A stretch of 38,034 nucleotides of DNA from Chloroflexota bacterium (GTDB taxonomy: Bacteria; Chloroflexota; Dehalococcoidia; Lucifugimonadales; UBA3495), in contig JAQBVF010000032.1 in the NCBI GenBank assembly GCA_027623675.1, forward strand, positions 1 through 38,034, written 5' to 3'. Below the pieces are notes generated by a model. It saw nothing but the letters and a program-made list of their open reading frames with translations. It had not been told where the DNA came from and ran no database searches. A program made the position numbers and the translations under genes. This document shows, piece after piece, positions 1 through 38,034 of the stretch. The first letter of the stretch is position 1, and every line of letters starts with the position of its first letter.

Positions 1-1
1 A

Positions 2-2482
2 TCTTTTGGGCTCGCATTGCTCATGGCCATCGGCGTCGTTGTCACGATGCTGGCCATGGGAATGTTCTCAGCCTCTGGGGTAAGTGCTGACCACGAAAGC
101 GGTCACACACTGCCGGGTCAGGTCTCGGAAGTGACCTTCACGCCGGGATCCTTGAACGTTAACGCAAAGACCAACTGGGACGTCTCTTTCGGCGTCTCGT
201 CTGCATTGGTCGCTGGCTCGGGAACAATCACGATCGCCTTCCCCGCCGGCGTTGTGCTTCCCGCGACCATCGACAAGACTAGGATTTCCGTGGGTCCTGG
301 GACTGACCTAGTCCCGTTGACTTCGGATCCGACAGTAACCAGCACAACGGTTACTCTCACGATGCCGGCTACCGACCCGGGTGGTGCTGCCGCCTCCGGA
401 GCTGCTGTTAGCGACATCATCACAGTTTCGTTCAGCCAGTTGGCCAACCTGGAGAACCCCGCGAAATCGGGGGCTGCCGGTTCGGTTTCTCTAGGGACCG
501 CCGGTAAAGTTCAGACCAGCGCTCAAGCGACCTACGCGAATATTGATGTCGCGAAGTCTTTCGCTACCACGATCTCCAATAGCGTAACCTCAGCCGCGGA
601 AGGCGACACAGTCGTCGTAACCGTGGGCGGGTTCACTCCTGGCCTCACAGTTAGCTTGTCCGGAGGCTTTGTCTCTGGTTCCGCTGTTGTGGGTTCCGAC
701 AGAAAGGCTACGATCAATGGCACGATGAAGGGCGCCACGGGAACGGTCACAGCGACCGATACCGCGGGTATCACGGCCGGCCCCTCAGCGAGCATCACCA
801 TCAAGCCGACCCTGACGGCAACCGCCAGCGGGAAAGCGCAGGACACCATCACCCTCACGGGTAAGAACTTCACCGCATCCAGCAACGTTGCCGGATTCTC
901 CAGCATCTTGTTCGGAGGAACAGCGCTGGCCTCGTCCGAGAACGCCGTCACCACGGCTTTGAAGACGACCTCCGTTGCTCACGTCGACAAGGACGCCGAT
1001 GGCATCCTCGACGACTTCTCGCTCAAGATTAAGATACCCAGTGGCGCCACCAAGGGCGTCAACCAGGTCAAAGTAACCGACGCTGGTAGCGCCAGCGCCA
1101 CGGTAAACGTTGATGTTGAAGGCCGCGTGGTCACGATTTCGCCCACCGAGGGCCCTCCTGGTACCGTGATCGTGGTCGGCGGTTCTGGCTTCCCTGCCAG
1201 CATAGCCACTTCGGCTAACAACACGATCTCGATCAGCCCTGCGTTCGGTTCGTCTTCGGTAACCGGTCTCCTGACCGGCGGCGCCGGTGACCTGCCTGGC
1301 GCAGACCAATTCACCATCCCCGCTTCCGCCACTGCGACGACCATAACCGTCACCGTGTCGATCAGGGGCGATGACGGCGCCAACACGACCGGGACAGCTA
1401 AGTTCACGGTCCAGACGCGCGGTCTGACGGTTACCCCGACCAGCGGCCCACGGGGAACCAAGATTCTCGTATCTGGTGAAAAGTTCACCGCCAACGGCTC
1501 AGTTGCCGCCAACGGCATCTTGGTCGACAGCGTTGCGACGGTACACGCCTTGGTTAACCTGACCACCACTGGTGGCCTGCCAGCAACTGAAGTAACGGTG
1601 CCTGCTTCCGCCGGATTGGGTGCCAAGACCGTGTCCATGACCGACTCCGGTACACTGGCCGGTTCCGGCAGCTTCACCGTGACCCAGCCGACCATCACTC
1701 TCAGCCCTTCCTCGGCGACCATGGGTCAGGTCGTAACGATCACCGGCGCCGGATGGGTGCCTCTATCCTCCGTGACCATCACGTTGAACTCTAGTGGTTT
1801 GGCGGTAGGGACCAAGGTTGCCACGGCCGGCTCAGCTGGTGCGTTTGAGACGACGATGGAACTGCCCAGCACGGTTGGCGTCGGACTCAAGGTAATCTCG
1901 TTCTCCGCCGCTGACGGCAGTTCTCTCGGGAACACCGCCACTGCGCAGAGCCTGACGGTGCCTGCTCCTAAGGTAGTGCTGTCGGCCGCCTCGGCTACCG
2001 TGGGTTCCATCGTGACCCTCGATGCCACCGGCTTCGTTCCCGACTCGGGTCTGTCTGCTCTCACCATTGGTGGCGCGGATGTCCGAGAGGGCGTAGCCAC
2101 GACGAACTCGGCTGGCGCCTTGACCGTCTCGTTCAAGGTTCCTGGACTGACCGGATCCCAGTTGGTGTCGGTAACCATCGGCGGCACCACGGTTTCCACG
2201 TCCGTGACCGTGACCAAGACCACCGCACCGGCGCCTTCGGACACGACGCCTACGGCTGATGTGTTCGCCGACCTCATCGCTAACGATAACTTGATTCGGG
2301 TATTCCGGTTCGATAACTCCACCCAGACGTGGGCGTTCTTCGACCCACGGCCGGCATTCGCCGAAGCCAGCGACCTTAAGGCCACTGGATCTGGTGATGT
2401 CGTCTGGGTGAAGCTCAACACCGCCCAGGAATTCCAGGGCAAGACCTACCTGGCGGGTTGGAGCCTGTTCTCCCTCAAGTAA
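2..2482 (+). CDS. S-layer-like/Ig-like (IPT-type repeat) secreted surface protein, probably 5'-partial at the window edge
   Basis: Frame is open from base 2. Hydrophobic signal-like N-terminus ending VSA-D. Thr/Ser/Gly/Val-rich repeats such as 'ISPTEGPPGTVIVVGGSGF' and 'VTPTSGPRGTKILVSGEKF'. Aromatic C-terminal domain (RVFRFDNSTQTWAFFDP). Confidence 0.7.
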   Translation, partial: SFGLALLMAIGVVVTMLAMGMFSASGVSADHESGHTLPGQVSEVTFTPGSLNVNAKTNWDVSFGVSSALVAGSGTITIAFPAGVVLPATIDKTRISVGPGTDLVPLTSDPTVTSTTVTLTMPATDPGGAAASGAAVSDIITVSFSQLANLENPAKSGAAGSVSLGTAGKVQTSAQATYANIDVAKSFATTISNSVTSAAEGDTVVVTVGGFTPGLTVSLSGGFVSGSAVVGSDRKATINGTMKGATGTVTATDTAGITAGPSASITIKPTLTATASGKAQDTITLTGKNFTASSNVAGFSSILFGGTALASSENAVTTALKTTSVAHVDKDADGILDDFSLKIKIPSGATKGVNQVKVTDAGSASATVNVDVEGRVVTISPTEGPPGTVIVVGGSGFPASIATSANNTISISPAFGSSSVTGLLTGGAGDLPGADQFTIPASATATTITVTVSIRGDDGANTTGTAKFTVQTRGLTVTPTSGPRGTKILVSGEKFTANGSVAANGILVDSVATVHALVNLTTTGGLPATEVTVPASAGLGAKTVSMTDSGTLAGSGSFTVTQPTITLSPSSATMGQVVTITGAGWVPLSSVTITLNSSGLAVGTKVATAGSAGAFETTMELPSTVGVGLKVISFSAADGSSLGNTATAQSLTVPAPKVVLSAASATVGSIVTLDATGFVPDSGLSALTIGGADVREGVATTNSAGALTVSFKVPGLTGSQLVSVTIGGTTVSTSVTVTKTTAPAPSDTTPTADVFADLIANDNLIRVFRFDNSTQTWAFFDPRPAFAEASDLKATGSGDVVWVKLNTAQEFQGKTYLAGWSLFSLK

Positions 2483-2505
2483 CCTAGGGGAAGCATAAGG
2501 TTTAA

Positions 2506-2537
2506 GTGAGGCCGCTTCCGCAAGGTGGCGGCCTCGC
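2506..2537 (+). terminator. GC-rich intergenic hairpin without a U-tract (partial terminator or mRNA stabiliser)
   Basis: gtgaggccgc...gcggcctcgc inverted repeat with a GCAA apex, just after the stop codon. Confidence 0.45.
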
Positions 2538-2570
2538 ACTACCAACCACTATCGAGACAAGGAGGACCGA

Positions 2571-3194
2571 ATGACCAAAACTAGATTCCTGGCCTTAATT
2601 ACGGCCTTGGCACTTCTATTGACTATACCCACGGCCGTGTTCGCCCAGCGGGTTCCTCCGCACATATTCACGGGGACCGCAGTATTGGACGGCGCAACGG
2701 CCGTCGACGGCACCGCCGTCACCGCTTGGGTGGACGGCGCGCAGGTAGCCGCCACCAACATCTCCGCCAGTACCTACACCATCAAGGTGGACGAGGTTGA
2801 CGGCTCCTTCAGTGGGAAGACCGTCTCGTTCCGGGTCGGGTCTGCGAACGCAGACCAGACCGCCACTTGGATTCAGGGCGGTGCAGATATCCTCGATCTG
2901 ACCGCTTCCAGCGGAAACACCGGCTCGGGCTCGGTGCCTGGAGGCACTGGGGACGTTGGGCCTGCTGGTCCTAAGGGCGACAAAGGCGATACCGGCGCCG
3001 CCGGTCCCGCTGGCCCCAAGGGCGACTCCGGGTCCGATGGAACTGATGGTTCCAACGGCGCCCCCGGAGCCATGGGTCCCGCTGGTCCTGCCGGCGATGA
3101 CGGCGGCTCTCTCCTGAGCATCATCGCTCTGATTGTGGCCATCGTTGCCCTATTGGGAGCCGGTGGAGCCTACATGATGGGACGCCGAGCTTAG
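2571..3194 (+). CDS. Exported protein with collagen-like Gly-X-Y repeat and C-terminal membrane anchor
   Basis: AGGAGG RBS, signal peptide (AVFA-Q), GPAGPKGDKGDTGAAGPAGPKGD repeat, C-terminal TM helix followed by RRA. Confidence 0.85.
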   Translation: MTKTRFLALITALALLLTIPTAVFAQRVPPHIFTGTAVLDGATAVDGTAVTAWVDGAQVAATNISASTYTIKVDEVDGSFSGKTVSFRVGSANADQTATWIQGGADILDLTASSGNTGSGSVPGGTGDVGPAGPKGDKGDTGAAGPAGPKGDSGSDGTDGSNGAPGAMGPAGPAGDDGGSLLSIIALIVAIVALLGAGGAYMMGRRA

Positions 3195-3222
3195 TCCTTT
3201 AATCGGAACTAGGTAACACGTT

Positions 3223-3263
3223 AAAGGGGGCATCCCGACCCGTTGGGATGCCCCCTTTGCTTT
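3223..3263 (+). terminator. Intrinsic terminator
   Basis: aaagggggcatccc-gacccgtt-gggatgccccctttgcttt stem-loop. Confidence 0.75.
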
Positions 3264-3480
3264 GGAGCGGCTAAACCCTAAAACCGGACCAACCGCCCTC
3301 CGTTTCTGCTTGCAACGGGACGCTTGATGGGCCACGATAGATGGGGGCCATCGCCCCCGGGGGCTTGCGTTTGGTTCCCGTGTGGGACTGGGTTCCACGG
3401 TTTTGATCAAGGTCGGCGTGTGGGCGCTTTTGGAGCCTGTGGCAACCGATCGAGGGACGTGTGGTATTGAGGGAAGTGTG

Positions 3481-4065
3481 GTGAGGCGGACTACTTCATA
3501 TATCTTACTGGCCGGAATACTTCTCTTAGTGGGGTTTGGTGTGCTGGGGGCGTCCCCGCCCCAATCTGAGCGTCCTCCCCAACCCTTCTTTCAGGATTTC
3601 TTCTCCGGCGCCGCGCGCGTGCTCGGTTCGCCCGCTCCCGAGGGCACCGAACTGATCGCCTGCATCGACGATTGTGAGACGGGTTTCCAAAGTAAACCAT
3701 ACTTTCTGGATGCTGGGGGACTCTTCAACGGCTTGGAGGTTGATCCGTCCAACGAGGCCCTGATCGGGCGCACCATCACCTTTTACCTGGTGAACTCGTT
3801 CGGCAGGATCCAGGCGGTGGAGTCCAGGCCATATATCGGCGTGTTCGACTTTTACGTTCAAGACCTCACCTTCGTTGACCCGCTTCCCTCTCCTGCCCCC
3901 ACACCCAAACCGGAATCCACCCCGGTACCTACTCCCACGGCTTCATTGCCCATCGCGGGCGATCCGTCGGTTACCAAGTTTCCCAAATTGGCTTTGATGG
4001 CCGGTGGAGCCGCGGTGGTCGCCGGTGGCACGCTCCTGCTGCTCGGTAGACGTAAAGCCGAGTAA
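3481..4065 (+). CDS. Exported protein with Pro/Thr linker and LPxAG-TM-basic tail (sorting-signal-like C-terminus)
   Basis: GTG start after GAGGGA, N-terminal hydrophobic helix, PTPKPESTPVPTPT linker, then LPIAG, a hydrophobic helix and RRKAE. Confidence 0.7.
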   Translation: MRRTTSYILLAGILLLVGFGVLGASPPQSERPPQPFFQDFFSGAARVLGSPAPEGTELIACIDDCETGFQSKPYFLDAGGLFNGLEVDPSNEALIGRTITFYLVNSFGRIQAVESRPYIGVFDFYVQDLTFVDPLPSPAPTPKPESTPVPTPTASLPIAGDPSVTKFPKLALMAGGAAVVAGGTLLLLGRRKAE

Positions 4066-4269
4066 AGGGCAGTTCGTCCAGGCCATGGCATTCTCACTCC
4101 GGTAACCCACGGCCGCAGACCGCCGCTTCCTCTTGGTTTGCCTAGGGTCCACTTGCTTCGTCGGCCAGGCCGTCAACGCTATTTGGACGTGCGGATGGGC
4201 TTTATTAGAAAGTAAGGGATGGAGTTGATGGGGATTTCGGGGACCGTCAAAGGGGCAGACGGGAAGTGG

Positions 4270-4914
4270 TTAGCGTGGGCGCCCTTGGCTGGTCATTACC
4301 ACCACTCTCATGTCGGTGCCCAGACTCGTAGGCGTGACGACCAGCCTAGGCTGCGCTTGGACATCTTCCAACCCCATGCGGCGGACGAAATTGTCTATGG
4401 GGTCTACCTCTGCGTTCAGGCCGTCGGTTTTGTAATGCATCGGGATGGCGATCTTGCCGTCCAGGTCCTGCAGCACTTGAAACACCTGCTCCATGTCCAG
4501 GGTGCAGTGGGCTCCGGCGGGAACCAAGACCACATCAACCGGCTTTAATTCGTCGATCAAACGGGTGGGCAAAGGCACCGAGATATCCCCCAAATGGCAG
4601 ATATTGATGCCGCCCATGGAGATGGTGAAGGCAACGTTTCGCTCTGAGAGGGGTTGGCCATCGGGCAATGGAGTCATTACCCCCCTTGCCGTTACGCCGT
4701 TGAATTCGTACTCGCCGGGATTGGAGAATATCTTGGGGTCACCCTCGATGCCGGTGGTGTGGTCGTGATTGGGGTGCGCGTTGCTCACCGTTACGATGGA
4801 AGCCGGCCGGTTATCGACCCTGAGGCCGATGGACGGCGGGTAAGGGTCGGTCATCACCACCATGTCGGCGTCGTGAAGCCGGAAGCAAGAGTGCCCTAGC
4901 CAAGTTATGTCCAT
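4270..4914 (-). CDS. MBL-fold metallo-hydrolase
   Basis: ITWLGHSCF, TDPY, SNAHPNHD, CHLGD and IPMHY motifs. Confidence 0.9.
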   Translation of the reverse strand: MDITWLGHSCFRLHDADMVVMTDPYPPSIGLRVDNRPASIVTVSNAHPNHDHTTGIEGDPKIFSNPGEYEFNGVTARGVMTPLPDGQPLSERNVAFTISMGGINICHLGDISVPLPTRLIDELKPVDVVLVPAGAHCTLDMEQVFQVLQDLDGKIAIPMHYKTDGLNAEVDPIDNFVRRMGLEDVQAQPRLVVTPTSLGTDMRVVVMTSQGRPR

Positions 4915-5597
4915 CGTCCATCCCGGTGTTGTTTCAGATTTAAGAGGCTCCAGGCGACGGGGACCGAGATAGCCGCGAGATACAGCTTGATCAGGTCACC
5001 GGCGATGAAGGGGTAGAGTCCGTATTCCAGCACCTTGTCGTTGGGTACGAAGAATGAAAGCTGCAGGAGGCCGGGAATGTAAATGATGGCGTTTCCGGCG
5101 AGCATGGCTATCATGATCCACGACTTACGGTCCCAACCACGTTCGCAGAGGTAGCCGACCACGAAGGCCGCGGGGATGAATCCGATTATGTAACCGCCGG
5201 ACGCCAGGTCCCACAACAGGCCTGAGGTACCGGAGGTGATACCAAAGAGGTAGCCGCCGGACCCTGCCGACCAGTGAAAGACTGAGGAACTTCCGCCGGC
5301 GAATACGGATAATTGGCTTCCTTCAACCGCATACAAGGCCACTGCCGCGGCGCCCCGCCAACTGCCCAACACCGCTCCCGCCAGGAGCACAGCCAAGGTT
5401 TGTCCGGTGATGGGCACCGGAGTGAAGGGAAGGTAGACCGATATACGAGCTGATCCGGCCACCAACAGACTGAAAGCGACTATGAGAACCGCGTCACGGG
5501 CGATGCGCGCGCCGAGTCGGTCAACGGGGACGATAACGTCGATGAGGGAAAGAGTTCTAGCCTGAGGAATCACGCCAATCCCAACCCACCTGATCAA
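4905..5597 (-). CDS. bioY: Biotin transporter S component BioY
   Basis: PFTPVPITGQTLAVLLAGAVLG, GGYIIGFIPAA and PFIAGDLIK motifs. The true start may be the GTG at 5573. Confidence 0.9.
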   Translation of the reverse strand: MIRWVGIGVIPQARTLSLIDVIVPVDRLGARIARDAVLIVAFSLLVAGSARISVYLPFTPVPITGQTLAVLLAGAVLGSWRGAAAVALYAVEGSQLSVFAGGSSSVFHWSAGSGGYLFGITSGTSGLLWDLASGGYIIGFIPAAFVVGYLCERGWDRKSWIMIAMLAGNAIIYIPGLLQLSFFVPNDKVLEYGLYPFIAGDLIKLYLAAISVPVAWSLLNLKQHRDGRWT

Positions 5598-5784
5598 TGA
5601 TTAAATTAATGATTAAAATCCAGGACAAAACCCTGGGAAACGATAGGGACGAAAGCCCTGGCTGAGTATAATTGGGCTGGGCGGTTGGGTCAACGTTTGA
5701 CACTTCCCAGAAAGCTATGGTAACGTCCGAAAGCGGCTCCCACAGCCTCAAACTGAGGGGATGCGAGGCTGTGTTGGCGGGGGA

Positions 5785-6816
5785 ATGATGCTCGGCGAAC
5801 GCGCAGCAACCGTACTTAACGTTCTCGTGGGTGAATACCTTCAATCCGCTACTCCGGTAGCGTCAGATGATATCGCCCGCAACCTCCCGCATCAGATCAG
5901 CTCCGCCAGCGTCCGCACCACCATGTCTCAGCTCGCCGAGGACGGCTATATCTCCCGGCCACACGTATCTTCGGGCGGCGTTCCTTCAGACCTGGGCTAC
6001 CGGTTCTACGTCGAATCCCTACCCGAGATTCCCCAGCTATCTTCCGAATTACGCGAAAGCGTTGACCGTGACCTGGCCCAGACGGAGCCTGACATAGGCT
6101 CTTGGAGCCAACGGTGCGCGGCGATATTGTCGAGGTTGACTGCGAACCTGGCCATCGTCACCGCCCCCAGGGCCGTTTCTCCCCGCCTCAAGCGGATCCA
6201 ACTCGTCTTCCTCCAAGAAACGACGGCGCTGCTGGTTGTGGTGCTTGAAGAGGCAAGGCTCCTCAGACGCCTGCTACCCTTCGGCAATAGGGTGGACCAA
6301 GCACAACTGGACCTGGCCGCCAACCGCCTTAATGAGTCGCTGGGCGGTCTGAGCCGGGCCCAGATGCAAGCCAACCAACTAGAGCTGAACTCACTGGAAG
6401 AGCAGGTCAAAGAGGGCTCTCTCAGCCTGATGCGAGAAGCCGAAGCAGCCAACGCCTATGAGCAATACACGGATGGACTACGCCTGCTCCTTGGCCAGCC
6501 GGAGTTTTCCAGAGGGGAACTGGCGCGTGAGTTGGTGCAGTTGGTGGAAGAACGCGTCCTGTTGGAACGGGTCCTTAGGGGCATGGCCGAGTCCGGAGAC
6601 CCGGTGGTTTGTATCGGCGCGGAGAACCAAGATGAGTTCCTGACTCCGTTCGGCGTAATCTTGTGCCAGTACGGCGCTCCCCAAGGCGTCAGCGGCACCA
6701 TCTGCGTCGTCGGACCAAAACGCATGGAGTACATCGCAGCCATCAGCGGCGTCCGGCACCTGTCGTCTTTCATGAGTCAGATGGTCCAGGGCATCCAGGG
6801 CAGCGGCGCAGCGTAG
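5785..6816 (+). CDS. hrcA: Heat-inducible transcription repressor HrcA
   Basis: EYLQSATPVAS, SSASVR, PHVSSGGVPSDLGYRFYV and VVGPKRMEY motifs. Confidence 0.93.
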   Translation: MMLGERAATVLNVLVGEYLQSATPVASDDIARNLPHQISSASVRTTMSQLAEDGYISRPHVSSGGVPSDLGYRFYVESLPEIPQLSSELRESVDRDLAQTEPDIGSWSQRCAAILSRLTANLAIVTAPRAVSPRLKRIQLVFLQETTALLVVVLEEARLLRRLLPFGNRVDQAQLDLAANRLNESLGGLSRAQMQANQLELNSLEEQVKEGSLSLMREAEAANAYEQYTDGLRLLLGQPEFSRGELARELVQLVEERVLLERVLRGMAESGDPVVCIGAENQDEFLTPFGVILCQYGAPQGVSGTICVVGPKRMEYIAAISGVRHLSSFMSQMVQGIQGSGAA

Positions 6817-6854
6817 CCAGTAATGCCCCACACCCCAATCCATCGCCGCTTACC

Positions 6855-8636
6855 ATGAATCCCACAAATCAACAGATAGCCGAACTCTTCGAGAACATGG
6901 GCGCCCTACTCGAGATGAAGGGCGATACGGTCTTCAAGATTCGCGCCTACCAAAGGGCCGCCCGGACCATCGAGCAACTGTCCTCCCCCCTTTCTGTCGC
7001 CGTTGAGAACGGCGAGGACCTCAAGAAGATACCGGGCATCGGCAAGGCGATCAGCGAGAAGATCGTCGAGCTTATCGAGACCGGCGAGGTTTCCGCCTAC
7101 CAGAAGCTTCTTGAAGAACTACCGCCTGGGATACTGGAGTTGAAGGATATTCCAGGCATCGGTCCCAAGACAGCCATGCTCATCAGCCAAGACCTGGGCA
7201 TCAGCACGGTCGAGGGCGTGGCCGAGGCCGCCGCTGACGGACGCCTGGCCCAGCTGCCCCGGATGGGAAAACGGGCCGCCGAAAACATCCTGCGCCACAT
7301 CCAAGCGGTCCAGAACAGGGGCAGCCGAACGCCCATCGGCCAGGCACTGCCGGTGGCCGAAGAGGTGATGGCCGCGCTCCGGGATCAGTGCCCGGACATC
7401 GGCCCTCTCTTCCCGGCGGGCAGCCTGAGACGCTGGGAAGAGACCATCGGTGACATCGACCTGGTCGGCACCGCGCCCGATCCCGAGTCGGTGGGCGACG
7501 CCTTGGTGGCGCTGCCAATGGTCAAGGATGTGCTGGTACACGGTCCCAAGAAAACCAGCGTCGTCGTGGAGTCGGGCATCCAGATCGACCTGCGGATCGG
7601 CGAGCCAGGCTCCTTCGGCGCGTTGCTGCAGTACTTCACCGGCAGCCAGCAGCACAACATACGCCTCCGCGACTTCGCCAACCGACAGGGCCTTTCCCTC
7701 AACGAATACGGCATCACCGACACCGAGACCGGCCAGGTGGAGGAGTTCGCCGACGAGGAGGGCTTCTACGCCCGGCTGGGTCTGCCCTGGATGCCGCCCG
7801 AGATTCGGACCGGCCTGTATGAACTGGACGCAGCCCTGGAAGAAAAATTGCCTTCGCTGGTGGAAGAATCGCACCTCAAGGGCGATCTGCACCTGCATAG
7901 CGAGTGGAGCGACGGTAACGACCCCATCGAGATGATGATCGAGGCCGCCGCCGCCCAGGGCTACGAATACATGGCCCTCACCGACCACTCGGCCGGCCTG
8001 GGGGTGGCCAACGGCCTGTCCAATGAGCGGCTCGAGTCCCAGATCGAGCTGCTTCGGTCCATGCAGGACAAGTACGACATCACCATCCTCTGCGGGTCCG
8101 AGTGCGACATCCGGGCCAACGGCGAGTTGGACTATCCCGACGAGATTTTGTCCAGATTGGACGTGGTGGTGGCCTCGGTCCACTCGGCCATGGGCCAAGA
8201 CCAGGCCACGATGACCGCCCGGATGATCAAGGCCATGGAGCATCCCTCGGTGACCATCATCGGGCATCTATCCACCCGGCTGTTGGGACAGCGCGAACCG
8301 GTGGAATTCGACGTCGAAGCGGTGCTGCAGGCTGCCCGGGACACAGGGACCGCACTGGAGATCAACGCCTCTCCGGAGCGTCTGGACCTCCGCGACACTC
8401 ACGCCTACCGGGCCCGAGAACTGGGTGTGCCGCTGGTCATCAACACCGATTCCCACCACCACACCCATCTGGACAAACGCCGCTTTGGCGTGGCGGTCGC
8501 CCGCCGCGCCTGGTGCCGGCCGGAAGACATACTCAACACCCTCCCTAGAGAGCAGTTCTTAGAGTTCATACGGACCCCCAAGCCGAAGCGTCTCGGTGTT
8601 TTCGACCAACGGCGCAGCGGTACGGCCCCGGCATGA
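6855..8636 (+). CDS. polX: DNA polymerase X with PHP 3'-5' exonuclease domain
   Basis: HhH motifs (IPGIG), AGSLRR...GDIDL catalytic motif, QYFTGS, and PHP motifs GDLHLHSEWSDG, TDHS and NTDSH. Confidence 0.95.
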   Translation: MNPTNQQIAELFENMGALLEMKGDTVFKIRAYQRAARTIEQLSSPLSVAVENGEDLKKIPGIGKAISEKIVELIETGEVSAYQKLLEELPPGILELKDIPGIGPKTAMLISQDLGISTVEGVAEAAADGRLAQLPRMGKRAAENILRHIQAVQNRGSRTPIGQALPVAEEVMAALRDQCPDIGPLFPAGSLRRWEETIGDIDLVGTAPDPESVGDALVALPMVKDVLVHGPKKTSVVVESGIQIDLRIGEPGSFGALLQYFTGSQQHNIRLRDFANRQGLSLNEYGITDTETGQVEEFADEEGFYARLGLPWMPPEIRTGLYELDAALEEKLPSLVEESHLKGDLHLHSEWSDGNDPIEMMIEAAAAQGYEYMALTDHSAGLGVANGLSNERLESQIELLRSMQDKYDITILCGSECDIRANGELDYPDEILSRLDVVVASVHSAMGQDQATMTARMIKAMEHPSVTIIGHLSTRLLGQREPVEFDVEAVLQAARDTGTALEINASPERLDLRDTHAYRARELGVPLVINTDSHHHTHLDKRRFGVAVARRAWCRPEDILNTLPREQFLEFIRTPKPKRLGVFDQRRSGTAPA

Positions 8637-9409
8637 GCCACGCATCCCGAGATCCCGAGCCCAACGATTGGTCGCAGATAATCGAGCCGTCCAGCGAGAC
8701 CGCCATCACCCACGCGGTTCCTGAGGCCGTCGTGCATCTGCGTACCGCCCTGGCCGCCGGCGCACCCTGGCGCCACGCCATCATTGAGGCGATCGGCCGT
8801 TGGACCATGCCCGAAGAGACCTATGAGGGCCGCAATTACCGTTACCTGCTCCAAGGCGAAGCCTTTGACTGGCTGCTGCTGGCGGAGCGCCTATGCGCCG
8901 ACGTTGACGGCGCCATCCCGGGTGCCATTCCTTCGGATGAGAAGGAAAAATTCCTGTTCAATGGGCAGATCCCCGACACCATGGATGAAGACCAATTCCG
9001 CGATTACCTAGGGCCAAGCAAATACCGGGCGTACATGAACTTTCGCTACGGCGTGGTCCTGGAGGAAGCCCTGCAGTTGACGTCGGAAGAGGAGGTCCGG
9101 AAGCGCCACCTCTCCCGCAGCCTCCCGGACAACGAGGAATTGACCGAGCAAGCCTTCAACCGTCTGTACGGTAAACCCCGCTCCGAATTGTTGGAGGAAT
9201 TTCAGAAGGCCACCAGGAAAGACCGGCGGCGCAACCTGACCCTCTCCGATCTGAACGAGTTCACCTACTGGCTCCACAAACGCCGCATCAACCTCTGGGA
9301 CCCGGCCCGGGTTGCCAGCGACACGCGGAAGGCCATCCGGCGGTTGGAGCAGTTGGAACAGCGCCGCAACGAACGCCGCCGCTCCAGCCAACCCAACGCC
9401 GCCGGCTGA
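8633..9409 (+). CDS. Hypothetical protein, translationally coupled to polX
   Basis: 258-aa ORF with host-like codon usage and ATGA overlap with the polX stop. Confidence 0.75.
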   Translation: MSHASRDPEPNDWSQIIEPSSETAITHAVPEAVVHLRTALAAGAPWRHAIIEAIGRWTMPEETYEGRNYRYLLQGEAFDWLLLAERLCADVDGAIPGAIPSDEKEKFLFNGQIPDTMDEDQFRDYLGPSKYRAYMNFRYGVVLEEALQLTSEEEVRKRHLSRSLPDNEELTEQAFNRLYGKPRSELLEEFQKATRKDRRRNLTLSDLNEFTYWLHKRRINLWDPARVASDTRKAIRRLEQLEQRRNERRRSSQPNAAG

Positions 9410-9693
9410 CCGCCTGGGTCTCCATCAAAAACACTGTCCGGATTCCGGCATCTCCGGCCACCAACACATCTTTCCCGCTTTAACCTAGCGATCCGTTTTA
9501 GAACACGAAACGGGACTTTTATAGGCGTGGTGTGCCACTCCCATTCTCGGCCCTTAGTTCTGGCGCTTCGATAGACGCTAAACGACGGTGAATGTTATAT
9601 TTGCTGGTGACTGGCCGCGGCGAAATTCGTCTGGCCGTTGCTAACAACGCGCACTGCCACCGGGCACTGCCAATGATGGAGAACCTTCCGGGA

Positions 9694-12381
9694 ATGACTT
9701 CAGCCCAGATGCCCAGCGCTTACAACGCCGCCGACGTCGAACAGCGCATCTACCAGGACTGGCAGTCCAAGGGCTATTTCAACGCCGCCATCGAGAAGGG
9801 CAAAGAGCCCTACGTCATCATCATGCCGCCGCCCAACGTCACCGGCGAACTGCACCTGGGCCATGCCCTGGAAAAGGCCATCGAGGACGCACTGGTGCGC
9901 TGGCGCAGGATGACTGGCGTTCCCACACTCTGGCTGCCCGGCACCGACCACGCCGGCATCGCCACCCAATGGGCGGTGGAGCGGCAACTAGCAGCCGAGG
10001 GGACCAGTCGCCACGACCTGGGCCGTGAGCGCTTCGTTGAGCGGGTCTGGGACCACGTGGGCAAGACCGGCGGCATCATCCACGAGCAGTCCAGGCGTCT
10101 GGGAATCTCCGCCGACTGGGACCGGCTCCGGTTCACCCTAGACCCAGGCCCCTCCAAAGCCGTCCGAACAACCTTCGTCAACCTATATAAGAAGGGCCGG
10201 ATCTACCGCCACGAGCGAATCATCAACTGGTGCACCCGCTGCGCCACCGCCCTCAGTGACCTTGAGGTCGATTACCAGGATGTGGACGGCAAGCTCTACC
10301 ACATCCGCTATCCACTGGAAGACGACCCCAGCACTTTCATCACCGTGGCCACCACCCGGCCCGAAACCATGCTGGGCGACACCGGCGTGGCCGTGCATCC
10401 CGAGGACGAAAGGTACAGCGGCATCGTCGGGAAGAACGCGGTCCTGCCGATCATGGACCGGCCCATCCCGGTGGTCGGCGACGAAGCCATCGACCGGGAG
10501 TTCGGGACCGGCGCGCTCAAGGTCACCCCGGCCCACGATCCGGTGGACTTTGAGATCGGCCAACGCCATGGTCTGGAGGTCTTCAATGTCATCGGACTGG
10601 ATGGCAACTTGACATCCGCCGCCGGCAAGTACGAGGGCGTTGAGCGCATGGACGCCCGGCAGAAAGTTGTTGCAGAGCTGGACCAACTTGGCCTATTGGA
10701 AAAGGTGGAAGACCATCGCCACTCGGTGGGACACTGCCAGCGTTGCAGCTCCGTCGTGGAGCCTCTGGTCAGCCTCCAATGGTTCGTGGACCTGGGCAGC
10801 CATGAGGATTCGGACAGCATCGCCGGCAAGGCGCACGCGGCGGTGGCCAACGGCGACATCAAGGTGGTCCCCGAACGTTTTACCAGGGTCTACCTCAACT
10901 GGCTGGAGAACATCCGCGACTGGTGCATCAGCCGCCAACTCTGGTGGGGACACCGCATCCCGGTCTGGTACTGCGCTTCCTGCCGGCACATGACCGTGTC
11001 GCTGGAAGACCCGAGCGCCTGCGAAAGCTGCGGCGGCACGGAGATCGAGCAGGATGCCGACGTGCTGGACACCTGGTTCAGTTCTGGACTCTGGCCCCAC
11101 TCGACCCTGGGCTGGCCGGACCAGACCGAGGACCTGGACTATTTCTACCCCACCGCCGTGCTGGAAACGGGCTACGACATCCTATTCTTTTGGGTGGCCC
11201 GCATGATCATGATGGGGATCGAGAACACGGGCCAGGTCCCCTTCCGCACGGTGTTCCTCCATGGTCTCATCCGCGACGCCACCGGCGCCAAGATGAGCAA
11301 GACCCGGGGCAACACCTTGGACCCACTGGAGCTGATCGATAAGTACGGCACCGACGCCCTCCGTTTCGCCCTAACCACGGGCACCGCGCCGGGCAACGAC
11401 CTGCGCTTCGGCGAGAACCGCTTGGAAGCCGCCCGCAACTTCGCCAACAAGGTCTGGAACGCCTCCCGCTTCGTGATCACCGGGCTGGAAGGAAAATCGG
11501 GCTTGGAAGGCTGGCACGACCTGCCGGATATCGAACATCGGGAAGACCGCTGGATCGTCAGCCGTCTGGACCGCGTGACGGCCGAGGTCAACGATTCGCT
11601 TCGTAACTTCGAGCTTGGTGACGCCCAACAGAAACTGTACGACTTCTTCTGGAACGACTACTGCGACTGGTACATCGAGATGGCCAAGCTCCGCCTGCGC
11701 TCCGGGGAGGGCCCGTCGCCGCTGCCCACGCTGGCGCACGTTTTGGAGCGCACCCAGCGCCTCCTCCACCCGTTCATGCCTTTCATCACCGAAGAGATCT
11801 GGCAGAACCTGCGCTCCAAGCTACCGCGGGAGGGCGGCCAAGCCCCATCCATCATGGTGGCCGACTACCCCACCGCCGACAGCCCCCGGGCCGACGCCCA
11901 GGCCGAGGAAGAGATCGGACTGGTCATGCAGGCGATCCGCGCCGTGCGCAACACCCGCGCCCAACTCCGCATCCCGGCCGGCCAGCGTCTGGAAGCCCAC
12001 GTGGAGTCCAACGGCATGCAGGGCCTGATGGAGGAAGAAGCCGAGGTCGTGCGCGCCCTCTCCCGGGTGGAGCCGCTGCACATCGGAGCCGGCGCACCCA
12101 ACGGGAACGACAACGCCAAGGGAGTTACGCTGGTCGTGAATCCGCTCATCGTCCACCTGCTCCTCGAAGGTGTGGTCGACCTCAGCGCCGAGCAAGAACG
12201 CCTGCGCTCCGAGCTTGCTGAATGCGTGAAAAACATGGACCGGGTCGAGAAGCTGGTGTCCAACCCCAACTTCCGCGAGAAGGCCAAACCGGAAGTCGTC
12301 GAGACCGAGCAGGCCCGCCTCCAGGACCTGAAAGAACGCCAGCAGCACCTGAACGAGATTCTGGAGCAGTTGGCCGGCTAG
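9694..12381 (+). CDS. valS: Valine--tRNA ligase
   Basis: PPPNVTGELHLGH, DHAGIATQ, TTRPET, DWCISRQLWWGH, DVLDTWFSS, KMSKT motifs and C-terminal coiled coil. Confidence 0.97.
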   Translation: MTSAQMPSAYNAADVEQRIYQDWQSKGYFNAAIEKGKEPYVIIMPPPNVTGELHLGHALEKAIEDALVRWRRMTGVPTLWLPGTDHAGIATQWAVERQLAAEGTSRHDLGRERFVERVWDHVGKTGGIIHEQSRRLGISADWDRLRFTLDPGPSKAVRTTFVNLYKKGRIYRHERIINWCTRCATALSDLEVDYQDVDGKLYHIRYPLEDDPSTFITVATTRPETMLGDTGVAVHPEDERYSGIVGKNAVLPIMDRPIPVVGDEAIDREFGTGALKVTPAHDPVDFEIGQRHGLEVFNVIGLDGNLTSAAGKYEGVERMDARQKVVAELDQLGLLEKVEDHRHSVGHCQRCSSVVEPLVSLQWFVDLGSHEDSDSIAGKAHAAVANGDIKVVPERFTRVYLNWLENIRDWCISRQLWWGHRIPVWYCASCRHMTVSLEDPSACESCGGTEIEQDADVLDTWFSSGLWPHSTLGWPDQTEDLDYFYPTAVLETGYDILFFWVARMIMMGIENTGQVPFRTVFLHGLIRDATGAKMSKTRGNTLDPLELIDKYGTDALRFALTTGTAPGNDLRFGENRLEAARNFANKVWNASRFVITGLEGKSGLEGWHDLPDIEHREDRWIVSRLDRVTAEVNDSLRNFELGDAQQKLYDFFWNDYCDWYIEMAKLRLRSGEGPSPLPTLAHVLERTQRLLHPFMPFITEEIWQNLRSKLPREGGQAPSIMVADYPTADSPRADAQAEEEIGLVMQAIRAVRNTRAQLRIPAGQRLEAHVESNGMQGLMEEEAEVVRALSRVEPLHIGAGAPNGNDNAKGVTLVVNPLIVHLLLEGVVDLSAEQERLRSELAECVKNMDRVEKLVSNPNFREKAKPEVVETEQARLQDLKERQQHLNEILEQLAG

Positions 12382-12398
12382 GTGGCTGCCACCATCTG

Positions 12399-13256
12399 AT
12401 GACACAACGCTTGGGCATCATCGGCTATCCCATCGGCCACTCCATCTCGCCCGTTTTTCAGCAGGCGGCCCTGGACCACCTGGGCATCGACGCCACCTAC
12501 GAGAAATGGGAAGTGACGCCCGAGGGTGTCGGCGAATTCGTCGCTGGTTTACGGGCGCCCGATTCCCTGGGGATCAACATCACCGTGCCCCACAAGCAGG
12601 CAGTGATCCCCTTTCTCGACGAAGTGGACGAATGGGCCACGGCCGCCGGAGCCGTCAATACCATCGTCAACCGTGAAGGCCATCTTTCGGGGCACAACAC
12701 CGATGGACCGGGGTTCCTCCGGGCCCTGTTGGTTGAAACCGGCTACGACCCCACCGGCACGCGTGCGCTGATACTGGGCGCGGGCGGCGCCGCTCGAGGC
12801 ATCCTGCTGGCCCTAGTCCGGGGCGGGGTGGGCTCTCTGGTTATCGCCAACCGCACCCTGGAAAGGGCGCAAACCCTGGCCCAACTATCTGAAGACAACG
12901 GCGTGACCGCAGAGGCGGTATCGCTATCGGGAGACGACCTGACCCAAGCCGCCGCGTCGGCCGACCTCATAGTGAACTGCACCACCGTAGGCATGTCCCA
13001 CGGCCCCGACGAGCACGGCTCGCCCCTGGCCGCAGCCCAGATTCCAGCCTCGGCCATCGTCAATGACGTGGTGTATAATCCGATGCAAACTCCCCTCATC
13101 CGGGAGGCTGCGGCCGCCGGCGCAACCGCTCTGGGCGGGCTCCACATGCTGGTGTACCAGGGTGTCCTTTCTTTCCAGATGTGGACCGGCCAGGACGCCC
13201 CGGTTGACGTGATGCTGGCAGCCGCCATGAAAGAGATGGCTTCACGAGGCGCATAG
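12399..13256 (+). CDS. aroE: Shikimate dehydrogenase
   Basis: GYPIGHSISP, NITVPHK, GAVNT, NTDG, GAGGAARG and ANRT motifs. Confidence 0.95.
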   Translation: MTQRLGIIGYPIGHSISPVFQQAALDHLGIDATYEKWEVTPEGVGEFVAGLRAPDSLGINITVPHKQAVIPFLDEVDEWATAAGAVNTIVNREGHLSGHNTDGPGFLRALLVETGYDPTGTRALILGAGGAARGILLALVRGGVGSLVIANRTLERAQTLAQLSEDNGVTAEAVSLSGDDLTQAAASADLIVNCTTVGMSHGPDEHGSPLAAAQIPASAIVNDVVYNPMQTPLIREAAAAGATALGGLHMLVYQGVLSFQMWTGQDAPVDVMLAAAMKEMASRGA

Positions 13257-13350
13257 ATGAGACGGGTTTCTAGCGGGGCCTAAACGCGTCCGTTACCGTC
13301 CGGTGTGCTTCACCCGGAATCTTCACGCACAACTCTCACGCAGGACTTCT

Positions 13351-14532
13351 ATGGTTAAATTTTCCACGGCAGGCGAGTCCCACGGACAGGGATTGGTGAT
13401 AATAGTGGAGGGCGTCCCCGCCGGACTGCCCATCAGCGAAGACTACATCGGCATCCATCTGGGCCGCCGTCAGAAGGGTTATGGCCGGGGTGGGCGCATG
13501 CTCATCGAGCAGGACCGGGCCAAGATCATCTCCGGTGTGCGCCACGGCCACACACTGGGCAGCCCCATCGGCATGACCGTTGAGAACAAGGACTGGGCCA
13601 ACTGGAAAGAAGCCATGTCCGTGGACCCGCTGGAAGGCCCGCCCCAAAGCCCGCGCACCCAGCGCATCACCCGCCTCCGCCCTGGCCACGCCGACCTGCC
13701 TGGCGCCATGAAATACGGCTTTGAAGACGTGCGAAACGTCCTGGAACGGGCCAGCGCCCGGGAGACAGCCGCGCGCGTGGCCGCCGGGTCCATCGCCATC
13801 AAGCTCTTGGAAGAGTTCGGCGTCTGCATACACAGCCACGTCATCTCGATCGGGTCGGTGCACGCCCAGGTCCCCGATACCGTCGACTGGGCAGCGGTGG
13901 AGGAATCGCCGGTGCGTTGCGCCGACCCGGACGCAGCGCTGAAGATGGCCGCCGAGATCGACGCCACCAAAGCGGCCGGCGACACGGTGGGCGGTGTCTG
14001 TGAGATCATCGCGGAGAACCTGCCCATCGGTCTGGGCTCCCACGTGAGTTGGGACAAGAAGATCGACGCCCTGGTCTGCCAGGCGCTCATGTCCATCAAC
14101 GCCGTCAAAGCCGTGTCCATCGGCCCCGGTTGGGAGATTGCCGAACAGCGAGGCTCCCAGGTGCATGACGTGATTCTGCCGGTGACCGACCCGGACCATC
14201 CGTGGCGGCGCAACACCAATCGGCTGGGCGGCACCGAAGGCGGCATGACCAACGGCATGCCCCTGGTCGCCCGTTTCGCCATCAAGCCGATCCCCACCAT
14301 GGTCACGCCTCTGCCGTCCGTCGACCTGGACACCGGGGAAGAGGTTCTCTCCCATTTCGAGCGCTCCGACGTCTGTCAGGCGCCGCCTGCCTGCGTGGTC
14401 GGCGAGGCCATGCTGGCCCTGGTTTTGGCCGACGCCTTCATGGAGAAGTTTGGCGGGGATTCCATCCCCGAGACCAAGCGCAATTTCCAAGGCTACATGG
14501 CCACCGTGGGCCCCCGCAAGATATACCGTTAA
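13351..14532 (+). CDS. aroC: Chorismate synthase
   Basis: TAGESHG, RPGHAD, ERASARETAARVAAG, GGTEGGMTNG, KPIPT and RSDVC motifs. Confidence 0.96.
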   Translation: MVKFSTAGESHGQGLVIIVEGVPAGLPISEDYIGIHLGRRQKGYGRGGRMLIEQDRAKIISGVRHGHTLGSPIGMTVENKDWANWKEAMSVDPLEGPPQSPRTQRITRLRPGHADLPGAMKYGFEDVRNVLERASARETAARVAAGSIAIKLLEEFGVCIHSHVISIGSVHAQVPDTVDWAAVEESPVRCADPDAALKMAAEIDATKAAGDTVGGVCEIIAENLPIGLGSHVSWDKKIDALVCQALMSINAVKAVSIGPGWEIAEQRGSQVHDVILPVTDPDHPWRRNTNRLGGTEGGMTNGMPLVARFAIKPIPTMVTPLPSVDLDTGEEVLSHFERSDVCQAPPACVVGEAMLALVLADAFMEKFGGDSIPETKRNFQGYMATVGPRKIYR

Positions 14533-14551
14533 CCCTGCCGGCCGGCTAACC

Positions 14552-15640
14552 ATGCCCGTACACCGCTTCGAGCACCCGGCGCCGTCGATATTTAGCGCGT
14601 CTGCCCTGTGGACCGTCATCGGCCTGTTCGGGCTGCTCTTTGGGTTGGTGTTGCTGGTCTTCGGCGGAGCCGTGTTCTCGGCCGTGGAAGGGCTGGCCGG
14701 CGCATCCATCTCCGGCCCCAACCCGCTCTCCCAAGAGACTGCCGGCCAGATTAGGGATGGGATCCGATCCTGGGGCTGGGCTGGCATTGTTGCGTCCGTT
14801 GTCACCTTGCCTCTGGGCGTGACGGCATTTCGCACCAGATTGGTCCGGGCGATCGGGCCAACCGCCTTGAGAAGTAGGGACGACCTACTGCCCCCCGACG
14901 GTCACGGACTCAGGTTCTTTCTGACTTTGGGCGGGGTCCTGGTTTTTGCCGTGGTGGCCCATTGGTCGCTGCGCACCTACACCGAGGTTGGCTGGCTCGA
15001 GAGCGAAGACGGCCTCAGCGAGTGGTGGTCGGTGGCGACCTCGCTGGCCGGAGCGGCAGCCATCGGAGCGGCGGCCTGGACGCTGCGGTCCACCAGATTA
15101 TCCCCCCTGAGGTACTTCTACCTGGCTCTGGCCTCCGGCTTGTTCCTGGGCGCCATGGAAGAGATCAGTTGGGGCCAGCGGTTGACCGGATGGGGCACCC
15201 CGGCGGTGCTGCAAGAGGTCAACGTTCAGAACGAGACCAACCTTCATAACGTAAACTTCATCGACAGCGTCGTGTTTGAGGGATTGTTCTGGGGAAGCCT
15301 GCTGGGCCTGATCGGCGGGTTCTGGCGTTTTACGGCCAACCGGCGGGGACTGAGCGACCTGATGCGATTGGTCCTCCCGTCCATCACCTTGGCCCCGGCG
15401 CTGCTCTTAATCATGGTTTGGCGCACCGGCGATATTTGGCGCACCGCCAATATCCCCAGGCTCGTCATGGACCATTTCGATTCGGGACCGCGAGGCTCCG
15501 AGGTGCCGGAAGCGTTGTTGGGTCTCTGCATCGTTCTCTATACTTTCAACAACCTCCGGCAGGCTCGGGAAGTGCGGCGCTGGAGCAAGTTCATGGCGTC
15601 ACTTCCCGCAGACCAGAATTTACCCAAGGAGACCCCATGA
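14552..15640 (+). CDS. Multi-pass membrane protein of unknown function
   Basis: Several TM helices and the motif EEISWGQR...NVQNETNLHN. Confidence 0.7.
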   Translation: MPVHRFEHPAPSIFSASALWTVIGLFGLLFGLVLLVFGGAVFSAVEGLAGASISGPNPLSQETAGQIRDGIRSWGWAGIVASVVTLPLGVTAFRTRLVRAIGPTALRSRDDLLPPDGHGLRFFLTLGGVLVFAVVAHWSLRTYTEVGWLESEDGLSEWWSVATSLAGAAAIGAAAWTLRSTRLSPLRYFYLALASGLFLGAMEEISWGQRLTGWGTPAVLQEVNVQNETNLHNVNFIDSVVFEGLFWGSLLGLIGGFWRFTANRRGLSDLMRLVLPSITLAPALLLIMVWRTGDIWRTANIPRLVMDHFDSGPRGSEVPEALLGLCIVLYTFNNLRQAREVRRWSKFMASLPADQNLPKETP

Positions 15641-16638
15641 AATTTGGAGTCGGCATAGTTCCCCACGACCTTAAAGAAACCGCCGTCAGCGCCAGACTGG
15701 CCGAGGACCTGGGTTTCGACTACATCGGCATCCCCGACTCCCAGTCCCTTTGGCGGGAGCTATATCTGAGCCTGAGCGTGGTCGCCAACAACACCAGCAA
15801 AGCGCATATCGGCCCAACCGTGACCAACGCCCTCACCCGCCACCCGGCGGTTACCGCGTCGGCCGTTGCCACCCTGAACGAGATATCCGGAGGGCGGGCG
15901 TTCGTGGGCATCGGCAGCGGCGACAGCGCCATCCTCAACCTGGGCTTGCGCCCGGCCAGGCTCAAGGAGCTGGAGGAGTACATCCACGCCCTGCGCGCCA
16001 TGCTAGCCGGGCAACCTTTCAACTACAAAGGCAGGTCCATCCATGTCCAATGGTCGGACCAGCCAGTGCCCATCGTCATGTCGGCCGAGGGGCCCAAGAC
16101 CCTGGCCCTGGCCGGCGCCGTTGCGGACGCGGTGATCGTCCATTCGGGCCTGACCAAAGACGTGCTGGCCGACACCATCGCCCGGATCAGAGAGGGGGAG
16201 CGTGCCGCTGGCCGGCCTGAAGGGTCCGCAGAGGTGTGGGCCTTCGCCAAGTGCAACATCGCCGACCGCCGCGAAGACGCCGTCAACGAGATCAAGATGG
16301 CCCTCGTTGCGTCGGGACACCACGCCTTCCGGTTCACCCTGGAGGGCAAGAACGTGCCAGAGGACCTGCAAGAGTCGGTGATGGCCCTTCAAGGCGAGTA
16401 TGTTGCCTCGGAGCATGAGCAATTGGGGGATACCCGGAACGCGGCGCTCAGCGACGAACTGGGCCTGACCGACTTCCTGGCCGACCGGTTCGCCGTGGTG
16501 GGTACGCCTGAGGATTGCCTGGCCAAGGTCCGTACCATTAGGGACGCTGGCGTGGACAATCTTCTGATATTGGCAACCAGTTCCGATTCGGACAACATAA
16601 TCCGGCGCTTCGGGCAGGAGGTGATTGCCCGCCTGTGA
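15637..16638 (+). CDS. LLM-class (luciferase-like, Mer-like) flavin/F420-dependent oxidoreductase
   Basis: AEDLGFDYIGIPDSQ, VTNALTRHPAVTA, SGGRAFVGIGSGDS, GPKTL and VGTPEDC motifs. ATGA overlap with the upstream gene. Confidence 0.9.
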   Translation: MKFGVGIVPHDLKETAVSARLAEDLGFDYIGIPDSQSLWRELYLSLSVVANNTSKAHIGPTVTNALTRHPAVTASAVATLNEISGGRAFVGIGSGDSAILNLGLRPARLKELEEYIHALRAMLAGQPFNYKGRSIHVQWSDQPVPIVMSAEGPKTLALAGAVADAVIVHSGLTKDVLADTIARIREGERAAGRPEGSAEVWAFAKCNIADRREDAVNEIKMALVASGHHAFRFTLEGKNVPEDLQESVMALQGEYVASEHEQLGDTRNAALSDELGLTDFLADRFAVVGTPEDCLAKVRTIRDAGVDNLLILATSSDSDNIIRRFGQEVIARL

Positions 16639-16716
16639 GCGAAAGATTGATTAAATAAGATCGAAATCGGCATGATCTGACATAGGGCTGGTCTGCCGAT
16701 CTCGTCTGGTTGATGC

Positions 16717-16742
16717 CGGTATTGGGTAGTGGGTCAATTTGA
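16717..16742 (+). repeat. Left target-site duplication plus left terminal inverted repeat
   Basis: cggtattg + ggtagtgggtcaatttga. Confidence 0.92.
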
Positions 16743-16787
16743 ACCGGCGGCGTATAATAAGGAAACACACGACTAGGTGAGGTTGGG

Positions 16788-17003
16788 ATGCCGTACATAA
16801 ACATTGTCCTGAAAAATGGCACGTTGATTCCAGTTGACGATGCCGATGATGTCGCATGGGTGAATGAGTGGTCATACGATGGAGCTACAGGAACACATCG
16901 CATCATTCGGGTCGTCTGCAAACGTGGTGAAGATGTGCGAGCCAAGTTCAATGCTGATGATGTATCTGGGTACACCTGGCATAACGGCAACCGGCTTAGG
17001 TAA
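16788..17003 (+). CDS. 71-aa hypothetical passenger protein
   Basis: GAGG RBS upstream and TATAAT at 16753-16758. Beta-strand-rich sequence, convergent with and slightly overlapping the transposase end. Confidence 0.6.
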   Translation: MPYINIVLKNGTLIPVDDADDVAWVNEWSYDGATGTHRIIRVVCKRGEDVRAKFNADDVSGYTWHNGNRLR

Positions 17004-17823
17004 CTAAGCTAACGATTTCCTCTGCACTCCAAACATGGTCTGCAACGCCAGCGGCCATCGCGGGAGTGGTCAAGGAACCCAGGCTACTGTGAGGGCGTGC
17101 GAAGTTGTACCACATGAAATGCAAGGCTACGGCATGTTCTAGGTTCTCGATCTTCTTGGAGAATCCATTGGTCAATCGGGTGAAACGCCGCATGCTCATT
17201 CTCATGGTCAAGTTTTGGCGTTCGATGAAACTGGTAGATACATGCGCCGGGTCCGGACTGCCCTGGATAACATTGGGCTTGGTTCCTATGCAATCGGCAG
17301 GGCTGTACCGGCGTTGGGTCTCTGTAGGGTCGGCACCATATAACTTGATTAACTGCGCATAGTCAATGTCAGAGCCGAAAGCATCATCAACTGCCGAGAG
17401 ATAGGATTTCAGTCCATCGGTTGTTAGCTGAACATGATGCGACAATCTTCCGGCCAGGTCTGTCATAAGTTCATGGGCGTATCCAGCGTCCCGTAATCCT
17501 ACAAGCCACGACGCAACCAGCTTCGTATCAGCATCCATAGCAACCCACGTCCAAGCGTCTCCGGCGAAGTCTCTCTTATCCTGTGGCACGTTCTTCTGCT
17601 TGGCGTATACAAAGCTCCAAATCTCATCACACTGGATTCGGCGGCAAGTGAGATCGCGTAGGTGTTCATCTTGGTATCGGGAGCAGGCAGTACCCACATC
17701 AACAAGAAGCCGCGTGACCGTACCCTTGGCGGTATCAGTCATGCGGCATGTTGCGCGAATACTATTGCCCTCAACGAGGGTTTTGATGATTTGGGAACGG
17801 CGTTGGATGCTTAGCTTGTTCAT
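16996..17823 (-). CDS. IS1-family DDE transposase (single ORF, N-terminal HTH, no zinc ribbon; ISMhu11-like)
   Basis: HTH LVEGNSIRATCRMT. Catalytic motifs QCDEIWSFV, LTTDG and IERQNLTMRMSMRRFTR. C-terminal YNFARPH...TPAMAAG. Confidence 0.9.
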   Translation of the reverse strand: MNKLSIQRRSQIIKTLVEGNSIRATCRMTDTAKGTVTRLLVDVGTACSRYQDEHLRDLTCRRIQCDEIWSFVYAKQKNVPQDKRDFAGDAWTWVAMDADTKLVASWLVGLRDAGYAHELMTDLAGRLSHHVQLTTDGLKSYLSAVDDAFGSDIDYAQLIKLYGADPTETQRRYSPADCIGTKPNVIQGSPDPAHVSTSFIERQNLTMRMSMRRFTRLTNGFSKKIENLEHAVALHFMWYNFARPHSSLGSLTTPAMAAGVADHVWSAEEIVSLVT

Positions 17824-17826
17824 GCC

Positions 17827-18342
17827 TTAATTATAGGCATTAGCTTTCGCATTGTCAAGCTCTAAAGGGTCATATTCATAGTCCTGGGATACGCCGATTG
17901 GTTCATGTGACAGCCGAGAATCGCCTATGAACTTAAAACGGCCCTGGCCCTGTTTCCCTGGTTCCCAATCTTCGCTATTAGACATTAGGTGGTAGAGATT
18001 GGAATACAAACTTCTACGTTTCGCTTTGGAGCGGCCAGAAGCTTTAATCAGATCAGCCGCGTCAGCGGTCTTAACCCATCCGTCGCCGTGACGGGCCATA
18101 ATTACCAAAGCCTCGTTGTGTGAGGAAGCTTCGGCAATCTTAGATAGCGGAATATCAGGCGCATCAGGGTGTACCAAAGATCGGCCGTATTCGATTGCCT
18201 TCTGGATAGCGTCTAGATTGGCTTTTGCTGTCTCGAAAGCTCTCTGAGCATCTTCCAGGTCCACGGCTGCATCTTCCATCTGTTTTAGAGCGTTCTCTGC
18301 CCATTCTAGGAGTTTGGCCTCGGCTAGGTTATTTGTAGTCAT
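17827..18342 (-). CDS. 171-aa hypothetical passenger protein (N-terminal coiled coil, possible winged-helix C-domain)
   Basis: AAAGGTG RBS-like site, heptad-like N-terminus, and helix/wing pattern in KTADAADLIKASG...LYSNLYHLM...GQGRFKF. Confidence 0.65.
   Translation of the reverse strand: MTTNNLAEAKLLEWAENALKQMEDAAVDLEDAQRAFETAKANLDAIQKAIEYGRSLVHPDAPDIPLSKIAEASSHNEALVIMARHGDGWVKTADAADLIKASGRSKAKRRSLYSNLYHLMSNSEDWEPGKQGQGRFKFIGDSRLSHEPIGVSQDYEYDPLELDNAKANAYN
17830..17858 (-). promoter_or_regulatory. Consensus sigma70-type promoter for the transposase (probably leaderless mRNA)
   Basis: Minus strand reads TTGACA-17 nt-TATAAT-taaggc-ATG. Confidence 0.8.
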
Positions 18343-18431
18343 GTTGTTACACCTTTACCAATCGTACGTACACATCATCAATGATGCGTTGACACCACCA
18401 ACACCTACCTCTGTACAGTGAATGAATCGAG

Positions 18432-18516
18432 CGGAGAGTAGCGGAGTCGGACCGCAACGCTGTGCACGCTCATCGGTTTTTAAGACCGAGTCCCCATCCG
18501 AGGGGCAATACTCTCC
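18432..18516 (-). tRNA. Non-canonical 8/4 tRNA (allo-tRNA-like), anticodon UAA, serine-type body
   Basis: Minus strand: GGAGAGTA-TTG-CCCC(TCGGAT)GGGG-AC-TCGGT(CTTAAAA)ACCGA-17 nt variable arm-GCGG(TCCGACT)CCGC-TACTCTCC-G. This gives an 8-bp acceptor stem, 4-bp T-stem and G discriminator. CCA is not encoded. Confidence 0.8.
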
Positions 18517-18602
18517 ACAAAAGGCCACCGCTGGGGTTATAACCCTAGAAGTCGATTGAACGCCTGCAAGCGTTCGTCAGCAACACGGGGGCCGCACAGA
18601 TA

Positions 18603-18647
18603 ACCGGTGATGAAAGTTGACCGCTCACATCACCGGTCATTATAACA
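18603..18647 (-). promoter_or_regulatory. Extended -10 promoter with adjacent 10-bp inverted repeat, pointing at the allo-tRNA
   Basis: Minus strand TG-T-TATAAT (18647-18639). Inverted repeat accggtgatg (18603-18612) / catcaccggt (18628-18637). Confidence 0.55.
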
Positions 18648-18696
18648 TGACAGTACCTAAGCGGTCCCCCGATAATCGGGAGCGAGGGGGGTAATA

Positions 18697-18849
18697 ATGG
18701 CTAAACCGATTACAGAAAATCCAGTTCTTCGCGGAAAGGCGGCTAAAAAGTTCAAAGAGATGTTTCTCTTAAATACAAAGCCTGATCCGGAAAAAATCAA
18801 ACGTCACAAGGAAGATGTGGAAGTCTTTAGGCAATCTACGGATAGATAG
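18697..18849 (+). CDS. 50-aa small protein, candidate antitoxin of the neighbouring GNAT (absent from the ORF track)
   Basis: GAGGGGGG RBS, then ATG...TAG encoding MAKPITENPVLRGKAAKKFKEMFLLNTKPDPEKIKRHKEDVEVFRQSTDR. Confidence 0.7.
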   Translation: MAKPITENPVLRGKAAKKFKEMFLLNTKPDPEKIKRHKEDVEVFRQSTDR

Positions 18850-18877
18850 ACTAGAATCCACGACTCTCATATGCCCA

Positions 18878-18918
18878 ACATGAAAGAGGGGAGCTATATT
18901 AGCTCCCCTCTTTCATGT
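18878..18918. terminator. Bidirectional terminator-like 19-bp perfect hairpin between the convergent 50-aa ORF and GNAT
   Basis: acatgaaagaggggagcta-tat-tagctcccctctttcatgt. Overlaps the GNAT stop codon. Confidence 0.75.
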
Positions 18919-19431
18919 CTCTGGATATAAATCATAAACCATGAACAAGTGTGTCCCTCCCCCGCCTGGGGGAAAGTTAATAAAACCTTGTGATTCCCAG
19001 AAATCGCGTCCAGGTTTATTATTACGTTCAACGTGAAGTGTTAAGAATTTAACCCCGATTTCGCTTTCGATTGCAGCACCACGAATCCAAGAAAGCATAA
19101 ATTTCCCAATGCCTTGGCGCTGGCTCTGCTCATCAACTCCAAATTGCGCTATCAATACACAAGGTACGTAAGAACGCGTTATTTGTCCTAATCCAAAGCG
19201 GCTTTTCCATGAAGATTCTTCCATTTTGATATTAGACGCGACTAAGGAAGTAAAACCCGCTATCTGCACACCAGAGTGGCATGTCCAAGTCACATTCAAC
19301 CCTAATTCTTGCTGTGCGAATGCATCCTCTTTTAGGAAATCGGAAACATCTTTTTCCCATTCCAAAGAACCGCAACTAAAATTACTCAGATCATGGGAAT
19401 GGGACAGCCGTGTCATCTTAAACAATGACAC
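18913..19431 (-). CDS. GNAT N-acetyltransferase resembling TacT/AtaT-type aminoacyl-tRNA-acetylating toxins
   Basis: HDLSNFSCG...DFLKEDA N-terminus, VPCVLIAQFGVD, acetyl-CoA motif QRQGIG, and LTLHV...FWESQGF. Confidence 0.8.
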   Translation of the reverse strand: MSLFKMTRLSHSHDLSNFSCGSLEWEKDVSDFLKEDAFAQQELGLNVTWTCHSGVQIAGFTSLVASNIKMEESSWKSRFGLGQITRSYVPCVLIAQFGVDEQSQRQGIGKFMLSWIRGAAIESEIGVKFLTLHVERNNKPGRDFWESQGFINFPPGGGGTHLFMVYDLYPET

Positions 19432-19483
19432 GTTACAAGCCCCAAACTCTTTATGTGCTCAGATGGAAGCATTGCAGGGTAAG

Positions 19484-19714
19484 TTACGGTCTATTAGCCC
19501 ACCTAGCTTGTGCAGCCTTTCTAGCCGATGCGCTCCGTTCTTCTGGCGTCATCTTAGCCGCCCTGGCCTTCCCGCCCTTCAACCCGCCTTTCTTACCGCG
19601 TTCTGCCGCGCTGGCGTTCTTGCTCGTGTCAGGTGCCGGTTCGCCGGTAGCTTCCTCGGTAATGAAAGCGGCTAGAGCGTTTACGTCTTTGGGTGGCTTC
19701 TTCTGTTTAGGCAT
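19484..19714 (-). CDS. 76-aa basic small protein with KGG-like motif (histone-H1-like, putative nucleic-acid binding)
   Basis: ERGKKGGLKGGKARAAKMTPEERSASARKAAQARW. Preceded on the minus strand by TTGACA-18 nt-AATAAT-aaggt-ATG. Confidence 0.8.
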   Translation of the reverse strand: MPKQKKPPKDVNALAAFITEEATGEPAPDTSKNASAAERGKKGGLKGGKARAAKMTPEERSASARKAAQARWANRP

Positions 19715-19761
19715 ACCTTATTATTTGCTCACGCATCCGGTGCTGTCAATTAGCTTCGGAC

Positions 19762-19787
19762 TCAAATTGACCCACTACCCGGTATTG
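19762..19787 (+). repeat. Right terminal inverted repeat plus right target-site duplication
   Basis: tcaaattgacccactacc + cggtattg. Confidence 0.92.
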
Positions 19788-19854
19788 GGTTGACTTGCAC
19801 GAGTTATACGCTAAACTATGAATAGCCAAATTCAGGACTACTCGGAGGAGCCAA

Positions 19855-20139
19855 ATGGAAGGAAAGTTTCAGATTGAAATTACCTACTGCGTAAGTTGAC
19901 AGCATCACGCTGTCGCCACGTGGATGGCGAATGAATTTTTCCGGCACTATGGCAAGGACGCCGCTATCGCGATTTCCCCTCGCGGCCAGGGCATCATGGA
20001 AGTGTTCTTCAATGGTGAGCGGATATTCGACAAGAAGGGCGAAGGCAACATCTATCCCGACCTCAAGCGGGTCCGGGAGATGCGCCAGGTCATCGATGCC
20101 AAGATTGAGGCTCTCGAGCCCGCTCCGGCCGACGACTAG
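19855..20139 (+). CDS. Rdx-family (SelT/SelW/SelH-like) selenoprotein, 94 aa, with in-frame UGA
   Basis: GGAGGAG RBS, then MEGKFQIEITYCVS-UGA(19897-19899)-QHHAVATWMANEF...GIMEVFFNGERIFDKK...YPD. This gives a CxxU motif with a downstream hairpin. Confidence 0.88.
19898..19930 (+). promoter_or_regulatory. Candidate bacterial SECIS element
   Basis: Hairpins directly 3' of the UGA: gacagc-atcac-gctgtc and tcgcca-cgtgga-tggcga. Confidence 0.5.
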
Positions 20140-20164
20140 ACCTTCTACCTCACAGTAGTGAACA

Positions 20165-20202
20165 AAAAAAGGCCCTCCCAACCGGGAGGGCCTTTTTTAT
20201 TT
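20165..20202. terminator. Bidirectional intrinsic terminator
   Basis: aaaaaaggccctccc-aacc-gggagggccttttttattt between convergent genes. Confidence 0.85.
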
Positions 20203-20231
20203 GGTCTGATTCGGTTGACGCGGCAGCGGTT

Positions 20232-20849
20232 CTAGAGAATCGCTTCCACCTTGGCCCATATCTCCCGGCCAAGCTGTTCGGGCGGTCGTTGGCCGTCTAG
20301 GACTAGCCAACCTTCTGGGTCCGTGGCGGCAAGGGCGCTATACCCCCGGCGCACCCTGCGGTGAAAGTCCGCTGGAGCGTCGTCGAAGTTATCGCCTTTC
20401 CCGCCGCTCTCACCGCCGGTCTTGCGGGCCAGGGCTGTCTCCACTGGAACGTCTAGCAGCACGGTCAGGTCCGGTTCCAGTCCTCCGGTGGCTTCCCGGT
20501 TCAGCCGCTCGATCAACTCCCGGTCCAAGCCCCGTCCGTAGCCCTGGTAGGCCACCGTGGAACTGGTGAACCTGTCGGCAATCACTACTCCGCCCTGTTG
20601 TAAGAAAGGCCGTATCACCTGCTCCACCAACTGGGCGCGGGCAGCTTCAAACAGCATCAATTCGCTGATTGGAGTCATGGGGTCGCCGGACTTGAGTAAG
20701 CTCCGCAGAGCCTGGCCAAGTGGGGTGCCGCCGGGTTCGCGGGTGTGCAAGGCCTGGATGCCGCGACGGCGCATCCGGCGCAACAGAGAACGGGCTTGGG
20801 TGCTCTTGCCCGACCCATCGCCGCCTTCAAAGACGATAAAACAGGCCAT
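20232..20849 (-). CDS. tmk: Thymidylate kinase
   Basis: FIVFEGGDGSGKSTQ, TREPGGT, ADRF and AYQGYGRG motifs. Confidence 0.95.
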   Translation of the reverse strand: MACFIVFEGGDGSGKSTQARSLLRRMRRRGIQALHTREPGGTPLGQALRSLLKSGDPMTPISELMLFEAARAQLVEQVIRPFLQQGGVVIADRFTSSTVAYQGYGRGLDRELIERLNREATGGLEPDLTVLLDVPVETALARKTGGESGGKGDNFDDAPADFHRRVRRGYSALAATDPEGWLVLDGQRPPEQLGREIWAKVEAIL

Positions 20850-20890
20850 CTTACCCAGCCGCCATTATCGCGCCAGCCAAGTTGAGACGC

Positions 20891-22660
20891 TTAGACCCGG
20901 TAGAACATGACGGCGCGTTCCGGCTCCCGGCCTTGGCTGACCGACGCCACGTTGTAGCGCTGGCCCAATAGGTGCTGCAGTCTGCGAATATAAGAGCGCT
21001 GCGGCGCCAGGTGAACCGTCTGCTCGCCGGCCAGCACCAGATTGGCTGCCTCCTCCGCTTCGTCCATCGCCTTGTCCATCACTGGAGATCTGCCGGTGTA
21101 GTGCTGGCCTTCGTCGTCGCCATGGATGCCCGACATCCCACCGTGGCCGTTTCGGTCACCGCGGTGCCAGTCCTTGATCACCGTGTTCAGGAATTCCTGC
21201 AACTGGGGCATGGTGTTCTTGCGCAGGACGCACACCGGAGTGCCGCTGGACTCGGCGATGCGCACCAGCTGTGACCCTCGGCGGTAGTGGGTCTTGGTGG
21301 TCAGGACCAGGTCGGCCCGGCGCAGCTCATTGACGATCTGCAGTACCGTGCCAGACTCGGCGGCGGCAGCCTCCAGTTTGTCGCGGCCCACGCCGAACAG
21401 AAATACCCGGACCTCCGACTCTTTGGACCTGGCCTCTGGTGCCGTGGGCACCAGAGGCGCTGCCACCGGGGCCATCTGGCCCTGTGGCAGGCGGCCTTGG
21501 GGCGCTCTCCCCTGGTTATTTGGGCTGCCGGGCCGCCCCTGCTGGCGCTGGCCGTCGGGCTGCCAGAACCCTGGCTTGGCTTCGCTGACCCGGACCTGCT
21601 CTTGGCTGTGCTTTACTTCGCCGTCCTCGCCCAGCCAGCGGACCTCCGGCGCGATGGGGTAGCCCCGCAGCCATTGGTCCACCACCTGGTCCACGTTTTC
21701 GTGAACCGCCAGGCGGTCCCAACCTTGAATCTCGACCACAACGTCGAAGGTGGGCGGCGCCTTGCGCTCTAGCACGCTTTTCTGGGTGCCTCGGTAACGC
21801 GCTTCCTGGTCGCCCAGGGTAACGGTCTGGATGCCGCCGACCAGGTCGGACAGCGTCGGGTTCATGATCAGGTTGTCCAGGGTGTTGCCGTGAGCGGTGG
21901 CGATCAACTGCACACCGCGCTCGGCGATGGTCCGTGCCGCGGAGGCTTCTTGCTCGGTGCCCATCTCATCAATGACGATGGTCTCGGGCATATGGTTCTC
22001 CACCGCTTCAATCATGATCCCGTGCTGGCGGGAAGGGGTGGGCACTTGCATGCGCCGGGAGCGTCCGATGGCTGGGTGGGGCACGTCACCGTCGCCGGCG
22101 ATCTCGTTGGAGGTGTCGACGATGATTACCCTCTTGTTGGCCTCAGAAGACAGGACCCGCGCCATCTCCCGCAGCATGGTGGTCTTCCCCACGCCGGGAC
22201 GGCCCAACAGCAGGATGTTCCTGCCGGAGAAGGCCAGGTCTTCGATGATCTTGATGGTCCCGAAGACAGCCCGCCCCACGCGGCAGGTGATGCCGACGAC
22301 CTGTCCCCGGCGGTTGCGGATGGCCGATATCCGGTGAAGGGTCCCCTCGATGCCGGCGCGGTTGTCGTCCCCGAATTCGCCGATCCGTTCAATCACATTC
22401 TCCAGGTCTTCAGTGGTGACTGGGTTCTCGTCCAACTCGGCGTCCCCAGACACGAACCGTGCCTCGGGGAGACGCCCCAGGTCCAGCACGATCTCAAGCA
22501 GTTGGTCCAGGTCATCCCGATGCTTCAGGACTTCCGCAACGCCAGGGGGGACCACAGCCAAGATCAACTCCAGTTCTTCCTGGTCTCTCGCCAAATCCCT
22601 GTTCTCGTCCCGCTCCGGACCTGCGCCTTGACGTTCCTCTTGCGCCGTTGCCAATATCAC
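20891..22660 (-). CDS. SpoIIIAA/Ycf45-like AAA ATPase with C-terminal R3H domain
   Basis: GRPGVGKTTMLRE, DTSNEIAGDGD, EAVENHMPETIVIDE motifs, and R3H motif RSYIRRLQH...GREPER. Confidence 0.9.
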   Translation of the reverse strand: MILATAQEERQGAGPERDENRDLARDQEELELILAVVPPGVAEVLKHRDDLDQLLEIVLDLGRLPEARFVSGDAELDENPVTTEDLENVIERIGEFGDDNRAGIEGTLHRISAIRNRRGQVVGITCRVGRAVFGTIKIIEDLAFSGRNILLLGRPGVGKTTMLREMARVLSSEANKRVIIVDTSNEIAGDGDVPHPAIGRSRRMQVPTPSRQHGIMIEAVENHMPETIVIDEMGTEQEASAARTIAERGVQLIATAHGNTLDNLIMNPTLSDLVGGIQTVTLGDQEARYRGTQKSVLERKAPPTFDVVVEIQGWDRLAVHENVDQVVDQWLRGYPIAPEVRWLGEDGEVKHSQEQVRVSEAKPGFWQPDGQRQQGRPGSPNNQGRAPQGRLPQGQMAPVAAPLVPTAPEARSKESEVRVFLFGVGRDKLEAAAAESGTVLQIVNELRRADLVLTTKTHYRRGSQLVRIAESSGTPVCVLRKNTMPQLQEFLNTVIKDWHRGDRNGHGGMSGIHGDDEGQHYTGRSPVMDKAMDEAEEAANLVLAGEQTVHLAPQRSYIRRLQHLLGQRYNVASVSQGREPERAVMFYRV

Positions 22661-23610
22661 GCCTCCACATAGGAAAGTCCGCGATTTCTAACCGGTACCG
22701 CAACCGTCTTTATTAACATAATATAACGTCCTGCTTCCCTCAGGTCTCGCCGCCGCAGCAATTCCGCCGCATTTTCCTGATAACTGGGCATCAGCCAATT
22801 GGGCGTGTCGCAGGACATCTGGACCAGGTTGGGCATCACGCCGGGGTGATCGGGGTGGGCCAGCATCTGCCCCGCGGCCGCCGATCCGAAAAGTTCGCGC
22901 ATCCGCCATCCAACAACTTTGCCGTTGTGTTTCAGGACCGTTTCGCGTCGATGGGGTTGAGGTTGCTCCCGGGAATCCCGCCATTGCTCAAAGGTCACCC
23001 CGGTCCCGTCGCGCACCCGATGTGGGGTTGCGGCGCAGTATAGCTGGAAGAGACCGTGGCTGTCGGGAGCGGTCCGGTCCTCACAGTTGAACATTTCCAA
23101 GGGCTTTTCCATATGACTGCTTAAGTTCGGCTCTGCTTTCGGGGTTTCGGCCGGAACATCCGTCCATTCATGCCGGGTCCACTCCAACCCCGTCAGGTGA
23201 ATCTCCTCGTAATAGGGGAAGAACCCAGCCTGCCGGGCCAAGTCCAGGACCGGGCTATCTTCGGTCACCCGCAGGAACACCCTTTCCGCGCCGCGGTGTC
23301 CGGCGCACGCAACAACCTGTTCCAGTAGCTCCAACGCTTGTTCCGGGTCCTGGAGATGTAGGCGGTCGACCTCCCAGGCACGGACGCCGCTGCGGACCCT
23401 GGCCGACGCCAGACCGGCAAGCTCCATGCCATTCCAATCACCAACCGTGACCCGGTTCGTACTGCGGGCCAAGGTCTCCCTCCAGAAAGTGGAGTTGCGC
23501 AACGGGCGGCAGCGCACCACAGACTCGGTCGGCGCTGCTAGATTGGCCCCACCGGGAGCATTAACCAGCAGGCAGCGGAGGGCGTCGCTGATGCGGAATG
23601 AGGTGATCAT
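22657..23610 (-). CDS. Hypothetical protein, possibly a degenerate tandem GNAT-like fold
   Basis: ATG overlaps the pdxT stop and the stop overlaps the ATPase start. Contains GAERVFLRV...ARQAGF, resembling GNAT motif B. Confidence 0.6.
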   Translation of the reverse strand: MITSFRISDALRCLLVNAPGGANLAAPTESVVRCRPLRNSTFWRETLARSTNRVTVGDWNGMELAGLASARVRSGVRAWEVDRLHLQDPEQALELLEQVVACAGHRGAERVFLRVTEDSPVLDLARQAGFFPYYEEIHLTGLEWTRHEWTDVPAETPKAEPNLSSHMEKPLEMFNCEDRTAPDSHGLFQLYCAATPHRVRDGTGVTFEQWRDSREQPQPHRRETVLKHNGKVVGWRMRELFGSAAAGQMLAHPDHPGVMPNLVQMSCDTPNWLMPSYQENAAELLRRRDLREAGRYIMLIKTVAVPVRNRGLSYVEA

Positions 23611-24206
23611 ACGGAGCCGTTCCGCGATGAACATGATTTACCGGCGAGGTCCAGGAAGAACCTGTGGAACCGGTGGTCGTTGGTCAACTCTGGGTGGAAG
23701 GACGTTGCCATCAGGTTGCCCTGCTGCACCGCAACCGGGCGCGCCTCGTCGAGAGCGCACAGCACCTTTACACCCTCGCCGACACGGATGATGAGCGGCG
23801 CGCGGATGAAGATGGCGTGGAACGGGTCGGGCCCCAGCGCTTGGATTTCCAGTGACTGCTCAAAGCTGTCCACCTGGCGGCCAAAGGCATTGCGCTGGAC
23901 GCCGATGTCCATGATCCCCAGCGGGACTGGATCTTCCTCGGTGATCTCGTTGGCCAGCATTATCATCCCGGCGCAGGTGCCCCAGATCGACCGGCCTTCT
24001 TTGGCCATCTGCTGCAGGGGTTCTCTGAAGTTATAGAGGCTCATTAGGCGGCTAAGCGTGGTGCTTTCGCCTCCGGGGATGATCAGGCCATCCACCATCT
24101 CGAGTTGGTGAGGCAGCCTGATCTCTTTGGCTTTCACTCCCAGTTTGCCGAGGACGGCTATATGTTCAGCGAAATCGCCTTGTACCGCTAAGACGCCTAC
24201 TTCCAA
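23607..24206 (-). CDS. pdxT: Pyridoxal 5'-phosphate synthase glutaminase subunit
   Basis: GVLAVQG, PGGESTT, GTCAGMI, RNAFGRQVDSFE, FIRAP and FHPE motifs. Confidence 0.96.
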   Translation of the reverse strand: MEVGVLAVQGDFAEHIAVLGKLGVKAKEIRLPHQLEMVDGLIIPGGESTTLSRLMSLYNFREPLQQMAKEGRSIWGTCAGMIMLANEITEEDPVPLGIMDIGVQRNAFGRQVDSFEQSLEIQALGPDPFHAIFIRAPLIIRVGEGVKVLCALDEARPVAVQQGNLMATSFHPELTNDHRFHRFFLDLAGKSCSSRNGSV

Positions 24207-24284
24207 CTCTGCCTGCTGACCGCTTTTCTTAGGATAACCAGGGCATCCGGGCCGTAAATGGACTGTCAGAGAACCTTGACGGCC

Positions 24285-25175
24285 CTATTTGCTCCGTGAG
24301 GCAAGCAATTCGTTATCGGGAATCGACTTGGCGCTGATTCCGACCATGGGCTCGCCCAGGTTCTTGGAGACCTCAGCCAGGATCGCGGCGTCCTGGTAAT
24401 GGGTCACCGACTGGACGATGGCATGGGCGCGGCTGGCCGGGTCGCCGGACTTGAAGATGCCCGAGCCGACAAACACGCCGTCGGCGCCCAGTTGCATCAT
24501 CAAAGCGGCGTCTGCCGGGGTGGCCACGCCGCCGGCGGCGAAGTTGACCACGGGCATGCGGCCTAATTCTCTGGTCTTGATCAGTAGGTCCAGGCTGACC
24601 TGCATGTCCCTGGCCTCGACCACAAGTTCGTCGTCGGGCATGTTCTGCAGCTTCCGGATGGCATCCTGCACGGTGCGCATGTGGCGAACGGCCTCGACAA
24701 CGTCGCCGGTGCCAGCCTCGCCCTTGGTGCGAATCATGGCCGCGCCCTCAGAGATGCGGCGCAACGCCTCGCCCAGGTTGCGGCAGCCGCAGACGAAGGG
24801 GACCTTAAAGTCGTGCTTCCAGATGTGGTGCGTTTCGTCGGCCGGAGTTAGCACCTCGGACTCGTCGATATAGTCGATCCCCAGGTGTTCCAGGATCTGG
24901 GCCTCAACGAAGTGACCGATACGGACCTTGGCCATCACCGGGATACTGACCACATCCATGATGTCGCAGATGATGGCCGGGTCGGTCATGCGGGCCACGC
25001 CGCCGTCGGCACGGATATCGGCAGGCACACGCTCCAGGGCCATCACGGCCACTGCGCCGGCCTCTTCAGCTATCTTGGCTTGCTCGGCGTTCACCACGTC
25101 CATGATAACGCCGCCTTTGAGCATCTGAGCGTGACCGGCCTTAACCGTAAATGTCCCTGTTAGCACCTCGACCAT
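24285..25175 (-). CDS. pdxS: Pyridoxal 5'-phosphate synthase lyase subunit
   Basis: [29 protein letters not shown] and [16 protein letters not shown] motifs. Confidence 0.97.
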
Positions 25176-25492
25176 GTCTGCTGACCTCCGGTTTATGCTT
25201 CGTTAGTTATCCGCGCTGGTTATTTGCGCAACCTGGCGACGGGCGAATCCTTGGCTGTTTAACCCAGTGGGACCAGCTTGGAATCAGCCTCAGCCGCGAC
25301 TGTATTATACGCTCCAGGCTAGTCGGTTATCAATCGGCTCTAACTAGGCGGTCACAGACTTGGCGCAGGCGTGGATATCACCCTGACGGAGTCTGATGTT
25401 TCCGGCATGCTTCACCACGAGATTCAGCGAAGTTTCGCGGGTTTCGCACTCGGCTTCAAGACCGGACAGAGGCCGGGCTTTGAATTTCGTTC

Positions 25493-25522
25493 TTGACAGC
25501 CTACGGGCATAGATTTGATAAT
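25493..25522 (+). promoter_or_regulatory. Promoter of tRNA-Phe
   Basis: TTGACA-18 nt-GATAAT, 10 nt before the tRNA. Confidence 0.6.
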
Positions 25523-25532
25523 AGTCCCTACT

Positions 25533-25608
25533 GCCGAGGTAGCTCAGGTGGTAGAGCACGGCACTGAAAATGCCGGTGTCGACAGTTCGAGTCTGTCCCT
25601 CGGCACCA
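25533..25608 (+). tRNA. tRNA-Phe (GAA)
   Basis: Canonical cloverleaf, anticodon arm cggca-ctGAAaa-tgccg, TTCGA T-loop, CCA end. Confidence 0.97.
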
Positions 25609-25876
25609 CCTACCTCTCCAAGATTCCCTTTTTAATCAGCCCGGCTTGCCGTTATCGTCGCGGCGTTGATCGGCGTGTCGTCCCCATCGGCATCCACCCG
25701 CAACAGAAACCCCCATTCGCCCCTGTTCCGGTCGGGCTTCTAAAAGATCACGGCAATCACGGTCGCCGTCGCGGCTGCCGAACCGATTCAGATTGGCGAT
25801 CTATCTGCTAGAGCGATCGTGCCCGTTTCGCTATAATTGGTCATATCTTGCGGCAAAACGGACACAGGATGGACTT

Positions 25877-26755
25877 ATGCGGACACGCCAGATCAGGCGG
25901 AAGAAAGACCGAAAACCCCGGAACTGGCACAGCGACGCCGCCATCGAAGATGTTTTGATCGCCTTGGCCGAGGACGGTCACCATTACTCGGCGGCCCAGG
26001 TCCACCGGCAATTGGTCGAACGGTTTCCCAACCTGAATGTGCCGGATGTGCGCACCATCCGCCGGCATGTTGACGAGGTACGGGCCGACATTAACGACGA
26101 CGATGCCTCCGAATGGCACGCCGAGGACGAGGCGGATTTCTCCGAGGCCCGAGCCATACTGGATGTTTGGGGGGCCATGCTGGCGCGGCGGGTCCGTTCC
26201 AGTGACAACCGGTCCATCGCCGTGCTGACCAACCTGGAAGCAGACTGGATCATCTATGCCACTCAATTGGCGCCAGGGCTGAAACCCTACGCCACGGGGC
26301 TGCTCTCCAGGCTGTTGATGGTCCGCTATCTGGCGGGCCGCGATTACCAGCCATTGGACATCCTTCTCGCGATGGCTCCCTGGAAGAGCGTCGAGGCGCA
26401 TGCAGCCTATATCGACGCCTTGGAGGCGGGCCGACTCCCCAGGATCCAATTCGCTGAAGGGCTGCTCTACGAGATCGAGAACAACCTGGCCGCCGAGGCT
26501 AAGGCTAAGGCTAAGGCTGCGGTCCCCACGCAAGTGGCGGCCACCGTGCCAACAGCCACGGCGGCGCCCATGGACTGGTCGGAAGAAGAACCTCTGGAGA
26601 CGGTCGCCGGCCTGCTGGAGGTGGTCGAGAAACTTCTGAACCAAGCGCCGGTGAGCGGTCCTGCGACTCCCACGGCGCCCGATGGGCCGATGTTGAATCA
26701 GCAGCCTGGCCGATCGCCGGGCTCCCAACCAGCCTACTTGCCGGAGGTCGACTAA
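25877..26755 (+). CDS. Hypothetical protein, possible N-terminal HTH
   Basis: TATAAT at 25832 and GGA upstream. Basic N-terminus, SAAQVHRQL...VPDVRTIRRHV pattern, low-complexity Ala/Pro tail. Confidence 0.6.
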   Translation: MRTRQIRRKKDRKPRNWHSDAAIEDVLIALAEDGHHYSAAQVHRQLVERFPNLNVPDVRTIRRHVDEVRADINDDDASEWHAEDEADFSEARAILDVWGAMLARRVRSSDNRSIAVLTNLEADWIIYATQLAPGLKPYATGLLSRLLMVRYLAGRDYQPLDILLAMAPWKSVEAHAAYIDALEAGRLPRIQFAEGLLYEIENNLAAEAKAKAKAAVPTQVAATVPTATAAPMDWSEEEPLETVAGLLEVVEKLLNQAPVSGPATPTAPDGPMLNQQPGRSPGSQPAYLPEVD

Positions 26756-26928
26756 CGCCGATCGCCTTAAACGGTTTCAGGAGTCCAGATTGAATACGAG
26801 CGGAGACTAGACAGAAAACGGTCTGCCTCTGGTATACTACTAACCGAGTCCCAACCACACCGGGGACTACCAGGGACAATGACTTGAAAGCCGGTCTTTC
26901 CAAGTTCAAAACCCCTGGAATGGATCGA

Positions 26929-27003
<75 letters not shown>

Positions 27004-27040
27004 AATCTTAAACCCCGGCTTTGAATCCCCTGTTGAAAAC

Positions 27041-27070
27041 AAAGGTCCCACTCGTGGGGCCTTTTTTATT
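27041..27070 (+). terminator. Intrinsic terminator after tRNA-Gly
   Basis: aaaggtcccac-tc-gtggggccttttttatt. Confidence 0.75.
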
Positions 27071-27427
27071 CTGCCGGGCAAGCTCCCCTTGGAGAAAGGC
27101 ATGGTTGTTGTCCGGGAGCCGCATATCTGCCGTTGGCACGCCCAAGACATGGTGTCCTGATAACCGACGGTGCCACGCTCGTGATCGCCCCCGATCAACA
27201 ACCGACAAGATGCCGGTCTCCGGTTAGTGAATGGCCACCTGGCGCTCCTCCGGACGCGGACAAAAAGTTACGACGATGGGCGACGAAGGCCAATGAACTC
27301 TCCCGCTGTACCGGCACCGATATTGCGGCTATAATCCCTGCCAGCCTTGGCCTGGACAGGCGTGACGCAAACGTTCAGACGGACCACTGGCTCAAACTTG
27401 AATACAGAACCTCAAGGGGGCTAACCC

Positions 27428-27877
27428 ATGCCACAGCGCACCCTGTGGATGCACGGCGTAAACATGCAGGTGGAATATCCCAACCGGCTGACCTCGGTCC
27501 GGGCCACCGGTCCATTCGCCCGTATCGAAGGCGCCCGGGGACAGAACACCTGGGTCCATTTCCCTCTGCCCACGCCCGCAGTCGTTGACGGCGTTAGGAT
27601 GAAGATCGAAGGGGCCTTCGTCAGCTTTCGCACCCGTGCCCACGCCTCGGTCCACGAGGTAATAATCTATGACGGCGAGTCCCGCATCACCGAATACATG
27701 GACCTGGACCTTAGGGGTGACCACCTGGAGCACCGGTTCGACGTCCCGGGCAACCCCGAGATCAACAAGGGCATCAACGTCACCCTGGGCGTTCGCTTCG
27801 ACGAGGCCGCGCCCGACGTTAGGTCGATGCAGATCGAGGTGATCGGCGTTGGCCTGGAGTATTCCGGCGGCGACTAG
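27428..27877 (+). CDS. Conserved beta-rich hypothetical protein (DUF6623-like, recalled resemblance)
   Basis: LWMHGVNMQVEYP and WVHFPLPTP motifs, AAGGGGG RBS. Confidence 0.65.
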   Translation: MPQRTLWMHGVNMQVEYPNRLTSVRATGPFARIEGARGQNTWVHFPLPTPAVVDGVRMKIEGAFVSFRTRAHASVHEVIIYDGESRITEYMDLDLRGDHLEHRFDVPGNPEINKGINVTLGVRFDEAAPDVRSMQIEVIGVGLEYSGGD

Positions 27878-27933
27878 ACCGCGTTCACTTGCCCGGACTG
27901 GACGAAACTCAGGCTCGATCGGAGGATTCACGG

Positions 27934-29430
27934 ATGGCGGCGACGCAGACAAAAACCTACCAGAACTACATCGGTGGCAAGTGGGTCGATTCAGTGACCG
28001 GCAGGACCTACCAAGTTCACAACCCAGCCAGAACGGGCCAGGTCGTGGGCGAGTTCCAGACCTCGGGCGCGGAAGACGCTCTGCAGGCCGTGGCATCCGC
28101 CAAAGGAGGCTTGGCCGTCTGGGCCAACACCCCGGCCCCGGCCCGCGCCGCCATCATCTATAAGGCCATGGAGATCATGGGACGCCGCGCGGAGGAACTG
28201 GCCGAAACCATCACCATCGAAGAGGGCAAACCCATCGCCGACGCCCGGGGCGAGATCAAACGGGCCATGAACATCATGGAATACGCCGCCGGCGAGGGCC
28301 GCCGCATGTTCGGCTACACCACCCCGTCCGAACTGCCCAACACCGTGGCCTACACCGTCCGCCGCCCGCTGGGAGTGGTGGGCATCATCACCCCTTGGAA
28401 CTTCCCAATGGCCATTCCTGCCTGGAAGATCGCCCCCGCCCTCATCTGTGGCAACGCCCTGGTCTTCAAGCCGGCCTCCGCAACGCCCCTGAGCGCGGTG
28501 AAACTGGCCGAGATCTACGAAGAAGCGGGCCTGCCCGCCGGCGTGCTGAACCTGGTAACCGGACCGGGCGGCCAGGTGGGGAACGCCCTGGTGGAGAGTC
28601 CCGACGTTAAAGGGATCTCCTTCACCGGCTCCACCGAGGTCGGGACCGAGCTATACGCCGAGAGCGCCAAGCGGCTGAAGAAGGTCCAGGCCGAGATGGG
28701 CGGCAAGAACGCGGTGATCGTGCTATCCGACGCCGACATGGACAAGGCCCTGGGCGGCATCGTGCAGGGCGCGTTCGGCTCCACCGGGCAGCGCTGTACC
28801 GCCACCAGCCGGGTCATCGTGGAGGAAGCCGTCTACGACGAGTTCATCGCCGAGCTCGTCGACCGCACCAGCAAGCTCAAGGTGGGAGACGGCATCTACC
28901 CGGCGAACGACGTTGCTCCACTCTCCAGCCAGAACCAGAAGGACAAGGTGCTGGAGTACATCGGCGTCGGGACGGAAGAGGGCGCCCACCTGGCCTTTGG
29001 CGGCCGGGCGCTGAGCGGCGGCGACTTTGACCAGGGTTATTATGTTGAGCCGACCATCTTCACCGAAGTATCGACCGGAATGCGCATCGCCAAAGAAGAG
29101 ATCTTCGGCCCGGTGTTGACCGTCTTCAAGGCCAGGGACCTGAAAGAGGCCATCGAGATCTCCAACTCGGTGGAGTTCGGCCTGTCTTCCTCGGTCTATA
29201 CCAAAGACATCACCAAAGCCTATCAATACATCAACACTGTGGAGACCGGGATGGTCCACGTGAACGCATCCACCCTGGGCGGCGAGGTGCACCTCCCCTT
29301 CGGAGGGCTGGGCGCATCGGGCGTTGGAGCGCGGGAACAGGGCACCGCGGCCGTGGACTTCTTCACCGAGGTTATCACCGTCTACATCGACCACGCCGCC
29401 GAAGCCACCGAGCGCGCCCGGTTCATTTAG
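27934..29430 (+). CDS. NAD(P)-dependent aldehyde dehydrogenase (KGSADH-like)
   Basis: ITPWNFP, FTGSTEVG, EMGGKN, GQRCT, EEIFGP and PFGG motifs. GGAGG RBS. Confidence 0.93.
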   Translation: MAATQTKTYQNYIGGKWVDSVTGRTYQVHNPARTGQVVGEFQTSGAEDALQAVASAKGGLAVWANTPAPARAAIIYKAMEIMGRRAEELAETITIEEGKPIADARGEIKRAMNIMEYAAGEGRRMFGYTTPSELPNTVAYTVRRPLGVVGIITPWNFPMAIPAWKIAPALICGNALVFKPASATPLSAVKLAEIYEEAGLPAGVLNLVTGPGGQVGNALVESPDVKGISFTGSTEVGTELYAESAKRLKKVQAEMGGKNAVIVLSDADMDKALGGIVQGAFGSTGQRCTATSRVIVEEAVYDEFIAELVDRTSKLKVGDGIYPANDVAPLSSQNQKDKVLEYIGVGTEEGAHLAFGGRALSGGDFDQGYYVEPTIFTEVSTGMRIAKEEIFGPVLTVFKARDLKEAIEISNSVEFGLSSSVYTKDITKAYQYINTVETGMVHVNASTLGGEVHLPFGGLGASGVGAREQGTAAVDFFTEVITVYIDHAAEATERARFI

Positions 29431-29451
29431 CCGGGTGGCGATGTCCGATAG

Positions 29452-29480
29452 AAAAAGGGCGGGTTTGATACCGCCTTTTT
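29452..29480. terminator. Bidirectional intrinsic terminator
   Basis: aaaaagggcgg-gtttgata-ccgccttttt. Confidence 0.7.
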
Positions 29481-29554
29481 CAGTCCGCAGGAACCGGATT
29501 GGTTCCCTTTTTATGATTAAGTAATAATCGAGATTTCGGAGACGCCGCCCCGCC

Positions 29555-29953
29555 CTAAAGAGGCTCCCGGTGGGCGAACCCACGGTCGGTGTCGTGCCAG
29601 AAGCCGATCTCGAATTCACCGCGTATCCAGCAGAGATGGACCTCACGTCCCTCGCGCAGCGAGGGAAAATCCACCAGACCCTTCTCAACCTGCCGGACGA
29701 TGATACCCCGGTCCAATATCTCTTCGACCCCATCCTCGATCTGCTGGACCAGCCGGTCGGCGGTCGCTTTGGCTAGCGCGGATTCATCGCCGTTTCCAGT
29801 GTCTGCTTCGGCACCGGAGCCTTGGACGGCCTCGCTCAGGCGTTCCTGTAGGGAGGCATATTCTCCGCGGAAACGGTCCAACCTCTGGAATGTTTCCTCC
29901 AGCCACGGAAGCATCGAATTAGCTTCTTCCAATGTGAACATGTCGTCTTGCAT
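29555..29953 (-). CDS. DUF2203 family protein
   Basis: FTLEEAN.MLP, GLVDFP, LCW..GE..IGFWH and GFAHREPL motifs. Confidence 0.85.
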   Translation of the reverse strand: MQDDMFTLEEANSMLPWLEETFQRLDRFRGEYASLQERLSEAVQGSGAEADTGNGDESALAKATADRLVQQIEDGVEEILDRGIIVRQVEKGLVDFPSLREGREVHLCWIRGEFEIGFWHDTDRGFAHREPL

Positions 29954-30156
29954 ATCAGGTCATACTTTAGCCCATAAGCCTGCGCCGGCAAAGGGGGGCG
30001 CCAGCCGGGTTGGGTGAATCCCCTGTTTTTCCCTCATCGGCTATTCAAGCACCTCTATTTATTAAGCGCTCGGACCCACCTTGGCAGGCTGATGGCGTAC
30101 AATGACTGCCACCAAGCAACCTCAACACCCCGCAAACCATACGATCGGGAGTAGAC

Positions 30157-30543
30157 ATGCCTATAGTCGACCATAGCCACGTGCCTGAAGTGCCCTGGCG
30201 TCCCGGCTACCGCAAATGGGACGTCACCCTGAAAGAGCATGGCGTTTCGACATCCCTAAGTTTGAACACCGCCGAGCCGGGAACCGGCGCCCCGCTGCAC
30301 ACCCACGTGATCGATGAATTGATCATGATCATGGATGGCACGCTGGAGGTGCGCGTTGAAGGCGAAACCCACACAGTGGGGAAGGGCCACACCCTGGTTA
30401 TTCCACCGGGCGTGGAGCACGGCTTCAAGGTGGTCGGCGGAAAAACCGCCGAACTGATCGTGGTCTTTCCCAACATGGACCCATACTCGCCCGAGAACAC
30501 CACTTACCTGGAGGGCAGCCGTCCCGGCTCAGCCAATAGCTGA
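30157..30543 (+). CDS. Cupin domain protein
   Basis: PLHTH..DE...MDG and IPPGVEHG motifs. Confidence 0.88.
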   Translation: MPIVDHSHVPEVPWRPGYRKWDVTLKEHGVSTSLSLNTAEPGTGAPLHTHVIDELIMIMDGTLEVRVEGETHTVGKGHTLVIPPGVEHGFKVVGGKTAELIVVFPNMDPYSPENTTYLEGSRPGSANS

Positions 30544-30565
30544 ACCGGACACCGCAGACCAAGAT

Positions 30566-31453
30566 TTGAATCAAACCAAGACTGACAAGAACCTGTTCCA
30601 GCCGGGAGACCTGGCCCTGCTGATCGACCGAAAGGCCCGCCGCTACATGATAACCCTGGCCGACGGCGAGACCTACCATTGCCACCTCGGGCGGTTGGAG
30701 CACGACCAACTGATCGGGGGCAGCATCGGCGGCTGGTACCGGACCGACAAGAGCCATGTGCTGCTGGCGGTGCGCCCGACCCTGGGCGACTTTGTGCGCC
30801 AGATGCCCCGCGGCCCCCAGATCATCTACCCCAAAGACCTGGGCAACATCGTGAATCTGGCCGATATATTCCCCGGAGCCACCGTTGTCGAGGGCGGCCT
30901 GGGCTCGGGCGCTCTGACCGCCGCGCTGCTCCGTGCGGTGGGGAGCACCGGCCGGGTGATTAACTATGAGATCGACGAAACAGTGTTGCCCAAGGCCAAG
31001 CGAAACATCGAACGAGTCATTCCCGACGTCTCCAACCTTGAGATCAAGATCGGCAATATCTACGAGGGCATCTCGGAGCGCGGTGTCGATCGGGTGGTCC
31101 TAGACGTTCCGGAGCCGTGGCATGCGATTCCAGGCATCGCCGACGCGTTGACGATGGGTGGGATACTGCTTAGTTTCGTGCCCACCATCCTCCAGGTGCA
31201 GCGCTTGGTGTTGGCCCTGCAGGAAGATGGCCGGTTCCAGATGGTCGAGTCGTTGGAAACCTTGCTGCGGACCTGGCATGTCACGGAACGGAGCGTTCGG
31301 CCCGACCACCGGATGGTGGCCCACAGTGGTTTCCTCACCACCGCGGTCCGCTGCGAGCCCAGGCCCAGCGGCCGGGTGCGGTCTGAAATTGGACCGGAAA
31401 CAGAATCCCAACCGGAACCACCGGAAGACGATCTGCCCCAAGAACCGGAGTAA
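30566..31453 (+). CDS. trmI: tRNA (adenine58-N1)-methyltransferase
   Basis: QIIYPKD, EGGLGSGAL, LDVPEPW and RPDHRMVAHSGFL motifs. Confidence 0.9.
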   Translation: MNQTKTDKNLFQPGDLALLIDRKARRYMITLADGETYHCHLGRLEHDQLIGGSIGGWYRTDKSHVLLAVRPTLGDFVRQMPRGPQIIYPKDLGNIVNLADIFPGATVVEGGLGSGALTAALLRAVGSTGRVINYEIDETVLPKAKRNIERVIPDVSNLEIKIGNIYEGISERGVDRVVLDVPEPWHAIPGIADALTMGGILLSFVPTILQVQRLVLALQEDGRFQMVESLETLLRTWHVTERSVRPDHRMVAHSGFLTTAVRCEPRPSGRVRSEIGPETESQPEPPEDDLPQEPE

Positions 31454-31554
31454 CCGGACCGCGATGGGTGTGATGAGTAGACAGCACGAAAGCCATCGCA
31501 GTAGGGCCAAGCGACGTATCTAGCCCCCTAGTCATATCCCTAGGGATGACTGGC

Positions 31555-34500
31555 TCAGTTTCGCCGCCGGACCACCACCAGGCCCAGCAAGCCGGCCAAC
31601 ATGGCCACCAGGCTGAGTTCCACTTTCCCCCCATCGCGTCCCGGCCTGGAGCATGAACCGCCATTCCCAACGGGCGCTGCCGTGGCCTGAGCCTCCATGG
31701 TCGGCGTTGGCGTCGGCGCCGGCTGTGGCGCGGCGGTGGGCACGGTAGTTGCGCCCATGGGAATGGCGGTTGCAACCGGCGTCATGGTCGCGGCGGGAGC
31801 CGGTGCCGCCGTGGACGGTACCGCCGTTGCCTGGATCGGCGTTGGTTTAGGTGTTGGCACCGGCGTTGATTCGATCAAAGACGGCGCGGTGCTGCCAACC
31901 GGCGCGGCGTCTGACATCTCGGAGGTGTTCCCGTCGTTCGCTATGGCCAGCGCGGTGATGGATCCTCCCGCCGCCAAGCCAAGGGCGGCAGCATTGCTCA
32001 GATTGGCGATGCCGGTCCCGCTGGCAAAGTCATCCTCGGTGAAGAGTACCGTGCCCAGGGCGGTTTGGCCCTCGCGGGCGGACCCGGCGGCGAAGAATTC
32101 GATCTTCAATGGGTAGGCGGAATTACCCGGGTCCGAATCTACCTTGTATTCGATGATTAGGTCCCCGGCCGAGTCGATCTCCGCCGAAGCCACCTCCGGG
32201 TAGTTCTGGACCGTGTCGGCGTCGCCGGGGTCGTTGGCAGCCCTTCCTTGAGCTCCGATGTCCACGCCCAGCCCTCCGTTGCCCGATATGGTGTTGCCGG
32301 ATATAACGGTCCCCACCGGTGATTCCACCGCTATACCCGCGCCCATATTGTCCGAAGCGGTGTTGCCGGTGATCTCGGCGGTGGCGTTGCCGGTCACTCG
32401 TATGCCTGCGCCGGTGTTGCCGGTGACCGTGTTTCCTTTGACGGCGGCGAACCCGCCGTTTTGGACCAAGACCCCGTCACCATTCCCGGATATATCGCTG
32501 TTGTTCTCGATGGTTGCCGTGCCGTTGTCCACCAATATTCCAGCGGTCTTGTTCTTTGTGACTGTGTTGCCGCTGATGGTTGCCGTGCCTTTGTTCTTGA
32601 CCCAGATGCCCACGTCGTTGTTAGTGAAAACGTCGCCGTCGATCGTCGCATCCGCCCCATTCAGGACTAGGCCTTGCCGGTTGTCATGGACCGTGTTCGC
32701 GTTTTCGCTGAAGTGGAGTTTGAACCCGGTGCTCACTTCGATGCCCTGGTCATTGCCGCCGATGTCGGTCCCGTCGATATCCACGGTGAATGACTTGTCG
32801 CCCGAGGCATTGGAGGCGCCAAAGGATAGGCCCAAGCCGAAGTTGTCCCGGACCCGCGAACCATCCATGGTAACGTCGTAACGCGCGTTCACTCCCCCGG
32901 TGAACACAGCGCCGTCGCCTATACCCCCGGAAAGGTCAACATTTGCAAAATCCCAGGTGACCGACCCGGAGCCACTGGCTTCGAACTTGCCGTTAAAGAG
33001 TCCGTTTCTCAGCAGGGCATCCCCGTTTAGAGCAATCTTGATGTTTTCTCCCAGGTTGGTGTTGTAATTAACCAGCAGCCCGCCCTGGGAGTTGTCTTGG
33101 ATCGTGTTGTTATCCGAATCGAACGAGACGTCGCCATCAAGCATCCAGGAAGCCCCGAAGCCGCCTCCGGAGATGAACGACCCTCTCGTTCCCCAATTTC
33201 CAACCACGTTGGCGGTGGCGGTGGCCGTGATGCCCCGGTTCAGCCCGATCAGGGTGCTTCCGGATATGTTGGCGTTCAAAGTGATTGGCTCGCCAAGGAG
33301 CGTCGTGCCTGCCTTGATGTCGATCCCCACATCCGCGGCGGCTTCAGCGAAATCCAGGTTGGTGACGTTCAGGTTATTCACGTTGATCGCGCCGCCCGTC
33401 TTGAGGGTGAGGTCGACGGTTGTGCCCGAGTAGTCCTTGCCGAGGGTGAAGATGTTGTCGACCAGGTTGATATCAACCTCGCCTTTGCCGTCGGTGTCGA
33501 GATTGAACTTCACGTCTTCGCCGATGTTGCCGTTCATGATTAAAGTGATGTTCTTCCCGGCCTCGGCCGTGGCATCCACGTTTACCCTCACGCTGGCCAG
33601 TTCGCCGTTCAGCAGGGATAGGTTGGCCTTGGCGGTGCCCGAGATGCTCGTCTGGTCCAACTTGAGGCCGTCCAGGAGCGTGACGCCCGAGTCATTCAGC
33701 GCGACCGCGTTCTCAAAACCTTCAAAAGCGAGTCCTTTGATCAGGGTGATCCAATCTGGCGACAGGGACATGGCGGAGGTGATGCCCGGTGTAACCGCCT
33801 TGATCAGGATATTCCGGACCGCGTTAGAGGCAAGGTTGGCCGGGTTGGTGTTGGCCTTGGAACCGGCCTGGCTGAAACCGTCGATCAACAGCGTGTCGAC
33901 CAGCGGGTTGCCGGTGGTTCCGGCGATAGGGGCCAGGTCAACCAGGCTGAAGTACAGCGGCTCATTAAGTATCACCGAGTGAGGCCCTGGGCCCGGGATC
34001 GCGAATTTGATGGTGTGCCCCGGCCCGGAGGCGTTCAAGGCTTCCCTCAGGGTGCAGTTCTCATCGCACACGCCGTCGTCCCCATCAACGGTGACGGTTA
34101 CGGAATGGACCTTGGGGTCGCTGGACACCGGAGGCGGGGTGGCGGTTGGCCCCGGTGTTGCGCCCGTAATCGGCGTGGGAACCGGCGAGGGAGTAGGCGT
34201 CGGAACCGGCGTGGCGGTGGGTTCGGGCGATGCGGAAGGGATAGTTAGGCTAACCCCGTACGTGATCGATTGTCCCGATAACTCACCGGCGGCGCCCATC
34301 ACATAGGTAGCCGTGAGCGCACCGCTGGAGTCGATCGTTCCACTCATCACCACGGTGACGTCGGGGGTTCCGGCGACGGTGCCGGTCCCGGTGGCGGTGA
34401 ACGAGCCATCGCCGCTGATCCCACCGCTGACATTCACCCAGCTGGTGGGGGGTGTGCCGTTCAGGACGATGCTTCCGCTGGATACGGTTACGTTCAGGCC

Positions 34501-34773
34501 CAGCGACGAGGGCATACCAATGAATTCTGCGTGGCCGGCCGGGTCGGAACTGACCGTGATGATGGTCGTGTAAGTGCCGCTTGAATCCTCGATAGACTGC
34601 GGCCGGGGGTTGATATCCGCGGCCGGGTTATCTTGGGCACGCGCTCCGGCGTTGGCGAGGCTCGAGTTGAACACAACCCACGCCAGAGCCCCAGCCAGCA
34701 TCAGTGTGATTAAACCCAGCGCCGTGGCTCTAAGGTTGTTCGAGAGGTGTATCTGTGCTGGTTTCCAGTTCAA
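31555..34773 (-). CDS. Large surface protein: CSLREA-like domain, right-handed beta-helix repeats, C-terminal GGSCS-TM-RRR anchor
   Basis: Signal peptide, DGVCDENCTLREA, repeats of ATISGNTVTKN/AGI.V, QNYP motif, Pro/Thr linkers, and C-terminus GGSCS...LLGLVVVRRRN. Confidence 0.85.
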   Translation of the reverse strand: MNWKPAQIHLSNNLRATALGLITLMLAGALAWVVFNSSLANAGARAQDNPAADINPRPQSIEDSSGTYTTIITVSSDPAGHAEFIGMPSSLGLNVTVSSGSIVLNGTPPTSWVNVSGGISGDGSFTATGTGTVAGTPDVTVVMSGTIDSSGALTATYVMGAAGELSGQSITYGVSLTIPSASPEPTATPVPTPTPSPVPTPITGATPGPTATPPPVSSDPKVHSVTVTVDGDDGVCDENCTLREALNASGPGHTIKFAIPGPGPHSVILNEPLYFSLVDLAPIAGTTGNPLVDTLLIDGFSQAGSKANTNPANLASNAVRNILIKAVTPGITSAMSLSPDWITLIKGLAFEGFENAVALNDSGVTLLDGLKLDQTSISGTAKANLSLLNGELASVRVNVDATAEAGKNITLIMNGNIGEDVKFNLDTDGKGEVDINLVDNIFTLGKDYSGTTVDLTLKTGGAINVNNLNVTNLDFAEAAADVGIDIKAGTTLLGEPITLNANISGSTLIGLNRGITATATANVVGNWGTRGSFISGGGFGASWMLDGDVSFDSDNNTIQDNSQGGLLVNYNTNLGENIKIALNGDALLRNGLFNGKFEASGSGSVTWDFANVDLSGGIGDGAVFTGGVNARYDVTMDGSRVRDNFGLGLSFGASNASGDKSFTVDIDGTDIGGNDQGIEVSTGFKLHFSENANTVHDNRQGLVLNGADATIDGDVFTNNDVGIWVKNKGTATISGNTVTKNKTAGILVDNGTATIENNSDISGNGDGVLVQNGGFAAVKGNTVTGNTGAGIRVTGNATAEITGNTASDNMGAGIAVESPVGTVISGNTISGNGGLGVDIGAQGRAANDPGDADTVQNYPEVASAEIDSAGDLIIEYKVDSDPGNSAYPLKIEFFAAGSAREGQTALGTVLFTEDDFASGTGIANLSNAAALGLAAGGSITALAIANDGNTSEMSDAAPVGSTAPSLIESTPVPTPKPTPIQATAVPSTAAPAPAATMTPVATAIPMGATTVPTAAPQPAPTPTPTMEAQATAAPVGNGGSCSRPGRDGGKVELSLVAMLAGLLGLVVVRRRN

Positions 34774-35030
34774 GGCTGGTTACTCCACACTTTGGCGCGT
34801 CCACCTGGTAAGCCTAGATACCATCGGACCCTCGTTGCGGGCTGATTCGTAGACGGTAACCTAATCGGATAGCAGATAACAACCAAATGGCAGCGGTATT
34901 ATTCTCATATCGAGACTATTCCTTGGCGTGCGCGTGGCCGTCGTCGCTGCCGCTGCCGCGACAGGCGACTGGCGGCAACGTCCCAACGATCAACGCCATG
35001 CTTAATGCAGCTTTAAGCCTTCGGAGGAGT

Positions 35031-36287
35031 CTAGGTGCCGCCGGTAGGGCTGGTATCGGAGAATGGCCAAAAAGCCTCGAATTCCACCTCGGCCCCAAGG
35101 TCTCGGCCGTCGGGCAAGGACAGGTGATGGCGGGTCAATGTGGGGACCGGCAAGTTGTAGATCAGGCTGGCAATCTCGGCGTCATTGCCCGGTGACCGCT
35201 CCAGACCCCATAAGGCCGGCCCAGCCACATTCTTGCCCTGGGCCAACACCTTGAATCCGCCCAGTCCATCAGGCCGGACCAGGTCCAACATCCCAGCCCG
35301 GTTGGCCTGCATCTGGCGTGGCGGCAGGTTGTTCTCCCTTAGCCGGTCGCGCAGGCGGTCAAGGTGCAGGTTCGACAGAAACTCCCGTTGGCTGACCAGT
35401 CCAAGGGATTCCAGACCGGCCATTTCTCCGGCGCGGGCGGCCGATGTGAAATCGACCTGGGCTGTGACGTCCTGGCTGCCGATCCGGGTCAGGGGGGCGT
35501 CGGTCTGGGTGTGTTGGTGGTAGGTGACCAAAGTTCCCCTGGGCCTTAACTCGAAGTCGTACAGGTCCCGGGCGGTGCGTCCATAGTCGATGGTTAGCAC
35601 GAAGCCCCGGTCAAGCGCCGCCGCGGTGTCTCGTGACCAGGCGTCAAGGGCCAGGTTGACCTCGGCGGTCTGGCCGTCGGCGAGGATGATGCCCAACCCT
35701 TCCAACCGCCCGGCCAGTCGCGGGTCCGACAGCTTCCCGGTCACCTCCACCAAACGTTCGCCAGCCAAGCCCACGTAGACCTCCCGAAGCCCTCCGGCGG
35801 CCATCACCACCTGGTGTACCGGAAATGCGTCGAGGCACTCATTGGAGAGGACGCAGCCCTGTAGTCCACGGAAGGGGATGCCGTTCGCCAAGACTCGGTT
35901 GGCTCCTGGCAGTCCGGATTCGATGGTCCCGGCTGACCGGCGGTCCAGGCAGATGTACTTCAAGGCGTCGGAGAAACCATCCGGCAGCAAGGCGGCGTGG
36001 GAGCAGATGTCCCGGCAGAGGAGTCCGTTGCCCGCGCCCGGCTCCAGCACGGTGAAGGGTGAAGGCCGCTCCATCACCCGCCACATCTGAAAGAGTTGTA
36101 CTGCCAACAGCGCCCCGAACGCGGGGTGGACCGCGGGGCTGGTGTAGTAGTCGCCGTGCGCGCCGATGGGCTCCCGGCCGGCGTAGTAGCCGCCCTGGGG
36201 CCAATAAAGAGCGACCTCCATGAACTCGGCAAATGTGATCTTGCCCCGTTCTTGGATGCGCCGTCTTACTTCTGATTCAGCAGTCAT
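35031..36287 (-). CDS. SAM-dependent methyltransferase, MidA/NDUFAF7 family
   Basis: FAEFMEVALY.P..GYY, DYYTSP, EPGAGNG, SNECLDAFP, IDYG and QDVTAQVDF motifs. Confidence 0.9.
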   Translation of the reverse strand: MTAESEVRRRIQERGKITFAEFMEVALYWPQGGYYAGREPIGAHGDYYTSPAVHPAFGALLAVQLFQMWRVMERPSPFTVLEPGAGNGLLCRDICSHAALLPDGFSDALKYICLDRRSAGTIESGLPGANRVLANGIPFRGLQGCVLSNECLDAFPVHQVVMAAGGLREVYVGLAGERLVEVTGKLSDPRLAGRLEGLGIILADGQTAEVNLALDAWSRDTAAALDRGFVLTIDYGRTARDLYDFELRPRGTLVTYHQHTQTDAPLTRIGSQDVTAQVDFTSAARAGEMAGLESLGLVSQREFLSNLHLDRLRDRLRENNLPPRQMQANRAGMLDLVRPDGLGGFKVLAQGKNVAGPALWGLERSPGNDAEIASLIYNLPVPTLTRHHLSLPDGRDLGAEVEFEAFWPFSDTSPTGGT

Positions 36288-36342
36288 GGTCTGCAGCCGG
36301 GGAACACGCTGGTCTGGGTGCGGGTCACGATGAGGCAGGGAT

Positions 36343-36377
36343 AAAAACGAAAGGGGCCGTCACGGCCCCTTTCGTTT
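36343..36377 (-). terminator. Intrinsic terminator after citrate synthase
   Basis: aaacgaaaggggcc-gtcac-ggcccctttcgttt, followed by a T-tract on the minus strand. Confidence 0.75.
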
Positions 36378-36398
36378 AACACTTGTTTGGTTCGACCT

Positions 36399-37532
36399 TT
36401 AGGCCCGATCGTCGATGGACGTGTATTCCAGGTCCATCTCTCCGATGTACTCCGTAAGGGGCCGGAGCAGGATGTTGTCCTTGTACTGCTCCACACACTG
36501 CAGGGTCCAACCGGGGATGCGCCCCAGAGCGAAGATGGAGATGAACAGGTCGTCGGGGATGCCGAGCAGGTAATAGATCGACCCGGCGAAGAAGTCCACG
36601 TTCACGCAGATACCTTTTGCCCGGTAGGGCTGCATCGTTTCTTCTTCAAGGTGCTGCAGTATCTGGAACCATTCTGGGTGGCCGCTCTTCTCGCCAAGCA
36701 CTTTCGACCGGTCCCGCAGGTGCCTGGCCCGGGGGTCTTCCGCGCGGTAGACCCGGTGGCCGAACCCCATGATGCGTTCACCGTTATCCAGCAGGTTGCT
36801 GGCGTACTCGGCGGCGTTCTCCGGGTTGCCGATCTCCAAGGCCATCTTCATGACCTCCTCGGCGGCCCCACCGTGGGCCGGACCCTTGAGCGTCCCCACA
36901 CCGGTTGTGATTGCCGAGTGAAGGTCGGAGGCGGTGGACGCCGTCACCCTGGCGGCGAATGCCGAGGCGTTCGGACCGTGCTCTGCGTGCAGGATAAAGT
37001 CCACATCCAAGAGATCGGTGGTCTCTTGGTCGGGTAGTTCGTCAAAGAGCATATACAGGAAATTACCAGCGTGGTTAAGGTCCGGGTTGGGCGCCACCGG
37101 CTCCAGCCCTTGCCTCAGGCGGTGGTGGGCCGCGACGATGCTTGGCCCCATGGCTGTGAGCCGGATGCCCTTGCGGATGGTGGCTTCCACCGAGTTGTCG
37201 GTCACTTCCGGGTCGAATGCGCTGAGGGCCGAGATGCCGGTCCGGAGCGCGTCCATGGGGTGGCTGGCCTTTACCAGGTCCAACACTTGGATGACTTCAT
37301 TGGGGATGATTCGGTTGGCCCGTAGTTCGGCGTCAAAATCGGCCAACTCTTTCTTGTTGGGGAGCTTGCCGTAGAGGAGCAGATAGACCACTTCCTCAAA
37401 GGTCGACTTCTCGGCCAAGTCGTGGATGTTGTAGCCGCGGTAGAGCAGCTTGCCTGCTTGGCCGTCGATGAAACTGGACTCGGTCGTGTCAAAATAGACA
37501 TCCTTGAGTCCCTTAATAATCTCTGGGGGCAT
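36399..37532 (-). CDS. gltA: Citrate synthase / 2-methylcitrate synthase family
   Basis: LLYRGY, ILHAEH..NAS, LKGPAHGGA, GFGHRVY..EDPR, NVDF and GW motifs. GAAGGAAGG RBS before the ATG at 37532. Confidence 0.88.
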   Translation of the reverse strand: MPPEIIKGLKDVYFDTTESSFIDGQAGKLLYRGYNIHDLAEKSTFEEVVYLLLYGKLPNKKELADFDAELRANRIIPNEVIQVLDLVKASHPMDALRTGISALSAFDPEVTDNSVEATIRKGIRLTAMGPSIVAAHHRLRQGLEPVAPNPDLNHAGNFLYMLFDELPDQETTDLLDVDFILHAEHGPNASAFAARVTASTASDLHSAITTGVGTLKGPAHGGAAEEVMKMALEIGNPENAAEYASNLLDNGERIMGFGHRVYRAEDPRARHLRDRSKVLGEKSGHPEWFQILQHLEEETMQPYRAKGICVNVDFFAGSIYYLLGIPDDLFISIFALGRIPGWTLQCVEQYKDNILLRPLTEYIGEMDLEYTSIDDRA

Positions 37533-37944
37533 GGTCCACCTTCCTTCTGGGAATGCCCCTGGCTGGGAATGCCACGGGCTGGAAATACCACGGGCCGGAA
37601 ATGCTACAGACTGGGAACGCGATGGGCCATGCTTAAGCGGCGCCGCGTTTATGCCGTTCGGCAGGGTTGTCCAGTCTGAAATCCCGCCGATCGTAGGGCG
37701 CGAGATTACATAAATCCCATTCCTGGAATCGTGCCTGATTCTAGCATCGCCCCATAGGGGTGTCAAGATTAAATAGGCGTGGCGACCACCCGTTACGGGC
37801 GGGTGGATACAGCATTCCAGCAACGCTCCTAGAGCCGGTTAAGACGGCTAGTGAAGCACCTTGGAGTGCAGCCTAGTTGTGGGTACAATATAATTACGCT
37901 CCGCCAGGGTTAACCTGGCGGCAGCATGCCCATGGCACATATCC

Positions 37945-38031
37945 GGAGGGATGGCTGAGTGGACGAAAGCGACGGTCTTGAAAACCGTTGTGGCGGCAAC
38001 GTCACCGTGGGTTCGAATCCCACTCCCTCCG
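37945..38031 (+). tRNA. tRNA-Ser (UGA)
   Basis: GGAGGGA acceptor, anticodon arm acggt-ctTGAaa-accgt, long variable arm, TTCGA T-loop, G discriminator. CCA is not encoded. Confidence 0.96.
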
Positions 38032-38034
38032 CCC

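Follow-up and report, generated by a model that had tools for sequence, protein, structure and literature searches.

An intact IS1-like insertion sequence from a Chloroflexota bacterium carries a GNAT pair and an odd tRNA, probably as separate passengers

Introduction

Does an insertion sequence that carries a tRNA, a GNAT acetyltransferase and several small genes spread one system, or separate passengers? The question is raised by an element within the window analysed here, a stretch of 38,034 nucleotides of contig JAQBVF010000032.1. A first-pass annotation had described the element as a recently inserted IS1-family member whose cargo forms a self-contained, translation-targeting module. The explanation I favour, which as a whole has a probability of about 0.68, is that the element is an intact copy from a large lineage of insertion sequences that is related to IS1 and carries passengers ('transporter IS'), and that the GNAT pair and the tRNA cassette on it are two separate passengers and not one system.

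Results

Boundaries and insertion

The element is bounded by two 18-bp terminal inverted repeats (TIRs; GGTAGTGGGTCAATTTGA) at 16725-16742 (+) and 19762-19779 (-), found by repeat and mismatch scans, which match without a single mismatch and delimit 3,055 bp. Scanning the whole window with up to 3 mismatches returned these two TIRs and no other match; over 100 shuffled versions the mean was 0.01 matches, and two matches never occurred. The identical TIR also terminates the elements in four related loci (L011, L012, L024, and L030). A direct repeat, CCGGTATTGGGT, spans 16716-16727 and 19779-19790, and within it the repeat scan placed the 8-bp target duplication CGGTATTG (16717-16724 and 19780-19787); 8 bp is the rule in this family. 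The GC content of the element interior was 0.42-0.53, compared to ~0.58-0.68 for the flanks. The perfect ends, the 8-bp duplication and the lower GC content reported at first pass were thereby confirmed.

The empty site proposed as a check was found as well. In 16 of 19 same-genus genomes, as I read the table, a single contig carries both flanks with 32-112 bp between them and no element, and one of these genomes, L007, has the exact unfilled target (...cggCGGTATTGggttgacttgc...), uninterrupted and with a single copy of CGGTATTG. In the source metagenome, a contig joint 16715->19779 that omits the element was present in both DNA runs holding the element, and read depth over the flanks versus the element was ~50 versus 21 in X1 and ~10 versus 4-5 in X2. 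Since filled and empty alleles coexist in the source metagenome, the insertion is recent, as had been proposed.

Fixed genes of the lineage

The transposase (16996-17823, - strand) was classified from Pfam, NCBIfam and its homologues as an IS1-related DDE enzyme encoded by a single ORF of 275 aa, with an N-terminal helix-turn-helix and no zinc ribbon; as first described, it runs without an internal stop. It passed the Pfam model DDE_Tnp_IS1 (32.7 bits, cut-off 24.1), while the NCBIfam IS1 model gave 60.5 bits, below its cut-off of 100, which counts against an IS1 assignment. Plasmid homologues with 55-62% identity are annotated 'IS1 family transposase', and residues D66, D136, E201, and R208 were invariant across 10 relatives. 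A promoter-like site matching the consensus at 12/12 positions (TTGACA-17-TATAAT; 17830-17858, - strand; consensus scan only) lies directly upstream of the transposase start and within the 3' end of a 171-aa ORF.

In most relatives the transposase stop codon falls inside the TIR, whereas here the gene ends ~250 bp short of the left TIR and is separated from it by an extra segment of ~270 bp that relatives do not have. This segment contains a 71-aa orphan ORF (16788-17003, + strand), for which no homologue except itself was found among 5.8 billion proteins and no tblastn match in any locus examined; it is doubtful and may not be a gene.

At the opposite end, next to the right TIR, lies a gene for a 76-aa basic protein (19484-19714, - strand) with an 11/12 promoter-like site upstream of it and just within the TIR (19720-19749, - strand; consensus scan only). 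No Pfam family matched the protein. Among the 109 further transposase loci that were sampled, tblastn matched it in 54 of the 80 viral ones and in 12 of the 29 genomic ones, and homologues keep the same position at the TIR end in all 8 delimited elements. Because it sits there regardless of the cargo, the 76-aa gene belongs to the constant core of the insertion sequence, and its earlier listing as cargo fails. The fixed parts of the lineage would then be 18-bp TIRs starting GGTAGTG, an 8-bp duplication, and a gene at either end, one for a small basic protein and one for a DDE transposase encoded as a single ORF.

A slot for exchangeable cargo

On sequence comparison, the stretch between the 76-aa gene and the transposase is a cargo slot. 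Sister element L011, found in the same genus, shares the TIRs without a difference, and its transposase is 88% identical in nucleotides and 96% in amino acids; similarity ends exactly at the transposase start codon and restarts inside the 76-aa gene, and the slot in between holds an RHH-like gene and a restriction gene (GmrSD_N+GmrSD_C) instead of the cargo seen here. Of eight relatives delimited by hand, each had an 8-bp duplication (8/8) and a cargo of its own: ImmA/IrrE-HTH, a weak match to GIY-YIG, a weak match to an aspartyl protease, P63C, an N6_N4 methylase with Mrr, a membrane protein, or a GNAT. A script restricted to candidates showing an 8-bp repeat with no more than 1 mismatch delimited 22 of the 80 viral loci, all of them with 8-bp duplications. 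The lineage is large and little described, and its passenger genes are swapped. Slot content would be exchanged among otherwise near-identical elements, and the slot of this copy would hold two unrelated cassettes joined by such shuffling. The earlier view of an intact IS1-like element with passenger genes is supported, and its cargo list stands for the passengers between the 76-aa gene and the transposase; the 76-aa gene belongs to the core and the 71-aa ORF is doubtful.

The GNAT and its 50-aa partner

The GNAT acetyltransferase (18913-19431, - strand; Pfam Acetyltransf_1) falls with the TacT/AtaT/KacT-like toxin clade. In a profile search against the PDB, the best 15 rows were all of these toxins' length (E 9e-14 to 1e-7), and I take several of the top rows to be AtaT, KacT or TacT. 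The similarity is full-length, including the N-terminal F-x-C-G region, and the acetyl-CoA motif is intact; E was 1e-13 against the toxin clade versus 5e-6 or worse against other GNATs. The family comprises 17 known clusters in all, and the nearest loci are in Dehalococcoidia MAGs. Residue W145 was invariant in 17/17 sequences and aligns with Y144 of AtaT, the catalytic tyrosine according to PMC7595197. Because this invariant Trp occupies the catalytic-Tyr position, the GNAT may work differently or be non-toxic. Calling it toxin-like is nonetheless supported: it is closest to GNATs of toxin-antitoxin pairs, though Trp replaces the catalytic Tyr.

A 50-aa ORF (18697-18849, + strand), a candidate antitoxin gene, is convergent with the GNAT. 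Of the 12 other GNAT loci, 11 have it too, convergently in 10 of them and, in L033, upstream on the same strand; in the twelfth, the contig stops within the GNAT. Its N-terminus, MAKP, is invariant. Neither Pfam nor PDB searches found a relative, and there is no RHH/DUF1778 antitoxin with the GNAT. Solved complexes exist for related toxin-antitoxin pairs; the 50-aa partner itself is of no known family. A model of the GNAT with the 50-aa protein scored 0.69, and the best control 0.00. Of 157 solved complexes 116 attained this mark, as did 2 of 215 mismatched pairs, a rough calibration as own alignments were used. Contact agreement between runs was at least 87%, and pLDDT of the partner at least 76. 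The predicted contacts involve GNAT residues 111-122, which adjoin the QRQGIG motif; in the model, the 50-aa protein covers the acetyl-CoA site. Judged by its conservation, the 50-aa ORF is a new small partner of the GNAT.

Between the two convergent genes, an inverted-repeat scan found a perfect 19-bp hairpin (18878-18918) that is likely a two-way terminator. Inverted-repeat and consensus scans also outlined a divergent control region from the tRNA to the 50-aa ORF (18600-18680), in which a 13-bp hairpin spans 18600-18640 and 18647-18676 (+) resembles a promoter of the 50-aa ORF; read by eye, TGTTATAAT near 18643-18651 may be an extended -10 on the - strand.

The pair rides both IS1-like and IS1595 elements: it comes after an IS1-like transposase in three loci (L024, L026, and L029), follows a TIR and the 76-aa gene in L030, and overlaps the stop of an IS1595-type transposase in L023, L025, L027, and L028. 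These arrangements bear on the alternative that the GNAT is a non-toxin, either a transposition accessory or an inactive relic co-expressed with the transposase, with the 50-aa protein as its regulatory subunit. In the four IS1595-type loci and in L024 the gene for the GNAT begins before the transposase gene has ended, 10 of 13 loci (window included) adjoin a transposase or its remnant, and the Trp in all 17 members fits such a role. Against it stand the full-length likeness specifically to the toxin clade, the intact acetyl-CoA motif, the partner predicted to lie antitoxin-like over the acetyl-CoA site, and three loci (L031-L033) without an IS1-like transposase within 5 kb, so that I consider a non-toxin unlikely. 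As a toxin-antitoxin-like passenger, the GNAT and 50-aa pair would make loss of the element costly or abort phage infection.

The tRNA and the 171-aa protein

The passenger tRNA (18432-18516, - strand) has the anticodon UAA and no encoded CCA, while 46 of 50 host tRNAs encode CCA and the host has two genes of CCA-adding-type enzymes. It was called Leu(taa) by ARAGORN and reached 47.7 bits with Rfam's tRNA-Sec model (gathering score 47). An 8-bp acceptor stem, a 4-bp T stem, a long variable arm and discriminator G73 confirm the 8/4 shape behind its first description as an allo-tRNA. It is nearest to host tRNA-Sec and tRNA-Ser, not tRNA-Leu, and carries serine-like identity marks (G73, the long variable arm and a GGAGAG acceptor stem). 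No promoter for it passed the consensus scan. With C instead of U at T-loop position 55 and only 4 Watson-Crick pairs in the D stem, the tRNA could be inactive in translation.

Between tRNA and transposase lies the 171-aa ORF (17827-18342, - strand). An AF2 model from 24 sequences (pLDDT 85) predicted a long N-terminal helix (residues 4-57) and a winged-helix-like domain (66-136). A fold search gave no match at E<=0.001, and its best-probability rows were RNA polymerase delta/HARE-HTH and forkhead domains; none of 205 remote relatives is named.

Nine of the 80 viral loci, representing 6 distinct elements, have a tRNA on the same strand no more than 300 nt upstream of the transposase, as does 1 of the 29 genomic loci. 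In three of these (L074, L082, and L135), a coiled-coil protein whose C-terminal half looks winged-helix-like by eye directly precedes the tRNA; a weak HARE-HTH match (E 3e-4) was obtained for the L074 protein only. The winged-helix proteins beside other tRNAs are not significantly similar in sequence to the 171-aa ORF, with hhalign probabilities of 1.5% and 0.3% and no HMM match. The tRNA belongs to a passenger class that recurs in this lineage: odd tRNAs placed shortly upstream of the transposase and often accompanied by a helix-turn-helix protein.

By analogy with published allo-tRNAs, the passenger would be charged by SerRS and read UUA, which is rare in the host: in a crude selection of long ORFs (1,358 with GC3>0.65), TTA accounts for 1.8 of every 1000 codons and for 1.9% of those for Leu. 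According to a review (PMC7609411), two allo-tRNAs of Silvibacterium bohemicum (8/4 and 9/3) inserted Ser at CUC and UUA reporters in E. coli. The AT-richer genes of the element itself use TTA heavily (11 in six ORFs, of which 5 in the GNAT and 4 in the transposase), including three at invariant Leu positions of the GNAT, and a UAA tRNA inserting Ser would harm the element's own genes.

The same codon usage, together with the ARAGORN call, is what an ordinary Leu-charged codon helper would explain, a tRNA that boosts UUA reading as phage-borne tRNAs do. I regard this as quite unlikely. A73 is an identity element for LeuRS and is present in the host tRNA-Leu genes examined (UAA, CAA), while the passenger has G73 as host tRNA-Ser does; the 8/4 geometry and the tRNA-Sec match are atypical of tRNA-Leu; the host already has its own tRNA-Leu(UAA); and TTA occupies no fixed column in the transposase family, with the tRNA-less sister L011 retaining 3 of 4 of the same TTA codons.

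An equally low probability applies to a non-decoding role, for example as a cis RNA-processing or insulating signal at which RNase P or RNase Z would cut the transposase mRNA away from cargo read-through. The fixed position and strand in 10 of 109 relatives, the seven different anticodons among these ten loci (GUA, AUA plus UCC, UUA, CGG, GCU, and ACU) and C55 agree with such a signal; yet here the 171-aa ORF and the 12/12 promoter-like site intervene between tRNA and transposase, ~90% of relatives have no tRNA, and the tRNAs that were found fold into full cloverleaves.

One module or two cassettes

It is very improbable that the tRNA, GNAT and small ORFs form one integrated translation-targeting system spread as a unit, for instance with the GNAT acetylating the charged odd tRNA or with the tRNA as its decoy or antidote. 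Both parts work on or in translation, the tRNA is divergent from the 50-aa partner gene at a distance of about 180 bp, GNAT toxins of the same clade acetylate aminoacyl-tRNAs (PMC7595197), and allo-tRNAs were reported close to toxin-antitoxin loci (PMC5389517). However, no tRNA was found in any of the 12 other GNAT loci (ARAGORN; Rfam at E<=0.01). Neither the GNAT, the 50-aa ORF nor the 171-aa ORF occurred in the 80 viral or 29 genomic transposase loci, which leaves the GNAT at 0/109, and at 0/10 in those with an adjacent tRNA. The GNAT comes with a conserved protein partner of its own, and in L026 and L029 (IS1-like, with GNAT and 50-aa ORF) only 190-270 bp replace the tRNA and 171-aa ORF.

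The single-module reading fails because tRNA and GNAT never co-occur in other sampled loci, which is the observation that the first-pass annotation had itself named as speaking against its proposal. Two separate passengers remain the preferred reading; the independence of the cassettes rests on small samples (12 GNAT and 10 tRNA loci), and being carried together in this one element could still serve a function. PADLOC matched no defence system, in keeping with the earlier remark that the combination is not recognised as a named system.

Comparison with known systems

As in the IS1 family (E. coli IS1; single-ORF branch), the DDE transposase passes Pfam's IS1 model, the ends begin with GGT, the target is duplicated over 8 bp, the N-terminal helix-turn-helix is of the InsA type and homologues are annotated as IS1 family. 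Unlike IS1, the element has neither a zinc ribbon nor an InsA/InsB frameshift, and its lineage adds a basic gene that is conserved at the far end, together with a slot of 0.5-2 kb for cargo. An IS1 subgroup in ISfinder (ISMhu11) has passenger genes. With transporter IS (tIS; ISfinder/TnCentral) the element shares IS-like ends, a single transposase and passengers inside the TIRs, the difference being that the present lineage is IS1-related.

Toxin-antitoxin pairs also lie beside the transposition genes of Tn3-family transposons, where they are regarded as belonging to the transposition module (Lima-Mendez et al. 2020, PMC7157771). Those involve another transposon class and other toxin-antitoxin families, with GNAT unmentioned in the main text, whereas the carrier here is an IS of 2-3 kb.

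The tRNA resembles allo-tRNAs as described by Mukai et al. (2017, PMC5389517) in its 12-bp acceptor branch (8/4), long variable arm, G73, tRNA-Sec covariance match, and linkage to a transposable element and a toxin-antitoxin-like pair; allo-tRNAs are described there as often near toxin-antitoxin systems or transposon genes, and one reading UUA as Ser has been reported. It differs in that the Leu-codon allo-tRNAs published there are of the 9/3 type, in that the hosts named there are Clostridia, Proteobacteria and Acidobacteria while the nearest GNAT loci here are from Dehalococcoidia, and in its D stem with only 4 good pairs and C at T-loop position 55.

Finally, the GNAT pair shares with type II GNAT/RHH systems (AtaT-AtaR, TacT-TacA, KacT-KacA, ItaT-ItaR) the full-length GNAT similarity, the intact acetyl-CoA loop and a small adjacent protein predicted over the acetyl-CoA site. 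In contrast to these, it has Trp at the catalytic Tyr, its partner is 50 aa long, usually convergent downstream and of no RHH/DUF1778 or other known family, and the pair habitually resides on insertion sequences.

A recently mobile element with filled and empty alleles

The element at 16717-19787 is real and was recently mobile, and it belongs to a modular, IS1-related lineage that carries cargo. Its ends are perfect 18-bp TIRs starting with GGT, the left one (GGTAGTGGGTCAATTTGA) located by motif search at 16725-16742 on the forward strand and the right one, the reverse complement of GGTAGTGGGTCAATTTGA, at 19762-19779 on the reverse strand. These were the only matches in the 38-kb window at up to 3 mismatches, and across 100 shuffles the same search averaged 0.01 matches and never found two. 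A repeat search returned a 12-bp direct repeat (CCGGTATTGGGT, 16716-16727 and 19779-19790) that includes the 8-bp target duplication CGGTATTG. The GC content of the element is 0.42-0.53 compared with ~0.58-0.68 in its surroundings, and the window's own assembly holds a single copy (one hit each in a DNA search and a transposase profile search), neither search finding any further copy in the genome.

The region was queried against 40 relatives. Both flanks lay on one contig, 32-112 bp apart, in 16 of 19 same-genus genomes, the flank alignments breaking off at window position 16634 and restarting at 19779-19803, where the element ends on the right; in the same-genus relative L007, the exact target is uninterrupted (...cggCGGTATTGggttgacttgc...). 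The first-pass annotation had described the TIRs and the duplication, had placed the ORFs and the tRNA where ORF and tRNA calls also put them, and had read a recent insertion, and all of this was borne out.

The element was also present in contigs of two DNA runs of one study (X1 and X2), either of which may be where the window's DNA came from, and in none of the runs on record as RNA. In both X1 and X2, a contig joint 16715->19779 bypasses the element, and the summed contig depth was ~50 in the flanks and ~21 inside the element for X1, and ~10 and 4-5 for X2. As contig depth does not measure a share of cells, and joints can be misleading when their sides are short (18 and 30 letters in this case), the two runs are read only as evidence that filled and empty alleles coexist. 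A further joint in X1, 17823->19758 (side 22), was considered as a deletion form and dropped, because its loose end resembles the sequence upstream of the transposase in L011, a sister element from the same genus; it is read as a contig of a related GmrSD-type element.

The gene directly beside the insertion (19855-20139, forward strand) encodes an Rdx-family (SelW-like) protein (Pfam Rdx, E 6e-14), a reading that requires an in-frame TGA at codon 15 to be selenocysteine, within the motif C-V-S-U; a tRNA-Sec is present in the host. A promoter-like site of this gene, TTGACT-16-TAAACT at 19790-19817, begins 3 bp past the duplication, so that the IS directly abuts it.

One chassis, exchangeable cargo

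The 275-aa transposase matched Pfam DDE_Tnp_IS1 with 32.7 bits (cut-off 24.1) over only 37 residues, and NCBIfam transpos_IS1 with 60.5 bits, under the cut-off of 100, while plasmid homologues with 55-62% identity are named IS1 family transposase by PGAP. Residues D66, D136, E201, and R208 are invariant among 10 relatives and would correspond to the DDE catalytic triad. Pfam gave no zinc ribbon match in the transposases examined, and the HTH part alone was seen, with one relative (L026) matching HTH_Tnp_IS1 at E 8e-4. The lineage is large: 274 relatives were found in a viral collection, and 41 of 400 further genomes sampled in the class carry a member (E<=1e-30). In most relatives the transposase frame stops inside the TIR (...DSN*, encoded by GATTCAAATTGA); that of the window stops ~250 bp before this point, and the intervening segment holds an orphan 71-aa ORF for which a homologue search was empty. 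On the reverse strand, a perfect TTGACA-17-TATAAT promoter-like site lies at 17830-17858, in the last codons of the 171-aa ORF and 7 bp before the transposase start, which is unusually strong for an IS transposase. Two further promoters are predicted at 18647-18676 and 19720-19749.

The sister element L011 (3302-6290 of contig C196 in genome G014) is inserted ~80 bp from a tRNA-Asp gene. Its TIRs are identical to those of the window, it has its own 8-bp duplication (GGTGGCAC), and its transposase shares 88% DNA identity and 96% protein identity with that of the window. The start codon of the transposase is the exact limit of this similarity, which picks up again in the 76-aa gene within its first ~25 codons; in L011 this gene is cut to 49 aa with a different tail. 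Between these points an RHH-like ORF and a GmrSD_N+GmrSD_C protein replace the four genes found in the window. Seven more relatives from genomes and metagenomes were delimited, each with matching TIRs and an 8-bp duplication of its own (8/8 for the hand-delimited relatives) and 1.9-3.05 kb long. Their cargo comprised an HTH plus Peptidase_M78 (ImmA/IrrE-like) match and a 226-aa ORF (L013), a weak GIY-YIG match (L016), a weak aspartyl protease match with a 227-aa ORF beside a split transposase (L017), a 126-aa membrane-like ORF (L019), a P63C-domain protein (L020), an N6_N4 methylase fused to Mrr_cat (L021), and a GNAT with a 50-aa ORF (L026).

The 76-aa protein had been counted as cargo in the first-pass annotation. 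A homologue adjoins the TIR opposite the transposase in every delimited relative, whatever the cargo, and tblastn with the protein found it at 54 of 80 viral and 12 of 29 genomic loci, the latter with flanks of only 1.5 kb; judged by this position and spread, the 76-aa gene is not cargo but a core gene of the IS, for which a regulatory role is proposed. The homologues have a common C-terminal motif, GGKARA..L.PE.R.EIA.KAA.ARW. The P63C cargo protein of L020 (3299-4441) opens with a second copy of the motif of this core protein, KGG..AR...L..EE....RKAA.ARW, so the motif also occurs fused to other domains. Contigs of both X1 and X2 omit 117 bases within the 76-aa gene (window 19588-19706), which probably reflects a variant or a related copy from the same community.

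Probably two cassettes instead of one module

The remaining cargo had been interpreted as one translation-targeting module in which the tRNA, the GNAT, and the small ORFs act together, and the data did not support this interpretation. No tRNA was found in the 12 other GNAT loci, and the GNAT, the 50-aa ORF, and the 171-aa ORF were absent from 80 viral and 29 genomic transposase loci (0/109 for the GNAT). The first-fetched related elements contained no tRNA either, all ARAGORN tRNAs of L011-L021 lying outside the elements. Within this sample the tRNA and the GNAT are not linked, and the cargo is two independent cassettes, one made up of the GNAT and its small partner, and the other of an allo-type tRNA(UAA) and a winged-helix protein. 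Searched against the anti-phage defence models of PADLOC-DB 2.0, the six ORFs gave no matches at E<=0.01; the sole row was ZorA, which aligned to the coiled coil with E 0.02.

The GNAT cassette

Only 17 clusters make up the GNAT family at E<=0.001. Its profile aligned nearly full length (residues ~13-162) to the top rows of the PDB search, with E from 9e-14 to 1e-7, namely 6ajn/6ajm, 6gtp-6gts, 7chd, 5zgn/5xun, 9ilr, 7ak7, 6g96, 5fvj, 7ak8, and 7f36/7f37, while other GNATs in the PDB followed at E 5e-6 or worse with the C-terminal core alone aligned. KacT is the sole specific depositor name among the top rows, the rest being generic; from their entry codes, I take these to be AtaT and TacT entries. 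The similarity to TacT/AtaT-type toxins thus extends over the full length including the N-terminal region, and the acetyl-CoA binding loop (Q/R-x-x-G-x-G/A) is kept as QRQGIG, which aligns to GQGWG of AtaT and in which G107 and G109 are invariant. At the position of the catalytic Y144 of AtaT, however, all 17 family members have a tryptophan (W145), so a hallmark of the toxin family is missing. A passage in PMC7595197 gives Y144 as the catalytic residue of AtaT and reports that Y144F lowers AtaT toxicity. On the strength of these alignments the protein would work like a TacT/AtaT-type toxin and is treated here as a putative toxin.

TacT/AtaT-type toxins have an upstream RHH/DUF1778 antitoxin, which is absent here, and the conserved partner is the 50-aa ORF instead. 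Twelve other GNAT loci were fetched, nine from metagenomes and three from Dehalococcoidia MAGs. The 50-aa ORF lies downstream of the GNAT and convergent to it in 10 of the 12 and upstream on the same strand in L033, and the contig of the twelfth ends within the GNAT. The N-terminus MAKP of the 50-aa protein is invariant, and no relative was found in Pfam, the PDB, or the Atlas (Atlas scores <0.9); Pfam likewise had no match for the 76-aa ORF. Modelling the GNAT with the 50-aa protein gave a median score of 0.69 compared with 0.00 for the best of 3 controls, with at least 87% of contacts shared between runs, a partner pLDDT of at least 76, and the best contacts at GNAT residues 111-122, beside the acetyl-CoA loop. 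Scores at least this high were obtained for 116 of 157 solved complexes and for 2 of 215 mismatched pairs, rates that are approximate as own alignments were used. The predicted complex supports binding of the 50-aa protein to the GNAT.

The GNAT/50-aa pair nearly always adjoins a transposase. An IS1-like transposase is found beside it in L024, L026, and L029, a TIR and 76-aa gene of the IS1-like type in L030, and a C-terminal transposase remnant in L022. In L023, L025, L027, and L028 the transposase is of the IS1595 type (typed by Pfam for L028 alone and by eye for the other three) and its stop overlaps the GNAT start, so the same cassette has been captured by an unrelated IS family. These four transposases have a zinc ribbon and an ISXO2-like domain and are followed by the GNAT and then the convergent 50-aa gene.

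The tRNA cassette

ARAGORN called the tRNA as Leu(taa), and its best Rfam family was tRNA-Sec with 47.7 bits (gathering score 47). It has an 8-bp acceptor stem (GGAGAGUA/UACUCUCC), a 4-bp T stem (GCGG/CCGC), a long variable arm with a 5-bp stem, the anticodon UAA, and the discriminator G73, and it is without an encoded CCA, compared with 46 of 50 host tRNAs that end in CCA. In a crude global alignment its similarity was 0.78 to the host tRNA-Sec, 0.71-0.73 to tRNA-Ser, and 0.67 to tRNA-Leu. The host has its own tRNA-Leu(UAA) and tRNA-Sec, and two CCA-adding-type enzyme genes. Searching 400 genomes of the class gave no full-length match to the tRNA, only T-arm matches of 21-31 nt.

Passages in PMC5389517 describe allo-tRNAs as having a 12-bp acceptor branch (8/4 or 9/3), a long variable arm, G73 or U73, a long anticodon stem, and a D stem that is long and closed by a tetraloop as in tRNA-Sec, as being charged with Ser or Ala, and as occurring near toxin-antitoxin loci and transposon genes. 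The 8/4 acceptor branch, the long variable arm, and G73 agree with allo-tRNAs (Mukai 2017), and in the tRNA-Sec register 2 of 6 pairs in the D stem and 1 of 6 in the anticodon stem are non-standard; as folded from its sequence, the tRNA appears to fit the shape definition of allo-tRNAs. According to a review (PMC7609411), Ser was inserted in E. coli at CUC and UUA Leu codons of reporters by two allo-tRNAs of Silvibacterium bohemicum, one 8/4 and one 9/3, and by analogy the tRNA of the window may be charged with serine.

Unusual tRNAs recur in the lineage. A tRNA on the same strand within 300 nt upstream of the transposase was found at 10 loci, 9 of the 80 viral ones (representing 6 distinct elements) and 1 of the 29 genomic ones, where my own rough estimate of the chance expectation is ~0.25% per locus. 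The anticodons are GUA (L056), AUA plus UCC (L067), UUA (L068 and the near-identical L078-L081), CGG (L074), GCU on a 74-nt tRNA (L082), and ACU (L135). The UUA-anticodon tRNAs on viral contigs (3776-3859 in L068 and ~3781-3866 in L078-L081) would read the stop codon UAA; the L068 element is only 1.3 kb long and shows no tblastn match to the window's 76-aa protein. In L160, a diverged transposase of the lineage is followed ~300 nt downstream by an 89-nt UAU tRNA with a long variable arm (2596-2684; contig C21 of genome G379).

In L074, L082, and L135, a protein with a coiled-coil N-terminus and a winged-helix-like end directly precedes the tRNA, with a weak HARE-HTH match for the L074 protein only. 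The 171-aa ORF of the window has the same architecture but is positioned after the tRNA; hhalign with the L074 and L082 proteins was not significant, nor was there significant sequence similarity. A first AF2 model from 3 sequences was poor (pLDDT 60), and a later one reached pLDDT 85 with an N-terminal coiled coil and a winged-helix domain. The ORF has 2 close clusters only and no Pfam family, Foldseek was empty at E<=0.001, and its HMM had no match in any fetched locus.

I consider it very improbable that the odd tRNAs of the lineage are working recoding agents, with the 8/4 UAA tRNA of the window, which has serine-like identity marks and a neighbouring winged-helix protein, Ser-charged and reading UUA. 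The tRNA's C at T-loop position 55, a D stem with only 4 good pairs, and a consensus scan that passed no tRNA promoter all speak against a working decoder, as does TTA at three invariant Leu positions of the GNAT. TTA is rare in the host, making up 1.8 of every 1000 codons by a crude set of ORFs, and UUA, nearly avoided by the host, is frequent in AT-richer invaders and in the element's own toxin-like gene. If the recoding reading were true, an IS would be disseminating a device for codon-biased mistranslation, one that damages foreign genes or adjusts the element's own toxin and leaves the host unharmed. A match between the tRNA and one constant rare codon in the transposase was considered and rejected for this element, as TTA occupies no conserved column in an alignment of 10 transposases and L011, which has no tRNA, shares 3 of the 4 transposase TTA codons.

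Meaning and comparison with known systems

A very common IS1-related lineage acts as a vehicle for small gene cassettes, its near-identical chassis within one genus carrying GmrSD in one copy and a GNAT plus a tRNA in another. The putative toxin and its partner would be a new form of the GNAT toxin-antitoxin theme, in which the 50-aa partner belongs to no known family and Trp replaces the catalytic Tyr, and the presence of this pair on two unrelated IS families points to toxin-antitoxin pairs as habitual IS passengers. ISs that repeatedly bear unusual tRNAs, missense-type and ochre-anticodon ones included, may offer a route for decoding changes between genomes and phages.

Members of the IS1 family have short TIRs and an 8-9 bp target duplication, and canonical IS1 encodes InsA with a zinc finger and produces InsAB' through frameshifting. 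The short TIRs and 8-bp duplication of the element agree with the family, whereas its single 275-aa ORF departs from the InsA/InsAB' frameshift arrangement of canonical IS1. A literature search, with subscription journals and ISfinder/TnPedia outside it, had no relevant title on IS1-family passenger or tRNA genes among the matches listed, its one match on GNAT toxin-antitoxin pairs with insertion sequences was unrelated judging by the title, and the sole paper passage found limits transporter IS (tIS) to the IS1595 and IS66 families. The present lineage agrees with tIS in having one transposase and passenger genes inside the TIRs, and in cargo that differs among same-ended elements. The window's contribution is a GNAT/50-aa pair that two IS families carry habitually, together with a side-by-side swap of cargo within one genus.

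Follow-up and report, generated by a model that had tools for sequence, protein, structure and literature searches.

An 8/4 allo-tRNA gene with UAA anticodon among the cargo of a recently mobile IS1-type element of a Chloroflexota bacterium

The DNA analysed here (the window: a contig of 38,034 nucleotides, JAQBVF010000032.1 of assembly GCA_027623675.1, from a Chloroflexota bacterium of the Dehalococcoidia) raises the question of what a tRNA-shaped gene with a leucine anticodon on a serine-like body is, in what kind of mobile DNA it resides, and which function it may serve there. An earlier note, made from the letters of the window, had described it as a hidden allo-tRNA with an 8/4 branch and UAA anticodon in an ORF-free gap of an IS element, and had proposed that it inserts serine at UUA codons, which are common in AT-rich foreign DNA. 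Based on the evidence presented below, we are highly confident that positions 18432-18516 hold a true allo-tRNA gene, of a class already published, and that an insertion sequence carries it as cargo.

Sequence reading and folding agree that 18432-18516 on the minus strand forms an 85-nt cloverleaf. Its minimum free energy (MFE) fold is an 8/4 cloverleaf of -35.5 kcal/mol (z-score -2.56; 3 of 200 shuffled sequences were equally stable) with acceptor, D, anticodon, variable-arm and T stems of 8, 4, 5, 5 and 4 bp, respectively, and ARAGORN draws the same 8/4 shape. The 8-bp acceptor stem, 4-bp T stem, long variable arm and G discriminator announced in the earlier note are thus confirmed, as is its argument that a 7/5 folding would need a U-U pair, which turns out to be the fifth of the T stem. 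Each of the 26 base pairs in the model is of a standard type, and opening the eighth acceptor pair would cost 1.3 kcal/mol. The variable arm has a 5-nt loop closed by its 5-bp stem, the five pairs of the anticodon stem are accompanied by one C-U mismatch, and the anticodon loop, CUUAAAA, presents U33 and A36-A38. The D arm, previously described as having a short loop, is better described as a stem of 4 pairs, with mismatches on either side as judged by eye, and a loop of 6 nt. The T loop reads UCCGACU and thus has C55, at a position that is U in nearly all tRNAs; the discriminator is G73, and the bases after it are not CCA. The gene can hardly be called hidden, since ARAGORN, a run of which the earlier note had advised, calls tRNA-Leu(taa) directly at 18431-18516 on the minus strand; nor is the gap free of ORFs, as a mechanically derived 57-aa ORF, for which no family match was found, overlaps the tRNA. 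The only Rfam family reached by the sequence is tRNA-Sec (RF01852; 47.7 bits against a gathering threshold of 47, E = 1e-6), and the general Rfam tRNA model RF00005 remains below threshold on this stretch. In its own genome the gene is single-copy.

These features correspond to the allo-tRNAs, which were defined by a 12-bp acceptor branch divided 8/4 or 9/3 rather than 7/5, have a long variable arm with G73 or U73, and were discovered through their resemblance to tRNA-Sec in covariance models (Mukai et al. 2017; PMC5389517). Bacterial tRNA-Sec (RF01852) likewise combines a long acceptor stem with a long variable arm, but has the anticodon UCA and an 8/5 branch instead of UAA and 8/4. The tRNA-Sec-like D arm (long stem, tetraloop) and the longer anticodon stem described for allo-tRNAs are not found in the present gene. 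In the supplementary table of PMC5389517, 16 rows have the anticodon UAA (15 of the 'major' type and one 9/3, all with G73); they derive from metagenomes of groundwater and sediment at Rifle, of White Oak River sediment, of Soda Lake and of further samples including soil, and carry no genomic context there. The same table also includes short irregular tRNAs with GCU, and the hosts named in the paper are Clostridia, Proteobacteria and Acidobacteria (PMC5389517). The present gene shares with the 'major' UAA type the 8-bp acceptor stem, the 4-bp T stem, G73 and the CUUAAAA anticodon loop, whose U33 and A36-A38 occur in all 16 UAA rows. Several of these rows align with it base for base by eye, having in common the linker, the anticodon loop and the bases that open and close the long variable arm, and in two of them the T stem is identical. 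When the printed rows are compared with the present gene by eye rather than by a tool count, changes on both sides that keep the pair are seen at acceptor pairs 4 (G-C or A-U), 5 (A-U or G-C), 7 (U-A, C-G or G-C) and 8 (A-U or G-C), at T-stem pair 1 (G-C or A-U), at one D-stem pair (C-G or A-U) and at the innermost pair of the anticodon stem. The class assignment made in the earlier note, an 8/4 allo-tRNA with serine-type body and UAA anticodon, matches the published allo-tRNA(UAA) entries.

Two differences from the 'major' type deserve attention. The D stem of 4 pairs with a 6-nt loop contrasts with the 5-6 pairs and tetraloop of most UAA rows; yet one published UAA row has, by eye, the same 4+6 arrangement, so that it lies within the range of the family. 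The other difference is C55, which occurs in none of the 16 published UAA rows, all of which have U55. The C55 T-loop motif is nevertheless found 99 times in the published table, and all 43 of the 99 occurrences that we viewed (places 1-14 and 61-89) belong to allo-tRNA(UAU); one UAU row, derived from a metatranscriptome, has a T arm identical to that of the present gene. As judged by eye, C55 also recurs in two of the other IS-borne tRNAs described below (loci L084 and L145). Being recurrent in this manner, C55 is a variant of the family rather than damage confined to this gene: the T loop that the earlier note had found odd is indeed odd, and typical of the UAU group, but it is no peculiarity of it. 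The allo-tRNA(UAU) group showed no suppressor activity in E. coli and is linked to transposons and toxin-antitoxin (TA) loci (PMC5389517). The present gene shares with it the C55 T loop and a location near transposon and TA genes, and is distinct from it in that the UAU group has another anticodon, mostly lacks positions 9-10 and has destabilised stems. C55 points towards a transposon-linked, possibly non-decoding branch.

The placement within an IS element also holds: the tRNA lies in an intact, 3,055-bp IS1-type element that is delimited by perfect inverted repeats and an 8-bp target duplication and includes the tRNA in its cargo. The element is single-copy in the genome and constitutes a low-GC island (~49% versus 61% for the genome). 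Its features are as follows.

16717..16724, no strand: copy 1 of the target-site duplication, an 8-bp direct repeat, CGGTATTG
16725..16742, no strand: 18-bp terminal inverted repeat at the transposase end (pair I2, 100% complementary), with the GGTAGTG... end conserved across relatives
16996..17823, minus strand: DDE transposase, 275 aa, IS1-type, single ORF with N-terminal HTH (Pfam and NCBIfam)
17827..18342, minus strand: orf171, a rare protein with a long helix and a winged-helix-like unit (model and search)
17830..17858, minus strand: promoter-like TTGACA-17-TATAAT directly upstream of the transposase, a 12/12 match to consensus only
18432..18516, minus strand: allo-tRNA, 8/4, anticodon UAA, G73, no encoded CCA (ARAGORN, Rfam, MFE fold)
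18639..18647, minus strand: extended -10-like motif TGTTATAAT, ~115 nt upstream of the tRNA, seen by eye and missed by the promoter scan
18697..18849, plus strand: p50, a small protein of 50 aa convergent with the GNAT gene, at the corresponding position in 8 of 9 GNAT loci
18878..18918, no strand: perfect 19-bp hairpin (pair I3) between the convergent GNAT and p50 genes
18913..19431, minus strand: GNAT acetyltransferase resembling the toxins TacT, AtaT and KacT (full-length PDB matches)
19484..19714, minus strand: small basic protein of 76 aa, the left-end core gene of the IS family (ORF and profile match in relatives)
19720..19749, minus strand: promoter-like site, 11/12, just inside the left end
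19762..19779, no strand: terminal inverted repeat at the left end, completing the perfect 18-bp pair
19780..19787, no strand: copy 2 of the target-site duplication, an 8-bp direct repeat (empty-site joint in two runs)

Read along the minus strand, the order is thus the 11/12 promoter-like site, the 76-aa protein, GNAT, the hairpin, the convergent p50 gene on the plus strand, the tRNA, orf171, TTGACA-17-TATAAT and the transposase. The transposase exceeds the cut-off of the Pfam family DDE_Tnp_IS1 (PF03400; 32.7 bits versus 24.1) and scores 60.5 bits with the NCBIfam IS1 equivalog NF033558, that is, under the cut-off of 100. We take the IS1 family (ISfinder) to be marked by the end motif GGnnnTG and by duplications of 8-9 bp, and to include the ISMhu11-type subgroup. 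With IS1 elements that carry passenger genes, the present element shares (i) the DDE_Tnp_IS1 domain, (ii) ends starting with GGTAGTG, (iii) an 8-bp duplication, and (iv) cargo between the ends. It differs from them in its single-ORF transposase, which does without the InsA/InsB' frameshift, in the conserved small basic protein at its left end, and in a transposase score under the equivalog cut-off. A split transposase with an in-frame stop is ruled out, as the 275-aa ORF is complete and has its own start and a perfect promoter-like site.

Evidence for recent movement comes from metagenome contigs. An empty-site joint, which connects 16715 to 19779 and skips 3,063 bases (the element plus one duplication copy), is present in contigs of two runs of one study with an aquatic source. 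Consistently, the sequencing depth inside the element is lower than in the flanks (~21 versus ~50 in run X1; 4-5 versus ~10 in run X2). Since the joint extends over just 18 and 30 letters on its two sides, and X1 is possibly the sample of origin, these data support, rather than prove, that the insertion is recent and still polymorphic.

The element belongs to a widespread family. A genome-contig scan confirmed 593 relatives of the transposase, the closest being from a Dehalococcoidales MAG, and our sample of the family comprises the best 80 of the 593 (58-71% identity, many phyla). In addition, the transposase is found at E <= 1e-40 in 25 of 400 further genomes of the host's phylum, a count to which the unpublished genome G272, used for no other claim here, contributes. 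Across the relatives, the terminal repeat GGTAGTGGGTCAgTTTGA is conserved. Complete elements, 1,350-4,590 bp in length, could be delimited at 61 of the 80 loci, and 52 of these 61 have a perfect 8/8 target duplication. A small ORF is kept at the left end in 57 of the 61, and after one profile round 45 of the 57 match the 76-aa protein; hence, the core of this IS consists of the small protein and the transposase, and the rest is cargo. A Pfam search covering 148 of the 210 cargo ORFs identified NotI and EcoRV restriction enzymes with methylases, SocA/Panacea, HicB, MqsA and PIN, and furthermore SecB, RelA/SpoT, HTH-Peptidase_M78, SDH-type proteases, STAND NTPases and a dCTP-deaminase-like protein; many cargo ORFs had no Pfam match.

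Irregular tRNAs recur as cargo in this family. At default threshold, ARAGORN made 24 calls on the 80 loci, of which 7 lie inside complete elements, 13 outside elements and 4 in the remainder. All 7 calls inside complete elements are on the strand of the transposase, none being on the opposite strand, and for 6 of them the distance to the transposase downstream is 81-354 nt. Of the other four calls, three fall in the incomplete elements L061, L066 and L084 and are likewise upstream of the transposase, by 81-179 nt. Irregular tRNAs were also found in 4 of 28 further loci (L131 left out). About one in eight related elements thus has some irregular tRNA adjoining the transposase. The bodies and anticodons of these tRNAs differ from element to element: long-arm tRNAs have UAA (the present element), UAG (L015, L145), CGC (L074), AGG (L139) or UGC (L146), and tRNAs with a short body have GCU or ACU (L026, L032, L051, L061, L084, L150).

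The conservation of the tRNA in related elements, which the earlier note had asked for, is not observed. A BLAST search with the allo-tRNA against 400 genomes of the phylum gave short, chance-level matches only. A model of it (R1) matched, among 89 loci, only the tRNA(UAG) of L015 (26.5 bits), and gave no match among the 28 further loci; in 150 class-mates its top 19 hits are all tRNA-Sec, tRNA-Ser or tRNA-Leu genes, the best of them being tRNA-Sec genes. Taken together, no close homologue was found among 117 related IS and GNAT loci or the 150 class-mates, and a strict custom cloverleaf scanner returned nothing beyond the ARAGORN calls.

Neither do the neighbouring cargo genes offer a fixed partner for the tRNA. 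The best PDB matches of the GNAT protein are toxin acetyltransferases, KacT being named, and extend over the full length including the N-terminal F-x-C-G motif (E 8e-6 to 4e-3); the other PDB codes matched are, we presume, TacT and AtaT. Enzymes of the TacT / AtaT / KacT type act on aminoacyl-tRNA. The full-length match likens the putative GNAT toxin to these type II systems, but the latter have a DUF1778/RHH antitoxin, of which no example was found in the element, whereas here the convergent 50-aa protein stands beside the GNAT gene. In 8 of 9 GNAT loci p50 lies downstream of, and convergent with, the GNAT gene, and the ninth locus ends at that place; in contrast, none of the nine GNAT loci from metagenomes contains a tRNA-like gene (ARAGORN; Rfam at E <= 0.01). 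The conserved module is thus GNAT plus p50, with the tRNA outside it, and on these nine loci both a conserved GNAT-tRNA pair and the tRNA as the missing antitoxin are rejected. Three of the nine GNAT relatives accompany the same IS1-type transposase and four lie beside IS1595 transposases; a further locus, L101, shows an IS end and the small ORF together with GNAT. The sister element L097 has the same gene order as the present one without the tRNA and orf171, so that these two look like a separate insert of ~600 bp. For orf171, two distant relatives (49-50% identity) were found among 5.8 billion proteins, and no viral relatives were found; its structural model (pLDDT 60) comprises a long helix and a winged-helix-like unit, and its Atlas look-alikes are hypothetical proteins, one cluster being 14% HARE-HTH. 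PADLOC gave no hit for the four proteins of the element.

With respect to aminoacylation, the seryl-tRNA synthetase (SerRS) recognises the long arm, the acceptor stem and G73 and does not read the anticodon, and bacterial LeuRS requires A73. The host genome (3.07 Mb, 48 contigs, 91% complete) yields 50 ARAGORN tRNA predictions, including its own tRNA-Leu(UAA) and tRNA-Leu(CAA) and a separate tRNA-Sec. In acceptor pairs 1-6 and in G73 the allo-tRNA equals the host's tRNA-Ser(CGA) and tRNA-Ser(GGA), whereas all five host tRNA-Leu genes have A73 and start with GCCG or GGGG; the U33 and A36-A38 of its anticodon loop occur also in host tRNA-Leu(UAA). Hence, the body is of serine type and the anticodon of leucine type, and the acceptor stem, G73 and long variable arm together predict charging with serine. 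As the earlier note had pointed out, and as comparison with the host tRNAs confirms, the anticodon arm differs by a single base from that of host tRNA-Ser(UGA). This likeness is no sign of descent, however, because R1 finds in its own genome only the allo-tRNA itself and tRNA-Leu(CAA); descent from tRNA-Ser(UGA), a gene that R1 does not match and that is similar in the anticodon arm only, was rejected.

Maturation of the allo-tRNA is possible, by a route other than the host's usual one. CCA is encoded in 47 of the 50 host predictions, and the three calls that have none are the allo-tRNA, a tRNA-Ser cut by a contig end and a doubtful 77-nt call. Two proteins with hits to PF01743 (nucleotidyltransferase head) over the Pfam cut-off are candidate CCA-adding enzymes, and no RNase Z was found at cut-off in the 91%-complete genome (best 25 bits versus 293).

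On this basis a chain of events can be proposed. The allo-tRNA is probably transcribed from within the element; RNase P would cut its 5' end, the 3' end would be trimmed, and the host nucleotidyltransferase would add CCA. The anticodon-blind seryl-tRNA synthetase of the host would then charge it, and it would compete with host tRNA-Leu(UAA) and tRNA-Leu(CAA), so that some serine may be incorporated at UUA and perhaps at UUG. The cost to the cell would be small because UUA is rare in the host, and the element's own UUA-rich genes would be the most affected. The closest model is the 9/3 allo-tRNA(UAA) of Silvibacterium bohemicum, which inserted serine at UUA in E. coli, where inducing such allo-tRNAs led to growth arrest and cell death (PMC5389517). 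It has the same anticodon, serine-type identity and class membership as the present gene and provides the only direct evidence of serine at UUA by such a tRNA; it differs in being 9/3 rather than 8/4, in its acidobacterial origin, and in having been tested from a plasmid in E. coli rather than in its own host. By analogy, serine charging and misreading of UUA are plausible. That the allo-tRNA is made and serylated may be considered an evenly balanced proposition, and meaningful leucine-to-serine decoding in vivo a tentative and somewhat doubtful one. The overall explanation, in which an allo-tRNA of the published class travels as cargo of a mobile IS1-type element and brings serine to UUA, has in our estimation an even chance of being correct.

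Codon usage bears on what such decoding would entail. In the host, TTA makes up 2.3 per 1000 codons, or 2.5% of Leu codons, whereas the four genes of the element contain 10 TTA in 618 codons and are the most TTA-rich genes nearby. Of the transposase positions encoded by TTA, column 158 is Leu in 76 and column 273 in 74 of the 80 relatives, column 161 is Leu, Ile or Val, and one is variable; in the GNAT protein, L63, L130 and L168 are invariant in all 17 sequences, L81 is Leu or Ile, and one is variable. With TTA at invariant leucine positions, a recoding or private code of the element's genes is ruled out, and in other tRNA-bearing elements the cognate codons are likewise used with their standard meaning. 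A UUA reader that actively inserts serine would thus harm the proteins of the element more than those of the host. The suggestion of the earlier note that the tRNA acts against AT-rich foreign DNA is therefore at odds with the element's own genes being TTA-rich at invariant leucines, and C55 and the lack of an encoded CCA weaken it further.

Whether the transposase is adapted to the tRNA next to it is answered at most by a hint. Among 81 transposase sequences there are no fixed rare-codon columns for ATA or TTA. In the present transposase 4 of 24 Leu codons are TTA, against a mean of 0.06 in GC3-matched relatives, 1 of 18 being as high; in L015, which has the UAG tRNA, CTA accounts for 5 of 25 Leu codons against 0.05 (1 of 26 relatives as high). 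Conversely, L074 exhibits no enrichment of its cognate codon, whose share is reached by 6 of 15 relatives, and in L139 the cognate codon accounts for 0 of 11; L145 and L146, whose transposases are truncated, were left out. A general anticodon-codon coupling in the transposase is hence rejected, two of the four testable class-II cases being enriched, one neutral and one devoid of cognate codons, and the class-I cases with GCU or ACU tRNAs show no codon trend in the transposase. What remains, the enrichment of cognate codons in the cases with leucine anticodons, is a weak and partly post-hoc hint. The corresponding comparison for the GNAT gene is confounded by GC3.

The gene might also be an ordinary leucine tRNA that helps to read the rare UUA codon in the UUA-rich genes of the element, with TTA at conserved Leu positions (10 in 618 codons versus 2.3 per 1000 in the host) and the high TTA share of the transposase, paralleled by CTA in L015, speaking for it. 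Such a role appears very improbable to us, however, considering G73 where all five host tRNA-Leu have A73, an acceptor stem equal to that of tRNA-Ser, a published relative that inserted Ser and not Leu (PMC5389517), a host already equipped with tRNA-Leu(UAA), and a codon trend that fails in the other testable class-II cases, L074 and L139, and is confounded by GC3 for the GNAT gene. Scarcely better are the prospects of a decaying or neutral hitch-hiker, that is, a once-active allo-tRNA picked up along with orf171 and no longer under selection, which we likewise deem improbable: its single-copy state, its absence together with orf171 from L097, the nine GNAT loci without any tRNA, C55, the weaker D arm and the missing CCA would all suit it, but 26 of 26 modelled pairs are standard, there has been little time for decay in a recent, still polymorphic element, and C55 is a recurrent family variant and not a random change.

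Of greater weight, though still rather unlikely, is a tRNA-shaped RNA that does not decode and instead serves the IS or its toxin-type cargo in a regulatory or structural capacity, as proposed for the UAU group. The T loop typical of that group (43 of 43 viewed of 99, with one identical T arm) and the group's inactivity in E. coli and linkage to transposons and TA loci (PMC5389517) would fit with it, and so would C55 in the IS-borne tRNAs of L084 and L145, the stereotyped position on the transposase strand (7 of 7, with 6 of 7 at 81-354 nt upstream, three more cases in incomplete elements and 4 of 28 further loci), the lack of an encoded CCA, RNase Z below cut-off, and the damage that an active decoder would do to the element's proteins. 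Yet the anticodon loop is canonical, all stems pair perfectly and none of the SerRS-type identity elements is missing; by its body the gene belongs with the 'major' UAA type of the published table, the T loops of which are canonical; the anticodons vary between elements (UAA, UAG, CGC, AGG, UGC, GCU, ACU), as a codon-reading role predicts; and no partner or target is known. Returning to the serine-charged allo-tRNA, we consider it improbable, albeit attractive, that it acts as the element's own brake: a UUA reader charged with serine would spoil a share of the element's own transposase and GNAT protein, both of which have UUA at invariant leucines, and thereby bring about multicopy inhibition. 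Several features, namely C55, the lack of an encoded CCA, the weaker D arm and the need of the element to have UUA read as leucine, lean towards a non-decoding or self-directed role.

If the brake existed, more copies of the element would give rise to more faulty transposase, constituting a mistranslation-based control, and the irregular tRNAs beside the transposase in about one-eighth of the IS family would then be regulatory parts and not chance cargo. Independent of this, the allo-tRNA(UAA) described here is an addition to the published group that resides in a well-defined, recently mobile IS1-type cargo element. In a literature search with most subscription journals outside its scope, no paper was found that links allo-tRNAs to a defined IS family. 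Since 2017 allo-tRNAs have mostly been bare metagenome sequences, placed near transposon or TA genes only by loose remark; here, one of them is placed in a delimited mobile vehicle, and the host range of allo-tRNAs is widened beyond Clostridia, Proteobacteria and Acidobacteria. In many phyla, relatives of this vehicle transport defence-type genes, among them restriction-modification and toxin-antitoxin genes, and roughly every eighth of them has an irregular tRNA.

The IS1-type family to which the element carrying the allo-tRNA(UAA) belongs is described here from loci L013-L092, the best 80 of 593 transposase relatives, together with L128-L156, L131 being left out. Across these loci the ends are conserved (GGTAGTGGGTCAgTTTGA), 8-bp duplications are a feature of the family, and the core includes a small basic protein encoded at the left end. 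Each element carries 0.5-3.2 kb of cargo, in which defence and toxin-antitoxin genes predominate, and the host range spans many phyla.

Irregular tRNA genes adjoin the transposase gene on the same strand at thirteen loci (L015, L026, L030, L032, L051, L061, L066, L074, L084, L139, L145, L146 and L150), and in these IS-borne tRNAs bodies and anticodons are mismatched: class-II bodies bear the anticodons UAG, CGC, AGG or UGC, short bodies bear GCU or ACU, and one gene is called with a 4-base anticodon. At L015, ARAGORN with a lowered threshold places a second tRNA call immediately behind the first. Elsewhere in the host genome, on contig C2 (18964-19040), ARAGORN reports a 77-nt 'tRNA-Ser(gct)' lacking both the long arm and CCA, which immediately precedes a normal tRNA-Ala; this prediction is probably either false or degenerate.

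Coordinate subtraction places an element end ∼48-84 bp ahead of an ordinary host tRNA gene at L016, L057, L068, L083 and L086, the ends at L068 being poorly supported (four mismatches in the inverted repeats, duplication 4/8). This spacing could reflect a preference for insertion immediately ahead of tRNA genes.

Two metagenome runs of one study, X1 and X2, contain contigs that match the window. Contigs from both include a form without 117 bases (window 19588-19706) within the small left-end gene, an in-frame skip that removes 39 codons, at a depth of 10.9 in X1 and 4.2 in X2. An X2 contig differs at 17 positions across 366 bases of the transposase gene (window 17222-17587), so the X2 sample also contains another copy of the IS, one that has diverged in sequence.

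Upstream of the allo-tRNA(UAA), the cargo includes the following features:

18603-18637 and 18671-18684 (-), two palindromes between p50 and the allo-tRNA(UAA), read by eye
18697-18849 (+), p50, a ∼50-aa protein convergent with GNAT and its conserved partner in the loci of relatives
18913-19431 (-), GNAT, TacT/AtaT-like, forming a two-gene module with p50

The palindromes, CCGGTGATG...CATCACCGG and CCCGATTATCGGG, could be operators, or else RNA hairpins of a tRNA leader. The module itself, GNAT plus a convergent ∼50-aa protein, is seen in the window and at loci L093-L100 and is conserved at eight of the nine metagenome loci of GNAT relatives, the small partner following the pattern MAKPI...P.LRGKAAK.F... 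and a DUF1778 antitoxin being absent from the module. Its carriers belong to two different IS families, IS1-type and IS1595. GNAT and the ∼50-aa protein may constitute an undescribed toxin-partner pair.
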